Assembly (NCBI GenBank): GCA_026395815.1
Contig: JAPLXZ010000002.1
Span: 1-63,790, forward strand
From: Candidatus Pacearchaeota archaeon
GTDB lineage: Archaea > Nanobdellota > Nanobdellia > Pacearchaeales > GW2011-AR1
Length of the DNA: 63,790 nucleotides
Direction of reading: 5' to 3'
Part shown: positions 1-63,790 of the stretch, piece after piece
How positions within the stretch are numbered: position 1 is the first letter of the stretch
Layout: each line of letters begins with the position of its first letter
Notes under the pieces: model-generated
Database searches by the model: none
The model's input: only the letters and a program-made list of their open reading frames with translations
What the model was told of the DNA's origin: nothing
Program-made: the position numbers and the translations under genes

Positions 1-1070
1 CTTGTTTAGACGCTGGTTGTCCTGGAAGAAGCTGTGATGGTACAAAGACAGGAACAGATTGCGAGTGTGTTTCTGATTGTTCTTGTGCTGCTGATACTTG
101 TGTTAATAGCACTTGTTTAGATACTGGATGCATTGGAAGCAATTGTGATGGAACAAAGATTACTGCTCCTTGTTGTGTTTCTGATTGTTCTTGCGCTGCT
201 GATACTTGTGTTGGAAGCACTTGTTCAGATGGGTGCGGGGGAACTTGTAATGGAATAAAGACAGGAATAGGTTGTTGTGTTTCTGATTGTTCTTGTGCTG
301 TTAATACTTGCAGAGGAAGTACTTGTCCTGATGCTGGATGTGTTGGAAGAGGTTGTGATGGAACAAAGATTACTGCTCCTTGTTGTGTTTCTGATTGTTC
401 TTGTGCTGCTGATACTTGTGTTGGAAGCACTTGTTCAGATGGGTGCGGGGGAACTTGTGCAGGAACAAAGATTACTGGTTCTTGTTGTGTTCCAAATTGT
501 TTTTGTGTTGTTTATACTTGTGTTGGTTTTACTTGTCCTAATGGGTGCTGGGGAACTTGTGCAGGAACGAAGAGTTGCGTATGCACTCCTTCTACTACAA
601 AAATAAAAGACTGCAGTTATTTGAATACTGACTGCAGGAAGTATAATCCTAAAACTATTACTTGCAATTTTTTGGGAGTCTGGAATGATTTGCCTTGTGA
701 TTCTTATTATTATCCACCAAGAGGAAATTCTTGCGAAGGAAATCCAAACAAAGCATGTGACGGCGGTGGAACTGATTGTCCTAAAAATGGTTGTGGAACG
801 TGCCTGGGTTGGAGTGGAACAGGTTGTGGAAGTTGTCCTTTTGGGATGTATTCTTTAGGCCCTATAGGTCCTAATACATGGTACTTTTGTGCTACACCTA
901 AAGATAAAGGGGGTAATGAAATATATGCTGCTCTTGGTTGGAGGATGAATGGAGAAACTCTACCAAAAAGCACTATTTGGGACTGCTCAATGGAACCTTT
1001 ATGCCACAAAGATGGTGCATGTGGCGAGAGTTATAATAGAGATTGGAATATAAAACCTTATTCTTGTTAA
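1..1070 (+). CDS. Cys-rich repeat surface protein, C-terminal part (5'-truncated by window edge)
   Basis: Frame from nt 3 is open and in frame with ORF 621..1070: CLDAGCPGRSCDGTK...CVSDCSCAADTCVGSTCSDGCGGTC...; ~34-36 aa Cys repeats followed by a Cys/Trp-rich non-repeat tail. Confidence 0.85.
   Translation, partial: CLDAGCPGRSCDGTKTGTDCECVSDCSCAADTCVNSTCLDTGCIGSNCDGTKITAPCCVSDCSCAADTCVGSTCSDGCGGTCNGIKTGIGCCVSDCSCAVNTCRGSTCPDAGCVGRGCDGTKITAPCCVSDCSCAADTCVGSTCSDGCGGTCAGTKITGSCCVPNCFCVVYTCVGFTCPNGCWGTCAGTKSCVCTPSTTKIKDCSYLNTDCRKYNPKTITCNFLGVWNDLPCDSYYYPPRGNSCEGNPNKACDGGGTDCPKNGCGTCLGWSGTGCGSCPFGMYSLGPIGPNTWYFCATPKDKGGNEIYAALGWRMNGETLPKSTIWDCSMEPLCHKDGACGESYNRDWNIKPYSC
143..458 (+). repeat. Intragenic direct repeat, 210-bp period (143..248 vs 353..458)
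   Basis: ttgtgatggaacaaagattactgctcc...gggtgcgggggaacttgt occurs twice with one visible mismatch (ttgcgctg/ttgtgctg). Confidence 0.9.
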
Positions 1071-1103
1071 TTTTATTTTCTTTTTCCTATTTGCATAATT
1101 TCA

Positions 1104-1733
1104 TCAGAATCGTTTCTTATTCTTTGTACTTTCCTTTTTCCTAAGAAACGGCAAAGAAGTCATTATGAAGTATGAAATTGCCGCAAAACCGAAAGCGAAT
1201 AAAAACCACGAGAGATAATAAGGAAGAAAATTCAAGTTTATATTCAGGCAAGTAAACCTAACACAGTTTATGTCTGTTTTGCCTTCTGGAACTAAAAGCA
1301 AAGTCAAGAAAAAAATCAGAACAATCTCTCCGAGGCTCGCTAAAAGAACCTTGTAATTCTTTTTCATTTTCATAAGATAGATTGCAAATATAGACAATGG
1401 AACAGTGTATAGATGCTGCAATGATACAATTTTTTGCAGTAAAGTCTGTGCTGGAAAGTAAAGAGCCAAATCAATCAGAGTATGACCTGCAAAAACCAGA
1501 TAGAGAAAATCAAATGTCCAAAACAAATCAGGAATGAGTAGTATTATCACCTGGCTTAAAATTAGATAAGGATTTCTCTTCAGCAATCCTATTATAATTA
1601 TGAAAAGCGTGATGTAACAAACCCAAAGAAGCAGATAGGATTCTCCTGCAAGAAGAAACTTCATTATTACAAGAACAAATGTCAAGCAGAGGATAGCAGT
1701 AATGATATTTATTATCTTCTCTTTTTTTTCCAT
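1104..1733 (-). CDS. Multi-pass membrane protein, unknown function
   Basis: About 6-7 hydrophobic segments; likely start MEKKEK at 1733. Confidence 0.75.
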   Translation of the reverse strand: MEKKEKIINIITAILCLTFVLVIMKFLLAGESYLLLWVCYITLFIIIIGLLKRNPYLILSQVIILLIPDLFWTFDFLYLVFAGHTLIDLALYFPAQTLLQKIVSLQHLYTVPLSIFAIYLMKMKKNYKVLLASLGEIVLIFFLTLLLVPEGKTDINCVRFTCLNINLNFLPYYLSWFLFAFGFAAISYFIMTSLPFLRKKESTKNKKRF

Positions 1734-1862
1734 AATAATAAAGAGTTTATGCATTTAAAAGTTTTATATTTTTTAAGCTGAAATTTAAAATAAAGATTTG
1801 GATAACTTTAAAAATAATCCTCGCCTTGTTTTATTAAACTAACAAAGTAAAAGAGGGAAAGC

Positions 1863-2426
1863 ATGTCTTTAAAAAAAAGCATCTTAAAAATAAAAAAAAG
1901 AGGATTAAGTCAGATGATTGGCTATGTACTTCTCATAGCTCTTGCTGTTATGATGAGTACTATTGTTTACCAATGGTTGAAGACATATGTTCCAAAAGAT
2001 GCTGTACAATGCCCCGACGGAGTCTCTGTTTTCATAAAAGACATTTCCTATGACTGTACAAATAAAAAAATAAACCTGACTTTGAAGAACAATGGAAAGT
2101 TTAGCATTGCAGGGTATTTCATTCATGCTACCAACAATTCAGCGCAAAAAATTGCAACAATAGATCTTTCCCCTAATATTCTTTCCTCTAATCTTGAAAA
2201 TGAAGGCAATGTCTCTGAAGGTTCTGTTGTATATTCTTATATTGACAATAATTTCTGGCCTCAAGACGGGGATGATTTAAGGAGCAGCACATTTAATGTC
2301 TCTAGTTATGGAACTATTTACAAAGTTGATATAATTCCTGTAAGATACCAAGAATATAACAACAGACAGAGGCTTGTAAGCTGCGGCCAATCAAGAATCA
2401 TAGAAGAAATATCCTGCGATAGATAG
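1863..2426 (+). CDS. Archaeal type IV pilin-like protein
   Basis: Class III signal peptide KKRG|LSQMIGYVLLIAL. Confidence 0.85.
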   Translation: MSLKKSILKIKKRGLSQMIGYVLLIALAVMMSTIVYQWLKTYVPKDAVQCPDGVSVFIKDISYDCTNKKINLTLKNNGKFSIAGYFIHATNNSAQKIATIDLSPNILSSNLENEGNVSEGSVVYSYIDNNFWPQDGDDLRSSTFNVSSYGTIYKVDIIPVRYQEYNNRQRLVSCGQSRIIEEISCDR

Positions 2427-2458
2427 TGAATAATAATAAAAGAATTTAAAAACAATAA

Positions 2459-2962
2459 ATGTTTAATACTAAATATAAAATGAGGAAGCATAAAGTAAAA
2501 AAGAGGGCTCTTTCGCCGGTCGTTACCACTGTTCTATTGATAGCTCTTGTAGTTGTCATTGCACTTATAATTTTCTTATGGTTTAAGGGAATGGTTCAGG
2601 AAGGAGTTATAAAATTCGGGAAGAACATAAAGCTTGTTTGCGACGACGTTCAATTTGAAGCAAGCTGTTCTGGAGGGATTCTTAGTGTTCTAAACAGCGG
2701 AAATGTTCCTATATTCAGGATTAAGTTAAAGATTGAAGGTACTGGTGGAAGTTATGAAACAAAAGACATAACTGAAACAAGCGCTTCAAGCAGCTGGCCA
2801 AGCAATGGATTGAACCAGGGAGGAACTTTTTCAGGAGATATATCATCTGAAACTTCAGGCGCTACAAAGCTGATTGTATTGCCTATGCTTATGGGAACAT
2901 CAAACAGCGGGCATAAAACTTTCATGTGTGAGGGACAATATGGTGAAGAAGTTTATTTATAA
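2459..2962 (+). CDS. Archaeal type IV pilin
   Basis: KKRA|LSPVVTTVLLIALVV class III signal peptide; start may be 2480. Confidence 0.88.
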   Translation: MFNTKYKMRKHKVKKRALSPVVTTVLLIALVVVIALIIFLWFKGMVQEGVIKFGKNIKLVCDDVQFEASCSGGILSVLNSGNVPIFRIKLKIEGTGGSYETKDITETSASSSWPSNGLNQGGTFSGDISSETSGATKLIVLPMLMGTSNSGHKTFMCEGQYGEEVYL

Positions 2963-3461
2963 AAAAGGGCTTTCTACAATCGTGACTACACTAATTTTAA
3001 TTGTAATCTCAATGAGCGCAATTGCTCTTATCTGGACAGTCGTAAACAATATGATTCATACTACGACTGAGCAAACAGAAGCGTGTTTTGGAAGTTATGA
3101 CAAGGTAAAATTAAATGCGATATATACTTGCTATGAGCAGATAGACTCTCTTAATTATAGGGTTAGATTTTCATTGTCAATTGGAGATGCTACCATCGAC
3201 AAAGTTGTCATAGGAATAGCCTCACAAGGAGCTATAAAAAGTTATAAGTTAAACAACACATTGCAAACTTTCCCTGACTTGCAGTATTATCCTTCAGGAA
3301 CTCAAGTAAAATTGCCTGACAAAAATGCAGGACTTACTTATGTAGCGTCAGGCTTTGCTTCTAAGCCCGATTTAATTCAAATAGCACCTGTTATAAGCGA
3401 AAAGCAATGCGAGATATCAGATTCTCTGACAGAGATTGAGAATTGCGCTGGGCTTATTTAA
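2940..3461 (+). CDS. Archaeal type IV pilin-like protein
   Basis: ATG at 2940 gives MVKKFIYKKG|LSTIVTTLILIV; ORF-track start 2874 overlaps the upstream gene too much. Confidence 0.85.
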   Translation: MVKKFIYKKGLSTIVTTLILIVISMSAIALIWTVVNNMIHTTTEQTEACFGSYDKVKLNAIYTCYEQIDSLNYRVRFSLSIGDATIDKVVIGIASQGAIKSYKLNNTLQTFPDLQYYPSGTQVKLPDKNAGLTYVASGFASKPDLIQIAPVISEKQCEISDSLTEIENCAGLI

Positions 3462-3557
3462 TTCTCTGTTTTAATGATATATCTTCTTGAATTTCTAAAG
3501 AATAGTGTATTTTTTTAAGAACATTAATTATTTAAATTAAGTTTTACTTGAAAGTCT

Positions 3558-4082
3558 ATGAAAAGAGGACAAGTTTGGGTAGAAACAGTAATTTACACTC
3601 TGTTGGCTTTCATAATGATTGGTTTGGTAGTGTCGTATGTAAAACCTAAAGTAGAGGAGATGCAAGACAAGACAATCATAGAGCAATCATCAGAGATGAT
3701 GAAAGAAATTGATTCTACCATTTTATCAATGAGTGGTGCTGGCAATCAGAGAATCTTTGAGATAAGAATAAAGGAAGGGCAAATGAAAGTCGATGGGGTT
3801 AATGAACTTCTTATATTTGAAACAGACAGCAAATACATGTATACAGAACCTGGAAAAAAGATAGAAGACGGAAATATTGTAGTCTATACTGAGAAAAAAG
3901 GCTCTGCCTATGCAATAAACTTAACACTGGATTATAGTGGAGGATATAATATAACATTTGAAGGAAGAGATGAAAAGAAAACAGTAAGCAGGTCTTCAAA
4001 TTCCTACAAATTATCAGTTTTGAATAAGGGAACAGACCCAAGCAATTTAAACAGAGTAATCTTGGATTTTTCTCTTGATTAA
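3558..4082 (+). CDS. Minor pilin-like protein
   Basis: MKRG|QVWVETVIYTLL, the GQxxxE class III motif. Confidence 0.85.
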   Translation: MKRGQVWVETVIYTLLAFIMIGLVVSYVKPKVEEMQDKTIIEQSSEMMKEIDSTILSMSGAGNQRIFEIRIKEGQMKVDGVNELLIFETDSKYMYTEPGKKIEDGNIVVYTEKKGSAYAINLTLDYSGGYNITFEGRDEKKTVSRSSNSYKLSVLNKGTDPSNLNRVILDFSLD

Positions 4083-4158
4083 AAATAAATAAATTTTCAA
4101 ATCCTCGTTTGTGATGGAATAATTAAAGCAAACTCAGGAAAACTTAAAAAATTAGAAT

Positions 4159-5706
4159 ATGAACGAATTAATACAAACCTATAAGCCAGTTCAGATTGAC
4201 TTTTATCCGCAAATTCCTCCTCTTGAAAAAGTAAAAGACAAAACAAAAATCGACGTCAGATACTGCCTTATAGCGCCATTTGCATACGTGCATATTTATT
4301 GGAATGAAAAAAAATACGAGCTTGTTTATGAGATTGAAGAGCCGATATTAAACATAGAAGAAGAAGGCTACAGGGAAAAATTAAGTTCTGCCATGAGGGA
4401 TTTAATAAACATAGAACAAGTTATAGATAAAACGAAAGATGCGCTTCTTGACTACATTGACAGAAGATTCAAGCTATTAGCAGTTGAATTTGATATGGAT
4501 ATTCCTTATGATTCTTACAAGAAAATATTTTATTATCTGTGCAGGGATTTCATGGGAATTAACGAGATTGAACCGATACTGAAAGATTATTATGTAGAGG
4601 ATATTGAATGCAATGGCTCAAATGCCCCTGTTTATATTATTCACAGGATTTATAGAAATATAAGGACAAATTTGAGTTTTAATAATGTTGATAAACTGGA
4701 AAGCTTGGTTGAAAAACTTGCTCAAAGATGCGGAAGATACATTTCTTATGCAGATCCTATACTTGACGGAACCTTGCCTGACGGAAGCAGAGTCAATGCA
4801 ACTTACACAAAAGACATCACTAGCAGAGGCCCTACTTTCACAATAAGAAAATTCACAAAGACACCCTGGACTCCTATACAATTAATCTCATTCTGGACTT
4901 TAAGCCCTGAAATGCTGGCATATCTTTGGATACTTGTTCAATACAAGATGAATATACTGATAACAGGAGGAACTGCTGCAGGAAAAACCACTCTACTGAA
5001 TGCTATCGCATTTTTCATTCCTCCAGAAGCAAGAGTAGTAAGCATTGAAGATACAAGAGAATTAAATCTTCCCAGAGAAAACTGGCTTCCGAGTGTTGTA
5101 AGAAGCGCAACAGGAGGAGGTAAGGAAAATGAGATAAGCCTTTTTACTTTGTTAAGAAGCTCTTTCAGACAAAACCCTGATTATGTAATTGTAGGAGAAG
5201 TAAGAGGTAAAGAGGCTTTCGTATTGTTCCAGGGAATGGCTTCAGGACACGCTTCAATAAGCACTATGCACGCAGATTCTGTTGACACTTTAGTAAAAAG
5301 ACTTGAAACTCCTCCTATAGAACTTTCTCCTACACTCATTAATGTTTTAGACTGCGTATGCATCATGACTCATGCAATTGTAAACAAGCAGGAGACAAGA
5401 AAATTAAGGGAGATAGTTGAGATAGTAAATGTTGACGCTGAAGGAATAGCAACAACAAACACTCCTTTTGCATGGAATCCTGCTGATGACAAATTCTATT
5501 TCAAAAAAAACAGCAGAATTTTTGAAAAGATATCAAAGAGATACGGCGTGGATTTAAGCGAGATTGAATTGGAGTTCAGAAGAAGAGTCCAATTAATTTA
5601 CAAGCTGTACCAACAAAAAATTTTCAAGTTTGATGAGATTCAGGAGATAATAGTCAGGTATTACAAAAGGCCAGCAGAAGTTCTTAGAGAGTTTAAAATA
5701 GAATAA
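4159..5706 (+). CDS. Type II/IV secretion (TadA/FlaI/VirB11-like) assembly ATPase
   Basis: Walker A GGTAAGKTT, SIEDTREL Asp box, RQNPDYVIVGEVRG Walker B, GHASISTMHA His box. Confidence 0.95.
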   Translation: MNELIQTYKPVQIDFYPQIPPLEKVKDKTKIDVRYCLIAPFAYVHIYWNEKKYELVYEIEEPILNIEEEGYREKLSSAMRDLINIEQVIDKTKDALLDYIDRRFKLLAVEFDMDIPYDSYKKIFYYLCRDFMGINEIEPILKDYYVEDIECNGSNAPVYIIHRIYRNIRTNLSFNNVDKLESLVEKLAQRCGRYISYADPILDGTLPDGSRVNATYTKDITSRGPTFTIRKFTKTPWTPIQLISFWTLSPEMLAYLWILVQYKMNILITGGTAAGKTTLLNAIAFFIPPEARVVSIEDTRELNLPRENWLPSVVRSATGGGKENEISLFTLLRSSFRQNPDYVIVGEVRGKEAFVLFQGMASGHASISTMHADSVDTLVKRLETPPIELSPTLINVLDCVCIMTHAIVNKQETRKLREIVEIVNVDAEGIATTNTPFAWNPADDKFYFKKNSRIFEKISKRYGVDLSEIELEFRRRVQLIYKLYQQKIFKFDEIQEIIVRYYKRPAEVLREFKIE

Positions 5707-5744
5707 CTCGAAACGTTTAATAATATAAAAACATTCTTTGAATC

Positions 5745-5909
5745 ATGAAAGAGGAAGATATCTTATTTCTGAATCAGCTCGCTTTATCACTTGAACAGGC
5801 CGAGATGAATCTGGAAGAATCATACAAAAAAAAAGACTATACTAATTTTAACAAATCAAAAAAAATCATGCTTAAGATACAAAAACAAATCTCTGAAATG
5901 CTAAAATAA
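5745..5909 (+). CDS. Small helical hypothetical protein (54 aa), absent from ORF track
   Basis: MKEEDILFLNQLALSLEQAEMNLEESYKKKDYTNFNKSKKIMLKIQKQISEMLK*; fills the gap between ATPase and platform gene, ending 2 nt before the next ATG. Confidence 0.65.
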   Translation: MKEEDILFLNQLALSLEQAEMNLEESYKKKDYTNFNKSKKIMLKIQKQISEMLK

Positions 5910-5911
5910 CC

Positions 5912-7297
5912 ATGGACATATCTGAACATCTAATAAAAATAAGAGAAATTGCATTGATGGAAAAAAGAACAATGAAGGAGTTTAGCTCATTGCTTCGTTC
6001 TTTATTAGAAATAAAAGATAATGAAGAAAAATCGATGATTAAGCAGCAGGGCATTATACTAAAAAATTTGTTGAGAAAGACAAATAATGAGCTTTTGGAA
6101 TTGCTGAATGAGATTAGTTTTACAAAGCCATGGGAAAACCAAGTTAAAGATCAGGAAACTACTCCTGCTCCAGAAGAAGATAAACCTTTGGAGATGCAAG
6201 AAGAAACACCAGAGGCAACTTCCCTTAAAAAACCGAGTTTGCTTAATAAGATTTTTGATAAAATTGGCCTGTCTTCTTTAAGAAAAAAGTCAGATTTTGA
6301 AAAGACATTGAATAGCTCCCAGCTTGAACAAGACACTATAAAGCGATTAACAAGAGGGGATGAAAAAATAATTATGAAAAAAGAAGAAAAACCAAGCATA
6401 TACTCTAAATTAGCAAATCGGTATTTTTTAGATTATTCAAAATCCCTTATAAAAGAAAAAAGATTTCTGAATTTGGAAAAAGACCTCATAAAATCTAATT
6501 TAGTTTACACCCCTGCAGGATATCTTTCAATACTCGTGCTTACTGTGGCTATATCTATTATTATAGCAGTGTTCCTCTTTATATTTCTCTTATTTTTTGA
6601 TATAAGCTCTACCTTTCCTCTTATAACACTTGCAAAGGGGAACATGGGAATAAAATTCTTGAAAATATTCTGGATTTTAATCGTTATTCCAGCAGGAACT
6701 TTTTTATTCATGTATCTTTTCCCTTCATTTGAGACAAAATCAGTTGAAAGCAAGATAAACCAGGAATTGCCTTTTGCAACAATACACATGTCTTCTATTT
6801 CCGGCTCTATGATTGAACCAAGCAAAATTTTCAGCATAATCATGACAACTAAAGAATATCCTTATCTTGAAAGAGAATTCATCAAGCTTCTCAACGAGAT
6901 TAACATTTATGGCTTTGATTTTGTTACTGCATTGAAGAATGTCGCAAAAAACAGCCCAAGCCAAAAACTCGCTGATCTTTTCAATGGATTAGCAACAACA
7001 ATAAATACAGGGGGAAATTTAGCTGAATTTTTCGAAAAAAGATCAAACAGCCTTCTTTTTGAATACAGATTAGACATAGAAAAACAAACAAAAGCAGCTG
7101 AAACTTTCATGGACATATACATAAGCGTTGTTATTGCTGCGCCTATGATTTTAATGCTCCTGCTTATGATGATGAAGATAAGCGGGCTTGGCATGTCTCT
7201 CAGCACTTCAATGATTACTATCTTAATGATTGTAGGAGTCTCGTTTATAAATTTGTTATTCCTTGTCTTTTTACACTTAAAAAATCCATCAAAATAA
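5912..7297 (+). CDS. T2SS-F family pilus platform protein (TadB/FlaJ-like)
   Basis: INQELPFATIHMSSISGS and TINTGGNLAEFF T2SSF-type segments, TM helices, follows the ATPase. Confidence 0.9.
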   Translation: MDISEHLIKIREIALMEKRTMKEFSSLLRSLLEIKDNEEKSMIKQQGIILKNLLRKTNNELLELLNEISFTKPWENQVKDQETTPAPEEDKPLEMQEETPEATSLKKPSLLNKIFDKIGLSSLRKKSDFEKTLNSSQLEQDTIKRLTRGDEKIIMKKEEKPSIYSKLANRYFLDYSKSLIKEKRFLNLEKDLIKSNLVYTPAGYLSILVLTVAISIIIAVFLFIFLLFFDISSTFPLITLAKGNMGIKFLKIFWILIVIPAGTFLFMYLFPSFETKSVESKINQELPFATIHMSSISGSMIEPSKIFSIIMTTKEYPYLEREFIKLLNEINIYGFDFVTALKNVAKNSPSQKLADLFNGLATTINTGGNLAEFFEKRSNSLLFEYRLDIEKQTKAAETFMDIYISVVIAAPMILMLLLMMMKISGLGMSLSTSMITILMIVGVSFINLLFLVFLHLKNPSK

Positions 7298-7363
7298 ATA
7301 TGAAAAAAACATGAAAACAAAGATAATCAAGATAAAGATTCAAAAAATAAAAAAGAGGAAAAC

Positions 7364-8203
7364 ATGGGACTAAAAAAAGTTCATTGGATGATTATTGGAT
7401 TAGGAGTTCTAGTCATAGGTTTGTCAACTATATTCCTCAAAACAGAATTTTTCTTTTTTATAGTTGGATTTGGCGTTCTGATTATAGTTTCGCCTTTTGT
7501 CTACAATTTGATAAACGAAAATAAAGTTTCCGCTCAAAAAGAAGAGATGTTCTTGGAATTTGCAAGGAATCTTGTTGAAAGCGTAAATACAGGAACTCCA
7601 ATAAGCAAAACCATAGTCAACATGAAGAAAAAGCCGTTTGGAGTTTTAAGCCCTCATGTTGAAAAATTAGCAAATCAAATTACAATGGGAATTCCATTAG
7701 GCACTGCCCTTCAGGTATTTGCAAGAGATTTGGACAACAGAACAATATCAAGGGCTTTGACTCTTATTGGCCAGGCAGAAAAAGCAGGTGGGAACATCGG
7801 AGAGATATTGGAAGCAGTTGCAAGAGCAGTATCAATGGTTGACAAACTGAAGAAAGAAAGAAATGCGTCAATCTCCACTCTTGTTGTCCAAGGCTATATT
7901 ATTTTCTTTGTATTCATGATAATCATCTTAGTAATGCAGTTTTATATAATCCCAATGATTTCTGGAATTGCAAATATTGAGTCGCTTGGAGAAATAGCCA
8001 CGCCAAGCATAGGAGAAACTACAGGAGTAGAATTCTCCTCTGCTTTCTTATACATGCTTTTAATCCAAGGATTTTTTAGCGGTTTGGCAATAGGCAAGCT
8101 TGCAGGAGGAAACATAAAATACGGAATAAAACATTCTTTTTCCCTAATGATCCTTTCATTTGTAATATCTGCAGTTGCAAATTTAATTTTGAGCAAAGGA
8201 TAA
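7364..8203 (+). CDS. T2SS-F family pilus platform protein (TadC-like)
   Basis: FLEFARNLVESVNTGTPI, AEKAGGNIGEILE, GKLAGGNIKYGIKHS. Confidence 0.9.
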   Translation: MGLKKVHWMIIGLGVLVIGLSTIFLKTEFFFFIVGFGVLIIVSPFVYNLINENKVSAQKEEMFLEFARNLVESVNTGTPISKTIVNMKKKPFGVLSPHVEKLANQITMGIPLGTALQVFARDLDNRTISRALTLIGQAEKAGGNIGEILEAVARAVSMVDKLKKERNASISTLVVQGYIIFFVFMIIILVMQFYIIPMISGIANIESLGEIATPSIGETTGVEFSSAFLYMLLIQGFFSGLAIGKLAGGNIKYGIKHSFSLMILSFVISAVANLILSKG

Positions 8204-8242
8204 TATCAATAAAAATATAAACACAAAAAATTTTATTAGAAT

Positions 8243-8983
8243 ATGAAAAATAAAAGAGGTTCACATGTTGGAATAATCCTGTCTTTTGTTATTTTTGTAA
8301 CCTTTCTTGTTTTTTTGTATGTAGTTGTTCAGCCTGCATTAAGCGGACTTGAGAACAAGAGGATTTTTCTTGACTATTTAAAGATGAAACTGATAGAAAA
8401 CGCTTCTGAAAACTTCACAATTGCAAGCGTGAATATAGTTTCAATAAAAAATCCTACTGCTAGTTTTTGCATCAAATTTGAAGATTTGACAGAAAAAATT
8501 GTGGAAATCAAAGATTCAAGGCTTGTAGTAAAGGATGAAAATAGAGCTGTTATTCCTTTTTATGTTTCAACTTCAAAAAAAGAATTGGAGGTAACAAGGA
8601 ATAGTGTGAATCATTTATTTTTCAGAATATTTGACTCTCCAACATTTAAGATTGGAACAGGAGCAACAACCCCTTCTTGCAGACAAGTAAAAAAAGACGA
8701 ATATATTATTGGCTTGGTTACAACAGACACGTACATATTCAACACAAGCATACTTGAGATAAAAACTGCTTATGAAACAGATTATGAAAAACTGAAGCGC
8801 TATTTCAAGATTCCAGCTGGAAGGGATTTTGGTTTTAGCTTCACAGACAATACAGGAACAAAAGTTTTTGATGTAGGAGAAGGAGTCCAATTAACGAGTA
8901 TTTTTGCAGAAGAAATTCCAATCCAGTATGTTGACGAAAAAGCGAATATACTGCCTGGGTTTATAAATATAAAAGTATGGTAA
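8243..8983 (+). CDS. Pilin-like protein
   Basis: MKNKRG|SHVGIILSFVIF class III-like signal. Confidence 0.75.
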   Translation: MKNKRGSHVGIILSFVIFVTFLVFLYVVVQPALSGLENKRIFLDYLKMKLIENASENFTIASVNIVSIKNPTASFCIKFEDLTEKIVEIKDSRLVVKDENRAVIPFYVSTSKKELEVTRNSVNHLFFRIFDSPTFKIGTGATTPSCRQVKKDEYIIGLVTTDTYIFNTSILEIKTAYETDYEKLKRYFKIPAGRDFGFSFTDNTGTKVFDVGEGVQLTSIFAEEIPIQYVDEKANILPGFINIKVW

Positions 8984-9059
8984 AAAAATTTAGCAAAATT
9001 AAATTAAGAAATTCAAAAATGATAGATAGGTTCATAAAAAAACAGGAAGTTTTTAAGAA

Positions 9060-9497
9060 ATGAGAGACAAAAAAGGATGGATAAGAATTGTAGAAGCGTT
9101 TGTTTCAATATTGCTGATTACTGGTGTGGTATTAGTAGTCTTAAACAAAGGTTACATTGTAAAAGAGGACATTTCAGAAAGAGTCTATCAGGCAGAATTG
9201 TCAATTCTAAGAGGAATACAAACAAATGATGAATTGAGAGTAGAGATAATACAGGCTGGAGAGCCCCTTCCAATAGAATGGGAAGAGTTTGAAGCAAAAG
9301 TTCCTAATCTTAAAGCAGAAATAATCAGCAGAACACCAAATTATTTAAGTTGCATTGGAAAAATATGCAAAATGAATGAGATATGTACATTGGAAGAAAA
9401 CAAGAACCAGGATGTTTTTGTTCAATCAGTCACTATTGCAGCGACATTAGAAGAAGTAAAGTATAGGCAATTAAAATTATTTTGCTGGGAAAAATAA
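9060..9497 (+). CDS. Pilin-like protein
   Basis: MRDKKG|WIRIVEAFVSILL class III-like signal. Confidence 0.75.
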   Translation: MRDKKGWIRIVEAFVSILLITGVVLVVLNKGYIVKEDISERVYQAELSILRGIQTNDELRVEIIQAGEPLPIEWEEFEAKVPNLKAEIISRTPNYLSCIGKICKMNEICTLEENKNQDVFVQSVTIAATLEEVKYRQLKLFCWEK

Positions 9498-9521
9498 CCT
9501 TAGAATATTTTTATTTTTAAC

Positions 9522-9932
9522 ATGGAAAAATTTAAGTTTCTTGAGCATACTGCAGACATAAAATTTAAGGTATTTGGAAAAACTGTAGAAGATATTTTTA
9601 AAAATTCTGCATTAGCATTAAGAGAAGCAATTTGTGATAAGATTAAAGTCAAGCTGAAAAAGGAAAAGACAATCAAAGTTGGGGGGCAGGATTACGAATC
9701 TTTGCTCTACAAATTCCTTGAGGAAATTTTATATTTGCTTGATGCAGAAGATTTTCTTATTGGAAAAGTCAAGGAGATTAAAATAAATGGCTTTAAACTA
9801 AACGCTGTTCTTATAGGAGACAAGGCTTCAAATTACAAATTCACTAACAGTGTGAAGGCAATAACATACAATGATATGTTCTTAAAAAGAGAGAAAGGCG
9901 ATTGGATTGCTGAATTTGTTTTAGATGTTTGA
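9522..9932 (+). CDS. Archease (RtcB activator)
   Basis: FLEHTADI N-terminal motif, VKAITY, C-terminal LDV. Confidence 0.95.
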   Translation: MEKFKFLEHTADIKFKVFGKTVEDIFKNSALALREAICDKIKVKLKKEKTIKVGGQDYESLLYKFLEEILYLLDAEDFLIGKVKEIKINGFKLNAVLIGDKASNYKFTNSVKAITYNDMFLKREKGDWIAEFVLDV

Positions 9933-9971
9933 TTATTCTGTTAATTACTAAAATGTTAATTGATTAAGAAA

Positions 9972-10514
9972 TTATTCTAATAAAACAGCAACTGCAATTG
10001 TCGTTGTCCATAATCCGTCTTTGTTTCCTTCTGATGATTGGCACATGTTTGTCGTCTTGAATATCTGCCCGCTTGCTTTGTAAACCTGCTCTCTTTCTTC
10101 CCATGCTTTATCTGAATCAAATTCAATTCCTAAAGTTGTTGCAAGCATTGTTGCTGCCAAGTCCTCTGCATATTCCCCTGCTTTTTTTGCAGTTTCTCCG
10201 AATGCATGATGCTCTGACAAATAGCCGTAATTATTTTCATCCTTTGGAACTGCGATTCCAATTGCCGTCGATATTAATCTATTAGGTTCGTTAGCTTCAT
10301 TTCTTGCCATAACGCAAAAAGTTATCTGCCCTGCCGACAATAATTTAAGCCCTTCTTCTTTTGAAATGATTTTGCAACGAGGAGGAAGAATGCTTGATAC
10401 ATAAACTAAATTGCATTTTTCTATGCCTGCGTCTCTTAATGCCAATTCAAAAGAAGCCAGCCTGTCTTTATGAACGCCAACTCCTTTGGTTAAAAATAAT
10501 TTTGTTGCAATCAT
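9972..10514 (-). CDS. pdaD: Pyruvoyl-dependent arginine decarboxylase
   Basis: [25 protein letters not shown] with SS autocleavage site, YGYLSEHH; ATG at 10514. Confidence 0.93.
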
Positions 10515-10622
10515 TAGAAAGTTTAACAATGAACATTTTTAAAGGTTTTTATTCATGGCATAGTTAAAAATATAAATTGCCTTATTCCTAATTTATTTAA
10601 AGACAAGGAGATTAACTAAATA

Positions 10623-12047
10623 ATGTATAAAGAAAAATTAAAAAAAATGGGGAAGAATGAATATGAACTCCCAAGAGAAAGTAAAATGTTAGTTCCGGGG
10701 AGAATATTTATCTCTGAAAATATGAAGATAGAAGAGGATGCGTTAAAACAGGTTGCAAATGTTGCTACTTTGCCTGGTATATTGAAATATTCTATAGGAT
10801 TAGCAGACATGCATGTCGGTTATGGTTTTCCAATTGGAGGAGTTGCTGCTTTTGACGTCGAGAAAGGAGTAATAAGTCCGGGCGGTGTGGGTTATGACAT
10901 AAACTGCAGTGTCCGTTTGCTGAAAACAAATCTCAAAAAAGAAGACATTTTGAAAAAGCAAAAGGAGATTACAGAAGCTCTCTACAGAAAAATACCTTCT
11001 GGAGTAGGAAGAGGAAGCAGTTTTCAGATTAAAAAGCAGGAATTAAACAAGGTTTTGGAAGGAGGAGCAAAATATGTTGTTGAAAATCTGAAATTTGGAG
11101 TGAAAGAAGATTATTTGCATACAGAAGAAGAAGGGCAAATGAAAGATGCAAAAGCAGACAAGGTTTCAGAAAGAGCAATAAAAAGAGGAATTGGGCAGTT
11201 AGGAACATTGGGAGCAGGAAATCATTTTCTTGAAGTGCAGTATGTTGATGAAATTTTTGATGAAAAAATTGCAAAGGAATTTGGAATAAAAAAAGGACAG
11301 GTAACAATAATGATTCACTGCGGAAGTAGAGGATTAGGACATCAAGTTGCAAGCGATTATATACAAGCAATGGAAGAAGAGTATCCTGAAACAATAAAAA
11401 GCCTGCCTGACAGAGAGCTGATAAATGCGCCAATTAAAAGCAAGCTTGGAAAAGATTACTATCAGGCAATGTGCTCTGCTGTAAATTTCGCTTTTGCTAA
11501 CAAGCAAATAATCACTCATTGGATAAGAGAAGAAATGAATAGGCTTTTTCCTAATGTAAAAATAGATGTTGTTTATGATGTCTGCCATAACATTGCAAAA
11601 TTTGAGGAACATATTGTAGATGGAAAAAAGAAAATGGTTTGCGTTCATAGGAAAGGAGCTACGAGATGTTTTGGGCCAGGAAGAAAGGAAATTCCTGAAA
11701 CATACAGAAAAATAGGGCAGCCTGTGATTATTCCTGGGAGCATGGGAACTTCCTCTTATATATTAATAGGCACAAAAAAAGCAGAAGAGTTGACCTTTGG
11801 AAGCACTGTGCATGGAGCAGGAAGAGTTTCAAGCAGAAGTTTTGCATTGAGAAACTTAAGAGGAGAGGATATTAAAAAGCAATTGAATGAAAAAGGAATT
11901 GATGTAAAAGCAGGAAGCATGAATTCCCTTGCAGAAGAGGCTCCTGAAGTTTACAAAGATATTGAAGAAGTTGTTAATGTTGTTAATGAGCTCGGAATAA
12001 GCAAGAAGATTGCAAGATTAAAGCCGCTCGTTGTGATTAAGGGGTGA
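10623..12047 (+). CDS. rtcB: RNA-splicing/repair ligase RtcB
   Basis: DMHVGYGFPIGG, VGYDINC, GNHFLE, IHCGSRGLGHQ, HRKGAT, STVHGAGR, EAPEVYK. Confidence 0.97.
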   Translation: MYKEKLKKMGKNEYELPRESKMLVPGRIFISENMKIEEDALKQVANVATLPGILKYSIGLADMHVGYGFPIGGVAAFDVEKGVISPGGVGYDINCSVRLLKTNLKKEDILKKQKEITEALYRKIPSGVGRGSSFQIKKQELNKVLEGGAKYVVENLKFGVKEDYLHTEEEGQMKDAKADKVSERAIKRGIGQLGTLGAGNHFLEVQYVDEIFDEKIAKEFGIKKGQVTIMIHCGSRGLGHQVASDYIQAMEEEYPETIKSLPDRELINAPIKSKLGKDYYQAMCSAVNFAFANKQIITHWIREEMNRLFPNVKIDVVYDVCHNIAKFEEHIVDGKKKMVCVHRKGATRCFGPGRKEIPETYRKIGQPVIIPGSMGTSSYILIGTKKAEELTFGSTVHGAGRVSSRSFALRNLRGEDIKKQLNEKGIDVKAGSMNSLAEEAPEVYKDIEEVVNVVNELGISKKIARLKPLVVIKG

Positions 12048-12070
12048 GAGAAAAATTTATAAACTATTGG

Positions 12071-12082
12071 GAACTATAGTTC
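12071..12082. promoter_or_regulatory. Perfect 12-bp palindrome GAACTATAGTTC, putative TA operator
   Basis: Between the TATA-like TTTATAAA (~12056) and the antitoxin ATG (12086). Confidence 0.6.
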
Positions 12083-12085
12083 ACT

Positions 12086-12349
12086 ATGGTAACAACAATA
12101 CAAATAGATGAAAAATTAAAAGAAAGGCTTGATGAGTTAAAAGTACATCATAGAGAAACTTATAATGAGCTGATTTCAAGATTGGTAGATTCAACAAATC
12201 CAAAACGTTATAGCAGGGAAAGTTTAATCGCAACTATTGAAGTTTTATCTGATTCTGAAACAATGAAGGATATAGCGGAAGCATTAGAACAATTTGAAAG
12301 AGGCAAAGGAAAAACCCTAGAACAAGTAGAAAAAGAATTGGGATTGTAA
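12086..12349 (+). CDS. Antitoxin (RHH N-terminus, RelB/DUF7557-like)
   Basis: MVTTIQIDEKLKERLDELK..ETYNELI RHH-like; C-terminal GKGKTLEQVEKELGL; directly upstream of RelE. Confidence 0.85.
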   Translation: MVTTIQIDEKLKERLDELKVHHRETYNELISRLVDSTNPKRYSRESLIATIEVLSDSETMKDIAEALEQFERGKGKTLEQVEKELGL

Positions 12350-12350
12350 A

Positions 12351-12608
12351 ATGTATGAGATTATATTAGAAAATCCTGCTGAAAAATTTCTGAAGAAGTT
12401 AGATAAGAATACACAAAGAAGAATTATCAATAAACTGAAAGAACTTCAAGATAATCCACTAGGAATACCCTTAATAGGAAATCTTTCTGGAATGTATAAA
12501 TTAAGAATAGGGGATTACAGGACTATTTATGCAGTAAAAAATGAACAATTAATCATATTGGTTCTGAAAATAGGACACAGAAAAAATGTTTATGGTTCGT
12601 TTGAATAG
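12351..12608 (+). CDS. relE: RelE/ParE family toxin
   Basis: AEKFLKKLDK, YKLRIGDYR, KIGHRKNVY. Confidence 0.93.
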   Translation: MYEIILENPAEKFLKKLDKNTQRRIINKLKELQDNPLGIPLIGNLSGMYKLRIGDYRTIYAVKNEQLIILVLKIGHRKNVYGSFE

Positions 12609-12642
12609 ACTAATAAAACCATTAGTTGCGATTAAAGGATAA
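12607..12642 (+). pseudogene. Diverged remnant of the rtcB 3' end
   Basis: Reads RLIKPLVAIKG* versus RtcB C-terminus RLKPLVVIKG*. Confidence 0.7.
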
Positions 12643-12658
12643 TACGATTGGGGGTAGT

Positions 12659-13729
12659 TTATTCAGAATAAAAATCCATTCCCAAAATATCTTCAATCTT
12701 TTCTCTTGGCATGTATGTTGTTTCATTGACAATTTTCGCAAGTTTTTTGTCTGCAAAACCCGGCTTGTCTAATTTAATTGGAAGGCACATAAGCGTAAGT
12801 TCTGGTGGGAGAATTTTTGAATGAAATACACCAAGAATCGTGTGTTCAGATTCATGGCTTAATAATCCGGCGCCTATAATACCTCGCAAATAAATCATTC
12901 CTGCATTTATATAAGAGTCTTTATCTACCATAGATAATCCTACTCCTGCAGGATTGCCATCAATGTTTGATAAGATTATTCTTTTAAATCCGGCAATAAC
13001 AATCCAGTTCTTGTCAGGAATAATGTCCTTAATCATGTCAAAGGTTCTCTCTCTTATGCTTGTTGGTTTCCAGGAATAGTGCTTTTCTGATTGTTTTGTT
13101 GATGCATCATCTTTTTGTATTCTTATTTTTCTTCCTTCAAAAAAGAAGCCGATGTTTTCTGAATCAAGGTATTTTTTTTCAATAAAGTCCTGCTGTGCTT
13201 TTGTAATTACTGTTCCATCAAATGGATTCTTGTATATTATTTCTACTCCTTCAATATTATTTAAGTTCCATTTTCTAATCCATCCCCCTATTGCTTCCTG
13301 AGCAAAATCCACAAATTCTTCTAATCTTATTTTTTTCTTTAACAAATCTTCATAAGGAACAACTCTTACTGTCAAATCTTGGGCATCTGCTGGAGAAATT
13401 TCTATTGTCCTTACATAACTTGTTGATTCTCCTTCTTTTATTGCTCTTGCCTGCAATATCAGTTTTTGATAAAACCATCCCAAAGAAACATTAAATTCTC
13501 CGTTTGAATCTGTCATAATTTCTTTCAATAATTTTTTGTTAGAAGAATCATAAACTTTAACTGTTCCTTGTCTTTCTGAATCTGTCTCATTATCCTGCAA
13601 TTGCCCTGAAATTTTTGAAAAATATACATTCCCGCAACTTGCAAATGAAATAGAAGATAATAGAAGAGCTAAACTTGCTGTCTTGATTAAACTTTTCTTT
13701 AATTTGCTAATCAAAGAAGACTTCTGCAT
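12659..13729 (-). CDS. Secreted/lipoprotein zinc metallopeptidase (metzincin-like) with N-terminal beta-sandwich domain
   Basis: Lipobox-like FASC; HESEHTILGVFH zinc motif followed by TLM Met-turn-like. Confidence 0.65.
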   Translation of the reverse strand: MQKSSLISKLKKSLIKTASLALLLSSISFASCGNVYFSKISGQLQDNETDSERQGTVKVYDSSNKKLLKEIMTDSNGEFNVSLGWFYQKLILQARAIKEGESTSYVRTIEISPADAQDLTVRVVPYEDLLKKKIRLEEFVDFAQEAIGGWIRKWNLNNIEGVEIIYKNPFDGTVITKAQQDFIEKKYLDSENIGFFFEGRKIRIQKDDASTKQSEKHYSWKPTSIRERTFDMIKDIIPDKNWIVIAGFKRIILSNIDGNPAGVGLSMVDKDSYINAGMIYLRGIIGAGLLSHESEHTILGVFHSKILPPELTLMCLPIKLDKPGFADKKLAKIVNETTYMPREKIEDILGMDFYSE

Positions 13730-13909
13730 GAGTTTTTGAAATATCTATCTATTTATATTATTTATTGCTGCAAGGTATATTTCTTATTGTTGCAAGAATC
13801 ATAGCCAAAAAATCTTTTCTGATTCAAATTTAAATGAATTTAGAATGATGCAGAAGGTTTTAGCAACGGCAATATTTATAAATCCTTTTTGACTATAATA
13901 AACATAAAA

Positions 13910-16900
13910 ATGAGGATGAAAAAAGGTTTTTTATTTGTAGTGCTAATTGCAGTAATGATTGTTTTTAGTGCTGCGCTTGTTAGTGCTGTTTGTTATTCTG
14001 GTGCAGACTTTACCAACTATGGATGTACATGCTCTGGTGGAGGTACTGCTGGCAGGCAAACCTGCACAACTTATGATTGTTATAGTGACTATGATTATAC
14101 ATATCTTTATTCTTATGACAGTTGCGGTTCTTGCTATTCTTGTACTTATCCTTGCACTCCTTCTTACACTTATGGATGCAGTGGAAATTATATAACACGA
14201 TACAATTCTTGCACTTATTCTACCGATTATTATTATCAATACTGTAGCTATGGCTGTTCAGGAGGAGCATGCTCAAGTTGCAGTCCGACTTACACTTATG
14301 GATGCAGTGGAGATTATGTAACACGAAGAAACTCCTGTACTGGTGTTACAGATAATTATTTTGAATACTGTAGCGGTGGTGGTTGTTATGGTGGGTCATG
14401 TTGTTACGACGATTGCACTAGCGCTTCATGCACTAGTGGCACATATTACAGTTGTTACGATAGTGATAGTGATACTTGTCTGGAAAAGGTTAGTGCAGGT
14501 ACTTGTACATACTTATATGGATCCACATCTACATGTTATAATAATGCTTGTTGTACTCCTGAGAGTTCATCAGTAACCTGTGCCGGCGGAAAAACCGGAA
14601 CACAAACAAATAATTGCGGACAGAGTGTAAACTGTGGAACAGGATGTACTCCCCAAGCATCTTCTAACTGTGTTGGCAATGATATTTATTGGTTTGATTC
14701 TTGCGGTGTTCAGGGAGCTTTAAAAACAGATTGTCCAGCATGCAGCACAGGAACAGGATGTACCAGTGGAAGTGGAGGAACATGCTGTTGTCCTTTAACA
14801 TGTGCTGCAAAACAAGCACAAACTCCTTGTGGAACTACTGTTGGAACTTCATGTGGTACTGCCGTATGTGCAGCAGGAACAAAAGGAACACAATGCAGTA
14901 CTGGAACTTGCAATCCTACTACAGGACTATGTGAAACTGCTTGCGTTCCTAACTGTAATTGTGCCTCTAGCATTTGCTCTGCGAACAGTTGTCTAAACTC
15001 TTGTGGTACAGGGCAGTGTGTTGGAACAAAAGATTCAACTTGTACACAAGGTTATATTTGCGATGGTGATACAAATACTTGCAAATTGGCAGCAGGACAA
15101 CCAGACGATACTTATAATTGTGACCCTGTACCTGGAACAACAACAAGAATATGTACATCGGGAACAAAATGTGCTGGAAGTTCTTTAATTAATTGTGTAT
15201 GTGAAAGAACAGCAATTGACACGATACACGGTGTTTGGAATTGGGTTTGTGGTAGTAGCAGTATATGTGATCTTTGTACAAATTGCCCAACCAGTCCAGC
15301 ATGTGTGACTACTTGTATTCCTGATTGTGTTGGAAAACTTTATTGTGCTGATGACGGATGCAATAACGGAGGAAAATGTTATCAAAGTCTTTGTGTTGCT
15401 GGCTGTGTAGGAAATTGCTGCCCTTATACATGTTCAGAAGCAAAAGCTAACAAAGCCGATCCAGGGTGTGCTACACAATATCAAAGTTGTGGTGTGACTT
15501 TATCTGGTTGTTATGGACACTATTGTGCTCCTGGAACTACTTGCAATACTGCTACACATACATGTGGTGGAACTGGTTGTGTTCCTTCTGGCTTATTTGA
15601 TCACTATGAATGTTCAGGAGATTGGTTAGAAGAACATGATAATTGCGGTGTTATTCCTGGCGCATCAACTTATTGCACTTATGGTTGTTCTAACGGAGCA
15701 TGTAATCCTAATCCATGTCCTCCTGGTAGTCCTCCATATAGTTATGTTTGTTCAGGAAATTGGTTAGAAAAACATGATAGCTGTGGAGATGTTATTCCTG
15801 GTGAATCAACCTATTGCACTCTTGGTTGCAATCCTGTAACTAACACATGCAATCTCTGTAATCCAAGTTGTGCTTGTTCTTCAAATATCTGTGTTGGAAG
15901 CACTTGTTCAGGTACATGTGGTGCTGGAACTTGTCCCGGAACAAAAACTACTGACGAATGCTGTAAAGTTACTGATACTTGTGCTACACTTAAATGTCTT
16001 GATTCTAAGACTGTTCAATGTGTTAATAATTGCGGAACTTCTGGCATGACATACGATTGTGCTCCAGGATTAACTTGTTCTGGAGGAAGATGTAGTTGTA
16101 CTATTACTAACCCATGTGCTTCAAGAATTTGCAGTGATTCTACTCACTGGCAGTGTCTTGATAATTGTAATAATCCTGGCACTCAAACAGCTTGTCCTTC
16201 TGGACAAACTTGTTCTGGAGGAGTATGCAGTTGTGTTCCTAGCACTTATAGTTATGCTTGTTCTGTAAAAACAAACATAAGAACAGACAATTGTGGAAAT
16301 ACAGACATGTGGGTTTGCAATACCAATGAAAACTGTGTTCCAACAGGCACAAGATGTGTTGCTACTTCATGCACAGATACTTGTGGAACTTACGGATTTA
16401 ATTGTGGAACTCATAATTCTTGCGGTGTAGGCGAAATTTGTGGAAATTGTGCTTTTGGACAGACTTGTACTAATCCATTTGGCGGAACATGCATAGGTTG
16501 CCTTCCAGCAAGTGGTTGTGCTTCTCATGGATATACTTGTGGGACTCATGTTGACTCATGTGGAACAGCTGAAGTTTGTCAGCCAGGTTGTGGAACAGGA
16601 CAAACATGCACAAATCCATCAGGCGGAACATGTGTATCTACTGCATGCACAGATACTTGTGCTACTAATGGATTTGATTGTGGAACTTATACTTCTCCTT
16701 CTCCCCTTTGCGGCGGAGTTCCAGAACCTTGTGGAAATTGTGTTTTTGGACAAACTTGTACTAATTCATTAGGTGGAACATGTGTAGCTTGCACAAGCGG
16801 TTGCAGTTCTCATGGATATGAATGTGGAACTCATGTTAACTCGTGTGGAACTCCCGAACCATGCGGAACTTGCCCAACAGGAAAAATCTGCAGTGATTTG

Positions 16901-18361
16901 AATAATGGTGGAGCATGCAACTGGAATCCAGAAGCATACTGGACAAATTTAAATGGAGATAGCATTACAAGCATAAGTGTAGTAAAAGGTTCAAATACTC
17001 AAGTAAATATGGTCTTAAAATATACAGGATTAACTACTGGAGCAATTAACTTTGAAATTTGGGAAGACCTCCTTTTTGACAAGCTTGTCACTCAACTTAG
17101 TGAAACAATCACAAATGGGGATTCAACAAAAACATGGACTATAACTGACACAGATTTGGATGCTATAGGCTCTGGAGTTTCTGATGTTCACTTCACTGTT
17201 AAGTCAGGAACAAGTGAGGTAAAGACAAGCGGAAATCTTCAGATAACTGTTTTAGACCAAGAAATTTGCTATAATATAAATATTTGTGGAGATTACTCTG
17301 ACCAAGGTAATTGTAATTCTGATCCTTGTGAGGTTGCTTACAGCACTGTAATGGACTTGTATCCTGAAGTAACTTGCGGAAGCAATGGATACAATTGCGC
17401 TTGTTTTTGGGATAATGATAATGTCTGCAAAGGCATGTGGGACAAAGCGAATGACGGAGTTTGTGGAGATTCAGAAATCAATTCAGGAGAACAATGCGAT
17501 GGAAGCAATTGGGGGAGTATTATAGGATGTGGTAACTTTAATGACTTCATAGGAGGAACTCTTGCTTGTGATAGTACATGTGAATTTGACACTTCTGCTT
17601 GCACAGGAGGAACACCAGGAGGAACATGCGGAGATGGAACAATAAACACAGGAGAAGCATGTGATGGAAGCGATTGGGGAAGTATTACAGGGTGTGGTGA
17701 CTTTGATGACTTCGAGAGTGGAACTCTTGTTTGTGATAGCAATTGCCAGTTTGATACTTCTTCATGTGTAAGACCTACTGCGTGCGGGGATGGAATAATT
17801 GATTCGGGAGAGCAGTGTGAAACTAATGCTGACTTAACTGGATCTAGCTGTTCTGATTTCGATGAATTCACAGGAGGAACTTTATCCTGCGTAAATTGTA
17901 TGATTAGCACAACAGCATGCATAGGAGGAATAAACGGAATTTGTGGAGATGGAACAATAAATACAGGAGAGCAGTGTGAAACTAATGCTGATGCAAATGA
18001 GTTTAGCTGCACTGACTTTGGTGATTTCACAACAGGAACTCTATCATGCAAGAACTGTATGATTAACACAACTGCATGCGGAAGAGGAACTTCTCTTGGA
18101 ACATGTCATATCAATCAATTAGTAGAGAAAGAGTGCGACGAAGAACCTAATATTGGATTCAAGAATGTAAAATGGAACGGAACATGGACAGGAGAAGCAG
18201 GAACATACAAGGATAGATGTGAAGAAGGAGGAATAAGAACAATACAATGCGCTGCACAAGTGCAACTTCCATTCTTTGGATTTTATAGTGTGATTGCAAC
18301 ATCAATCCTTATTGCATTAATTTACATCTTTATAATTTCCAAGAGAAAGAAGAAGCATTAA
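13910..18361 (+). CDS. Giant Cys-rich repeat surface protein with C-terminal membrane anchor
   Basis: Signal peptide MRMKKGFLFVVLIA..VSA; several Cys repeat types, including CGDGTINTGEQC (Myxococcus Cys-rich/DUF4215-like); LPFF-TM-KRKKKH tail. Confidence 0.88.
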   Translation: MRMKKGFLFVVLIAVMIVFSAALVSAVCYSGADFTNYGCTCSGGGTAGRQTCTTYDCYSDYDYTYLYSYDSCGSCYSCTYPCTPSYTYGCSGNYITRYNSCTYSTDYYYQYCSYGCSGGACSSCSPTYTYGCSGDYVTRRNSCTGVTDNYFEYCSGGGCYGGSCCYDDCTSASCTSGTYYSCYDSDSDTCLEKVSAGTCTYLYGSTSTCYNNACCTPESSSVTCAGGKTGTQTNNCGQSVNCGTGCTPQASSNCVGNDIYWFDSCGVQGALKTDCPACSTGTGCTSGSGGTCCCPLTCAAKQAQTPCGTTVGTSCGTAVCAAGTKGTQCSTGTCNPTTGLCETACVPNCNCASSICSANSCLNSCGTGQCVGTKDSTCTQGYICDGDTNTCKLAAGQPDDTYNCDPVPGTTTRICTSGTKCAGSSLINCVCERTAIDTIHGVWNWVCGSSSICDLCTNCPTSPACVTTCIPDCVGKLYCADDGCNNGGKCYQSLCVAGCVGNCCPYTCSEAKANKADPGCATQYQSCGVTLSGCYGHYCAPGTTCNTATHTCGGTGCVPSGLFDHYECSGDWLEEHDNCGVIPGASTYCTYGCSNGACNPNPCPPGSPPYSYVCSGNWLEKHDSCGDVIPGESTYCTLGCNPVTNTCNLCNPSCACSSNICVGSTCSGTCGAGTCPGTKTTDECCKVTDTCATLKCLDSKTVQCVNNCGTSGMTYDCAPGLTCSGGRCSCTITNPCASRICSDSTHWQCLDNCNNPGTQTACPSGQTCSGGVCSCVPSTYSYACSVKTNIRTDNCGNTDMWVCNTNENCVPTGTRCVATSCTDTCGTYGFNCGTHNSCGVGEICGNCAFGQTCTNPFGGTCIGCLPASGCASHGYTCGTHVDSCGTAEVCQPGCGTGQTCTNPSGGTCVSTACTDTCATNGFDCGTYTSPSPLCGGVPEPCGNCVFGQTCTNSLGGTCVACTSGCSSHGYECGTHVNSCGTPEPCGTCPTGKICSDLNNGGACNWNPEAYWTNLNGDSITSISVVKGSNTQVNMVLKYTGLTTGAINFEIWEDLLFDKLVTQLSETITNGDSTKTWTITDTDLDAIGSGVSDVHFTVKSGTSEVKTSGNLQITVLDQEICYNINICGDYSDQGNCNSDPCEVAYSTVMDLYPEVTCGSNGYNCACFWDNDNVCKGMWDKANDGVCGDSEINSGEQCDGSNWGSIIGCGNFNDFIGGTLACDSTCEFDTSACTGGTPGGTCGDGTINTGEACDGSDWGSITGCGDFDDFESGTLVCDSNCQFDTSSCVRPTACGDGIIDSGEQCETNADLTGSSCSDFDEFTGGTLSCVNCMISTTACIGGINGICGDGTINTGEQCETNADANEFSCTDFGDFTTGTLSCKNCMINTTACGRGTSLGTCHINQLVEKECDEEPNIGFKNVKWNGTWTGEAGTYKDRCEEGGIRTIQCAAQVQLPFFGFYSVIATSILIALIYIFIISKRKKKH

Positions 18362-18443
18362 AGAAATCAATAAAGTAGCATAATCCTTTTCCTTATACAA
18401 CAAATATTTATAAATACTTTTTAACTTATATTACTGATAAAAG

Positions 18444-21107
18444 ATGGTGAAGATTATTTCAAAAAAAATTGTATTTTTTATTTTGGCAATATTCCTTATA
18501 AGCACTATTTCTGCCACATTTTCAAAGGGAAATCTGACATATTCAATAAATAAGATGTACGGGCCGAATGATAAAATCTCTGGATGGATAAACATAAGTT
18601 TAATTAATGAACCGACAAATTCTATTTTTAAAAGTTCTCTTGGAGACACAGAGATAACCTTATCAAATTTGCTTGCAAAATCTTTAAATTCTGGTTTTTT
18701 ATATAACTGCCAACCAACTAACTGCGATTCTGATTATGCTGGAAGCAATTCGGCTGTTTCTAAATCTGCTACCTTGGAAGCCAAAGGTTCTGCTTTATTT
18801 GGATTAAAAATTTCAGGAGATGAGGTTTCTGATATTTCTGACTTTTCCCTTAAAGTAACAAGTAATGTTGGAGAATCAATTCTTTTGCCATTGTCTATAG
18901 ATATTTTAAACGACGGAGAAATTGAATGGAAAGCGCATACCATTTCTAGCAATTTTGGTGTTGAAAGTTACGGATGCTTTGAAGAAGAAGATGTAGTAGG
19001 ACAGGCAAATCTGATACAAACTACATACTGCGAGAAAATGACTATTCCACAAGCTCCTGCAATTGATATAGGAGCATATGTGATAGGAACTGGAAATATA
19101 AATTTTGTGATGAGCATTGAAAGCATGGATGGTTCGGAATATGAATCGTGCACTGCACCAGCTTCTGGAAGCGGAAGAGTCAACTGCACTCTTTCTGACT
19201 TTATAATAGGAGAAGAAAAAGATTATTTTGTTTGCATACAGGCAAAGTCCTCTGCAGATTCAAACAGATACAAGATTGATTACGAGCAAGAAGCTTCCTG
19301 TGGTTTTTCTGGAAGCTATCAAAACAAATACAATTATGATTTTAAAATTTTTGTCAAGCCAAAAAAATTCGGGGCAGTTGGGACTTTCACATTGAACAAC
19401 GATGAATTAAGTGCAGCTGGAAATGACATGGACGTAGAAGCATACATAGCAGATTACATTTACAGTCAATACAACAACAATTGCTCAAAAGATTGTTTTA
19501 TTCCAATAAAGTTTGTTATAGGAGGAGGAGCTAGCCAGCAAATAGACCTTTCAGAAGTTTCTTTAACTTACACCTCTGGAATATCCACAACAACGAACAG
19601 GTTATATGACATTCAGGAAACTCCTGCTCAAATAAGTTCCACTTTCCAAAAATTATACTTGGATGAAGCAGGATTTAAAGTTCCTGGAAATTATGGAAAC
19701 CAGACTTTTTCCCTTAAATTAAAAGACACTACAATCTTTAGCCAGATAATTTCAGTTGAACCTGTCCCAAGAATAAGATTCCTTACTCCTACTATCACAG
19801 CAGCAAAATATCCTACAAAATTCAGGGTATTGGTTAATTCAAGCAGCAGTATAAAACTATATGAGTGGGATTTTGGAACAGGAACGAGCAAGACAAGCAC
19901 AACAAACGGGATTACCTATACTTATGACACTGCAGGAGAATATCCTGTAAAAATAACCATAACTGATGTTAAGAATAAGAGTTCTTCAAAAACTTTTAAT
20001 GTTACTGTTGGTTCTGCTTCCACAATAATCCCCCTACTTTTAGAAGAAAAGAGAGTTAATATTGACAGCATTGAAGCACAAATTGCAGAACTTAGTTCCT
20101 TTCAGCAAAGAGGACTGAATATGGTTTTGAATGTAAGCAGGAATGCAGACAAAATCGAGGAATTAAATAAGTCATTTTCTACTGTTGCTACTGAAGAAGA
20201 TTATGAAGCAATAATGACTGCATTGTTGGGAATGGAAGTTCCATTGATGGTTGCAACCACTACAACAACCGATTCTTTTGTTTTTTACCCTGAAACAAAC
20301 AATATTGATTTGGAAGTGTTAAAACAGATAGGAGGAGGAGATTATGAAGCAGGAAAAGAAGAAGAATACGCAGAAACAATTTTAGGATGGGAAGGAGATA
20401 ATGTTGATGTGATTCTTTCTTATGACGAAATCTCTGCTGTATACGAAAAATATGATGAACCTGTTCTTAAAGTATTTGAAATAACAGTAAGCAAGAAAGG
20501 TGAAAGTACAGGAAATCCATATTTAATTATAAGAAGCATGGAAAATCTTTTGTTTGAGGGGGATTATTCTGAAAAACAGCAATCTGGATATTTTTATATT
20601 GATTTAACTGAAGATGAAAAGACAATAAGGTTTTCAACAACTGAGGACGTTGATTTTGTAAACTTACCTATGTTCATTTCTCCTGCAATAACCGAATTAT
20701 CCATACAACAGCCATGGAGCCCATATGATGAAAAAGGCAGTTTGAAGAAATGGATTGTTTATGTCATAATCTTGTTTCTTTTATTAGGTTCTGGAGTAGT
20801 AGTCTATATTTTATTGCAAATATGGTATACAAAGAAATATGAAGAGCATTTGTTCAAGAACAGGAATAATCTTTACAATATAATTAACTTTATCGAGCAA
20901 TCAAAGAGAAAGGGAATGAGTGAAAGAGACATCATCGCTAAGCTAAGAAAAGCAGGATGGAAGAATGAGCAGTTGAGATATGCCTTGAAGAAATATGCGG
21001 GAAAAAAGACAGGCATGCCTTTTGAATTCCCCATAAAATCGCTTGGTAAAAAAGAGCCTGCAAAGAGTACAGTTAACAAAAACGAATTCTTAAATAGAAC
21101 TCACTAA
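18444..21107 (+). CDS. PKD-domain surface/membrane protein
   Basis: Signal peptide; YEWDFGTG..YTYDTAGEYPVKITITD PKD motif; C-terminal TM and cytoplasmic LRKAGW domain. Confidence 0.85.
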   Translation: MVKIISKKIVFFILAIFLISTISATFSKGNLTYSINKMYGPNDKISGWINISLINEPTNSIFKSSLGDTEITLSNLLAKSLNSGFLYNCQPTNCDSDYAGSNSAVSKSATLEAKGSALFGLKISGDEVSDISDFSLKVTSNVGESILLPLSIDILNDGEIEWKAHTISSNFGVESYGCFEEEDVVGQANLIQTTYCEKMTIPQAPAIDIGAYVIGTGNINFVMSIESMDGSEYESCTAPASGSGRVNCTLSDFIIGEEKDYFVCIQAKSSADSNRYKIDYEQEASCGFSGSYQNKYNYDFKIFVKPKKFGAVGTFTLNNDELSAAGNDMDVEAYIADYIYSQYNNNCSKDCFIPIKFVIGGGASQQIDLSEVSLTYTSGISTTTNRLYDIQETPAQISSTFQKLYLDEAGFKVPGNYGNQTFSLKLKDTTIFSQIISVEPVPRIRFLTPTITAAKYPTKFRVLVNSSSSIKLYEWDFGTGTSKTSTTNGITYTYDTAGEYPVKITITDVKNKSSSKTFNVTVGSASTIIPLLLEEKRVNIDSIEAQIAELSSFQQRGLNMVLNVSRNADKIEELNKSFSTVATEEDYEAIMTALLGMEVPLMVATTTTTDSFVFYPETNNIDLEVLKQIGGGDYEAGKEEEYAETILGWEGDNVDVILSYDEISAVYEKYDEPVLKVFEITVSKKGESTGNPYLIIRSMENLLFEGDYSEKQQSGYFYIDLTEDEKTIRFSTTEDVDFVNLPMFISPAITELSIQQPWSPYDEKGSLKKWIVYVIILFLLLGSGVVVYILLQIWYTKKYEEHLFKNRNNLYNIINFIEQSKRKGMSERDIIAKLRKAGWKNEQLRYALKKYAGKKTGMPFEFPIKSLGKKEPAKSTVNKNEFLNRTH

Positions 21108-21183
21108 AAAATTTTCGTTCTATTTTTAATATTAGCGACTGTATTACTGAAATATTTATAAACCAAAGCGACGAATTTATATT

Positions 21184-21828
21184 ATGGCAATAAAAATTTT
21201 CAGGAATTTTTTTAAAAGAATTTTTATGAGCTTGTTCAAGAATAAAAGAGAAATAAAATTAGGATTTTATGGCCCGCCAAACGCAGGAAAAACAAGCCTT
21301 GCAAATCGGATATGCAAGGATTTTACAGGCGAGGAGATAGGAACAGTGAGCAAAATTCCGCATGAAACAAGAAAAGTTCAATTCAAGGAAAAAGTGGAGA
21401 TAACTTACAAGGGAAAGAAAATGGTTTTCAAGATGATAGACACTCCTGGAATTGCTACAAAAGTAGATTATGAAAATTTCATGAAGTTCAAGATGTCAAA
21501 GAAAGAGGCAAAGGTCAGGGCAAGGGAAGCAACACAAGGAGTTATTGAAAGCATAAAATGGCTCGATGATATGGATATTGTTGTCGTTGTTTTGGATGGT
21601 ACAGAAAATCCTTATAACCAAGTTAACATAACAATAATCGGAAATCTAGTAGCAAGAAAAATTCCGGTTTTAATAGTGGCTAATAAAATTGATTTGAAAA
21701 AAGCAGATATCAAAAAAATTGAGGCTGCATTTCCAGAATACGATGTAGTTGGTATAAGTGCGAGATACGGCGACAATCTGGAAGAATTTTACGAATCAGT
21801 TTTCAAGTTGTCAAAAAAAATTTCGTAA
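21184..21828 (+). CDS. oapA: Era-like GTPase OapA
   Basis: GPPNAGKTS, DTPG, NKID; KSKIPHETR-type G2 region; first of the conserved archaeal three-gene cluster. Confidence 0.85.
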   Translation: MAIKIFRNFFKRIFMSLFKNKREIKLGFYGPPNAGKTSLANRICKDFTGEEIGTVSKIPHETRKVQFKEKVEITYKGKKMVFKMIDTPGIATKVDYENFMKFKMSKKEAKVRAREATQGVIESIKWLDDMDIVVVVLDGTENPYNQVNITIIGNLVARKIPVLIVANKIDLKKADIKKIEAAFPEYDVVGISARYGDNLEEFYESVFKLSKKIS

Positions 21829-21941
21829 GTTTTCGTAATGAGCAAATAAGAAATTTGCCACAAACAAAAAACAGGAATGTTTTTCGTAAATAACAAAACA
21901 GGAAATTTGCCATAAACAAAAAACAAGAAGTTTTTCGTAAA
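21821..21941 (+). repeat. Intergenic direct repeats: two ~40-bp units (21850..21890, 21902..21941) and four TTTCGTAA motifs
   Basis: gaaatttgccacaaacaaaaaacaggaatgtttttcgtaaa vs gaaatttgccataaacaaaaaacaagaagtttttcgtaaa. Confidence 0.85.
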
Positions 21942-21956
21942 GATTAAAAAGCATAT

Positions 21957-22391
21957 TTGGTTAATTATAAAATGAGCAGCAAAAAGAGAGGAGGTGGAAA
22001 GAGTTTAGGAGTAATAAAAGGATTTTCAATCCAGTTCCTTCCTTATTCAGAAATCCGAGATTTAGACAGCGACGAAAGAATAAGAAAAATACTTGCAATA
22101 GTTTTGGGAAATAATATTCTTATACTTCAGGGAAAATTAAGCTCTGTTGAAGAAGCAAGGCTTATTGGAGATACAATGGCGATGATTGGGCATGTAAAAG
22201 ATTTCAAAGGAATAGAACTTGCAGTAATAACTGGAAATGAAAGAGAAAGCATATTCAGAAAAATAACTAGCGGACTTGCAAACGCGCTTGTTGGCGGAGA
22301 TTTCGGTGCTATAACAATAATCGGGCCTGCAACAGTTGTAAAGGAAATGAAAAGAAATCCAAAGAGAATAGAATTATTATTGAATAGATAG
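21957..22391 (+). CDS. oapB: DUF2073 family protein OapB
   Basis: LSSVEEARLIGDTM, FKGIELA, ITIIGPA; start may be ATG 21972. Confidence 0.8.
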   Translation: MVNYKMSSKKRGGGKSLGVIKGFSIQFLPYSEIRDLDSDERIRKILAIVLGNNILILQGKLSSVEEARLIGDTMAMIGHVKDFKGIELAVITGNERESIFRKITSGLANALVGGDFGAITIIGPATVVKEMKRNPKRIELLLNR

Positions 22392-22460
22392 GATTTCTGC
22401 AACAATCTTTGTTGTTGGAAGAAATCCAAAGAGAATAAAATTGCTGCTGAACAGATAAGA
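22352..22460 (+). repeat. Duplicated oapB 3' end (22352..22393 vs 22419..22460)
   Basis: RNPKRIELLLNR* versus RNPKRIKLLLNR*, mostly synonymous differences. Confidence 0.85.
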
Positions 22461-22566
22461 TAAGCAAGTAAGATTTAGTTGAAATAAATATAAATATATA
22501 AAAATGTCACTTTCTAATTCGCAATTAAGTATAAAAATAAGTAACTAAATAAAGATATAAACAACG

Positions 22567-22977
22567 ATGCCACACCAATGCGTCCATTGCGGAAAAATAT
22601 ACCCTGCAGGAAGCAGAGAATTGCTTGAAGGATGCAGCGATTGCAAGAGCCATTTCTTTTTTTATATTAAAGACGAGCAATTTGAAAAAATAAAAGATAA
22701 TCTAATTGAACTTCCTATAAAAGACAAGAAACAGGTTGAAAAAGACATAAGAGAAATGGCTGGGATTGTTGATGAAGAGGCTCCTGTAATCCTGGATATA
22801 GAGTCTGTTAGAGTTACTGGCGATGGAAAGTTTGAGATTGATTTAGTTAATGTGTTCAATAAGAAAAGACCATTGGTATACAAAATAGAAGAAGGAAAAT
22901 ATATAATTGATTTGGCTTCAACTCTCCAGCAGAATGTAAAGGATTTGAAGGAAATAAGAAATCCTGATGAAAAATAA
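22567..22977 (+). CDS. oapC: Zn-ribbon DUF2072 protein OapC
   Basis: MPHQCVHCG..GCSDC..FFY, ESVRV..GKFEIDL, EEGKYIIDL. Confidence 0.88.
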   Translation: MPHQCVHCGKIYPAGSRELLEGCSDCKSHFFFYIKDEQFEKIKDNLIELPIKDKKQVEKDIREMAGIVDEEAPVILDIESVRVTGDGKFEIDLVNVFNKKRPLVYKIEEGKYIIDLASTLQQNVKDLKEIRNPDEK

Positions 22978-23020
22978 ATTTTCTCAATAGACTTATAAAT
23001 ATTATTTTGTTCTATCTATT

Positions 23021-24373
23021 ATGGCTGAAAAAGTCAATTCAATTTTAAAAGAGGTTTTGGAAAAAGTAAATCCTCCTGAAGAAGACACAAAGGAGATTAA
23101 TAGCTTCTTGGGCGATTTTATAAAAAAATTTGAAGCAAAAATGAAAAAGTCTAAGATAAAAGCAGAGATATTTGTTGGTGGAAGTTTTGCAAAAAAAACT
23201 ATGATTAAAAAAGGAGATTATGATATAGATATTTTTGTGAGGTTTGATAAGAAAGAGAAAAATGGAAAGGGGAAAAAGAAAAACAGAGAAGAAAGAAAAT
23301 ATAAAGATAAATATAAAAATGAAAACGAAAACGAAAATATTTCAGAGATAACTGAAAAAGTTCTTAAAGGAATTGCAGAATTCTCAAAGGTTCATGGTTC
23401 AAGAGATTATTTTAAGATAGTCCCAGCAGGCAAGAATTTTTTTGTCGAGGTTATTCCTGTGTTGAGAATAAGGAATCCAAAAGAAGCAGAGAACATAACT
23501 GACTTGTCTTATTTTCATGTTAATTACATAAAAAAGAAAGCAAAATCAAAAAAAATGCTTGAAGACATAAGGCTTGCAAAAGCATTCTGCTATGCGAACA
23601 AATGTTACGGAGCTGAATCGTATGTCAATGGGCTTTCTGGATATGGAATAGAGTTGCTTGTTTATCATTACAAAGGATTTTTGAATTTTCTAAAAGCAGT
23701 GAGCAAAATGAAGGAAAAAGAAGTCATAGACACTGAAAAGCATTACAAGAACAGGTATGAAGTCTTGATGAATCTGAACAGCGCAAAACTAGGCTCTCCT
23801 ATAATCTTGGTTGATCCTACATACAAGCAGAGAAATGCGCTTGCTGCGCTTTCTGAAAAAATTTTTGAGAATTTTAAATCTGCCTGCAAGAGCTTCTTGA
23901 AAAGCCCTTCAACAAGAGCATTTGAAACTAAAAAAACAGACATAGGAAGAATAAAAGAAAATGCAAGAAAGAAAAAACTTGAATTTGTTCATATTGAATT
24001 GGAAACAGATAAGCAGGAAGGAGATGTTGCAGGAAGCAAATTAATCAAATTTTACAAGCATTTGGAATCAGAGGTAAGCAAGCTGTTCATTGTAAAAAAC
24101 AGCGGGTTTGACTATTTTGGAAATAAAGAAGCGAGATGCTTTTTTGTTGTAAAAAGCAAGAAAGAAATAATACGAACTGGGCCTGAGACTTATGACAAGG
24201 AAAACGTATCACTTTTTAAAAAAAGGCATAAAAGAACATTCATAAAGAGCAGCAAGATTTATGCAAGAGAAAAAGTAGAAATGGGAATAAAGCAGTTTAT
24301 CTATGACTGGGCTAAAAAAGGACAAGAAAAAATGAGTGACATGCACATAACAGAAATAAGAATAATCGGGTAA
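23021..24373 (+). CDS. cca: Archaeal class I CCA-adding tRNA nucleotidyltransferase
   Basis: GGSFAKKT..DYDIDIF, CYGAESYVNGLSGY, ILVDPT..RNALAALS. Confidence 0.9.
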   Translation: MAEKVNSILKEVLEKVNPPEEDTKEINSFLGDFIKKFEAKMKKSKIKAEIFVGGSFAKKTMIKKGDYDIDIFVRFDKKEKNGKGKKKNREERKYKDKYKNENENENISEITEKVLKGIAEFSKVHGSRDYFKIVPAGKNFFVEVIPVLRIRNPKEAENITDLSYFHVNYIKKKAKSKKMLEDIRLAKAFCYANKCYGAESYVNGLSGYGIELLVYHYKGFLNFLKAVSKMKEKEVIDTEKHYKNRYEVLMNLNSAKLGSPIILVDPTYKQRNALAALSEKIFENFKSACKSFLKSPSTRAFETKKTDIGRIKENARKKKLEFVHIELETDKQEGDVAGSKLIKFYKHLESEVSKLFIVKNSGFDYFGNKEARCFFVVKSKKEIIRTGPETYDKENVSLFKKRHKRTFIKSSKIYAREKVEMGIKQFIYDWAKKGQEKMSDMHITEIRIIG

Positions 24374-24402
24374 TTCTATTTAATATCTAATTTTATTCTA
24401 AC

Positions 24403-26097
24403 TTAAAATTTGATGTTTCCTTGGAGAGATATTGAAGAATTGTTTGATGTTTCTCCGTCATAGTTTTTCATTTCGTCTTTATAAATGAACTTTAATACGA
24501 AATTTTCAAATGATGCAGACAAGCCAGCATCAATTCCCAATTTATCGGGAGCAAAATCATATACTGATTTTGCCACATACATTCCTGCATTTGCGCTGAT
24601 GTTTTCTGTTCTTACTTTTGCATCTATTCCTAATTCATGCTCATAATTTCTGTAAGCATAATAAGGATTTATTGAAATGGCTGTATTGCTTGAAAATGGA
24701 ATATCTAAAATAACTCCTGCATTAACTTCATCGAATGTTGGAAAAAAATACCCTGTTCCTAAATCTGTCTGCCACATGCCTCCTTGGCCAAGAACATAAG
24801 GAGCAAGGCTTATTTCCTCTATTGGAATTTTATAAGAAGCTCCTGCTTCTAATGACCAATTACTAAAAAGAGAAGTATTTTTTGTTAAAAGGAATTTTCC
24901 TGCGAATCTTGAAGATAAATTAAATCCTTCTTCATTATTCGTATTTACCATTAAGCTTCCTGATGCTCCTGTTACTCCTTTATCTTCGTGTTCTTGCTGA
25001 ATAATATCTCCATATACTACACTTAAAGAAGGAGTTATATCCATAACTTCTGGAAAAGAGAGTTTTCCTTCAATGCCTGCTTGAATCAAATTCATTTCTT
25101 TTGTTGGAGAAGATGAATTTCCTTTTATCTGCCCTATTTTAGCAAACAAACCAAAAAGGTTTAGTTTTCCTGACATTGAATAATCATTTTTAGCAAGAAC
25201 AAGGGAAATTCTTGGATTGAAATCTTCTCTATCAGTCAATGACTTTTTTAAAGTGTTTAAGGATTCATCGCATCCCATAAAATCAAGTATGTTTTTTCCG
25301 TCTTTTGTAACTAATCTATATTTTAATTTGGAATCTTCAAAAAAGAAATGCTCGAATACAGTTGAATCCTTGTCTTTTTGGTATATTTCCAGCATCTTTT
25401 CTATGTTTTTTGTGTCTGAAATTGTTATATAAGCACCGTCTATAATTCCACTTCCATCTTCCCTCTTTAAGATTACATATACATGTCCTGTTCCTTCAAA
25501 GTATCTTCCTGTAACTGCATTTGCTCTTAATCCTAAATCATTTGACAATTGTTCTATATGGGAAGCAATGTGCCTGCAGACTCCAAGAGGGCTATAACCC
25601 CCTGTTGCAAGATAATTCTGCAATTGCTCAAAGAAAGTTTTTTGGGGAAAAACCTCGTTTATTGGCGAGGTATCATCATAACTTCCTTCATATAATGAAT
25701 TTGCAAGTGCGGCCAATAAAACAACTTTTTGATTTTCTGAAAAGCTCTTTGAAGATTCAACAAGATCTTGATAAGAATCAATATCTCCATATTTAACATC
25801 TTCGATCATGTCTTGCACTTGTGTTTTTTCAGAGACGTTAAGTTCTGGAAGATTATTGTATCTGTATAAATAATTAAAATCTCTATCAAAATATGCCCAA
25901 GAATTCTGACCTTTAGCTCCTTCTTCCTGAGTTCCTGTAGAATAATCAACAACAATGCTTATTTTTTGTTCTGACTTTGGCTTTTGAATTTCCTCTGCTC
26001 TTACTGGTCTTCCTAACAAGAAAGCTGAAAGTGCTGCTGTTGCAAGCAAAGCTCCTTTTGAAAATCTTTTTTTATTTTTAGTCATTTTTGTTTTCAT
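24403..26097 (-). CDS. Secreted protein: transglutaminase-like domain plus C-terminal beta-strand-rich domain
   Basis: Signal peptide ending PVRA; GVCRHIA / GHVY / IIDG putative Cys-His-Asp triad; amphipathic strands ending SISLQGNIKF. Confidence 0.6.
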   Translation of the reverse strand: MKTKMTKNKKRFSKGALLATAALSAFLLGRPVRAEEIQKPKSEQKISIVVDYSTGTQEEGAKGQNSWAYFDRDFNYLYRYNNLPELNVSEKTQVQDMIEDVKYGDIDSYQDLVESSKSFSENQKVVLLAALANSLYEGSYDDTSPINEVFPQKTFFEQLQNYLATGGYSPLGVCRHIASHIEQLSNDLGLRANAVTGRYFEGTGHVYVILKREDGSGIIDGAYITISDTKNIEKMLEIYQKDKDSTVFEHFFFEDSKLKYRLVTKDGKNILDFMGCDESLNTLKKSLTDREDFNPRISLVLAKNDYSMSGKLNLFGLFAKIGQIKGNSSSPTKEMNLIQAGIEGKLSFPEVMDITPSLSVVYGDIIQQEHEDKGVTGASGSLMVNTNNEEGFNLSSRFAGKFLLTKNTSLFSNWSLEAGASYKIPIEEISLAPYVLGQGGMWQTDLGTGYFFPTFDEVNAGVILDIPFSSNTAISINPYYAYRNYEHELGIDAKVRTENISANAGMYVAKSVYDFAPDKLGIDAGLSASFENFVLKFIYKDEMKNYDGETSNNSSISLQGNIKF

Positions 26098-26159
26098 TTT
26101 GTTTAGTTAAAATATTATCAGTTAAAAAAATTTCAGCAAATAAATCAATTTAAACTTTT

Positions 26160-27020
26160 TTATTTTGCCTTTGCTTTTATTTTTTTATTTTTTTCACTAA
26201 TAATTTCCTTCAACTCTTTATCTACAATTGCTTTCATTTCTTTATCCCCCATTGCTTTCTCAAACAAAGAACTAAAGGCTTCAACAAAAAAGTCTGAGTT
26301 AAGCCAGACTGCAATATCCTCTGTTCCTGCTTCATTTTTTGAAATGTAAAAAAGTACTTCTTTTCTGTCTATTATGAAAAACTTGGCGTCTATGTCTATC
26401 TTTTTTATTTTTATCAGAAATTTTTCTTCTATTTCCTTAATTAAAACATGGTCTCCTGACAAAGCAATGCTTATTTTTATTCCTGATTTCTTAAGAATAT
26501 TGAATGTTTGGTTGAATAATTTTGTTTTTGATTTTATTTCCTCTGCATTCGTGCAAATAATGACTTCTTTTTTTGCATTTTTTATTATTTCTTTCAAAAA
26601 AGTAGAAATGTTTAATTTTCCTCTTAAAGAAGCAGAAACTTCTTCTCTTTTTATTGGGCTTATTCCTTGCTTGTATATTTCCTCAAGTTTTAAGAATTCC
26701 TCGCTTTCTTTTATTTTTGACAATTCAATTACTCTTTCCTGTGCGCTTTTGCTTATGTTTACTTTAAGTCTTTCAAGGATTATTTGGGGTTTTATTCCTA
26801 AGTATTTTACAGGCTTGCCTATTCTTATTATTGCAAATCCTTTTTTTTCAAGGCTTTCAAGAACATCATAAGCCCTGCTTCTTGGAACTCTTGAAATGCT
26901 TGCTACTTCTCCTGCAGAAGCAACTCCTTTTCCAAGCAAAGCTAACCAAACCTTTGTTTCATAGAGATTAAGGTCAAAGTGGTCCTTAATTCGATTGATT
27001 AAATCTTGATTTAACATCAT
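26160..27020 (-). CDS. TrmB family transcriptional regulator
   Basis: LNLYETKVWLALL..ASAGEVASISRVPRSRAYDVLESLEKKGF; ATG at 27020. Confidence 0.92.
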   Translation of the reverse strand: MMLNQDLINRIKDHFDLNLYETKVWLALLGKGVASAGEVASISRVPRSRAYDVLESLEKKGFAIIRIGKPVKYLGIKPQIILERLKVNISKSAQERVIELSKIKESEEFLKLEEIYKQGISPIKREEVSASLRGKLNISTFLKEIIKNAKKEVIICTNAEEIKSKTKLFNQTFNILKKSGIKISIALSGDHVLIKEIEEKFLIKIKKIDIDAKFFIIDRKEVLFYISKNEAGTEDIAVWLNSDFFVEAFSSLFEKAMGDKEMKAIVDKELKEIISEKNKKIKAKAK

Positions 27021-27027
27021 TTTAAAA

Positions 27028-27291
27028 TTATAAATTACAGTAATCGGTTTCATAAACAGGCAAGAGTTCATCAAGAAGATTATAGCACAAATCGAGTAAA
27101 GAATCTGATCTGTAATTTTCCATTGCGATTTTTATAACTCTATTTTCTATTCTTTGCAAATAATTCTTATTCTTTTCAGAACGCCTTTCTGGTTTTGCCT
27201 TAAAGTAATCGGATATGTACTGATATCTTTCTAATTCCCTTCTTACCTTGTCTTCCTTATCTTCTCTTATTGTCTTATCTGAATTTTCCAT
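27028..27291 (-). CDS. Hypothetical protein
   Basis: 87-aa ORF with upstream TATA-like TTTATAAA; no recognised motif. Confidence 0.6.
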   Translation of the reverse strand: MENSDKTIREDKEDKVRRELERYQYISDYFKAKPERRSEKNKNYLQRIENRVIKIAMENYRSDSLLDLCYNLLDELLPVYETDYCNL

Positions 27292-27412
27292 AAAAAATCA
27301 GTATATTAGGATATTTATAAACCTTATGGTATGTTACCTTTAAGCAGTAACTACAATTAGGCGATTAAGAAGCATATAACATCTAGAATAAGAATCTTTC
27401 TGAAAAAGAATA

Positions 27413-28030
27413 TTAGCAATTACTTTCGCATTCAAACAACTTCATATTATCATTCTTGTTATCTATGGAGCATTTTTGAACACATGATTTACATTGCGTA
27501 AACTGAGGATTTTCTATTTCTTGACACTTGCCATTTTGAATTCCGCATTTTGCATATTGCAGGCATTTATCTCCAAGAGCATACATTGCTGTGCAAGCAT
27601 CAGGAGGATTCGGACCACATTCAATATCCAACCCATGGCAATTTTCTAATGAGCATTCTCCGGGTGTGCAGGTTTTGGGAGAAAATTCTGCAGTAGAATC
27701 CTCTTCTATACTGGGATTATATGTCCTCATACTCATTATATTATTTTGATTATCCACAAAAAAGCACTTTGCTGAAAGAATTGGTCTTCCTGAACCTTCT
27801 TGAACAAAAGCAACATACCATCTATCACTGGCTTTTTCTGTTTTGATGGACTTTGGAGGTAAACTATCAGAAGGATAGTCTTTTAATTCAGGATATTGTT
27901 CCTTAATTAATTCTACTGCGTCGTCATAGGAATTGGATGCATTCAATCTTTGGCGATATAGTATAAAAACGCTGATAGCCAATACAATTACCACTAATAA
28001 TATTCCAATAATCATTTTTTTGTTCTTCAT
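27413..28030 (-). CDS. Membrane-anchored Cys-rich extracellular protein
   Basis: N-terminal TM; C-terminal domain with many Cys (CHGLDIECG, CTAMYALGDKC). Confidence 0.75.
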   Translation of the reverse strand: MKNKKMIIGILLVVIVLAISVFILYRQRLNASNSYDDAVELIKEQYPELKDYPSDSLPPKSIKTEKASDRWYVAFVQEGSGRPILSAKCFFVDNQNNIMSMRTYNPSIEEDSTAEFSPKTCTPGECSLENCHGLDIECGPNPPDACTAMYALGDKCLQYAKCGIQNGKCQEIENPQFTQCKSCVQKCSIDNKNDNMKLFECESNC

Positions 28031-28096
28031 AGAATAAGTTAATTCATATTAATATTTAAATATTTTCAAGGGTTCATTTAGAATATACGATAAGAT

Positions 28097-29077
28097 TTAG
28101 AACGCATGAACTATGTAAGAAAGAAGCAATCCAAGGAAAATTCCTCCTGTTATAAAAGGCATTGCAGGATAAAATTTCTTTTTTTCAGAAATTGAAAACA
28201 AGAAAGCCAAGCCAAGAGTTGCTCCTGTAATTACGAATAACGCAGGAATAATTCCTCCTGTGAATAATTGAATATTTGTAAAAGGTATGAATATTTTGTC
28301 AGCCATTAAAACAACTCCTGCAGTTATTATAGGGAAAACCACATCTCCTCCTCCAAGAATTGCCAGATTTACTTTTATGTTTTTATTCCCTTTATTTTTT
28401 CCTTTCATTTTTTTCATTCTTTTCATTTGCATTCTTAATTTTTTTGAAATATAAGGGACAAAAAATCCAGAAAAGATTTTTAATTCATTTATCTGGAATT
28501 TCGCCATCTTTTGCATTATTCCTGAATGCCAAACTGCCCACATGTCATAGATGGAGATTAATACTAACAAAGCCATTACTGTCCAAAAGTTCAAGATTGG
28601 AACAAAGACAGATGCTATTCCTGGATAGATAAACAATTCTGTTAAATTATGAACTACAAAATTTCTTTGGTATATTTTTACAAAGGCAAGAGCAATAGCC
28701 ACGAATAGAGCAATAATTGTGAACACCAATCTTTTTGGCAAGATAGCAGAAAGAGAAATGAATAATGCGAGAATAACCACAAGAAAAAACCAAGTCCTTA
28801 ATATAAAACTTATTTTGAATCTTGTAAGCAAGAATAACAAGCCAATTGCAAATACAAATGCAATGATTATTGAGCCGAAATACAGATTAAAATCAGATTG
28901 TTCTTTAATTTCAGGAGGTTCAATCCATGAAAGCGCTGGATTTGAAACTTTTTGAATTGTTCCATTGATTTCTTTTTCTATATGGAAAGGGTCTGCTTTG
29001 ATGACATACAAGCCAATAAATTGTGTGACGACGAACATTGCCAGCAAAATAAACGTAATTCTCAAATTGTGCTTCAT
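28097..29077 (-). CDS. Presenilin/signal-peptide-peptidase family intramembrane aspartyl protease (A22)
   Basis: YD (ISIYDMWAV), LGGGD, PAMP (PAL-like) motifs; about 9 TMs. Confidence 0.92.
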   Translation of the reverse strand: MKHNLRITFILLAMFVVTQFIGLYVIKADPFHIEKEINGTIQKVSNPALSWIEPPEIKEQSDFNLYFGSIIIAFVFAIGLLFLLTRFKISFILRTWFFLVVILALFISLSAILPKRLVFTIIALFVAIALAFVKIYQRNFVVHNLTELFIYPGIASVFVPILNFWTVMALLVLISIYDMWAVWHSGIMQKMAKFQINELKIFSGFFVPYISKKLRMQMKRMKKMKGKNKGNKNIKVNLAILGGGDVVFPIITAGVVLMADKIFIPFTNIQLFTGGIIPALFVITGATLGLAFLFSISEKKKFYPAMPFITGGIFLGLLLSYIVHAF

Positions 29078-29181
29078 TTTTATCCTCTTTTAATGTATAT
29101 TTATTATAATCAAAAGATGTTTTTAAATCTTGGGAAGATTTATTTGATATGATTTGTTAATGATGAAACGCACTGTTCTTC

Positions 29182-29223
29182 CATTAATTAAACTATCAAT
29201 ATCTTGCGAATGGAATGAGCAAG
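29182..29223 (-). repeat. Diverged copy of dispersed hairpin element downstream of aCPSF1
   Basis: + strand hairpin cttgc-GA-at-GGA-at-GA-gcaag; - strand tail attgatagtttaattaatg matches the tails at 46034 and 56475. Confidence 0.65.
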
Positions 29224-29227
29224 TGAT

Positions 29228-30976
29228 TTATGAGGGTGGGCGGGTGGGGCTAACGTTTCTTCCTGCATGTGCGCTGAATCCTGTGATTGTCTCTACTTCC
29301 ATTTCCACTTTTATTATTTCTTCCCTGTTTTCCACAAGCATTCTTGTTTCTTTTATTCCATCTTGCACCTGCCTTCCTAAGCTTCCCATTCCTTGGTAAC
29401 AAACGAAGATTATGCAGTTGTCTTTATTGCTTGCAAATTCCCTGAAATATTCCACGCTTGCTCCTCCGACAAGCATACCACTCGTAGCAAGAACAATGCA
29501 TGGGCCACCTTCAATAACATTCTTTCTTTCTTGGGGCGAGCCTACTCTTGAAAAATATTCAGAAACAAACGGATTCTTGTCTTGGAATACATCTGACCTT
29601 ACTTTATTGCTTAAAAAATCAGGATATGCTGTGTGAATTGCATTGATGTCCCAAATCATTCCGTCTATGTAAATCGGAACGGGTTTTAAAGCTCCTGAAC
29701 TCATAGCATCTTCCAAAATCAGCATTGTTTCTTGAGCTCTTCCTAATCCTAATTCTGGAATCAGAACTTTTCCTTTTCTTTCAATTGTTTTTCTCACTAT
29801 TTCAATAAATTTGTCTTCGGTTTCTTTTCTTGGAGGGAATGAATCGAGTTTTGAGCCGTAAGTTGATTCTGTTATCACCGATTCTACTCTTGGGAATGAT
29901 GCTACAGCAGGTTCTAATAGCCTTGATCTTCCGTATTTGTAATCTCCTGTGTAAAGAAGATTATGCAAACCATTTCCTATGTTCAAATGAACTAAGGCTC
30001 CTCCTAATACATGCCCTGAATTGTAAAATGTAAGCCTTATGTCAGGAGTAACATCAGTCACTTCATTGTAATTCAGGCAAATACTATGCTTTACCATTTC
30101 CTTGATGTCTGTAGAATCAAAAAGGGGTTTTGAAGCCTGCTTGTATGCAACTCCTATGAAATCCAAAGCAAGCAAAGCAGCAATGTCTCTTGAAGGAGGA
30201 GTCATGTATACAGGACCTTTGTAACCCATTTTATACAAGTATGGCAAAAGTCCTACGTGATCTAAGTGAGCATGGCTTATTATAATAGCGTCCAACTGAT
30301 CTAAACTGAATTCAGGGATATTCAAATAAGGAAATTTTTCTGAATTTTGAGCAGCTACATCAATTCCACAATCAAGCAGAATTTTTGAAACAGGGGTTTG
30401 CAATAAAATGCAGCTTCTTCCTACTTGCCTTGCTCCTCCTAAGAAAGTTAATCTTACCCACTCGTCGACTTTTTCAGGATTCCATTCCTTGTATATTTTT
30501 TTTCCAATTTCATTAAGAAATTTTCTTCTGTAATTGTTGTTAGCATACAAAACTTCCCTTATGTTTTCTGTTATTTTGCTTTTTATTACAGAAGAACGTT
30601 GCACTTGGGGTGTCCAAAGAGTAGTTTGCTTTATCTCTTCCAAAACACTTCCTTGCTTTCCAATCACCATTCCTGGCTTCTTGGCTTCTATAACAACAAT
30701 GCTTCTTTGAATGTCAAATATTATATCAGTTATTTCTGCGTCTTGGGGAACAATTTTTCTTATTTCTGCGTCTGTTTTCTCTTTTTCAAGAAGAATTTTT
30801 TGGTCTGCTCTTAATTCTATCCTTTTTTTTATCTGGTCTACTATGCTTTTTATCTTTCCTTCCCCTTCCTTGAAGAATTTTATATTTTCAGTGTACAAAA
30901 CGATATTAGCGCCTTCAAAAGTTGCCTCTGTTACATCGCCGTGTAACTGATCGGTTATATTCTTTAAGATATCCAT
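29228..30976 (-). CDS. Beta-CASP ribonuclease aCPSF1 (FttA), apparently C-terminally truncated
   Basis: KH domains (KPGMVIGKQG), HAHLDH, GHVLG, TGD, ESTYG, GFSAHAG, then unrelated NVSPTRPPS*; no HGE motif C. Confidence 0.9.
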   Translation of the reverse strand: MDILKNITDQLHGDVTEATFEGANIVLYTENIKFFKEGEGKIKSIVDQIKKRIELRADQKILLEKEKTDAEIRKIVPQDAEITDIIFDIQRSIVVIEAKKPGMVIGKQGSVLEEIKQTTLWTPQVQRSSVIKSKITENIREVLYANNNYRRKFLNEIGKKIYKEWNPEKVDEWVRLTFLGGARQVGRSCILLQTPVSKILLDCGIDVAAQNSEKFPYLNIPEFSLDQLDAIIISHAHLDHVGLLPYLYKMGYKGPVYMTPPSRDIAALLALDFIGVAYKQASKPLFDSTDIKEMVKHSICLNYNEVTDVTPDIRLTFYNSGHVLGGALVHLNIGNGLHNLLYTGDYKYGRSRLLEPAVASFPRVESVITESTYGSKLDSFPPRKETEDKFIEIVRKTIERKGKVLIPELGLGRAQETMLILEDAMSSGALKPVPIYIDGMIWDINAIHTAYPDFLSNKVRSDVFQDKNPFVSEYFSRVGSPQERKNVIEGGPCIVLATSGMLVGGASVEYFREFASNKDNCIIFVCYQGMGSLGRQVQDGIKETRMLVENREEIIKVEMEVETITGFSAHAGRNVSPTRPPS

Positions 30977-31010
30977 TTTAAATTATTACTTTTAAAAATT
31001 AAAAAACATT

Positions 31011-31670
31011 TTAGTCTTCTTTGTAGTTTGGCTGAATTTCCTGTGACACCACTTTTTTTATTCCACCTTTAGTTATAGTGAAAACATCAATTCCAAAACC
31101 GCTTCCAAGGTCTCTTTGAGTTGAAGATTTTATAGCTTCAACTGCAAGCTTTACCCCATCTTCAATACTAAGATTTTTTTTGTATTGTCTTTCTAACAAA
31201 CCAAGAACATAAGGCATTCCGCTTCCAAAATTAGCGTCGTAATCTTCTACTTTTATAACGCTTCCTGCTGGTTCTATAGAATATAATTCTACTGTTCCGT
31301 CTTCATTAAATCCCGCAACTAAACTTCCCATTTGAGTAGGAATCATTGAAGGCTGTCTTATTCCAGAATAGAGTATTGATGACAATAAATTAGCAGCGTC
31401 TTTTACACTTGGTCTTGATTTTGCCCTTAATTCTTTTAATTTTAATTCTGCTGCAACTATCTTTTCTGTTCTTTGAATGTCTGACACCATTCCTGTTCCA
31501 GAAATAAGAAGATAATCATTTAGTTTTTTAGTTTTTTCAGAATTCTTGTTCATTACCATATTCCCTGCAGTACTCTGCCTGTCAGAAGCCATGACAACTC
31601 CGTCTTTGCAGACAATTCCCAAGACAGTTGTGCCGGTTTTCAAAACCGAATTTTTTAATTCAGTATCCAT
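31011..31670 (-). CDS. psmB: Proteasome beta subunit
   Basis: Propeptide LKTG|TTVLGIVCKDGVVMASD, GSG, QRDLGSG; ATG at 31670. Confidence 0.95.
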   Translation of the reverse strand: MDTELKNSVLKTGTTVLGIVCKDGVVMASDRQSTAGNMVMNKNSEKTKKLNDYLLISGTGMVSDIQRTEKIVAAELKLKELRAKSRPSVKDAANLLSSILYSGIRQPSMIPTQMGSLVAGFNEDGTVELYSIEPAGSVIKVEDYDANFGSGMPYVLGLLERQYKKNLSIEDGVKLAVEAIKSSTQRDLGSGFGIDVFTITKGGIKKVVSQEIQPNYKED

Positions 31671-31758
31671 CTTAATATTATAGAACAATTATTTCTATTT
31701 TTTAAGAGAATTAAGGTTTATAAGTTTTGCGGATAATGGAAAAACTTTGTGTACTATC

Positions 31759-32214
31759 CTATTTACCATCTCCCTTTGCCTTCTTTTCTAAGCCAAGAAA
31801 CTTATGGATATCCGCTCTTCTTGCTTCATCCTGAAGAAGGCGATACATGCCAAGGAACATTGCCTTTGTGAACCCCTGTGCTTTTTCAGGATAGAAAAAA
31901 GTAACAGCATCGATGTAACTTAAAAGAACTGGATTTTCCTGTTCAACTTCCTTTCTCCATTCATGGAGCACAAAGTCTCTGACATAATCAAGGATTTTTG
32001 GAAGTTCTATTGAATTCTCTGAGTTGAATAATCCTGCTCCTAATTTGTCAGCTACTTTATTAATGTCAAATGGACCGAATATTTCTTTTTCAAATTCAGT
32101 CATGAAACTTTCAAAAGTCTTTCTTGTTATTATTGGCAGTCCTTCTCTCGTATGCTTGTCATTAGGCTTGTCATCAGAATTCTCTCTTTCAGCTGTCGCA
32201 TATCCTTTAGCCAT
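31759..32214 (-). CDS. Hypothetical protein, paralog 1 of local repeated-domain family
   Basis: GLPIIT..ENPVLLSYI..MYRLLQDEA. Confidence 0.75.
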   Translation of the reverse strand: MAKGYATAERENSDDKPNDKHTREGLPIITRKTFESFMTEFEKEIFGPFDINKVADKLGAGLFNSENSIELPKILDYVRDFVLHEWRKEVEQENPVLLSYIDAVTFFYPEKAQGFTKAMFLGMYRLLQDEARRADIHKFLGLEKKAKGDGK

Positions 32215-32243
32215 ATTAAATTAATATTTTAATTTATTAGAGT

Positions 32244-32678
32244 TTAATGCTCTTGTTTTTCCCCTATTCTAAAATAATCAAAAATATTATTATTAGCTAT
32301 TTGCGATTTTAAGAGGTGATATAATTCTAAAAGAGCTGCACATGTCATGAATTTAAAACAGTCGGGATATACTGAAACAACATGGTTTATAAAATCTGCA
32401 ACTTCTGGATTTTCTTCATCGACATTATCAATCCATTGATTTAGTCTTGTTCTATGGTCTTCTTCTATTATCAAACTTCTTTCTAATTCACTCATAAAAG
32501 CTCTTTTTGTAGAAATAGTTAAGATAGGAAGTCCTTCTGCAGTGTATCTTGGGTCTCCTACATGAGGTATTACAAAGTATGTATCTTTGTTTTCATTTTC
32601 TTTAGCAAGAGCTTCCTCTTTTTCTTCTTCTTTTCTCTCTTCTTCTGTTTCTCCTGCTTCATAGTCTGTTTTATCCAT
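32244..32678 (-). CDS. Hypothetical protein, paralog 2 (acidic N-terminus)
   Basis: GLPILT..ENPEVADFI..LYHLLKSQI. Confidence 0.75.
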   Translation of the reverse strand: MDKTDYEAGETEEERKEEEKEEALAKENENKDTYFVIPHVGDPRYTAEGLPILTISTKRAFMSELERSLIIEEDHRTRLNQWIDNVDEENPEVADFINHVVSVYPDCFKFMTCAALLELYHLLKSQIANNNIFDYFRIGEKQEH

Positions 32679-32768
32679 ACAAAATATAAGATGAAAGAGG
32701 ATTTAAGTTTTATTATTGTAGGACTTAGGGATTTCTATTATAATGTTTAAGTTTTAGAGTGATTGGAT

Positions 32769-33368
32769 TTACAATGGCTCTAAGGTAAGATTAATTTTGT
32801 CTCGAAGCTGAGAGGCTATTTCGTAGTTTTCTGTGAAGATTGCAATGTTCAGGCGTTTTCTTAAATTGGAGGTTAAAGGATATTCCTGAAAATCAAATGG
32901 CACAGAAGGAAATTTTAACGAATTATTTACAGCTTGTTTTTCAAGAAATCTATAGATTGTTACTCCTGCATTCAAAACATCATCTTTCTCTCTTGGAAAT
33001 TGCGAAGAAAAATGATTTACAAAATCAAAAATCCATGGATTATTTTCTTTCAGTGTTTTGCAAAGATGATTTGTATACCTAGAAAAATTAGATTTAGCAA
33101 CTTCTTCTACAATTTCATGGTATGTTTTTGGAGTTACTATAGGAACTGTGTCTGAAACTTCAATGCATCGATATACAAAAGTGCCTGCAGACAAAACTTC
33201 ATATCTCCATTCTGCATAACCAATTAAGAAAGAATGCATTTGAGAATTCTCATCTCCCATGTGGCCAAGGACTTTGTCTAAAAAGTCATCTTGATCATTA
33301 AATTCTTCCTGAACAATATCTCCAAGTTCAGGAGTAATAATCCCTAATAAGCCCCTGCATTCAGACAT
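32769..33368 (-). CDS. Hypothetical protein, paralog 3 (two domain copies plus C-terminal UVR motif)
   Basis: LGIIT..ENS..VYRCIE and VPIVT..NNPWIFDFV..IYRFLEKQA; LRKRLNIAIFTENYEIASQLRDKI is a UvrB/C UVR motif. Confidence 0.75.
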   Translation of the reverse strand: MSECRGLLGIITPELGDIVQEEFNDQDDFLDKVLGHMGDENSQMHSFLIGYAEWRYEVLSAGTFVYRCIEVSDTVPIVTPKTYHEIVEEVAKSNFSRYTNHLCKTLKENNPWIFDFVNHFSSQFPREKDDVLNAGVTIYRFLEKQAVNNSLKFPSVPFDFQEYPLTSNLRKRLNIAIFTENYEIASQLRDKINLTLEPL

Positions 33369-33441
33369 GATGTATATGGAAAATTAGAGTTATTTAAGGA
33401 TTATGATGATTGAATTTAAGTTTTATTATGATTGGATTTTT

Positions 33442-34230
33442 TTAATCCATCAGTATTTTTTCCCAATCTGCTTTAAATGACAAAAGCGAGAGATAAATGC
33501 TGCTTTCTGGATTGGATTGACGAAGCATTTTTAGATTCTTCATAGGATTGTAAATTTCAAGAGGCTTCATTTTTTCTATTCCTACACATTCATAGAGAAG
33601 TTGGATGTTATTAGACATCCAGCAGCCAAGGTTAATAGGAAGATTGTATTTTTTTATTGCTTCAATTGAAGTATCATTCCAAATAACAGGCTGGGTTGTT
33701 ATGAACTTAGCTCCTGCTTCAATCTTTTTCTCGAGTTTTTCAATTTCACTTTTTTGCGGTTCATATTGATTGAATGCCACTCCTGTAATGAATGCGTTTT
33801 GGTAATATTCATTTACATATCTAAGGAGTTCAATAGAAGTGACTGTCTTTGCTTCAATTCCTAATTGGGAGGGTTCTAAACGAGGCAACTTAGGACTGCC
33901 ATCTCCACTAATTATTAAAAGATATTTTAAGCTTTTGTCAGCTGCTTCCTTAAGAAATTTATCCAAATCCTGCTTTCTATGAAATGAATTAAGATGAAGC
34001 AGGGTTTTTTCTGGGTTTAATTTCAAATCTAAATATTCTAGAGTTTCCATGGCTGTAAAATGCAAATTTCCTAAAGGATTGTCTGGAATAGACACCATGC
34101 TTTCAGTTTTATTTCCTAATCCTAAAATTCTCTCATATCTTTCTGCGAATATCTTTAGCTTGCTGTCTATCTTGTCTATGTCTTTCTGCTTTGGAGTAAG
34201 AAGTTCAATGAGGTAGTGTTTGTTGTTCAT
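33442..34230 (-). CDS. Methylenetetrahydrofolate reductase-like flavoprotein
   Basis: VSIPDNP, LLIISGD, GVAFNQY, KKIEAGAKFITTQPV. Confidence 0.8.
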   Translation of the reverse strand: MNNKHYLIELLTPKQKDIDKIDSKLKIFAERYERILGLGNKTESMVSIPDNPLGNLHFTAMETLEYLDLKLNPEKTLLHLNSFHRKQDLDKFLKEAADKSLKYLLIISGDGSPKLPRLEPSQLGIEAKTVTSIELLRYVNEYYQNAFITGVAFNQYEPQKSEIEKLEKKIEAGAKFITTQPVIWNDTSIEAIKKYNLPINLGCWMSNNIQLLYECVGIEKMKPLEIYNPMKNLKMLRQSNPESSIYLSLLSFKADWEKILMD

Positions 34231-34320
34231 CTTTTTTCTATCTTTTCTTATATGCCTACTTTTTTAAAGGTAATTGAAAAGATTAGAAAAGATTAAAAAG
34301 TTTAAAATTTTAGTATAGAT

Positions 34321-34515
34321 ATGAATACTAAAAGAGGAAAGATAGTGTTTACTTTTTTGAGCATCGTAGTAATCGTTGCTTTGGGGTTAACAGTTTATTC
34401 TGTGTATTTAGAAAATTATGTAAATTCGTTTCTGTTTTTAGTTGTTGGAATTCTTCCATTGGGTTATCTTGCAATTAGAAATATTCGGAAGAAAGGGAAG
34501 AAGAAAAGAAAGTAA
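34321..34515 (+). CDS. Small two-TM membrane protein
   Basis: Two hydrophobic helices and a basic tail. Confidence 0.65.
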   Translation: MNTKRGKIVFTFLSIVVIVALGLTVYSVYLENYVNSFLFLVVGILPLGYLAIRNIRKKGKKKRK

Positions 34516-34870
34516 AGGGGAAAGGGTTAAGTTAAATTTTTAAATGCAAAATTACTGAGATTTTAAGAGGCGATATGCCTCAGACTTTATTCTGAGAATA
34601 TTAGAAAATGGAATTGTATAAAAAAATGTCAAAAAATGAATTTTTACTTTTAGTAGTTGTTATTACAATTATTGGTTTCCTGTCTTGGATTACAATTCAG
34701 AGGTTTTTTTAATAAATGAAATATATAAAAATAGTAACTTATTCAGGAAAAGAATTAGAATTATGCGAAAACTGTTTTAAAGAATTAAAAGAACAACTTT
34801 AATTTTTTTTAACAAACAAAAGTGACGAAGATGTTACAATATATGATGATATTATTAGGGGAAAAGAAAA

Positions 34871-35551
34871 TTAATGATCCATTCCATCAGCAAGTTTACA
34901 TCTCCAGCTTTCAGAAAAAATAGAATAAGTTGGTTCATTACAACCGGCTTCTTTTAATCTTCTCTTTCTTTCCAAGTTCCCTAAACCCCCGCGAGTATGT
35001 CCAATTTGACTTGCTATTGTACATACTGAAATTTTAACTGGGGGATTTTTCCCCATGTTCCAATAAGTTGTAATGACTCTTCCGCTTCTGTATGCACAAT
35101 CTCTTGTTGTATCCCGCTTTAACATTTCTTTAAGAATGCTCGCTTTTCCTCTTTCTCTTGCATAATTTGCAAGTTCTCCTGGCACAGAATCCATTTCTCT
35201 CTCAACCTGTCTATCTAGTCTTATCCTGTTTCTGTTTCTTGAATTTGATGATTTCTGCTCTCCAGTTTCCTCTAAGTCTTCTCCATCTAAAATTTCAGAA
35301 AGCCCTGCCAGATTTCCTTCTCCACTTTTTTGCCTTTGAGTATAATCTTTTATTTCTTCCCATCTCTTTTTTAATTCATCTCTAAAGGTTTTATTTCTTG
35401 TTTTCATGTGAGATACTATATATTTAACTTCGTCTCTTACCTTCATATCTGTATGGCTTAATTCGCATACATCTACAGTAATTTCATCATTATATTCGGT
35501 TCCGCATGAGGGACATGTGAATGTTTCTTTATTTCCCATGTCTTTTTTCAT
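34871..35551 (-). CDS. Hypothetical protein with N-terminal C2HC-type Zn finger
   Basis: FTCPSCGTEY..CELSH; additional Cys residues in C-terminal half. Confidence 0.65.
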   Translation of the reverse strand: MKKDMGNKETFTCPSCGTEYNDEITVDVCELSHTDMKVRDEVKYIVSHMKTRNKTFRDELKKRWEEIKDYTQRQKSGEGNLAGLSEILDGEDLEETGEQKSSNSRNRNRIRLDRQVEREMDSVPGELANYARERGKASILKEMLKRDTTRDCAYRSGRVITTYWNMGKNPPVKISVCTIASQIGHTRGGLGNLERKRRLKEAGCNEPTYSIFSESWRCKLADGMDH

Positions 35552-35567
35552 AAAATAACATATTTAA

Positions 35568-35693
35568 ATGTTTGTGTGGAAAAGAAAAAGAATAGACATA
35601 ACTCTCTCAGTAAGCACTATAAGAAAACTTAAAGAATTAAAAGAAAAAACAGGAAAATCAGTTTCACAGATTATTGAAGAGAGAATTAACTAA
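35568..35693 (+). CDS. Ribbon-helix-helix (CopG-like) small protein, absent from ORF track
   Basis: MFVWKRKRIDITLSVSTIRKLKELKEKTGKSVSQIIEERIN*. Confidence 0.6.
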   Translation: MFVWKRKRIDITLSVSTIRKLKELKEKTGKSVSQIIEERIN

Positions 35694-36508
35694 CTACTCA
35701 AAAATCCCCCATCAACCGGCAACATTGCCCCTTGAACATAGGAAGCTAAATCACTCGAGAGAAATAAAATAACCTTAGCAACTTCTTCTGGCTTGCCCCA
35801 TCGTCCCATAGCAAGCCTCTTGTTGAACAAATAACCGACATTAACAAGCTTGAAATCAAGAGTTTGTATTGTCTTTTTTATTAGGCTATTAGTTCCTTCT
35901 GTTCTGATTGCTCCTGGAAGAATTACATTTGCTCGAAATCCTCTTCTTCCATAATCTCTTGTGATAGATCTCGTAAGAGAAATAACTCCTGCCTTGCTTA
36001 TGCTATAAGGAATCGTATCTTCTTTGAAAGGCATAATTGCTTCAATTGAAGAAATATTAACTATTATTCCGTCTCTCTTCTTTCTCTTTATGAAATTCTG
36101 ACACATCCAGAACATCGAGTTAAGATTTACATCCATAATATGTTCCAGAGATTTCTCATCCATCTTTAGATAATCCTGAAAAGGATAGATTCCTGCATTA
36201 TTGACTAAAATATCCGGAATTTTTCCTGTCTCATCAATTTTATCCCATAATTTATCAATTTTCTCTTTTTTTGACAAATCAACAGTGTAAATTTCAACTT
36301 TAGAATCTTTTGCTTTAGAGTTATCTTTATAATTATTTTTTTTAGAACTATCTATTTCTTTTTTTGTCTCATTTAATTCATAAATGTTTTGATCAACCAA
36401 TATTAAATCTGCTCCTGAATTATAGAATAATTTTGCTGTTGCTCTTCCTATTCCGCTTGCAGCTCCTGTTATGAGTGCTCTTTTCTCTAGCAGGGAAATT
36501 TCAATCAT
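35690..36508 (-). CDS. SDR family oxidoreductase
   Basis: TGAASGIG, LVNNAG, NISS, YSISK, GKPEEVA, VDGG. Confidence 0.95.
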   Translation of the reverse strand: MIEISLLEKRALITGAASGIGRATAKLFYNSGADLILVDQNIYELNETKKEIDSSKKNNYKDNSKAKDSKVEIYTVDLSKKEKIDKLWDKIDETGKIPDILVNNAGIYPFQDYLKMDEKSLEHIMDVNLNSMFWMCQNFIKRKKRDGIIVNISSIEAIMPFKEDTIPYSISKAGVISLTRSITRDYGRRGFRANVILPGAIRTEGTNSLIKKTIQTLDFKLVNVGYLFNKRLAMGRWGKPEEVAKVILFLSSDLASYVQGAMLPVDGGFLSS

Positions 36509-36635
36509 ATTATATTAAAAAAAGTGGGATATTTATATTTTTTCATCATCATAATTTTTAAAAAATCTAAATAGCTACTAAAAGGTTAATTGAAAGAGAG
36601 AAAAACTTTTTAAATAAGATAATCTAATATATCTT

Positions 36636-37022
36636 ATGAAAGAGAGGTATTATAAGAAGTTATTTTTGATTTCAGCAATTTATGATATCCTTTTAGGAAT
36701 TGTTTTCACATTTTTTTATAAACCTGTTTTCTCTTTATTGGGTATTCCTCTTCCTGACTTTGCAGGTTACATATCACTAATCGGTGTATTCCTAATTGTT
36801 TTGGGAGTAGGATACTATTATATTTCTAGAGGGGACTTAGCAAAAAATAGGGATTTAATAAAAATTGGTATTTTATACAAGTTTGCTTATTCTTCTGTGG
36901 CATTCTTTTACTTAATATTTGATACTGTCCCTCATCTAATTTTTGTTTGGGTATTTGGAGTAGCTGACCTAATATTTGCAATTTTGTTCATTGAATGCCT
37001 TAAGCACATCAAAAAGAGATAG
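36636..37022 (+). CDS. Four-TM membrane protein
   Basis: Four hydrophobic helices; YD..LG and K..Y residues. Confidence 0.75.
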   Translation: MKERYYKKLFLISAIYDILLGIVFTFFYKPVFSLLGIPLPDFAGYISLIGVFLIVLGVGYYYISRGDLAKNRDLIKIGILYKFAYSSVAFFYLIFDTVPHLIFVWVFGVADLIFAILFIECLKHIKKR

Positions 37023-37028
37023 TTCTTT

Positions 37029-37973
37029 TTAGTATAATTCTTCTTTATACATTTTGTTAAAGATAATTTTTATGATTAAGAAAGATGATACAAATAGGAT
37101 TGTTGATAATAGTGGATTTATTAAAGCTAAGATAGATATTTGAAATAAAACAGTGCTTTCAAAATTTAATTCTAAAGATTTTTTGTAATTGACTGTACTC
37201 TTGGAGAACAGATAAGAAGTATATTGAGTTAGAATAAATGCAATAAAAACCAGAATTAAAAAGACAATATTAATCTCCAATGTCCATAATTCTAAAAGAA
37301 ATATGGTTATCAAGAATAAAAATGGAACCAAGTTCATAAAAGAATTAAGAAAGAATGGAGGTTTATGCGACAATATCACAACAAGGGTGTTTATATTCTC
37401 TTTTTTATCTCCTTTATAATCTTTAAAATAGGTAAAATAACACATGGCTGAAGAAGATAATGCAATAAGAAAGGCAGTACATAACAAGTTGAGATTGTTA
37501 ATAGATTGTGCGAGGCTTAAATCAGTTATTGCCAAGGCCCCATAAATTGGAGCCAAAGATATCATTAATCCAAACCATAAATTGCCTAAAAGAGGGATTC
37601 TTTTCAGATATTCATAAAGAAAATTTGCAAAATATCCTAAAAAGTAGATTACCAATGCATAGGGATTAAAAAAATAAGTTAAAATTGCTCCAAATATAAA
37701 AATAAAAATCGTAAGTATTATCGCTTTTCTCTTATTCAATTCTCCAGATATAGACGGCCTTTTTGGAGAGTTTATCTTATCTTCTTTTACTCCAATCAGA
37801 TCATTAATTACTTGATTAACACCGTAACTGAAAAATAAAAGAACTAATACAATTATTTTTTGCAATAAACTAACAGAACTTTTTACAAGAAGCATTCCGA
37901 TTAATCCTGCTATACCTGTTATAAAGAAAGTGTAGGGCCTCATAGACTTAAGATATGCCTTAATAAAACCCAT
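37029..37973 (-). CDS. UbiA-family prenyltransferase (DGGGP synthase/ChlG-like)
   Basis: MRPY, NQVINDLIGVKEDKINSPKRP, KDYKGDKKE; multiple TMs. Confidence 0.9.
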   Translation of the reverse strand: MGFIKAYLKSMRPYTFFITGIAGLIGMLLVKSSVSLLQKIIVLVLLFFSYGVNQVINDLIGVKEDKINSPKRPSISGELNKRKAIILTIFIFIFGAILTYFFNPYALVIYFLGYFANFLYEYLKRIPLLGNLWFGLMISLAPIYGALAITDLSLAQSINNLNLLCTAFLIALSSSAMCYFTYFKDYKGDKKENINTLVVILSHKPPFFLNSFMNLVPFLFLITIFLLELWTLEINIVFLILVFIAFILTQYTSYLFSKSTVNYKKSLELNFESTVLFQISILALINPLLSTILFVSSFLIIKIIFNKMYKEELY

Positions 37974-37975
37974 TT

Positions 37976-39292
37976 TTAATCGTATAACCCCATCTTTCTG
38001 TATAATAGCGTTTCTTCCCCAAAATCGAAACTATTTATTATTTTTTCAGATTTTTCTTTTGAGAGAGGAGTCAGTTTATTTTTTAGTTTTTTGAGTTCTT
38101 TGTTTATCTTATTATGCTCTGTACAACAAATCCAATTAGTTCTTGGTTTATCAAAAACTTTTCTCATTTTTTTATATATTTCCAAGAAATTTTCCTTCTT
38201 TATATTGCCAAAACTAACATTTACAAATTCACAGGGTTGAACATCGCCATTGCCATTTACATAAAATCTTTCTATTCCGCCTGCAGTGCAACCGAAATTG
38301 TTTTTTGTAGATTCCCAGACTTGAGAAGAAACAACAGGATAATCCTTATACTTTTTATTTAAGTTGTAGATTAAATGATAGTTATACAATTTCCTAAGAT
38401 ATTCTTTTTGCATGGTATCGTTCTTTCCAATCCATGCGCCAGCTGGTTTTTCATGTATTAATTGAACAATAGAACATCCAGTTTCTTTAGCAATTTGCAT
38501 TACCTTATCAAAACCATCATCCTTCAATAATTCCTGCGTTCCTACACAATTTATTGCTGTTGAAATTCCTGCTCTTTTAAACAGTTTTAAGGCACGAATA
38601 GCATCATCAAAAGAACCAATTCTTCCAGTGAATTCATCATGCTTTTTCTTATCCCAATGGTGAACAGAAATCATAACTCCAAAAACTCCAACCTCTTTCA
38701 TTTTTTTGGCTTTTTCTTCTGTTAAATTAAAACCAGAAGTGTTAACCCATACTTCAGCTCGATTATTTATAATTTTCATTACTTCAATCAGCCTGTCAAA
38801 TTTGATTAGGGGTTCTCCTCCTTCAATATTAATAAATGAGATTTTCAAATCCAATAATTGTCTAGTTAATTCCTTCAAATCTTCCAATGGAAGTTCTTTT
38901 TTAGTGTCAAATCTTTGATAACAATGCTTGCAATTATTTCTGCATCCTTTTCCAATAGACAATAAAACAGAAACAGGATTAAGATCATCTTTCCTTAAAA
39001 CTAAAAATTTGTCTAACGCTTTAAAAAAAGATTTTGTTGGAAATGCTGGAAAATAAATATGCATCTTATAAACACCAAGAGTTTTAACAACCTTATTGAC
39101 TTTAACTTTATTCAAAAATAAAAGAGCTCTCTTAAGAAAAATTGTATGCTGCTTTAAGGTTATTTTTTTAGATAATAATTTCCCTGTATATCTAAAGAAA
39201 ACATACATTTTAAGGTATTGAAAGAATAAAAATTTTTTATATCCAGTAATAAATTTGTTTTCGTAAGCATTCTTCATCTTATTTGATTTCAT
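37976..39292 (-). CDS. Radical SAM/SPASM protein
   Basis: CRNNCKHC, GGEP, C-terminal CTAGG..GDVQPCEF..CC. Confidence 0.92.
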   Translation of the reverse strand: MKSNKMKNAYENKFITGYKKFLFFQYLKMYVFFRYTGKLLSKKITLKQHTIFLKRALLFLNKVKVNKVVKTLGVYKMHIYFPAFPTKSFFKALDKFLVLRKDDLNPVSVLLSIGKGCRNNCKHCYQRFDTKKELPLEDLKELTRQLLDLKISFINIEGGEPLIKFDRLIEVMKIINNRAEVWVNTSGFNLTEEKAKKMKEVGVFGVMISVHHWDKKKHDEFTGRIGSFDDAIRALKLFKRAGISTAINCVGTQELLKDDGFDKVMQIAKETGCSIVQLIHEKPAGAWIGKNDTMQKEYLRKLYNYHLIYNLNKKYKDYPVVSSQVWESTKNNFGCTAGGIERFYVNGNGDVQPCEFVNVSFGNIKKENFLEIYKKMRKVFDKPRTNWICCTEHNKINKELKKLKNKLTPLSKEKSEKIINSFDFGEETLLYRKMGLYD

Positions 39293-40209
39293 TTTACTAA
39301 AATTTCTAATGTTCTTGGTATAACCTCTATTTTAGCAGGAAGATAGCCTCTAAAATCTCCATCAAATTCCAATTTTTCATTTCCAGTTCCCTGAATCTCC
39401 ACTTCTCTGCAAGATAATAATTTAGCTTTTGAATAATCCAAGATATTTCCAGCATAAAGCCTCCATAAGTTAGTCACTAAAGGAATTTTATGTTTCCCTT
39501 GAATAGATAATAAATACATTCTGCCATTGTTTTCAGGTATTTTTATAGGAACTCTCATTCCTGAAGCAAGATATGGGTCTTTTCCTACAGTCAAATTAAA
39601 AATATTTTCCATATCAATATTTCTTCCATCTACTCTCAAATTTAAATCAATTGGTTTGAAATCAACTAAAGAGACAATTGTAGCGCTTAATGTACCAAGA
39701 AAATCTCCCAAATATTCTCTATATCTTCCATTGGATTTTGAAGCTATAGAAGGACCTAAGCCCATATTAACACTGCTTCCAAAATAAGAAGTAATATCTC
39801 TTTTTCTTCTTAAATCTCTATGTGTTACCTTTCCTATATCTATATATCTTGTTTTTCCATTAATTAAAACGTCTATTGCTTCTTCAATTCCGTTTGGGAT
39901 TTTATGGTATCTATTAAAATCTGGGCTTGTTCCCACATGTAATGCACCCATCATTGGCCTAAATCTTTCTTGTTGAAGCATTAATCCTGTTATTACTTCG
40001 CAAATAGTTCCATCTCCTCCAACCGGAACAACTACATCAAAACTCTTTTTACTGACAAAATTTGCTAACTCTATTGCTTCATCTTTCCTAGTTGTTAAAA
40101 CATATTCAAAATCCACTTTTTTGCTGTTCAAAATAGAAATTATTTTTTCAAAATCTTTTTTACTTTTTCCTTGCCGAGAGATTGGATTATAAATTAAAAA
40201 ATATTTCAT
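39289..40209 (-). CDS. Diacylglycerol/lipid kinase family protein (DAGK/YegS-like)
   Basis: NPISRQG, VGGDGTICEV, GTSPDF, DIG, EFDGD. Confidence 0.92.
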   Translation of the reverse strand: MKYFLIYNPISRQGKSKKDFEKIISILNSKKVDFEYVLTTRKDEAIELANFVSKKSFDVVVPVGGDGTICEVITGLMLQQERFRPMMGALHVGTSPDFNRYHKIPNGIEEAIDVLINGKTRYIDIGKVTHRDLRRKRDITSYFGSSVNMGLGPSIASKSNGRYREYLGDFLGTLSATIVSLVDFKPIDLNLRVDGRNIDMENIFNLTVGKDPYLASGMRVPIKIPENNGRMYLLSIQGKHKIPLVTNLWRLYAGNILDYSKAKLLSCREVEIQGTGNEKLEFDGDFRGYLPAKIEVIPRTLEILVK

Positions 40210-40224
40210 TTTTTATCTCTTTTT

Positions 40225-42279
40225 CTACTCACTACTCTCCACTTGTGTTATTCCAGAAATTTTCTTAAACCTGATGACATTTTCTACAAAGCCCTCTATC
40301 TTTTGTTCGTGGGAGACGATGATAAGCTGTTTGACATTTAATTGCTGGAGGACATCACGCATTTTTTCTAACTGCTGCTCGCTGAAACCATCTGTTGGCT
40401 CGTCGAGGATAACAAGGTCTCGAGTTTTTATCTTGCTCATGAGGGAGTTAATTACTTGGTTGAGGGCGAGACGGTAGGCAAGGGCTATTGCGGTTCTTTC
40501 TCCTCCTGAAAGATATGCATAATCTAATTCATAATCCTGATTCTCAACTATAGGAGTGAAATCATCGCTGAGTTTTACATTAAAAGTGTCAGAAACAAGA
40601 GCATAAAACCATTCTGCAAACAATTTTGAGAATTCTACTTTAAGTTTTATCATGACATTTTTTTCAATAAAAGAAATAAGAGAAATAAACTGCTTTGAAA
40701 GCCAGTTTTCCAGTTCATTTATGTAATTCAATTGCTTCTTTATTTTTTCTGTTTTTATTATCTCTTCTCTTAGCTCTTCTATTTGGTTTGAAAAAACCTC
40801 TATTTCTTTTTTCAGCTCTGCAACCTTTATGTCTGCTATTCTTTCTTCTCTGAGTGCTGCGTCAAGTTCGGTCTGTTTAAGCTGAAAAAGATTTTCAAAT
40901 TTGCCATATTCTAAAATAGAAGAGGCAAGTATGTCTACATGCTCCTTCAAAAGCTGAATATCTTTTTCAAGAGAAGAATTTAGTTTTTCTATTTCTTGCA
41001 TATGCTCTTGCTTTTCCTTTAAACTCTCAAGCTTCATTTTTAATATTTTTAAGTCTGTAATTTTTCTTTCTGTAAAAGAGATGTCTGCTTCAATTTTTCT
41101 TAGTTTTTCCTCTACACTTCCTTTTTCTCTTTCCAATCCTTCCATTTCACGATTAACTTCTACTGTTTCAGAATGAATTTTATTAAGCACATTTGCTCTG
41201 TAAACAGCACTCACATTTTGCAGGCAAGTAGGACACATTTCCAAGTTTGATAATTTCTTATCAATCTTCTTGTTATCCTCATTTTTCATTAGTAGAGAAC
41301 TTATTCTTGAATTAATCTCTAAATTTCTTTGATTTAACTTGTCTTTTTCTCTTTTATTTATTAGAATAGTTTGCTCAAGTTTGGCTATCATTGATTCATC
41401 AAAAATAAATTCTTGAAGTTCTTTTATTTGGCTTCTTAAGGAGTATATTGTTTTTGTGTTTGAAGAGATTGTCTCGTTTTTATTCAGAATCATCAGCCTT
41501 GTCTTTTCAAGTTCAGACTGAAACTTGTTCTTTTGCTCTATTTTCTTTGAAATTTCCTCTCTTTCTTCCTGAATTTTTTTTCTTTTTTCTGTTTTCAAAA
41601 AAAGCTCTTTTTCAATAGAAGAAACATTAGACTGTTTTGCTTCCAGATCATTTTCCTTAGAAAGAAGATTGAATTTTATCTGGTCTAAATTTGCTGTCAT
41701 TCCTTCTCTCATTCTTCTTTCTTCCCTTAGCTTTAATGCTATTACTGAAACATTTTCAAGAACTTTTTTGTATTTGTCAATTCCGAAAATGTGCCTTAGA
41801 GTATTAAGCCTTGTTTCAGGCTCTTCTAAAATAATCTGCTTCATTTCTTCTTGAGGAGTGTAAACTGTGAATTTATAGAGGATGTTTTGTTTTTTTGCGA
41901 ATTCAGAAGGATAACTTAAAATCTCAAGAACCTTGCCCTTTAGTTCTGTAACAGACAACTCTTTTCTTTCTCCGTCAATTGAAATTGAACAGTAATCTTG
42001 GGAGATTGTCTTGCCTTTTTTTAATGTTCTTTCAATAGCAATCTCAGTTCCATCTACTTCAAATTCAATTTTTACAGAGCCTTCTTTTTTTCCGTTTCTT
42101 AATAATGCGCTCCCCCTTTGCCCTGGCTGCAGTCCAAATAAAGCAAATTCTATTGCCAAAAGAACAGAAGTTTTTCCTGAACCTATATCTCCTGAAAGAA
42201 GAGTAGAGCCTTCTGGGAAATTTATTTCTTGATGTTCATAACTTCTTATATTTTCAAGGGTTATTTTTTTGAGTTTCAT
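40225..42279 (-). CDS. rad50: DNA double-strand break repair ATPase Rad50
   Basis: GDIGSGKTS, Q-loop, CPTC zinc hook, LSGGE, ILDEPT, IVSH. Confidence 0.93.
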   Translation of the reverse strand: MKLKKITLENIRSYEHQEINFPEGSTLLSGDIGSGKTSVLLAIEFALFGLQPGQRGSALLRNGKKEGSVKIEFEVDGTEIAIERTLKKGKTISQDYCSISIDGERKELSVTELKGKVLEILSYPSEFAKKQNILYKFTVYTPQEEMKQIILEEPETRLNTLRHIFGIDKYKKVLENVSVIALKLREERRMREGMTANLDQIKFNLLSKENDLEAKQSNVSSIEKELFLKTEKRKKIQEEREEISKKIEQKNKFQSELEKTRLMILNKNETISSNTKTIYSLRSQIKELQEFIFDESMIAKLEQTILINKREKDKLNQRNLEINSRISSLLMKNEDNKKIDKKLSNLEMCPTCLQNVSAVYRANVLNKIHSETVEVNREMEGLEREKGSVEEKLRKIEADISFTERKITDLKILKMKLESLKEKQEHMQEIEKLNSSLEKDIQLLKEHVDILASSILEYGKFENLFQLKQTELDAALREERIADIKVAELKKEIEVFSNQIEELREEIIKTEKIKKQLNYINELENWLSKQFISLISFIEKNVMIKLKVEFSKLFAEWFYALVSDTFNVKLSDDFTPIVENQDYELDYAYLSGGERTAIALAYRLALNQVINSLMSKIKTRDLVILDEPTDGFSEQQLEKMRDVLQQLNVKQLIIVSHEQKIEGFVENVIRFKKISGITQVESSE

Positions 42280-42372
42280 CTTAAAAACCTACGGTTTTTC
42301 ATCCCTCAAGCGATTTTCTTTAATTGCTTCCAATGAAAATCTGCACAACATTTTATTTATCATTTTTAAAAG

Positions 42373-43533
42373 CTAAAATTTCAAAAGTTTTTTAGTTTCT
42401 TCCAAAAGCCTGCTATTGAAGCTTTCAATTTTCTCTCCTTCTTGCCTTTCAATAGCAAGAGTGTTGATGAGTTGAGGAATAAATTTATTGAAATCCGAAG
42501 GATTTTGACCTGAATACAAATTTATTGTTTCATCTTCAACATTGTCTATGTCTTTAACTTCAATTTCCATTTCAACTTCTTTTGTTTTCAGATCATGAGT
42601 GTTTTTCAGAAGAAAATAAGCCTTCTTCTTTGTTGCGAATTCTTCTATCTGGCTGAATTTGATGTCTGAACTAGTTCCTGTTTCTATCTCCCCCCTTACT
42701 CTTAAAAGGACAATCTTGTCTTCTACCTCTCTCTTTTCTATTTCAGATATTATTTTTTCTGTTGCAGTCAAAGCATTTTTTGTTTCAACGTCAATGGAAA
42801 CTACGTCTTTTATTTTAAGTTCCACTTTCTGCAATGGCTCGTCTGAATTTGTATCAACAATGTAAAATCTTCCGTATTGCAAGTCTTCTAATTCCTGAAA
42901 ATTGTTTGGGAAAATAGGACCTGGATAAACAAAATTTTCGTATTGAAAGTCTATATGTAAATGACCGAGGGCATAATAATCTGCTTTCGGAAGAAGTTCA
43001 GTTTCAATTGAATCTACAGGCAAAGTTCCTTTTGCTTTGTCTATTGTTGTGTGCAGCATAAAAATTTTAAACATTCCAGGAGAATCATTAAATCTAAGTT
43101 TTCTTAAGTCTTGTATTTCCAAGCCAGATTTTTTTCCTGGGTAGCCATAAATAGCAATATTGTTGTAAACTGTAGGATTTAGGATAATTGTATCTTGGTT
43201 TTCTTCTATATTCATTACATTCGTGCAAAAGCCTGCTTTTTCCAAAACATCAAGAAAAGTCTTGCCTGATATGGAATAATCATGGCTTCCTGCTATAATA
43301 AAACATGGAATCCGAGCCTCCTTTAGTTTCCTAAACTCTGAAAAAGTCTCTTTCAAGATTTCTATGGAGGGATATGCTGAATCAAACAAGTCTCCTGAGA
43401 TAAGGATGAACTCAACTTTCTTTTCAATGCAAATTTCAATTGTTTTTCTAAAAGACTGGAAATTCAGCTCCTGCATTGACTGTTGTTTCCATCCTCCTAA
43501 ATGAACATCGGAAATATGCGCAAACCTTACCAT
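42373..43533 (-). CDS. mre11: DNA repair nuclease Mre11
   Basis: DVHLG, GDLFD, GSHD, LGHLH; upstream of rad50. Confidence 0.93.
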   Translation of the reverse strand: MVRFAHISDVHLGGWKQQSMQELNFQSFRKTIEICIEKKVEFILISGDLFDSAYPSIEILKETFSEFRKLKEARIPCFIIAGSHDYSISGKTFLDVLEKAGFCTNVMNIEENQDTIILNPTVYNNIAIYGYPGKKSGLEIQDLRKLRFNDSPGMFKIFMLHTTIDKAKGTLPVDSIETELLPKADYYALGHLHIDFQYENFVYPGPIFPNNFQELEDLQYGRFYIVDTNSDEPLQKVELKIKDVVSIDVETKNALTATEKIISEIEKREVEDKIVLLRVRGEIETGTSSDIKFSQIEEFATKKKAYFLLKNTHDLKTKEVEMEIEVKDIDNVEDETINLYSGQNPSDFNKFIPQLINTLAIERQEGEKIESFNSRLLEETKKLLKF

Positions 43534-43639
43534 GGTAAGACACCCTTTTTATTATTGTTTTCCATATTCATCCTTAAAAAAGTTTATAATGTTGAAAAAA
43601 TATAATCCTATATAAAATTGATTGTGATAAAAATACAGG

Positions 43640-45133
43640 ATGAAATTAACAATCTTATTCGGTGGAGAAGCTGGACAAGGACCTAATCTGCTTTCTAATA
43701 TTCTTGGAAAAGCACTTATAAAAAAAGGGTATTATGTCTTTGTTTCAAGAGAGTACCAATCATTGATAAGAGGAGGACATAACTTCAATGTTTTAACTTT
43801 TTCAGACAAGCCAATCCACAGCAACGAGAGCAAGTTAGACATGATTATTGCCTTAGACGAGAACACAGAAAAAATCCATAAAAAAGAGCTGAAATCAAAG
43901 GGGATGGTTTTGAAAGGGCATGATGAAAACATGTATTATGCAGGAGCACTTTTCAAACTTTTATGCCTGGATTTCAAGGGATTAGAAGAAGAACTCAAAG
44001 AACTGGAAAAAAAGTTTGAAGAAAATATGAAAGAAGCAAAAAAGGGATATGAAGATGAAAAAAAGAATTTTTGCAAGGTTGATTTTCTTGAGAAAAATAA
44101 AAATGTATTTATAAATGGAAATAAAGGAATAGCAGAAGGCGCAATAAAATCAGGGCTAGATATATATTATGCATATCCTATGACTCCTGCAACACCTGTG
44201 CTAGGGGAATTAGCTGAAAATCAAATTGAAAATAATATTCTTGTTTTGGAAATGGAAAATGAAATTTCTGTGATTAACACTGCTATTGGAAGTGCAATAA
44301 CAGGGGCAAAAATAATGATAGGAACATCGGGAGGAGGATTTGATTTAATGACGGAAGCACTTTCTTTAAGTGGAATGGCTGAAGTTCCTCTTGTTGTTTA
44401 TTTAAGCCAGCGTCCTGGGCCAGGAACAGGAATTGCAACAGGAACAGGACAAGGAGATTTAAGCATGGCAAGACATTCAGGACACGGAGAACTTAATAGA
44501 GTTGTTTTAACTCCTGGAGATCCTAAAGAAGCAGAAGAATTAGTAAGCCAAGCATTTTACTTTTCTCAAAAATTTAAGATTCCTGCGATTATTTTAAGTG
44601 ACAAGCATTTAGCAGAAAGCATTTACACTATTGCAGAAAATCCGAAAATCACAAAATCAGAAAAATCAACAAAACTCGAAAGGTATAACAGTTATGAAAA
44701 AGACGAGTATGGAAGCGCAACAGAAAATCCTGAAATCGTAAATAAAAATGTTGAGAGAAGAATAAAAGAAGGAAAAGAAATTGAAAAAGAAGCAGAAAAA
44801 TTCGAGCAATTCAAGATTTATGGAATAAAAAATGTAAAGAACATTGTTGTTTCTTATGGGAGTACAAAGGGAGCAATTCTCGACGCTGTTGCTAATTTAA
44901 AATTATCTTTCATGCAGATTTTGTATGCAGAACCTTTTTCTAAAAGCGTAAAAAAAGAGCTTGAAGGAAAAAATATAATTTTAGTTGAGAACAATGCAAC
45001 AGGACAGCTAGGAAAATTAATTGCTGAAAAGACAGGAATACTAATTCCAGACAATAACAGAGTATTGAGATATGATGGAAGGCCATTTTTGCACGATGAA
45101 TTAAAAAAAGAAATTGAAAGGAGATTGAAATGA
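43640..45133 (+). CDS. korA: 2-oxoacid:ferredoxin oxidoreductase alpha subunit
   Basis: GGEAGQG, YPMTPAT, TSGGGF, QRPGPGTG, VENNATGQL. Confidence 0.93.
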   Translation: MKLTILFGGEAGQGPNLLSNILGKALIKKGYYVFVSREYQSLIRGGHNFNVLTFSDKPIHSNESKLDMIIALDENTEKIHKKELKSKGMVLKGHDENMYYAGALFKLLCLDFKGLEEELKELEKKFEENMKEAKKGYEDEKKNFCKVDFLEKNKNVFINGNKGIAEGAIKSGLDIYYAYPMTPATPVLGELAENQIENNILVLEMENEISVINTAIGSAITGAKIMIGTSGGGFDLMTEALSLSGMAEVPLVVYLSQRPGPGTGIATGTGQGDLSMARHSGHGELNRVVLTPGDPKEAEELVSQAFYFSQKFKIPAIILSDKHLAESIYTIAENPKITKSEKSTKLERYNSYEKDEYGSATENPEIVNKNVERRIKEGKEIEKEAEKFEQFKIYGIKNVKNIVVSYGSTKGAILDAVANLKLSFMQILYAEPFSKSVKKELEGKNIILVENNATGQLGKLIAEKTGILIPDNNRVLRYDGRPFLHDELKKEIERRLK

Positions 45134-45975
45134 CGCAAAAAAACACAAACTTATCAACACCAACACCAGTGACATGGTGTCCTGGATGCTTTAATTTTCA
45201 GATATTTGCTGGAGTGAAAAATATTATTTCCGAGCAGATAAAAGCAGGAAAAAATAAAGAAGATTTTGCAATTGTTACAGGAATAGGATGCCATGCTAAA
45301 ATATTTGATTATCTAAATCTGAATGGGATTAACACATTGCATGGAAGAGTTCTTCCTACTTGCTTAGGAATGAAAATTGGAAATCCTAATCTCACTGTTC
45401 TTGGTTTTTCAGGAGACGGAGATGCTTACGCAGAAGGAATGGAGCATTTAATTCACATGGCAAGATACAATGCAGATTTAAAATATTTTGTTCATGACAA
45501 TCAGGTATTTGCTCTTACAGTAGGCCAGCCAACACCAACAACAGAAATAGGATACAAAGACAAGACAACTCCTCTTGGTGTTAAGCTTCATCCTATAAAT
45601 CCTATAAAATTAATGTTGGCAAGTGGAGCAAGCTTTGTTGCGAGAGTTTTTGCTGAATCAAAACAAGTAGAATATGTTTTAAGAGAAGCATTGAAGCACA
45701 AGGGATTTGCATTCATTGAAGTTCTACAACCTTGCCTGATATTTCATCCCGATTCATCTTACAAAAGCAAAACATATTCTTTAGAAGAAACCAAGCATGA
45801 TAAAACAGATTTCAAGCAAGCATGGGAAAAAGCGCAAGAGTTCGATTACAATATAGCAAATAAAATTCCTGTTGGAATTTTCTATCAAAAAGAAAAACCT
45901 GTTTTTGAAGATTTATATTATCAGCTTGCTGAATTAAAAAAGAAAAAGAAAAGCTGGAAGGATATTAGAAGATAG
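45130..45975 (+). CDS. korB: 2-oxoacid:ferredoxin oxidoreductase beta subunit
   Basis: WCPGC, GIGC, LHGR, GDGD TPP motif, QPC. Confidence 0.93.
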   Translation: MTQKNTNLSTPTPVTWCPGCFNFQIFAGVKNIISEQIKAGKNKEDFAIVTGIGCHAKIFDYLNLNGINTLHGRVLPTCLGMKIGNPNLTVLGFSGDGDAYAEGMEHLIHMARYNADLKYFVHDNQVFALTVGQPTPTTEIGYKDKTTPLGVKLHPINPIKLMLASGASFVARVFAESKQVEYVLREALKHKGFAFIEVLQPCLIFHPDSSYKSKTYSLEETKHDKTDFKQAWEKAQEFDYNIANKIPVGIFYQKEKPVFEDLYYQLAELKKKKKSWKDIRR

Positions 45976-45983
45976 TTGTATAT

Positions 45984-46053
45984 ACGCTCGGCTTCGCCTC
46001 GCTTAAGATATTTCTCGCAACAAGTTGCTCTAAATTGATAGAATAATTAATGA
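45984..46053 (+). repeat. Dispersed ~70-bp REP/MITE-like hairpin element, copy A
   Basis: 62/70 identical to 56425..56494 by manual alignment; begins acgctcggcttcgcctcgcttaagata. Confidence 0.9.
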
Positions 46054-46079
46054 GAATAAAAAGAAGTGATGATAATTCC

Positions 46080-46652
46080 TTAAGGGCAGGTGGGCGGGGT
46101 GATGGGGGTGGGCTTGAGCTCCCAAACACAAATCTCTTCAAAAAACAATTTCTTTTTTTCAAGAAGCCTTTTTTTGTATCCCTTGAAATTTATTCCTTTT
46201 GTAAAACTGCTTGTCAGCAAAAATATTTTTCCATTTTTATCCAAATAATTTTTTGCCTGTTCTAAAAATTTGTTAATTGTTTCTGAGCCTTTTTTTCCTC
46301 CTGTTGTAGCTATCCTTGAATCTCTTGGCTCTTTTGAATCTTCTGGAAGATAAGGAGGATTGAAGATTATTAGACTAAATTTCATTTCTTTTTTGAAATT
46401 TTCAAACAAATCAGAATGAATGCAGTTAAATCCTAAAGATTTGCAATGAGAAACTGCTTCTTGGTTTATGTCAGAAGAAAAAATATTTTCTTTTTTAATT
46501 CTTAAATCCAAAGCAGTTTGCAAGTGGATTCCATTGCCTGTTCCTATTTCCAAAAATTTCAAATCGGGATTTTGCTTAATTAATTCTGGAAGATTGTTCT
46601 CTAAAATCTTTGACATTAAATAAGAATCCTCTGCAGGAGAATAGATTGACAT
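46080..46652 (-). CDS. HemK2/MTQ2 family methyltransferase
   Basis: IYSPAEDSYL, LEIGTGNG, FNPPY, GGKKG, LFFE; Pro-rich non-native-looking tail. Confidence 0.92.
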   Translation of the reverse strand: MSIYSPAEDSYLMSKILENNLPELIKQNPDLKFLEIGTGNGIHLQTALDLRIKKENIFSSDINQEAVSHCKSLGFNCIHSDLFENFKKEMKFSLIIFNPPYLPEDSKEPRDSRIATTGGKKGSETINKFLEQAKNYLDKNGKIFLLTSSFTKGINFKGYKKRLLEKKKLFFEEICVWELKPTPITPPTCP

Positions 46653-46702
46653 TTTATTTTCTTAATTAGTTTTTTAATCAGTTTTTCAATTAGTTTCCTA
46701 AT

Positions 46703-47254
46703 TTAGCTAAACATATTACTGACAAAATTAACTAGCTGTTCTCTAAAAATGAATATTGTCGCGAGAAGCCCGACTAAAAAGACTAAGAGAAATATTAATA
46801 CATAAATCATTGTTTTGTTCCTTTGAGGTTCTTGGCCATAACTTGAAACTCCTGTAGGATATTGCTGGGGGGGAGTTGTCTGAGTTGGATAAATGTAATA
46901 TGCCTGCGCTGGAAATTGCGGAGCAAATTTTTTTGGTGGTGGTTGCACAACAGGCTGTTGAATTTGAGGTTGGAGCTTAGGTTCTTCTTTTACAACAGGT
47001 TTAGGCTTCTCTACTTTTTGCTGAACTACAGGAGTAAGAGTTGGTTGATCCAATTTTGGCTTGACTAATCTTTCTTCCTTAGTAACTGGCTTTTTTGGAC
47101 GTGGTCCTGGCTGGTAATCTTTCAAAAGAGCTGCAGCCTCGGAAATTTCCTCTCTTTTATATCCTGCATTATAAAAAGTCATCATTGCTCTTTTCAAAGT
47201 TTCTCCTCTTTCAAGCGCACCTCTTAATCCACAAAAAATTTCCACGTTTACCAT
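46703..47254 (-). CDS. Hypothetical tail-anchored membrane protein
   Basis: N-terminal helical domain (ALERGETL..NAGY), Pro/Gln-rich linker, C-terminal TM. Confidence 0.75.
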   Translation of the reverse strand: MVNVEIFCGLRGALERGETLKRAMMTFYNAGYKREEISEAAALLKDYQPGPRPKKPVTKEERLVKPKLDQPTLTPVVQQKVEKPKPVVKEEPKLQPQIQQPVVQPPPKKFAPQFPAQAYYIYPTQTTPPQQYPTGVSSYGQEPQRNKTMIYVLIFLLVFLVGLLATIFIFREQLVNFVSNMFS

Positions 47255-47295
47255 TTTATATGTTATAAATTAAAGAAACCTTGATTTATAAAAAT

Positions 47296-48639
47296 TTACA
47301 ACTTTAGCTTTTGGCCGTTTTGCATAAGATGGCAATTTTTCCCTGCTTTGTATCCCATCTCTTTTCCAAGTTCCATCATAGGAGTCAAGTGCATTATTGA
47401 ACCATGGGCAGGGATTATATTTTCTGGATGTATCATAGTTATCAAATCCCTCAAATCTTCTCTTCCTGCATGGCCTGAAACATGGATGTTATCAAAAATT
47501 CTAACTCCATATTTTTTCAGCCTTTTGTCCATCTGTTCTTTATTTGCAACATTTACAGCAGCAGGAATTGTTCTTGAAGAAAAAACTACATTGTCGCCTG
47601 AACGGAATTCAAATGGAAGCTTGTTTCTTGAAAGCCTGTCCATTATACTTCCTGGTTCTCCTTGATGCCCTGTGCAAACAATCAAGGAATTTTCCCTTTC
47701 TTTTTGTATTTTTTTCAAAACAGAATCAACCTGCTTTTTGTAGCTTACAAGTTCAATATCTTTTTTGAAGGGGCACATTCCGATGTCAATTGATGCTGAA
47801 ACATACTTCTTCAAACTCCTTCCCATAAAGTAAATTTTTCTGTCTAATTTTTTCGAGAAATCAACAATGCTTTTCAATCTTGCAATATGGGATGAAAAAG
47901 TCGTGACAAAAATTGCAGATTCCTCGTTTTTTATCGTCAATAAGACTTCTTCCAAAAGTGCTCTTGCTATTTTTTCGCTCGGTGTTTTCCTTTCAATTCC
48001 AGAGTAAAGAGAATCAACAATAAGAACCTTGACTCCTTCTTTTGAAATTTTTTTTAACAAATCATAATTAGGGGGCAAACCAAGAATTGGAGTATTGTCC
48101 ATCTTGAAATCATTCGCATACAAAACAATTCCTTCTGGAGTGTGCAAAGCAATCATGGAAGTTTGCAGTGTAGAATGCGTTATGTTAATAAAATCAACAG
48201 TATAATTTCCACTTTTTCCTTTAATAGAACATGAAGAATTTGGATTTATTGTTTTTATTGGATTTGGGATGCTCATGTTTTCATCTTCCATTATCTTTTT
48301 CAAAACCTGGGTCGTGAATGGCGTTCCTAAAACAGGGGCATTATACCTGTAAGCCATGTAAGGAATTGCACCTATATGGTCGAGATGAGCATGGCCTAAA
48401 AAAATTGCCCGAACTTTATTTCTCAATCCGAACTTGTCTAAAATCAAATCATCTGGCAATGCTCCAATGCTTCTTAATCTTTTTTCAGAATAATTTCCTT
48501 CCTGAGTTTCCTCTTCCTGAAGCTCGACAATTGCAGGCAGATAAACTCCTGCGTCGAATATGAATACGTCATCTCCTGTTTTAACAGCAGTCATATTCTT
48601 TCCTACTTCATCAAATCCGCCTATAGTATAAATTTCCAT
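47296..48639 (-). CDS. rnj: Ribonuclease J
   Basis: GGFDEVGKNMT, HAHLDHIG, THS, NDFK, TGHQGEP, HVSGHA, PAHG. Confidence 0.95.
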   Translation of the reverse strand: MEIYTIGGFDEVGKNMTAVKTGDDVFIFDAGVYLPAIVELQEEETQEGNYSEKRLRSIGALPDDLILDKFGLRNKVRAIFLGHAHLDHIGAIPYMAYRYNAPVLGTPFTTQVLKKIMEDENMSIPNPIKTINPNSSCSIKGKSGNYTVDFINITHSTLQTSMIALHTPEGIVLYANDFKMDNTPILGLPPNYDLLKKISKEGVKVLIVDSLYSGIERKTPSEKIARALLEEVLLTIKNEESAIFVTTFSSHIARLKSIVDFSKKLDRKIYFMGRSLKKYVSASIDIGMCPFKKDIELVSYKKQVDSVLKKIQKERENSLIVCTGHQGEPGSIMDRLSRNKLPFEFRSGDNVVFSSRTIPAAVNVANKEQMDKRLKKYGVRIFDNIHVSGHAGREDLRDLITMIHPENIIPAHGSIMHLTPMMELGKEMGYKAGKNCHLMQNGQKLKL

Positions 48640-48759
48640 TTTTTCTAAATCTTATCACTTTTTATGCTATAAATTAGAAGAGGTAGTTTAAAAATTCTTT
48701 CAAAGAATTTTTAGATATAAAAAAGATAATTTTAATAATCAGATTTTACTGATAGTATC

Positions 48760-49044
48760 ATGAAAACTCTCAAGTCACTCAGACCAAGCATGAGGGAAAA
48801 TAAGAGATATTTGTTAGTTGAAGGAAAGAATTTAAGAAAAAATATTGAAAAGGCTATTTTAGAGTTTATAGGAATTTTAGGCATGTCAAAAGTTGGATTG
48901 GAATTCATAAGAGAAGGTCAAGATTCTGCTATTATAGGGATAAATAGGGAAATGGTTGATTCTGTAAGAGCAAGTTTATGCGTTTTTTCTGAAAAAATGG
49001 AAGTGAAAAAGGTAAGCGGGACATTAAAAGGGCTGAAGAGATAA
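48760..49044 (+). CDS. RNase P protein component 2 (Pop5/Rpp14)
   Basis: LRPSMRENKRYL, KVSGTLKGL; canonical position upstream of psmA. Confidence 0.88.
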   Translation: MKTLKSLRPSMRENKRYLLVEGKNLRKNIEKAILEFIGILGMSKVGLEFIREGQDSAIIGINREMVDSVRASLCVFSEKMEVKKVSGTLKGLKR

Positions 49045-49080
49045 GATAAACCTTAAATATCTTAATTTGAAGGGATTCTT

Positions 49081-49389
49081 ATGCTAATTGATGAAGATAT
49101 AACAAAAGTACTTGAAGAAGAGAAGAAAAAATTAGAAATAGAAGAAGTTGTAAGAGTATTTCCTGGATGGAAACCTGTTCCTTGCATTGAAAAAAGAGGA
49201 GAAGAATATACCATTATTATTCCTTCTCATATAAATCCAACAAAGATTAGATTTAAACATATTATAAGACATGAATTATATCACTCATACAGACATAAAA
49301 AAGATGTAGAAAGAGGGGTTGGTTTTATGAGAAATCTTTTGTTAGACATACCTGCAAATGTATATTCTTATTTTGGGATTAGATTGTAA
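49081..49389 (+). CDS. Small zincin-like protein
   Basis: IRHELYH HExxH motif. Confidence 0.6.
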   Translation: MLIDEDITKVLEEEKKKLEIEEVVRVFPGWKPVPCIEKRGEEYTIIIPSHINPTKIRFKHIIRHELYHSYRHKKDVERGVGFMRNLLLDIPANVYSYFGIRL

Positions 49390-49484
49390 TTTTCCCTCCA
49401 AAAACTTTAAATACCATTATTTCTTCTAAAAATCGGAGAGAAAAAGAAATTAAGTTTTAAATTATAAATTTCTCTAAAATTAGA

Positions 49485-50210
49485 ATGGATATACCATTAG
49501 ACTTACAACAACAAGCAATGGGCTATGACAGAACTGCGACAATGTTCTCGCCTCAAGGCCATTTGCTTCAGGTAGAATATGCTGAAAAAACTGTCAGACT
49601 TGGAAGTGCAAGCATTGGCATGACTTGTTCTGATGGAGTTTTTATACTTGCAGATTTAAGAATAGAAGACAAGCTGATTGTCCAAAGATCAGCGAACAAG
49701 ATTTATGAAATTGATTCTCACATAATTGCAAGCGTTGCTGGAATTGTCTCTGATGCAAGAGTTTTGATTGAAAGAGCGCAAGTTTTAGCACAGCAGCATA
49801 GAGTCACTTACGATTCTCCAATAGAGCCAGAATTAATAATCAAAGACATTTCAAATGTAAAGCAGCAATTCACTCAATATGGCGGAGCAAGGCCATTTGG
49901 AGTCTCTTTAATGATTGCTGGAATAAACAGCAAAAGACCAGAGCTTTACACAAGCGATGTTACAGGAAATTATCTTTCATATTACACAAATGCAATCGGA
50001 GAAAACGACGAGAAAATAAGAGAAATACTAAGGGAAAAATACAAGCCGGAATTTACAATAAAAAGAGGAGTTAAACTTGCATTGGATATAATTAAGGAAA
50101 TGCAGGACAAGAAATTCAATATTGGCAGGTTTGAATTGGTTTATATTAAAAGCGAAAATTCGGAATTAAAAAGATTATACGGAGAAGAATTGCAAGAATT
50201 TGTAAAATAA
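49485..50210 (+). CDS. psmA: Proteasome alpha subunit
   Basis: GYDRTATMFSPQGHLLQVEYA, RPFGVSL. Confidence 0.97.
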   Translation: MDIPLDLQQQAMGYDRTATMFSPQGHLLQVEYAEKTVRLGSASIGMTCSDGVFILADLRIEDKLIVQRSANKIYEIDSHIIASVAGIVSDARVLIERAQVLAQQHRVTYDSPIEPELIIKDISNVKQQFTQYGGARPFGVSLMIAGINSKRPELYTSDVTGNYLSYYTNAIGENDEKIREILREKYKPEFTIKRGVKLALDIIKEMQDKKFNIGRFELVYIKSENSELKRLYGEELQEFVK

Positions 50211-50217
50211 AATTAAA

Positions 50218-50889
50218 ATGACTAAAACAACCGCAAGAATAAAACAAAAAGGAAAACCTTTCGAGATTATAGTTGATTTGGATGAAGCATTAAAATTCAA
50301 AAAAGGGGAAAGCAATTGGATTGAAGCAGAAGGAGGCAGAATTTTCATAGATGTAAAAAAAGGAAATGCTGCTCCTGCAAAAGACTTAGAAGATGCTTTT
50401 GGAACAACAGATGTTTCAACTATTGCTGCAAAAATTGTTAAAAGCGGTGAGATTTTAACAACACAAGAGTACAGAGAAGATGAAAAAGAAAAAAAATACA
50501 AGCAAGTTGTCGATATTTTAGTTAAAAATACTATTGATCCTAAAACAGGAAATCCGCACACCCCTGAAAGAATAAAAAGTGCATTGGAAGAAGCGCATGT
50601 TAATATTAAAAACACGCCGATAGAAAGTCAGATTAAGGATATTATTGAAGAAATAAGCAAGATTATTCCAATAAAAGTTGAAACAAAAAGAATTAAAATA
50701 AAGGTTCCTGCAATACATACAGGGAAAGCTTATGGAGTAGTAAGCCAGTACAAAGAAGAGGAAAATTGGCTTAATGACGGAAGTTTGGAAGTCGTTGTAA
50801 GCATTCCTGCTGGATTGATAATGGAGTTTTATGACAAATTAAATTCAGCGACGCATGGAAGTGCGTTTACAGAGGAGTTAAAAGAATAA
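50218..50889 (+). CDS. Ribosome maturation factor SBDS/Sdo1
   Basis: FEIIVD, AFGTTD, DPKTGNPHTPERI. Confidence 0.95.
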   Translation: MTKTTARIKQKGKPFEIIVDLDEALKFKKGESNWIEAEGGRIFIDVKKGNAAPAKDLEDAFGTTDVSTIAAKIVKSGEILTTQEYREDEKEKKYKQVVDILVKNTIDPKTGNPHTPERIKSALEEAHVNIKNTPIESQIKDIIEEISKIIPIKVETKRIKIKVPAIHTGKAYGVVSQYKEEENWLNDGSLEVVVSIPAGLIMEFYDKLNSATHGSAFTEELKE

Positions 50890-50890
50890 A

Positions 50891-51070
50891 ATGACAATTG
50901 ATTTAGGGAAAAAGATGGTTAGTGAAGATGGGTATGATTTATGCGTTAGTTGCAGTACTAAAACCGTTTATAAAACAGAGACGCATATTGATGCAAGAAG
51001 AAATTATATAGAAGGCGCAGGGCAGTTGTGTGGTAATTGCTATGAAGCTTTAGAGGGAACAAGGAAATGA
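50891..51070 (+). CDS. Small Zn-finger protein (59 aa), absent from ORF track
   Basis: ..CVSC..HIDARRNYIEGAGQLCGNC..; ATGA overlap with rrp4. Confidence 0.75.
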   Translation: MTIDLGKKMVSEDGYDLCVSCSTKTVYKTETHIDARRNYIEGAGQLCGNCYEALEGTRK

Positions 51071-51783
51071 CAGACAGAAAAATTGTAATACCTGGAGAAG
51101 TAGTGTTCGAAGGAGCAGACTATTTGCCGGGAGAAGGAACAGAAAAGAAAGGAAACGAGATAGTTGCAATGCGATTTGGTCTTGCTGAAGAAGCAAATAA
51201 ACTCATCAAAGTCATACCTTTATCAGGAGTTTATCAACCAAGAAGAGGAAACGTTGTAATAGGAAAAGTGGAGAATGTAACATTTAATGGATGGGTTATA
51301 GACATAGGGACAGCAGACAGTTCATTCTTGCCTATAATGGAATTTCCAAGATATGTCAACCAAGATGAATTGGAAGAAATTATGGCTATTGGAGATATGG
51401 TTGTTGCAAAGATTAATTCAATAAACCAGAGGGGAATAGACTTAACAGTCAAGCTAAAAGGACTTGGCAGATTGGATAAGGGAATCATAATCAGCATAAA
51501 TTCAAATAAAGTCCCAAGAGTTATCGGTAAGGAAGGAAGCATGATATCTTTAATAAAAGAAGAGACAAACTGCAGAATCACTGTTGGCCAAAACGGATTG
51601 ATTTGGATAAATGGAAACAAGATAGAAGATGAGCTATTTGCAAAGAAAGCTATTTTGCATGTTGCTGAAAGATCATTCATGTCTGGACTTACAGACGAGA
51701 TGAAAAAATGGTTTGAAAAAGAAAAAGAACAGACAGGAAGTCTGAAAAACAGACAGGCTGTTTTAAAGGAGAATAAAAATTAA
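51067..51783 (+). CDS. rrp4: Exosome RNA-binding protein Rrp4
   Basis: VIPGE, S1 domain, KVPRVIGKEGSMI KH, VGQNGLIW. Confidence 0.95.
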   Translation: MTDRKIVIPGEVVFEGADYLPGEGTEKKGNEIVAMRFGLAEEANKLIKVIPLSGVYQPRRGNVVIGKVENVTFNGWVIDIGTADSSFLPIMEFPRYVNQDELEEIMAIGDMVVAKINSINQRGIDLTVKLKGLGRLDKGIIISINSNKVPRVIGKEGSMISLIKEETNCRITVGQNGLIWINGNKIEDELFAKKAILHVAERSFMSGLTDEMKKWFEKEKEQTGSLKNRQAVLKENKN

Positions 51784-51784
51784 A

Positions 51785-52048
51785 ATGGGAATAGGAGAAA
51801 AAGATACTCAAGAGAAAATGAAAGTTGAATATAAAGTAGTTAGTGAAAGAAATTGGAATGAAAAAAGTTCATCTCCAATAAAGTACACTTTTTATGAAAA
51901 TGGTTCAAAGACTGATGAAACATCTCATTTAGACCATTTGGAGTTTCCAGAAGACACAGGTTTTTTAATGACAATGGCAAAAAAACAAAGAGATATTTTA
52001 AATAAAAATAAAATAATTAAATCAATTGAATCAACCCTAATAGTTTAA
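51785..52048 (+). CDS. Hypothetical protein
   Basis: 87-aa ORF tightly packed between rrp4 and rrp41. Confidence 0.6.
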   Translation: MGIGEKDTQEKMKVEYKVVSERNWNEKSSSPIKYTFYENGSKTDETSHLDHLEFPEDTGFLMTMAKKQRDILNKNKIIKSIESTLIV

Positions 52049-52049
52049 A

Positions 52050-52772
52050 ATGACAACAAAAGAAACACACTCAAAAGAATTCAAAAGACCTGACGGAAGA
52101 AAGCCTGATGAGCTTAGGAAGATAACTGCAAAAGTCGGGATAATTCCTAATGCAGATGGAAGTGCGATGTTCTCATTCGGAGATACTGTTGCAATTGCTG
52201 CTGTTTACGGGCCAAAAAAAATGCATCCTCAACATTCACAAAATCCAGAAAAAGGAACATTGAGATGTAACTACAACATGCTCAGCTTTTCTGTTTCAGA
52301 AAGAATTCGTCCAGGGCCTTCAAGAAGAAGCACTGAAATTAGCAAGATAACAGAATGGGCTTTAGAGCCGGTTTTAATGATTAATGATTTTCAGGGAAAT
52401 GTCGTCGATGTTCATATAAGCATTTTGCAGGCAAACGCATCAACAAGATGCGCTGGAATAAACGCTGCTGTGATGGCTCTCGCTCATGCCGGAATTCCAA
52501 TGAAGAACCTTGTATCGAGCGTTTCAATAGGAAAACTTGACAAGCAGTTAGTTGTTGATTTGATAAAGGAAGAAGAAGATTGGGAAGAGGGAGAAGGAGC
52601 AACAGACATCCCAATAACATTTACTGCAGACGGAAAAATAACTCACATTCAGTTGGATGGAAAAATAACAAAGAAGCAATTAAAAGAAGCAATAGAACTT
52701 GCAAGAGAATCCTGCAAGAAGATTTACGAAATTCAAAAGAAAGCTTTGAAAGAAGTAGGGGAGGAAAAATGA
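52050..52772 (+). CDS. rrp41: Exosome core subunit Rrp41
   Basis: RPDGRKPDELR, ADGSA, GPSRRSTEIS, STRCAGINAA. Confidence 0.95.
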   Translation: MTTKETHSKEFKRPDGRKPDELRKITAKVGIIPNADGSAMFSFGDTVAIAAVYGPKKMHPQHSQNPEKGTLRCNYNMLSFSVSERIRPGPSRRSTEISKITEWALEPVLMINDFQGNVVDVHISILQANASTRCAGINAAVMALAHAGIPMKNLVSSVSIGKLDKQLVVDLIKEEEDWEEGEGATDIPITFTADGKITHIQLDGKITKKQLKEAIELARESCKKIYEIQKKALKEVGEEK

Positions 52773-52818
52773 CTAAACAGAAATTCAGCACAAATAAAAA
52801 TTCAGGAGAATTTTCATA

Positions 52819-53619
52819 ATGATAGAAACATCAGAATTAACAGCAGAAAGAATAAAAGAATATTTGAACCTTGGAAAAAGGTTTGATGACAGAAAACTCG
52901 ACGAGTTCAGGGAAATAGTTATTGAGACAGGAGTCTCAAAAAATGCAGAAGGAAGCGCAAGAGTAAAAGTAGGAAAAACAGAAGTACTTGTAGGAGTTAA
53001 GATGGATGTTTCAGAACCCTACCCTGATTCTCAAGACAAGGGAAATTTGATGGTTACTGCTGAATTGCTTCCATTAAGTTCTCCAAGATTTGAATACGGA
53101 CCTCCTCAATTTGACGCAATAGAATTAGCAAGAGTCATTGACAGGGGAATAAGAGAAAGCAAATTCATTCAACTAGAAAAATTATGCATAAAAGAAGGAG
53201 AAAAAGTTTGGACTGTTTTCATAGACATATATACAATGAACGACGACGGAAATTTATTTGATGCAGCATGGTTAGGAGCAATTGCTGCGCTTAAAACAGC
53301 AAAAATTCCAAAATACGAAGAAAAAGAAGAAAAAGTTATATATGGAGAACGGACAAAAGACAATGTTCCATTGGCAGAATATGTTCCAATATCCTTGACA
53401 GTTTATAAAATAGGGAATAACTTAATTGTTGACCCTACAAAAGAAGAAGAAGATATAAGAGAAACTAGAGTGACTGTTTGTAGTTCTGACGGAACGATTT
53501 TTTCAATGCAAAAAGGAAATGTGAAAGAATTGAGTGTTGAAGAATTCAGTAATATTCTTGATTTAGTGGAAAAAACAGAAAGAGAAATCTTTAAAAAAAT
53601 AGAAAAGAATTTAAAATAA
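52819..53619 (+). CDS. rrp42: Exosome core subunit Rrp42
   Basis: AEGSARV, ELARVIDRGIRES, NDDGNLFDA, VDPT. Confidence 0.95.
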   Translation: MIETSELTAERIKEYLNLGKRFDDRKLDEFREIVIETGVSKNAEGSARVKVGKTEVLVGVKMDVSEPYPDSQDKGNLMVTAELLPLSSPRFEYGPPQFDAIELARVIDRGIRESKFIQLEKLCIKEGEKVWTVFIDIYTMNDDGNLFDAAWLGAIAALKTAKIPKYEEKEEKVIYGERTKDNVPLAEYVPISLTVYKIGNNLIVDPTKEEEDIRETRVTVCSSDGTIFSMQKGNVKELSVEEFSNILDLVEKTEREIFKKIEKNLK

Positions 53620-53780
53620 TGGAAAACCAAATTAAACTTTGCGAATTGATTGAATACTGTGGAGACTTTCATGTCATTGGAAAAAATGCATGTGAAGGCG
53701 TGAAAAATTCTAATGAATGCCCATTATTAATTGATGTTAAAAATAATCAATATACAGACAGATTTAAACCATTACCATAA
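53619..53780 (+). CDS. Small Cys-containing hypothetical protein (53 aa), absent from ORF track
   Basis: MENQIKLCELIEYCGDFHVIGKNACEGVKNSNECPLL..; TAATG overlap with rrp42, ends 1 nt before rpoK ATG. Confidence 0.6.
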   Translation: MENQIKLCELIEYCGDFHVIGKNACEGVKNSNECPLLIDVKNNQYTDRFKPLP

Positions 53781-53781
53781 G

Positions 53782-54150
53782 ATGTTAAAAGGATTTAGCA
53801 AATATGAAACAGCAAGGATTCTTGGAGCAAGGGCTTTGCAAATTTCAATGAATGCTCCTTTATTAATAAAAATAGAAAAAGAAGATCTTGAAAAAATAAA
53901 TTACGATGCATTAAAAATTGCTGAGATAGAACTTAATTCAGAAATTCTTCCAATTTCAATAAAACGTCCTTTCCCGCTAAAAAGAGAGGACAGATTAAAG
54001 AGAATAAGGGAAAGAAAGATTTCTGACCAAGAGATTGAGAAAAAAGAAGGAACAGAAGAAGCAAGCATAGTTGGAAGCGGTGAAATGATGGAACTCGCAA
54101 CTCCTGAAGACGAAGCAGGAGATGAAGCTGAAGAAGCAGAAGGGGAATAA
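53782..54150 (+). CDS. rpoK: RNA polymerase subunit K (Rpo6) with acidic tail
   Basis: SKYETARILGARALQISMNAP; ATG at 53782. Confidence 0.93.
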   Translation: MLKGFSKYETARILGARALQISMNAPLLIKIEKEDLEKINYDALKIAEIELNSEILPISIKRPFPLKREDRLKRIRERKISDQEIEKKEGTEEASIVGSGEMMELATPEDEAGDEAEEAEGE

Positions 54151-54187
54151 TATTAAAGTTTATTAATCCAACTTCATTTTTCTTATT

Positions 54188-55342
54188 ATGATAATAAAGG
54201 GGGTTTCAGCGAAAACTATTTTGGATTCTCGAAAAGAAAAAACCGTTCTTGTTTCTGTAAAAACAAATGCTGGAGAATTCAGTGCAAGCGCGCCGAATGG
54301 AAAATCAACAGGAAGTTATGAAAAAAAACCGTACAAGAAAAGCCTTGAAGAAGACATAAAGGCAATAAAACAATTCAGTGATTATTTCTCCGAGGATATT
54401 CTCGATAAATTTGATGATTTGAGAAGAGTTGAAGATGTCATGGACAGGCAGATTGGTGCTAATACCCTTTTTGCATTTGAGTCTGCAATACTCAAAGCGA
54501 TTGCAAAAGAACAAAAAAAACAGGTTTGGGAACTTATAGACAATAATGCTAAAGGATTTCCAAGACTTGTAGGCAATTGCATTGGTGGAGGAAAACATTC
54601 GTCATTAGAAAGAAAGCCGGATTTTCAAGAATTTTTGCTGATTCCTAATTTGAAAAACGTGAAAGAATCTTTTGAAGCAAATAAAAAGGCAAAAAAAGAA
54701 GCAGAATGGTTGTTAAAAAAACAGGATGAAAAATTCAAGGGAAATAAGAATGATGAAGACGCATGGGCTACATCTTTAAATGATAAAGTTGTTTTGGAGA
54801 TACTGAAAAATTTAAAATTGCCTCTTGGAATTGACGTCGCTGCTACTGGCTTTTACAAGAGAAAGAAATATCATTATCACAATCCGCCGTTAGACAGGGA
54901 AAATGAAGAACATTTCGAATATTTATGCAATTTAATAAGAAATTTTAATCTTTTTTACATAGAAGACCCTTTTGAAGAGGGAAGTTTTGAAGATTTTGCA
55001 AAATTATTAAAGAAATTTCCTGAAAGATTAATTGTTGGGGACGATCTCACAACTACAAACCCAAAAAGATTTGAAAAAGCAATAAAGATGAAAAGCATAA
55101 ATGCAATAATCGTAAAACCAAATCAGATTGGCTCTTTAATAGAGATGAAAGAGGTTGTTGAACTGGCAAAAAGGAACAACATTAAGATTGTTTTTTCTCA
55201 CAGAAGCGGAGAAACAGAAGAAACTATTTTGGCTGATTTAGCCTTCGGTTTTCAAGCTGATTTTTTTAAATGTGGAATTACAGGCAAGGAAAGAGAAGCA
55301 AAGATAAAGAGATTAATTGAGATTGAAAAAGGATTGAAGTAA
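54188..55342 (+). CDS. eno: Enolase
   Basis: ILDSR, STG, DFQEF, IEDPF, VGDDL, KPNQIG, SHRSGET. Confidence 0.95.
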   Translation: MIIKGVSAKTILDSRKEKTVLVSVKTNAGEFSASAPNGKSTGSYEKKPYKKSLEEDIKAIKQFSDYFSEDILDKFDDLRRVEDVMDRQIGANTLFAFESAILKAIAKEQKKQVWELIDNNAKGFPRLVGNCIGGGKHSSLERKPDFQEFLLIPNLKNVKESFEANKKAKKEAEWLLKKQDEKFKGNKNDEDAWATSLNDKVVLEILKNLKLPLGIDVAATGFYKRKKYHYHNPPLDRENEEHFEYLCNLIRNFNLFYIEDPFEEGSFEDFAKLLKKFPERLIVGDDLTTTNPKRFEKAIKMKSINAIIVKPNQIGSLIEMKEVVELAKRNNIKIVFSHRSGETEETILADLAFGFQADFFKCGITGKEREAKIKRLIEIEKGLK

Positions 55343-55406
55343 ATTATATTCTATATTCCCATTTTGCATAGAAAACCTTTAAAAATATACTTTTTCTCTG
55401 AAATGT

Positions 55407-56423
55407 ATGCCTAAAAAAAAGAAATCTGAAAATGAAACCGCTGAAGAAAAAGCAGAAGAAAAAATAGAAGCAGATATCGTCAAAGATATAGAAAAAGACG
55501 GCGTGCCGGAAAGCATTGCAAAGAAAGAAGAAAATATAGCAGAAAGGGTAGAAAAAGAACTGGAAAAGAAAGCAGAATCGCAAGCGAGCGCATCTTTAGT
55601 AAAAGCTGCGGAAGCAGAATCACTTTCAACTGAAAATATAAAAGAAGACTCTGAACAAGTTCAAGTTTCATCCAATGACAACATTGAACGAAAGAAAAAA
55701 GAAATTCTTGAAAAAGCGAAAAAGCTAGCTGAAAAACTTGAAAAACCTACTACAGAAGAGCTTAAAGAAAAAATCAAAATCAAGAAAAGAACAGACATGC
55801 TTATTCCTCTTGAAGAGTATGTCAAATCGGGAATTTATCTTGGAACAAGAGTTATAACTCCTGACATGAGGCCATTTGTTTACAGAAGAAGAGCAGATGG
55901 ACTTGCAATATTCAACACTGATCTAATCGATGAGAAATTAAAAGAAGCAATTGAATATTTTTCCAAATTTGACGCTAAGGACATAATCCTTGTGTGCAAA
56001 AGACAAGCAGGATGGAAAGCTGCAGAGATGTTTTCAAGATTAACAGGAATAAGAACATTCACAAAAAAATATCCCGCAGGAATTTTAACAAATACTGCAC
56101 TTCCTGATTTTTTTGAGAATGAATTGAGCATAATTACAGATTCATGGCTTGACAAAAACGCCTTGCATGATACTGTGAATGCTAGAAAAAAAGTTTTGAT
56201 GCTTTGCGACACGAATAATTTTGCAAGAAATGCTGATCAGATAATAATTGGGAATAATAAAAGTTCAAAAAGCTTGGGGGTAATTTTTTACTTGCTCACG
56301 AGAGGATATTGCAAAGCAAAAGGGCTTGAAGTAGATGTTCCTGATTTAGATTTCTGGACAGTTGAAGAAGAACCGCAAATTGAAGAAAGAACAAGAAGAA
56401 TAGACACGAGATTTGGAGTGTAA
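55407..56423 (+). CDS. rps2: 30S ribosomal protein uS2 with long charged N-terminal extension
   Basis: LEEYVKSGIYLGT..MRPFVY.RRADGL, GNNKS.KSL; follows eno as in the archaeal superoperon. Confidence 0.92.
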   Translation: MPKKKKSENETAEEKAEEKIEADIVKDIEKDGVPESIAKKEENIAERVEKELEKKAESQASASLVKAAEAESLSTENIKEDSEQVQVSSNDNIERKKKEILEKAKKLAEKLEKPTTEELKEKIKIKKRTDMLIPLEEYVKSGIYLGTRVITPDMRPFVYRRRADGLAIFNTDLIDEKLKEAIEYFSKFDAKDIILVCKRQAGWKAAEMFSRLTGIRTFTKKYPAGILTNTALPDFFENELSIITDSWLDKNALHDTVNARKKVLMLCDTNNFARNADQIIIGNNKSSKSLGVIFYLLTRGYCKAKGLEVDVPDLDFWTVEEEPQIEERTRRIDTRFGV

Positions 56424-56424
56424 G

Positions 56425-56494
56425 ACGCTCGGCTTCGCCTCGCTTAAGATACTTCTCGCACTAACGTGCTCGAAATTGATATAATGATTAATGA
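56425..56494 (+). repeat. Dispersed ~70-bp REP/MITE-like hairpin element, copy B
   Basis: Near-identical to 45984..46053; starts 1 nt after the rps2 stop. Confidence 0.9.
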
Positions 56495-56602
56495 ATAATC
56501 ACAATTAAATTTTATTAACCAATACAAATAATCAACGCGTGGTTTTTCGCATTAAATTGCATATTGATATCACGAATGTTAATGAGTGCTATCTTTTGGG
56601 AG

Positions 56603-56821
56603 TTAATTTACAGGCTTCTCCACTTTTGTCCCGCATTCATGGCAGAACTTCTCACATTCATCAAGGATTATTCCGCAGTTTTTGCATTTGATAACAATTT
56701 GCTTTTTTTCTATTACAGGTTTATAATTAGATTTTCCTGAAACTAATTTTCCGAATGCGCTTACAAACTCATCAGTTTGTTGTATCTCATTCATCCTCTT
56801 TTGAAGAAAATTTGCATCCAT
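56603..56821 (-). CDS. Small zinc-ribbon protein
   Basis: CKNCG..KFCHECG. Confidence 0.8.
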   Translation of the reverse strand: MDANFLQKRMNEIQQTDEFVSAFGKLVSGKSNYKPVIEKKQIVIKCKNCGIILDECEKFCHECGTKVEKPVN

Positions 56822-56891
56822 AACCTTTTTTTAATTGTTTATTAAAGATAATAAAAAAATACATTTATAAAGTTTTTTGCATTGTTTTTAT

Positions 56892-58991
56892 ATGCGAAAA
56901 TTGGTGATAATTCTATTCGTATTAGCTATTGTATTCGTTAGTTTAGCTGGTTTTGTCTATGCTCAAGAAGAGCAACCAGCACAAACAGCAACATGCCATT
57001 TAGATGAAGACTGCGGACAGCCAAGTGTATCAAAATATTGTGATGGTCTACAGGCATGTACTTTTGAAGTTGTTCCTGCTTGTTATAAATACCCCGACAC
57101 AACTGAAGGATTTTGTACAGAGAAAAAAGGAGGAACATGCACTCCTTGTGCTTATGGATGCGAAAATGGAGAATGCATACCTGCTTCTGTTTCTTGCACT
57201 GACCCAGACGGAACAAATCATTTTTTAGCAGGAAAAACCTGCGTAGGCAGTCAATGTGAATTAGACAAATGCGAGGGAAACACTATTATAGAATATACCT
57301 GCAGAGACAATAAAGCTTTAGTAGACCATACTTATGGTTGTATAAAAGGGTGTTCAGAAGGAGCTTGTTTACCTGAAACAACAACTACAGAACCTGTAAC
57401 ATGCACTCAAAAAGAAAATACTTGTTGCAAGGGAGATAGATGCGGAACATTGCTTGCTTGTCCTCCTAATTATATAAATGTGTTTAAGGGATGTGATTCT
57501 AACTGCATTCCAATTTCAACTTGCGAGCCACAAGCAGCAGAGATTAAAGAGAAGGTTAAGTGTATTTTTGCAAATTCAAAAACCGAACAAAAATGTTACC
57601 TTTCTATATACAATGATAAGTTTTTTTGTTCTGGAATTGAGAGTTGCATTATGGATGTTAATGGATACAGGGGACAAGATTTAGTTTGGAAAAGCACTTG
57701 CGGCGGATATGGATATACAAGAGTGGATGGAATTAATGATGATATAGCTTTTGAATGCCGAGCCCAAGAAACAACACCAACTCCAGTTCAAGAAACAAAC
57801 CAAACAAGTCCTATGACTCCTTATATCGGTCCTTCATGGTATAGCTTCGCTTACTGGCAGTGTTATGATAAAACAGGCGAAAAACAAGGAGGAGGAACTT
57901 CATGCAAACCTGCAGAAGTTTGGAAAAAATATGCGCAAGAATTCTGTATAAATCATTGTGATACAGCAACAGGGAAATGCGGGGTAAATAGTATTGGTAT
58001 TTACAGCGAATGTTCAGGAGCAACTATTGTTCAACCACCTGTTTGCGGAAATCATATATGTGAATCAGGAGAAGGGGAAATTTGTGAAGTTCAAGCAGTT
58101 AGTTGTGAAGAAGGAAAAGAATGCACAGCTTCTACAAAAAAATGTTATACTGTCTGTGTTCAAGATTGCCCGAAAGGAAAAGAAGGAATATATGTAAAGA
58201 TGGAAGAGAAATTTGAGTTACAAGTAAGCAGAGAAGCAAAGGTTAAAGATTATCAAGATTTAGTAATAAAATTTAATGACTTGTTTGTTCCTAGATGTGC
58301 TGTTCCTGTTGAAAATATTGAAGTAGCAGAAACATCGGCAGTTGTAGAAACATATGATACAATGACAGGAGGAATTATTTCTGGTTTTATTACAGAAAAT
58401 GTAGCGATTCCTATTGAATCGACTACTGAACAAAGATGTAATGACGCAGAACCATATGCAGTTTTACAAATTAAACGTTACAAAGAAAAAGAAGAAACAG
58501 AAGTCATAAAAATAAAATTAGGAGAAAAAAAGAAAATCTTTGATTTTACAATAAGCTTTTTAGATTATAATCAAGAGAGCAAGTCAGGAACATTTATTAT
58601 ATCCTTAGGAAGTTTTGAATGCCCTGAAAATTGTATTTGTGATATTAATGGACAAACTAAAGAATGCAGAAGAATAGAAAAAGATTGTCCTGAAAAAGAG
58701 ATGTTATGTCCTGATGGGGTATGCAGAGAAAAATGTGAAGTAACAAAAATTACAACAGAATGTAAATTTGGCTGCTTCTACCAAGACAAATGCTTGCCTT
58801 ATGGCTTAAGAGTAAATGGTTTATACTGTTCTATAAACAATGATATGAAAACACAACTAGTAGAAGCAAATAGCGCCTGTGAGAATAATTTTGAATGCAA
58901 AAGCAATGTTTGTGTAGTAGGAGAGTGCATAAGCGAAGGTTTTATGAAAAAGATTCTTAACTGGTTTAGAAGATTATTTGGAGCAGAATAA
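56892..58991 (+). CDS. Secreted Cys-rich surface protein
   Basis: Signal peptide MRKLV..VYA; many Cys modules; C-terminal CENNFECKSNVC plus amphipathic ILNWFRRLFG. Confidence 0.85.
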   Translation: MRKLVIILFVLAIVFVSLAGFVYAQEEQPAQTATCHLDEDCGQPSVSKYCDGLQACTFEVVPACYKYPDTTEGFCTEKKGGTCTPCAYGCENGECIPASVSCTDPDGTNHFLAGKTCVGSQCELDKCEGNTIIEYTCRDNKALVDHTYGCIKGCSEGACLPETTTTEPVTCTQKENTCCKGDRCGTLLACPPNYINVFKGCDSNCIPISTCEPQAAEIKEKVKCIFANSKTEQKCYLSIYNDKFFCSGIESCIMDVNGYRGQDLVWKSTCGGYGYTRVDGINDDIAFECRAQETTPTPVQETNQTSPMTPYIGPSWYSFAYWQCYDKTGEKQGGGTSCKPAEVWKKYAQEFCINHCDTATGKCGVNSIGIYSECSGATIVQPPVCGNHICESGEGEICEVQAVSCEEGKECTASTKKCYTVCVQDCPKGKEGIYVKMEEKFELQVSREAKVKDYQDLVIKFNDLFVPRCAVPVENIEVAETSAVVETYDTMTGGIISGFITENVAIPIESTTEQRCNDAEPYAVLQIKRYKEKEETEVIKIKLGEKKKIFDFTISFLDYNQESKSGTFIISLGSFECPENCICDINGQTKECRRIEKDCPEKEMLCPDGVCREKCEVTKITTECKFGCFYQDKCLPYGLRVNGLYCSINNDMKTQLVEANSACENNFECKSNVCVVGECISEGFMKKILNWFRRLFGAE

Positions 58992-59003
58992 TTGTTTGAA
59001 GGA

Positions 59004-59462
59004 TTAAATCTTAAACCACAGCCAATTTTTCTTATTTCCGCCATAACTCGTTTTTACTAAACAATATCTTCCTTTTAGTTTTTTTCCTTTTAACTCAAAA
59101 ATTATCTTTTTTGTATCTTTTTCAATTAATTCATAATTTCCCTTGTCCCAAATTTTTACTTCTCCTGCTCCGTAATTTCCCTCGGGAATTACTCCATGAA
59201 AGGTTGCATAATCCAGGGGATGGTCTTCAACTTCAATTGCTAATCTCTTAACTTCTTTTGCTTCAGGAGGAGATTTAGGCACTGCCCATGATTTTAAAAC
59301 TCCATTCATCTCCAACCGCAAATCCCAATGCAAATGTGTTGCATGATGCTCGTGAATTACGAAGATTGGTTTTTTTAATGACGGTGATGGCTTTTTTACT
59401 TTTGCAGGCGGCTCTTTGCTTTCTTTTAGCTTCCTCTTTTTTTTGTATTCTGATAAAGACAT
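59004..59462 (-). CDS. Stand-alone LigD 3'-phosphoesterase domain protein
   Basis: FVIHEHHATHLHWDLRLE, KSWAVPK, EDHPLDY, YGAGEVKIWDKG; ATG at 59462. Confidence 0.93.
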   Translation of the reverse strand: MSLSEYKKKRKLKESKEPPAKVKKPSPSLKKPIFVIHEHHATHLHWDLRLEMNGVLKSWAVPKSPPEAKEVKRLAIEVEDHPLDYATFHGVIPEGNYGAGEVKIWDKGNYELIEKDTKKIIFELKGKKLKGRYCLVKTSYGGNKKNWLWFKI

Positions 59463-59540
59463 GACATAACAAAGAAAGCCAGATATAAATATATTTTGTA
59501 TAATAAGAATTTTTTTAAAGAAAAAAGTTAAATTGGATTT

Positions 59541-59729
59541 ATGAAATATCAATTAATGGTTAAAACAACACGCACTCTTTTGGCGTATGAACACAGATGC
59601 AGTGAAAATCTTCCTTGCAATATACAAAAGGAAATGACTAATATGATTGCAAAATACAACGAACAGTTTCTTAATAGTCACCCTGAAAAAAGCGGTTTAG
59701 TTACTAGAGTTACGCTTCAATCAATATAA
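59541..59729 (+). CDS. Small hypothetical protein
   Basis: 62-aa ORF divergent from the LigD-PE gene. Confidence 0.45.
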   Translation: MKYQLMVKTTRTLLAYEHRCSENLPCNIQKEMTNMIAKYNEQFLNSHPEKSGLVTRVTLQSI

Positions 59730-59819
59730 CAAGTCCTATAAAACTCTACAATTTCTGCGAATAAAAAATATATCTTTCAGTATATAGTTATTTAAAAAGA
59801 GAATTTGGTTTTTTAACAA

Positions 59820-61319
59820 ATGAGTAATAGAAAGGGGGTAAAAAACCACAAAAAGAATTCTAAATTTAAACCAAAAACTTATGTTATTACTTCTGCACAG
59901 GCAATTCAATCTGAAAAAAACGAAGATCATTACGGACGTGATTCAGCAAGAGGTGCTCCAAATGAAAACTTGATGGAGGGGCTTCTAAAATATTGTGAAC
60001 GTAATGGTGCTGAACTAAAAATTCTATCAATGCAGGGTATGAATTCTACAGAGACAGAATTGCATGAATATTTCTCTGAGGAAATTGAAGAAAAGGAGAA
60101 GGGGGAAGTTCTTTATAGCATGAGACAAAAAGATTGTCCATTAAATCAAAATGTAAAAATTTCAAATATGGTAGAACCGCCGCAAAATATGAATATTCCT
60201 AATACAAGAGACAGATTTGTTCAGAGAGACCAATCTGTTGTAATGGCTCACACAAAACAAAGCTTAAGATGTGTTCCAACAGGAAATAAAAAGTTCCCAA
60301 AGGTAATAACAACTACTGGCTGTTGCACTCATCCAAATTATGACATTGATAAAGATTTAGCTATAGGCAATAGAAGAGCAGATATTGCATTAAGAGACCA
60401 TGAATACGGAGCAGTAGTAGTTGAAATTATAAGTCCAACACATTACAACATAAGACATCTCACTGCCCAAGCGAATGGAAAATTCGTCGATATGGGAAAG
60501 AAATTTGACGGCAAAGAAAGGGTAACAAAAGTTGAAAGTGACGCTTTAGTTCTTGGAGATTTGCATGTTGGAGAGACAGATGAACAAACAATGACTGCAA
60601 ATTATGAAATGATAAATTTTTTCAAACCTAAAGTGCTAGTTATTCATGATTTGGCTAATTCCTATTCTGTAAATCCTCATGAAAAAGATGACTGCGTCTC
60701 AAGAGCTATAAGAGCAAGGCTTGGAAAATTAAATCTGGAAAATGAATTAGAAGAATATTATTATACTCTCTGCGGGCTTGGAAGAGAAATTGGAAGAAAG
60801 GGGGAAGTTTTAATTACTCCTTCTAATCATGATAATTTTATCTACAGGTATATTGCTCTTGGAGACTTTCCTCATGATGAAATTAATGCAGGAATTGCGT
60901 CATATCTATTTAAAATTGCAATTGAAGAATGTGATGACCCTGCAGAAGCTGCAAATGTTGTTGTTGAAGAAGGAATAAAGAAGATGGGAAAACTCCCTTC
61001 CAACATTAGATTTTTAAAATTTGAAGATAATGTACAAATACGGGGGTACCAGCTTGCAAATCACGGACATCTCGGACATAGTGGTGGAAGAGGAAGCACA
61101 AGATCTCAGGAATTGATGTATGGAAAAAGTATTACAGGACACACGCATTCCCCAGAAAAATTAAGGGATACATATGTTGTTGGAACAAGTTCAAGGTTAG
61201 ACCTAGCTTATATAAGAGGACAAGGCTCTAAATGGATGGCTGCTAATGCGGTTATATACGAGGGGGGATTTGTCCAGCTTCTTCCGATTATCAACGGAAA
61301 ATGGAAGAGGAAAAAATAA
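59820..61319 (+). CDS. Metallophosphoesterase-fold nuclease, phage T5 A1-like
   Basis: GDLH, HD, SNHD, HGH, GHTH motifs; N-terminal ITSAQ, HTKQ, TTG..T.PNY, GAVVVE, RHL. Confidence 0.7.
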   Translation: MSNRKGVKNHKKNSKFKPKTYVITSAQAIQSEKNEDHYGRDSARGAPNENLMEGLLKYCERNGAELKILSMQGMNSTETELHEYFSEEIEEKEKGEVLYSMRQKDCPLNQNVKISNMVEPPQNMNIPNTRDRFVQRDQSVVMAHTKQSLRCVPTGNKKFPKVITTTGCCTHPNYDIDKDLAIGNRRADIALRDHEYGAVVVEIISPTHYNIRHLTAQANGKFVDMGKKFDGKERVTKVESDALVLGDLHVGETDEQTMTANYEMINFFKPKVLVIHDLANSYSVNPHEKDDCVSRAIRARLGKLNLENELEEYYYTLCGLGREIGRKGEVLITPSNHDNFIYRYIALGDFPHDEINAGIASYLFKIAIEECDDPAEAANVVVEEGIKKMGKLPSNIRFLKFEDNVQIRGYQLANHGHLGHSGGRGSTRSQELMYGKSITGHTHSPEKLRDTYVVGTSSRLDLAYIRGQGSKWMAANAVIYEGGFVQLLPIINGKWKRKK

Positions 61320-61336
61320 AATGAAAGGAGGTTAAA

Positions 61337-61546
61337 ATGACGGGAAAGATTGAAAAAATTGTTGCACATGGTGTAGAAGTTTTTGCAGATGTAGAAATGG
61401 ATAATTTACGAAGAGAAAGATGTTTATGTTTAAATTGTCAGAAAATGCCTTCCAATTGTTCTGTCAGTAAAGATTTTTATCACTTGTGTCTGCAAAATAA
61501 TATTGCTTTGATGGTTACGAGATGTCCAGAATATGTATACAAATAA
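61337..61546 (+). CDS. Small Cys-rich hypothetical protein
   Basis: CLCLNC..C..C..CP; strong GGAGGT Shine-Dalgarno upstream. Confidence 0.7.
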   Translation: MTGKIEKIVAHGVEVFADVEMDNLRRERCLCLNCQKMPSNCSVSKDFYHLCLQNNIALMVTRCPEYVYK

Positions 61547-61693
61547 AAACAGAAGTTCAATTTTATTTGGAAAAAGTTTTAAAGCCTCATCAATTAATTC
61601 TTAAAGAATTAAACGAATAAATTAAAAAAAATAATTCTTTAGATAGAAAGATAAAATATTTCTTAAATAGCAATAAAAAGAAGGATTTATAAA

Positions 61694-62938
61694 ATGAATC
61701 TGTTCTTTTTCCAAGATATGAAATCAAAATTTTTGGAAAGAATTGTTGGAGCAGGATTAGCGTTCTCCCTTAGCTTCTCAGTCGGATGCCAAATGCTAGA
61801 AAAGAGTGTTAAAGATTTTGCTTATATTCCTCCTTCATCAGAAAAAGCAGAGCAAGATTTAAAGAAAAGGGTAGATGAACAGATAAAAAAAATTGCAAAA
61901 GAAAATAAAATTCTTTTCACTTACGAAGATGATTACAAAGTAACAAGGAATTCTTTAACAACAACAGAGCAAAAAGAGATTTTAGACAGGAAATTAGAGC
62001 AAATTGCTGGAGAATACAAGCCAAAATACAATACCTCTGCTCATAGGACACTTGGGATGGAGCAAGAATTTGGAGCAACTGTCGAAGATTACAAGACTTT
62101 AGATGATTTGTTAGATAAAATAATCCCTGAAATTCAAATAAAGTCAGCATATACTAAAAAAGATGTTTTTAACATATTCAGAACAATTGCATCTAAATTA
62201 ATTGATTTTAAAAGAGAAGAGAATACACTTTTAAGTTATGGCCTAAGGGAAAAGATATTTGACTGTGACAACTTTTCATTAGTCTATTCTTCTGTAGGAG
62301 AAATTTTAAATCTACCAATAAAGATGATTAATGTTTTGAACCATGTTTTTATCAGATGGGATTTAGGAAAAGAACATCTCAATTGGGATAACATGTGGGG
62401 GAAAGAAGAAAACAAAGCATTTCTTGATTGGGTGTATAAAGTTAATTTTGGACTAGATGCTCTTTTTGTAGAAATGGGTAAAAAGGAAATAACTGCAATG
62501 AATTATTTTAACAGAGGCACTTATCTATTTGATCAAGAGAAATATGAAGAATCTCTAGATGAATTTAATACTGCTCTTGAACTTTATCCTAATTTTATGA
62601 TGGCTCTTTATAATAAGGGTTATACATTATTAGAATTAGAAGACTATCAAGGAGCTCTTAATTCATTTAATAAAGTAATCAACAAAAATTCTAAATTTGC
62701 AAATGGATATAATGCATGTGGACTTGTATACACCAGAATGGAATTCTATGATAAAGCTATTGAACAATTCACAAAGGCTATTGAATTAGAACCCGAATTA
62801 AATATAATTTATAAGAACAGGTCTGAAACATGGGAAAAAATAGGAAATAGTGAGAATGCTGAAAAAGACAGGAAACAATATTTCCTTCTTAAATTCAATG
62901 ACTTTACCGAAGACGGAATTATCTGGGTAGAAGAATAA
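61694..62938 (+). CDS. TPR-containing protein with transglutaminase/SirB1-like domain, putative lipoprotein
   Basis: SVGC lipobox-like; DCDNFS / NHVFIRW / NWD; four C-terminal TPR-like repeats; start may be 61718. Confidence 0.8.
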   Translation: MNLFFFQDMKSKFLERIVGAGLAFSLSFSVGCQMLEKSVKDFAYIPPSSEKAEQDLKKRVDEQIKKIAKENKILFTYEDDYKVTRNSLTTTEQKEILDRKLEQIAGEYKPKYNTSAHRTLGMEQEFGATVEDYKTLDDLLDKIIPEIQIKSAYTKKDVFNIFRTIASKLIDFKREENTLLSYGLREKIFDCDNFSLVYSSVGEILNLPIKMINVLNHVFIRWDLGKEHLNWDNMWGKEENKAFLDWVYKVNFGLDALFVEMGKKEITAMNYFNRGTYLFDQEKYEESLDEFNTALELYPNFMMALYNKGYTLLELEDYQGALNSFNKVINKNSKFANGYNACGLVYTRMEFYDKAIEQFTKAIELEPELNIIYKNRSETWEKIGNSENAEKDRKQYFLLKFNDFTEDGIIWVEE

Positions 62939-63190
62939 AAATTCTTTAAACACAGCAAAACATTTATAAACTAAAAATTGGTGAGTTTCTTATATTTAGA
63001 ATGAGTACTTTAATTTATACATATAACAATGTTAAAGTATGAGGTATGTAGAAGTAGTCATTAAGTTGTAGTTCTGATAATTGATTGTCAAAGCCAATAG
63101 TAAGGATTAGGAATTTGTGTGAAGTATATTATATCTTATAAATAATATGCGCTGATTTTCGTTGATTTATCGACGAGAAAATGATGTTTA

Positions 63191-63790
63191 AATCCAGTTG
63201 ATCCTGCTGGCGGCTGCGGCTCTCTGGTTTGCACTTAGACATGCAAGTCTTTCGCGAGAAGGCGAACTGCTCAGTAACACGTAGCTAACCTGCCCTTAAG
63301 TCAAGGATAACCTCGGGAAACTGAGGATAATACTTGATAGGAGATATACCCTGGAACGATTTATCTCATAAACTCGAGCTTAAGGATGGGGCTGCGGCGG
63401 ATTAGGTAGTTGGCGGGATAATAGCCCACCAAGCCTGTGATCCGTAAGGGCTCTTAGCGGAGAGGCCCTGAGAGGGAATCTGAGACACTATTCCCAGCCC
63501 TACGGGGTGCAGCAGGTAGGAATCTTTTGCAATGCGCGCAAGCGTGACAAAGCGAGCCAGAGTGCTTTTCAATTGAAAAGCTTTTGCTAAATCTAAAAAT
63601 TTTGGCGAATAATGACTGGGTAAGACTAGTGCCAGCCGCCGCGGTAATACTAGCGGTCCAAGTCGCAGCCATCATTATTGGGTCTAAAACATCCGTAGCT
63701 TGCTTAATAAGTTCCTTGTGAAATCTTATCTCTTAAGGATAAGGCGTGCGGGGAGTACTGTTAAGCTAGAGACTGGAAGACGTAAGAAGT
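63191..63790 (+). rRNA. 16S rRNA gene, 5' part (runs off window)
   Basis: ATCCAGTTGATCCTGCTGG start, CATGCAAGTC, CCCTACGGGGTGCAGCAG, GTGCCAGCCGCCGCGGTAA (63629..63647). Confidence 0.98.

Follow-up and report, generated by a model that had tools for sequence, protein, structure and literature searches.

Three hairpin-forming stretches rich in G.A mismatches follow stop codons in the 63,790-nt stretch of DNA from a Candidatus Pacearchaeota archaeon that was analysed here (the window, part of genome G000). They raise two questions: whether they belong to one dispersed family of elements, and how such a family would spread.

Architecture of the repeat unit

Copies A (45984-46053) and B (56425-56494) are identical at 62 of 70 positions, as the original prediction had claimed, both by direct reading and by computation (blastn E 7.6e-16 in a search of the 704-kb genome). 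Each is part of a longer unit that matches our covariance model R1, as listed below.

45984..46068, minus strand (the purine-rich strand): copy A, full unit, R1 68.5 bits, E 1.8e-12
46034-46052, minus strand: box of copy A, CATTAATTATTCTATCAAT
46015-46030, minus strand: hairpin H2 of copy A
45986-46002, minus strand: hairpin H1 of copy A, GCGAGGCGAAGCCGAGC
56425..56509, minus strand: copy B, full unit, R1 60.6 bits, E 1.3e-10
56475-56493, minus strand: box of copy B
56456-56471, minus strand: hairpin H2 of copy B
56427-56443, minus strand: hairpin H1 of copy B

Read on the purine-rich strand, the unit comprises a CATTAAY box, a 10-12-nt spacer, H2, UAA and H1, and is roughly 80-110 nt long. 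In H2, closing G-C pairs enclose an internal loop rich in purines (GCGAA ... NNAGCAA). H1 has the form GC-GA-stem-GNA-stem-GA-GC, in which the G.A mismatches stand in tandem and the loop is GNA. Besides single units there are inverted pairs in head-to-head arrangement (7 among 55 matches) and mosaics that include other modules, for example G-runs. The shared tail ATTGATA-N5-ATTAATG described for these copies is found in G000 only, and across the family only its CATTAAY half is common.

On either strand, minimum-free-energy folding yields the predicted hairpins. The energies of the G.A (antisense) strand versus the sense strand are -12.0 versus -8.5 kcal/mol for copy A and -17.7 versus -11.7 kcal/mol for copy B as RNA, and -5.3 versus -3.7 and -6.7 versus -4.9 kcal/mol as DNA. 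Only 1 of 12 folds beats shuffles (copy B, G.A strand, RNA, z -2.02, with 7 of 200 shuffles equally good); thermodynamic z-scores do not single out the element and were rejected as a discriminator. The GCGAAGC hairpin had been called hyperstable: the motif is present, but nearest-neighbour folding energies are not exceptional, in contrast to the published stability of the mini-hairpin, and because a single fold exceeds its shuffles the term rests on that published knowledge. Kink-turns, to which L7Ae binds, are defined by tandem G.A pairs beside a 3-nt bulge; in the folds and by direct reading there is no bulge, and the G.A pairs lie in a symmetric 2x2 loop (3x3 in H2). The H1 core GGC-GAA-GCC inside C-GA-G / C-GA-G nests the mini-hairpin and CGAG motifs exactly. 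The GCGAAGC / GCGNAGC mini-hairpin and the sheared tandem G.A (CGAG) motif, the subject of PMC13037366 and PMC10085684, belong to physical chemistry and are not genetic elements.

The compensated pair in H2 between the two copies (gcaa/ttgc versus gcac/gtgc) was confirmed, and the stems of the family covary strongly. For 16 sequences on separate contigs, 89.8% of the cells are paired, compared to 75.9 +/- 1.5 when shuffled (0 of 500 shuffles as high) and 26-37% in slid-alignment controls, and both sides change in 11 of 16 pairs. For 55 model matches from three genomes, 95.2% are paired, compared to 70.0 +/- 1.0 when shuffled (0/500), and both sides change in 16 of 16 pairs; this alignment was made by fitting to the model, and kinship between copies inflates shuffle tests. 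The G-U versus A-C cells favour the purine-rich strand by 9 to 3 in the first set and 27 to 8 in the second. Single-base H1 variants are wobble-compatible at 10 sites on that strand and 2 on the other, and the H2 region folds better on it in 17 of 20 sequences. The stem changes and the G-U/A-C counts thus bear out both the covariation and the strand asymmetry that had been proposed.

Spread among genomes and position at gene ends

In a sample of 150 genomes of the family, one per genus plus G000 and one congener, R1 has matches in 37 at E<=0.01; the genomes are incomplete MAGs (61-95% complete). With at most 30 candidates scored per genome, the highest counts are at least 30 (G170), at least 29 (G021), at least 23 (G430) and at least 21 in both G311 and G209. 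G000 has five matches; exact H1 is found also at C8:17465-17485, and further diverged full units lie at C5:33403-33488 and C2:164363-164429. The 70-nt arrangement of A and B has no further copy in 60 relatives, where the matches are to H1 or the tail alone, and a metagenome scan with the A/B-specific junction gave no match. The H1 17-mer, at up to one mismatch, is present in 30 of 401 genomes of the order (1-23 sites each; reversed control 0), and G333 has 25 sites at up to two mismatches. In G170, a composite of more than 215 nt occurs three times with 81% mean column identity. Copies A and B are low-copy representatives of a large repeat family. The 17-mer is also found in public records titled Pacearchaeota.

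The element had been proposed as undescribed, and no Rfam family matches it: a gathering-score search of the whole window returns only 16S rRNA, and six element-bearing loci return only tRNA at E<=1. Two other identities were rejected, a CRISPR-like array because the repeats of one locus differ, and a coding role of H1 and its adjacent blocks in G333 because their alignment shows stops and frames that differ between copies.

The predicted adjacency to stop codons is borne out. Copy A starts 8 nt past the TAG of a 2-oxoacid:ferredoxin oxidoreductase beta gene, copy B 1 nt past the TAA of ribosomal protein S2 (genes assigned from ORFs and Pfam), and the third stretch, element C, 4 nt past the stop of aCPSF1/FttA. 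The five model matches in G000 include four whose H1 is no more than ~10 nt from a stop codon. In cases with a gene ending beside H1, the distance to the stop is at most 30 nt in 14 of 24, and H1-type sites of many genomes lie most often between convergent genes (22/43). Copy B itself lies between the plus-strand S2 gene and a convergent 72-aa zinc-ribbon ORF (56603-56821, by Pfam). The elements thus occupy short gene-end spacers, with H1 often touching the stop codon.

Comparison with congeners shows that the elements are insertions, with both filled and empty sites. The interval at copy A is as follows.

45976..46118, no strand assigned: ~140 nt in G000 between the oxidoreductase beta stop and the end of the convergent methyltransferase gene, from comparison with congeners

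This interval holds copy A and a G-run (46084-46113) that in translation gives the methyltransferase a Pro-rich tail, KPTPITPPTCP. The search for empty sites that had been suggested found congener G006 empty at copy A, its TAA being followed directly by TTCCCAAATAC without a spacer, and G010, G007 and G002 have short, unrelated spacers there. At the position equivalent to copy B, G010 has a diverged element. No target-site duplication is seen by eye in three aligned copies. The inverted pairs have H1-type hairpins at both outer ends, with two halves that differ in sequence, and no sequence-matching terminal inverted repeats were demonstrated in the copies compared.

Elements are also tolerated in frame within proteins, and they can replace a gene end. 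A RIO/Bud32-like kinase (G000:C5:33178-33936) contains an element within an in-frame insert of ~50 aa; 13 of 16 congeners match this kinase in two pieces that skip the insert and, in most, abut or nearly abut. ORFs of 261 aa or more contain six of the 55 elements, five of them on the purine-rich strand with a similar peptide pattern. The replaced gene end is that of aCPSF1/FttA, at element C.

29182..29223, plus strand: element C, box CATTAATTAAACTATCAAT at 29182-29200, then a hairpin at 29203-29223
29130..29254, no strand assigned: 125-nt segment in place of the last 53 codons and stop of aCPSF1/FttA, from the frames of relatives

The 125-nt segment contains element C plus the G-run GGGTGGGCGGGTGGGG (29234-29249), and the aCPSF1 stop codon itself lies within the inserted sequence. 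The gene is open in all 16 relatives (627-655 aa), and the G000 match ends at residue 574-575. The missing tail was not found by tblastn of the whole assembly, and Pfam detects no C-terminal domain in the G000 protein. Element C had been described as a diverged copy. It does share the 19-nt AT-rich box, whose form CATTAAT-N5-TATCAAT has four occurrences in the genome where shuffles predict 0.2, but the G.A hairpin after it differs (CTTGC-GA-AT-GGA-AT-GA-GCAAG). Element C lacks H1 and is not a full unit, and R1 gives no match to it at E<=0.5; it is only a relative of A and B and not a copy proper. The strict 19-nt box has one match each in 4 of 16 congeners, none followed by a hairpin, and these are apparently chance matches.

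Candidate mobilising enzymes and rival readings

The scan and the covariation support the proposal of a dispersed, non-autonomous, strand-asymmetric hairpin family that behaves like REP-type repeats. Copies A and B probably belong to a family of selfish, non-autonomous repeats, ~80-110 nt long, that has spread through genomes of a single DPANN family. Copying would proceed through a folded single strand, presumably the purine-rich one, which a putative enzyme supplied in trans would recognise, and advantages of any kind, for example a stable hairpin where transcripts end, would be secondary. Patchy distribution by itself is no proof of mobility, and gene conversion or recombination between copies could likewise spread short cassettes. 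Strong structural conservation and a near-invariant H1 could also indicate a function (an RNA or a protein-binding site) and not pure selfishness.

One candidate for the enzyme was of the HUH type (RAYT/IS200), as first suggested. A REP-like element moved by a Y1 HUH enzyme (RAYT or IS200/IS605 TnpA), which would recognise the purine-rich DNA strand in its folded form and cleave next to the hairpin, is consistent with the imperfect, strand-asymmetric hairpins with G.A pairs and GNA loops, as often found in HUH substrates, and with the G-U/G-T statistics, which indicate one folded strand. Among the five genomes of highest copy number that were tested, four have Y1_Tnp, as do 5 of 9 genomes with at least 9 matches, and TTGATA in the G000 box resembles the nick sites of rolling-circle Rep proteins. 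However, G000, G004, G167 and G333 and the high-copy genomes G311, G026, G420 and G353 have no Y1_Tnp, and the gene does not co-occur with the element: it is found in 13 of the 37 genomes that have the element and in 34 of the 113 that lack it (counts that assume the same 150 genomes in both draws; the listed handles agree). Nor is it flanked by the element: none of nine Y1 loci has an R1 match within ~1.5 kb at E<=0.01 (best E 0.43), and the three that were read (L078, L079 and L434) have their own terminal hairpins of other sequence, so the repeat differs there from the subterminal hairpins expected of IS200/IS605-derived (PATE-type) ends. No TnpB was found above the cut-off in five genomes, and no Rep_1 gene over the cut-off. 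Taken together, these results do not support mobilisation by a Y1 HUH enzyme, which is quite unlikely.

Of five high-copy genomes, one has DDE_Tnp_1 and none has DDE_3, and these two families, the only DDE transposases tested, were rejected as movers on the basis of this unfitting distribution. Neither an autonomous copy nor a candidate enzyme was found among Y1, TnpB, Rep_1 and the two DDE families. It is unlikely, though conceivable, that the units are substrates of a putative DPANN folded-single-strand mobilisation system that is neither Y1 HUH nor a common DDE type, or self-transcribed small RNAs.

The gene-end position and the frequent setting between convergent genes, together with covariation that includes G-U pairs, are compatible with a module acting at the RNA level, either a small RNA gene on the purine-rich strand with CATTAAY as part of its promoter or a cassette lying between tightly packed genes, whose hairpin ends or protects transcripts. 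In viral contigs below 50% G+C, a T-run follows the 17-mer on the purine-rich strand in 9 of 36 cases and on the other strand in 1 of 36, which is the layout of a bacterial terminator. In the archaeal copies, however, T-runs are even between the strands (13 versus 15 of 55; 8 versus 7 of 59), and folded DNA tolerates G-T wobbles too. The same orientation relative to the upstream gene, stated as a common property, holds in G000 but is not a rule of the family: between co-directional genes of three other genomes the units are oriented 15 versus 14. The in-ORF copies and the truncated aCPSF1 resemble damage rather than design. The AT-rich box was rejected as a promoter, since it differs from the cTTTAAAa promoter ~30 nt upstream of G000 tRNA genes and its congener matches lack a hairpin. 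We therefore regard the RNA-level reading as rather unlikely.

It is highly improbable that the hairpin potential is incidental and that the repeat is a double-stranded DNA site for a regulator, an origin-binding protein or a recombination protein, or a set of cassettes spread by recombination between copies. H1 can be read as three tandem, nearly invariant CGARN pentamers, and a conserved ~190-nt region with a one-mismatch H1 adjoins a tyrosine recombinase gene at two loci. Against this, GA is kept on the same strand in both arms, giving no true palindrome, and a symmetric dimer site therefore does not fit. The stems change by compensating pairs while their sequence varies freely, and the G-U versus A-C asymmetry is unexpected for duplex recognition.

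Comparison with known repeats

On the best reading, the selfish element is a new REP/BIME/RPE-like repeat of DPANN archaea, without an Rfam match. Like the REP/BIME repeats of enterobacteria and pseudomonads, it is a short, G+C-rich imperfect palindrome that is extragenic and mostly at gene ends, occurs in tens of copies per genome (at least 30 matches in one genome) as single units, inverted pairs and mosaics, and is patchy between relatives. REP sequences have a GTAG-type head, which the element lacks. It also differs from REP/RAYT systems in neither flanking nor co-occurring with a RAYT or Y1 gene, in its fixed two-hairpin unit, whose internal loops are rich in purines, and in its DPANN host.

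Rickettsia palindromic elements (RPE), as described in PMC10969869, are structured repeats of ~100-150 nt that lie in frame in unrelated housekeeping genes of a reduced genome. The in-frame insertion and the conserved translated peptide described there have their likeness here in the kinase insert and in the five same-strand ORF copies with similar peptides. Unlike RPE, most copies are intergenic, the sequence and fold are unrelated, and the hosts are archaea instead of bacteria. As with MITEs, its many short copies have no coding capacity and would rely on an enzyme provided in trans, but the element has no demonstrated matching terminal inverted repeats or target duplications, and the two tested DDE families do not fit. 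In the MITE-Tracker counts of PMC11602168, a 'Woesearchaea genome' is one of the archaeal genomes with the highest MITE density, and the present family may be contained, unnamed, in the lists of that paper.

DPANN genomes are among the smallest and most compact cellular genomes, yet one family carries up to dozens of copies of this repeat, an archaeal counterpart to REP/BIME and RPE. It alters the ends of genes, puts peptide loops into essential proteins (the Bud32/RIO-type kinase, for example) and in G000 has removed the C-terminal part of the termination factor aCPSF1/FttA. It is a well-supported covarying structure absent from Rfam. It can serve as a marker for strain typing and for assembly and annotation errors, the latter because elements create false C-terminal extensions, and the covariance model provides a search image for the mobilising enzyme.

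Outside the archaea, a search of 596 Gb of genomes with the exact 17-mer gave more than 122 loci, mostly in high-G+C bacteria; 14 of 143 sites in readable loci have a context below 45% G+C. Chance and coding explain the occurrence in high-G+C bacteria, so that outside low-G+C genomes the 17-mer by itself has no diagnostic value. The two-hairpin unit is rare in viral contigs, where the best of 76 loci reaches 40.5 bits and most scores reflect H1 alone, and a pattern made from the conserved 'TCT locus' gave no matches. A resemblance involving GAGCAACTTTGCGAG (G000:C8:13140-13235) prompted consideration of a link to tRNA introns, by reading of the sequences. The 17-mer is found again in CPR bacterial MAGs and in dozens of phage contigs of low G+C; a conserved factor could therefore recognise the nested tandem-G.A / GNA hairpin, which may act as a 'handle' shared across domains.

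Structure of the repeated unit

The window comes from an archaeal assembly of 704 kb in 17 contigs with about 32% G+C, and the end of its contig (C7) carries an archaeal 16S rRNA. The following window features are considered here:

45984-46053, copy A, starting 8 nt past the TAG of the 2-oxoacid:ferredoxin oxidoreductase beta gene
56425-56494, copy B, starting 1 nt past the TAA of ribosomal protein S2
29182-29223, element C, the same 19-nt box as in A and B and then a different G.A hairpin
29228-30976, minus strand, the aCPSF1/FttA gene

The likeness of copies A and B seen in the original prediction is borne out (62/70 identical, blastn E 7.6e-16), and both RNA and DNA folding reproduce their hairpins as they were drawn. 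The antisense strand of each copy reads as a box (CATTAAT-N5-TATCAAT), hairpin H2 (x-GA-gcaa/gcac-loop-ttgc/gtgc-GA-x), UAA, and hairpin H1 (GC-GA-GGC-GAA-GCC-GA-GC). This strand is more stable than its complement by 3.5-6 kcal/mol as RNA and by about 1.7 kcal/mol as DNA, and only 1 of 12 folds is unusual in the shuffle comparison (z -2.02). Element C had been counted as a diverged third copy; it has the 19-nt box in common with A and B, but the G.A hairpin that follows is not theirs. The genome has four such boxes where 0.2 would be expected, and a hairpin directly follows each of them. A second, looser box (ATTGATATCACGAATGTTAATGAG) lies in the spacer past copy B (window 56495-56602).

The proposal that these hairpins form a covarying family is strongly supported by pairing in two sets of sequences, which lies far above both shuffles and slid-partner controls. 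In an alignment of 16 sequences with the full two-hairpin architecture, 89.8% of cells are paired, compared with 75.9 +/- 1.5 in shuffles (0/500) and 26-37% in slid-partner controls, and 11 of the 16 pairs show change on both sides. Among 55 matches of R1, our covariance model of the full unit, from three genomes (G170, G311, and G021), 95.2% of cells are paired versus 70.0 +/- 1.0 when shuffled (0/500), with both-sided change in all 16 pairs, H1 included. Both the fitting of this alignment to R1 and the relatedness of its copies make the shuffle result look stronger than it is, and a fairer yardstick is the slid-control range of 23-37%. G-U cells outnumber A-C cells 9 to 3 in the smaller set and 27 to 8 in the larger, favoring the purine-rich strand. 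Single-base H1 variants are wobble-compatible at 10 sites on the purine-rich strand and at 2 on the other, and three copies in G181 carry a fully compensated GCC...GGC swap. In 17 of 20 sequences, the purine-rich strand gives the better fold of the H2 region. Internal loops on this strand are rich in purines (GA/GA, GAA/NNA), and those on its complement in pyrimidines. These sequence comparisons indicate that the purine-rich strand is the structured strand, which would act either as RNA or as single-stranded DNA.

Distribution and insertion into genes

The family extends well past the window copies. R1 matches 37 of 150 genomes of the taxonomic family at E<=0.01 (one genome per genus, plus the window's genome, G000, and one congener), and the five richest genomes have from 21 to at least 30 matches each. 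G000 itself has five matches: copies A and B, C5:33403-33488, C8:17429-17486, and C2:164363-164429. The C8 match includes an exact H1 and its TTA (G000:C8:17465-17485), 2 nt past a stop codon. Of 401 genomes of the order, 30 carry the 17-mer H1 sequence with at most one mismatch (reversed control, 0), at 1 to 23 sites each; in the host's own genus, only 3 of 14 genomes have it. A 21-mer metagenome scan returned 49 loci, and those of low G+C show a recurring architecture on the purine-rich strand: (C)ATTA(A/T)C, a spacer of about 12 nt, YRGCGRA, a variable stem-loop, NRAGCAA, N1-7, UAA, and GCGAGGCGAAGCCGAGCG. A composite longer than 215 nt occurs three times in G170 with a mean column identity of 81%. 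Seven head-to-head pairs were found among the 55 R1 matches, and no target duplication was seen.

Comparison with relatives shows that the elements are insertions. An empty site for copy A was found in the congener G006, where the oxidoreductase directly adjoins the convergent methyltransferase; about 140 nt separate them in G000 (45976-46118), including copy A and a G-run that lengthens the methyltransferase with a Pro-rich tail. A RIO/Bud32-like kinase (G000:C5:33178-33936; loci L442/L445) contains the R1 match on C5 within an insert of about 50 aa that keeps the reading frame. In 13 of 16 congeners, matches to the kinase fall into two pieces that leave out the insert; in most cases these pieces abut or nearly do so. 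G311, from a different genus, has an element at the identical point in the protein. The insert lies directly before the IDFG motif. Among the 55 matches in G170, G311, and G021, six elements lie within ORFs of 261 aa or longer; five of the six are on the purine-rich strand and encode similar peptides.

The aCPSF1/FttA gene is also altered. Its open frames span 627-655 aa in all 16 relatives searched; the G000 protein matches them only to residue 574-575, continues as VSPTRPPS-stop from a G-run, and is without the last 53 residues, those after GFSAHAGRN in 16/16 relatives. The place of this tail is taken by 125 nt (29130-29254), and the tail was not found elsewhere in the 704-kb assembly. Pfam recognizes only KH, metallo-beta-lactamase, and beta-CASP domains in the G000 protein. 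Either this organism has a truncated or split form of an essential termination factor, or the contig is chimeric at element C.

Genomic setting and the search for a mobilizing enzyme

H1 tends to touch the stop codon, as first noticed in the window: the gaps to the 24 genes that end beside it have a median of 22 nt, 14 of them being no longer than 30 nt, and the median distance from the box end to its neighbor is about 130 nt. The convergent setting is the commonest among 60 H1-type sites from many genomes (22 of the 43 sites with two neighbors). Relative to the purine-rich strand, the 55 R1 matches lie between co-directional neighbors 15 and 14 times in the two senses, between convergent neighbors 9 times, and between divergent ones twice. 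The even split between co-directional genes contradicts the fixed polarity relative to transcription suggested by the window copies. T-runs follow the archaeal unit equally on the two strands (13 vs 15 of 55).

Diverged hairpin and G-rich modules were observed at the S2/zinc-ribbon junction of the congeners G010 and G011; their shared position suggests that elements land or turn over there repeatedly. A G-rich motif with G-quadruplex-like spacing (GGGYGGGCGGG) is low-copy in the 32% G+C genome and occurs at:

window 46084-46113
window 29234-29249
G000:C9:~2260
G000:C5:~64318
G000:C8:14562-14590

Each of the two window motifs lies where a minus-strand gene ends and is translated as a Pro-rich tail. 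In other genomes, 7 of 60 H1 sites have the motif no more than 300 nt away.

The original prediction proposed substrates of an HUH (RAYT/IS200) enzyme. The corresponding transposase domain, Y1_Tnp (PF01797), is present in G181 and in four of the five highest-copy genomes, and was not found in G000, G004, G167, or G333. R1 has no match at nine Y1 loci (best E 0.43, filters off), so none of these genes is flanked by the unit, and the end hairpins at the three loci read have sequences other than the unit. Y1 occurs in 13/37 element-positive versus 34/113 element-negative genomes of the 150, and in 5 of the 9 genomes with at least nine matches; these counts assume the same genomes in both samples, and the genomes listed for each agree. 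With the Y1 loci unflanked (0/9), no co-occurrence, and no Y1 in G000, the results do not support the HUH mechanism. Neither Rep_1 nor TnpB exceeded the cut-off in five genomes, and DDE_Tnp_1 and DDE_3 were found in one and none of the five high-copy genomes, respectively.

Relation to known repeats and other structured DNA

The two-hairpin unit has zero Rfam family matches, in agreement with its proposed novelty, and no description of it was found in the literature on Pacearchaeota intergenic or hairpin repeats and DPANN miniature inverted repeats. The H1 core corresponds to the GCGAAGC mini-hairpin known from the literature, set inside a sheared G.A motif of the CGAG type (PMC13037366, PMC10085684), and the in-frame copies resemble Rickettsia palindromic elements (PMC10969869). 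The unit's habit is like that of REP/BIME repeats. A MITE census counts a Woesearchaeal genome among the most MITE-dense in archaea (PMC11602168). The unit is best read as a new family of structured repeats in a DPANN lineage, REP/BIME/RPE-like in kind, which may also have a role as RNA.

The exact 17-mer also occurs at 98 viral-contig loci, and the full unit is rare in viral contigs. The fetched viral contigs below 50% G+C contain 36 distinct 17-mer sites in non-coding DNA among similar hairpins, with a T-run following on the purine-rich strand at 9/36 versus 1/36 on the other, which is the bacterial terminator layout. High-G+C bacteria often contain the 17-mer (596 Gb of genomes), which chance or coding explains. 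Among the low-G+C matches are records with Pacearchaeota, Parcubacteria, and Saccharibacteria in their titles.

A conserved, structured stretch of some 190 nt that includes TCTCGGCTTCGCCTCGC was observed as a single copy in 12 of 401 genomes from three families (L008, L023, L026, L035-L037, L039, L040, L045, L047, L049). Its long-range helices covary, its loops are of the GNA/UNCG type, and it has no Rfam match at E<=0.1. It adjoins a tyrosine recombinase gene in two loci, with toxin-antitoxin or methylase-like genes near others, and may form a functional part of a mobile element.

Several tRNA introns of G000 share a hairpin with the loop GAGnTAATCCATA (C2:7651-7782, C2:135185-135308, C13:49908-50027). 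The motif recurs after tRNA-Gly on C15 and in an unannotated tRNA-like stretch beside tRNA-Phe (C8:13140-13235). Fragments of tRNA 3' ends are repeated near tRNA genes (C5:55387-55525, C14:95141-95212, C6:323-342 with 1491-1518, C15:26243-26261) and look like attachment-site duplications from integrating elements. In G333 (L028, L051-L077), H1 lies between copies of a "P box" of about 45 nt, with a promoter-like TTTAAAG motif at its end, and a conserved non-coding block (CCAATGTACAAAyGGATTrAGGATTTGCAGAATAAAA).
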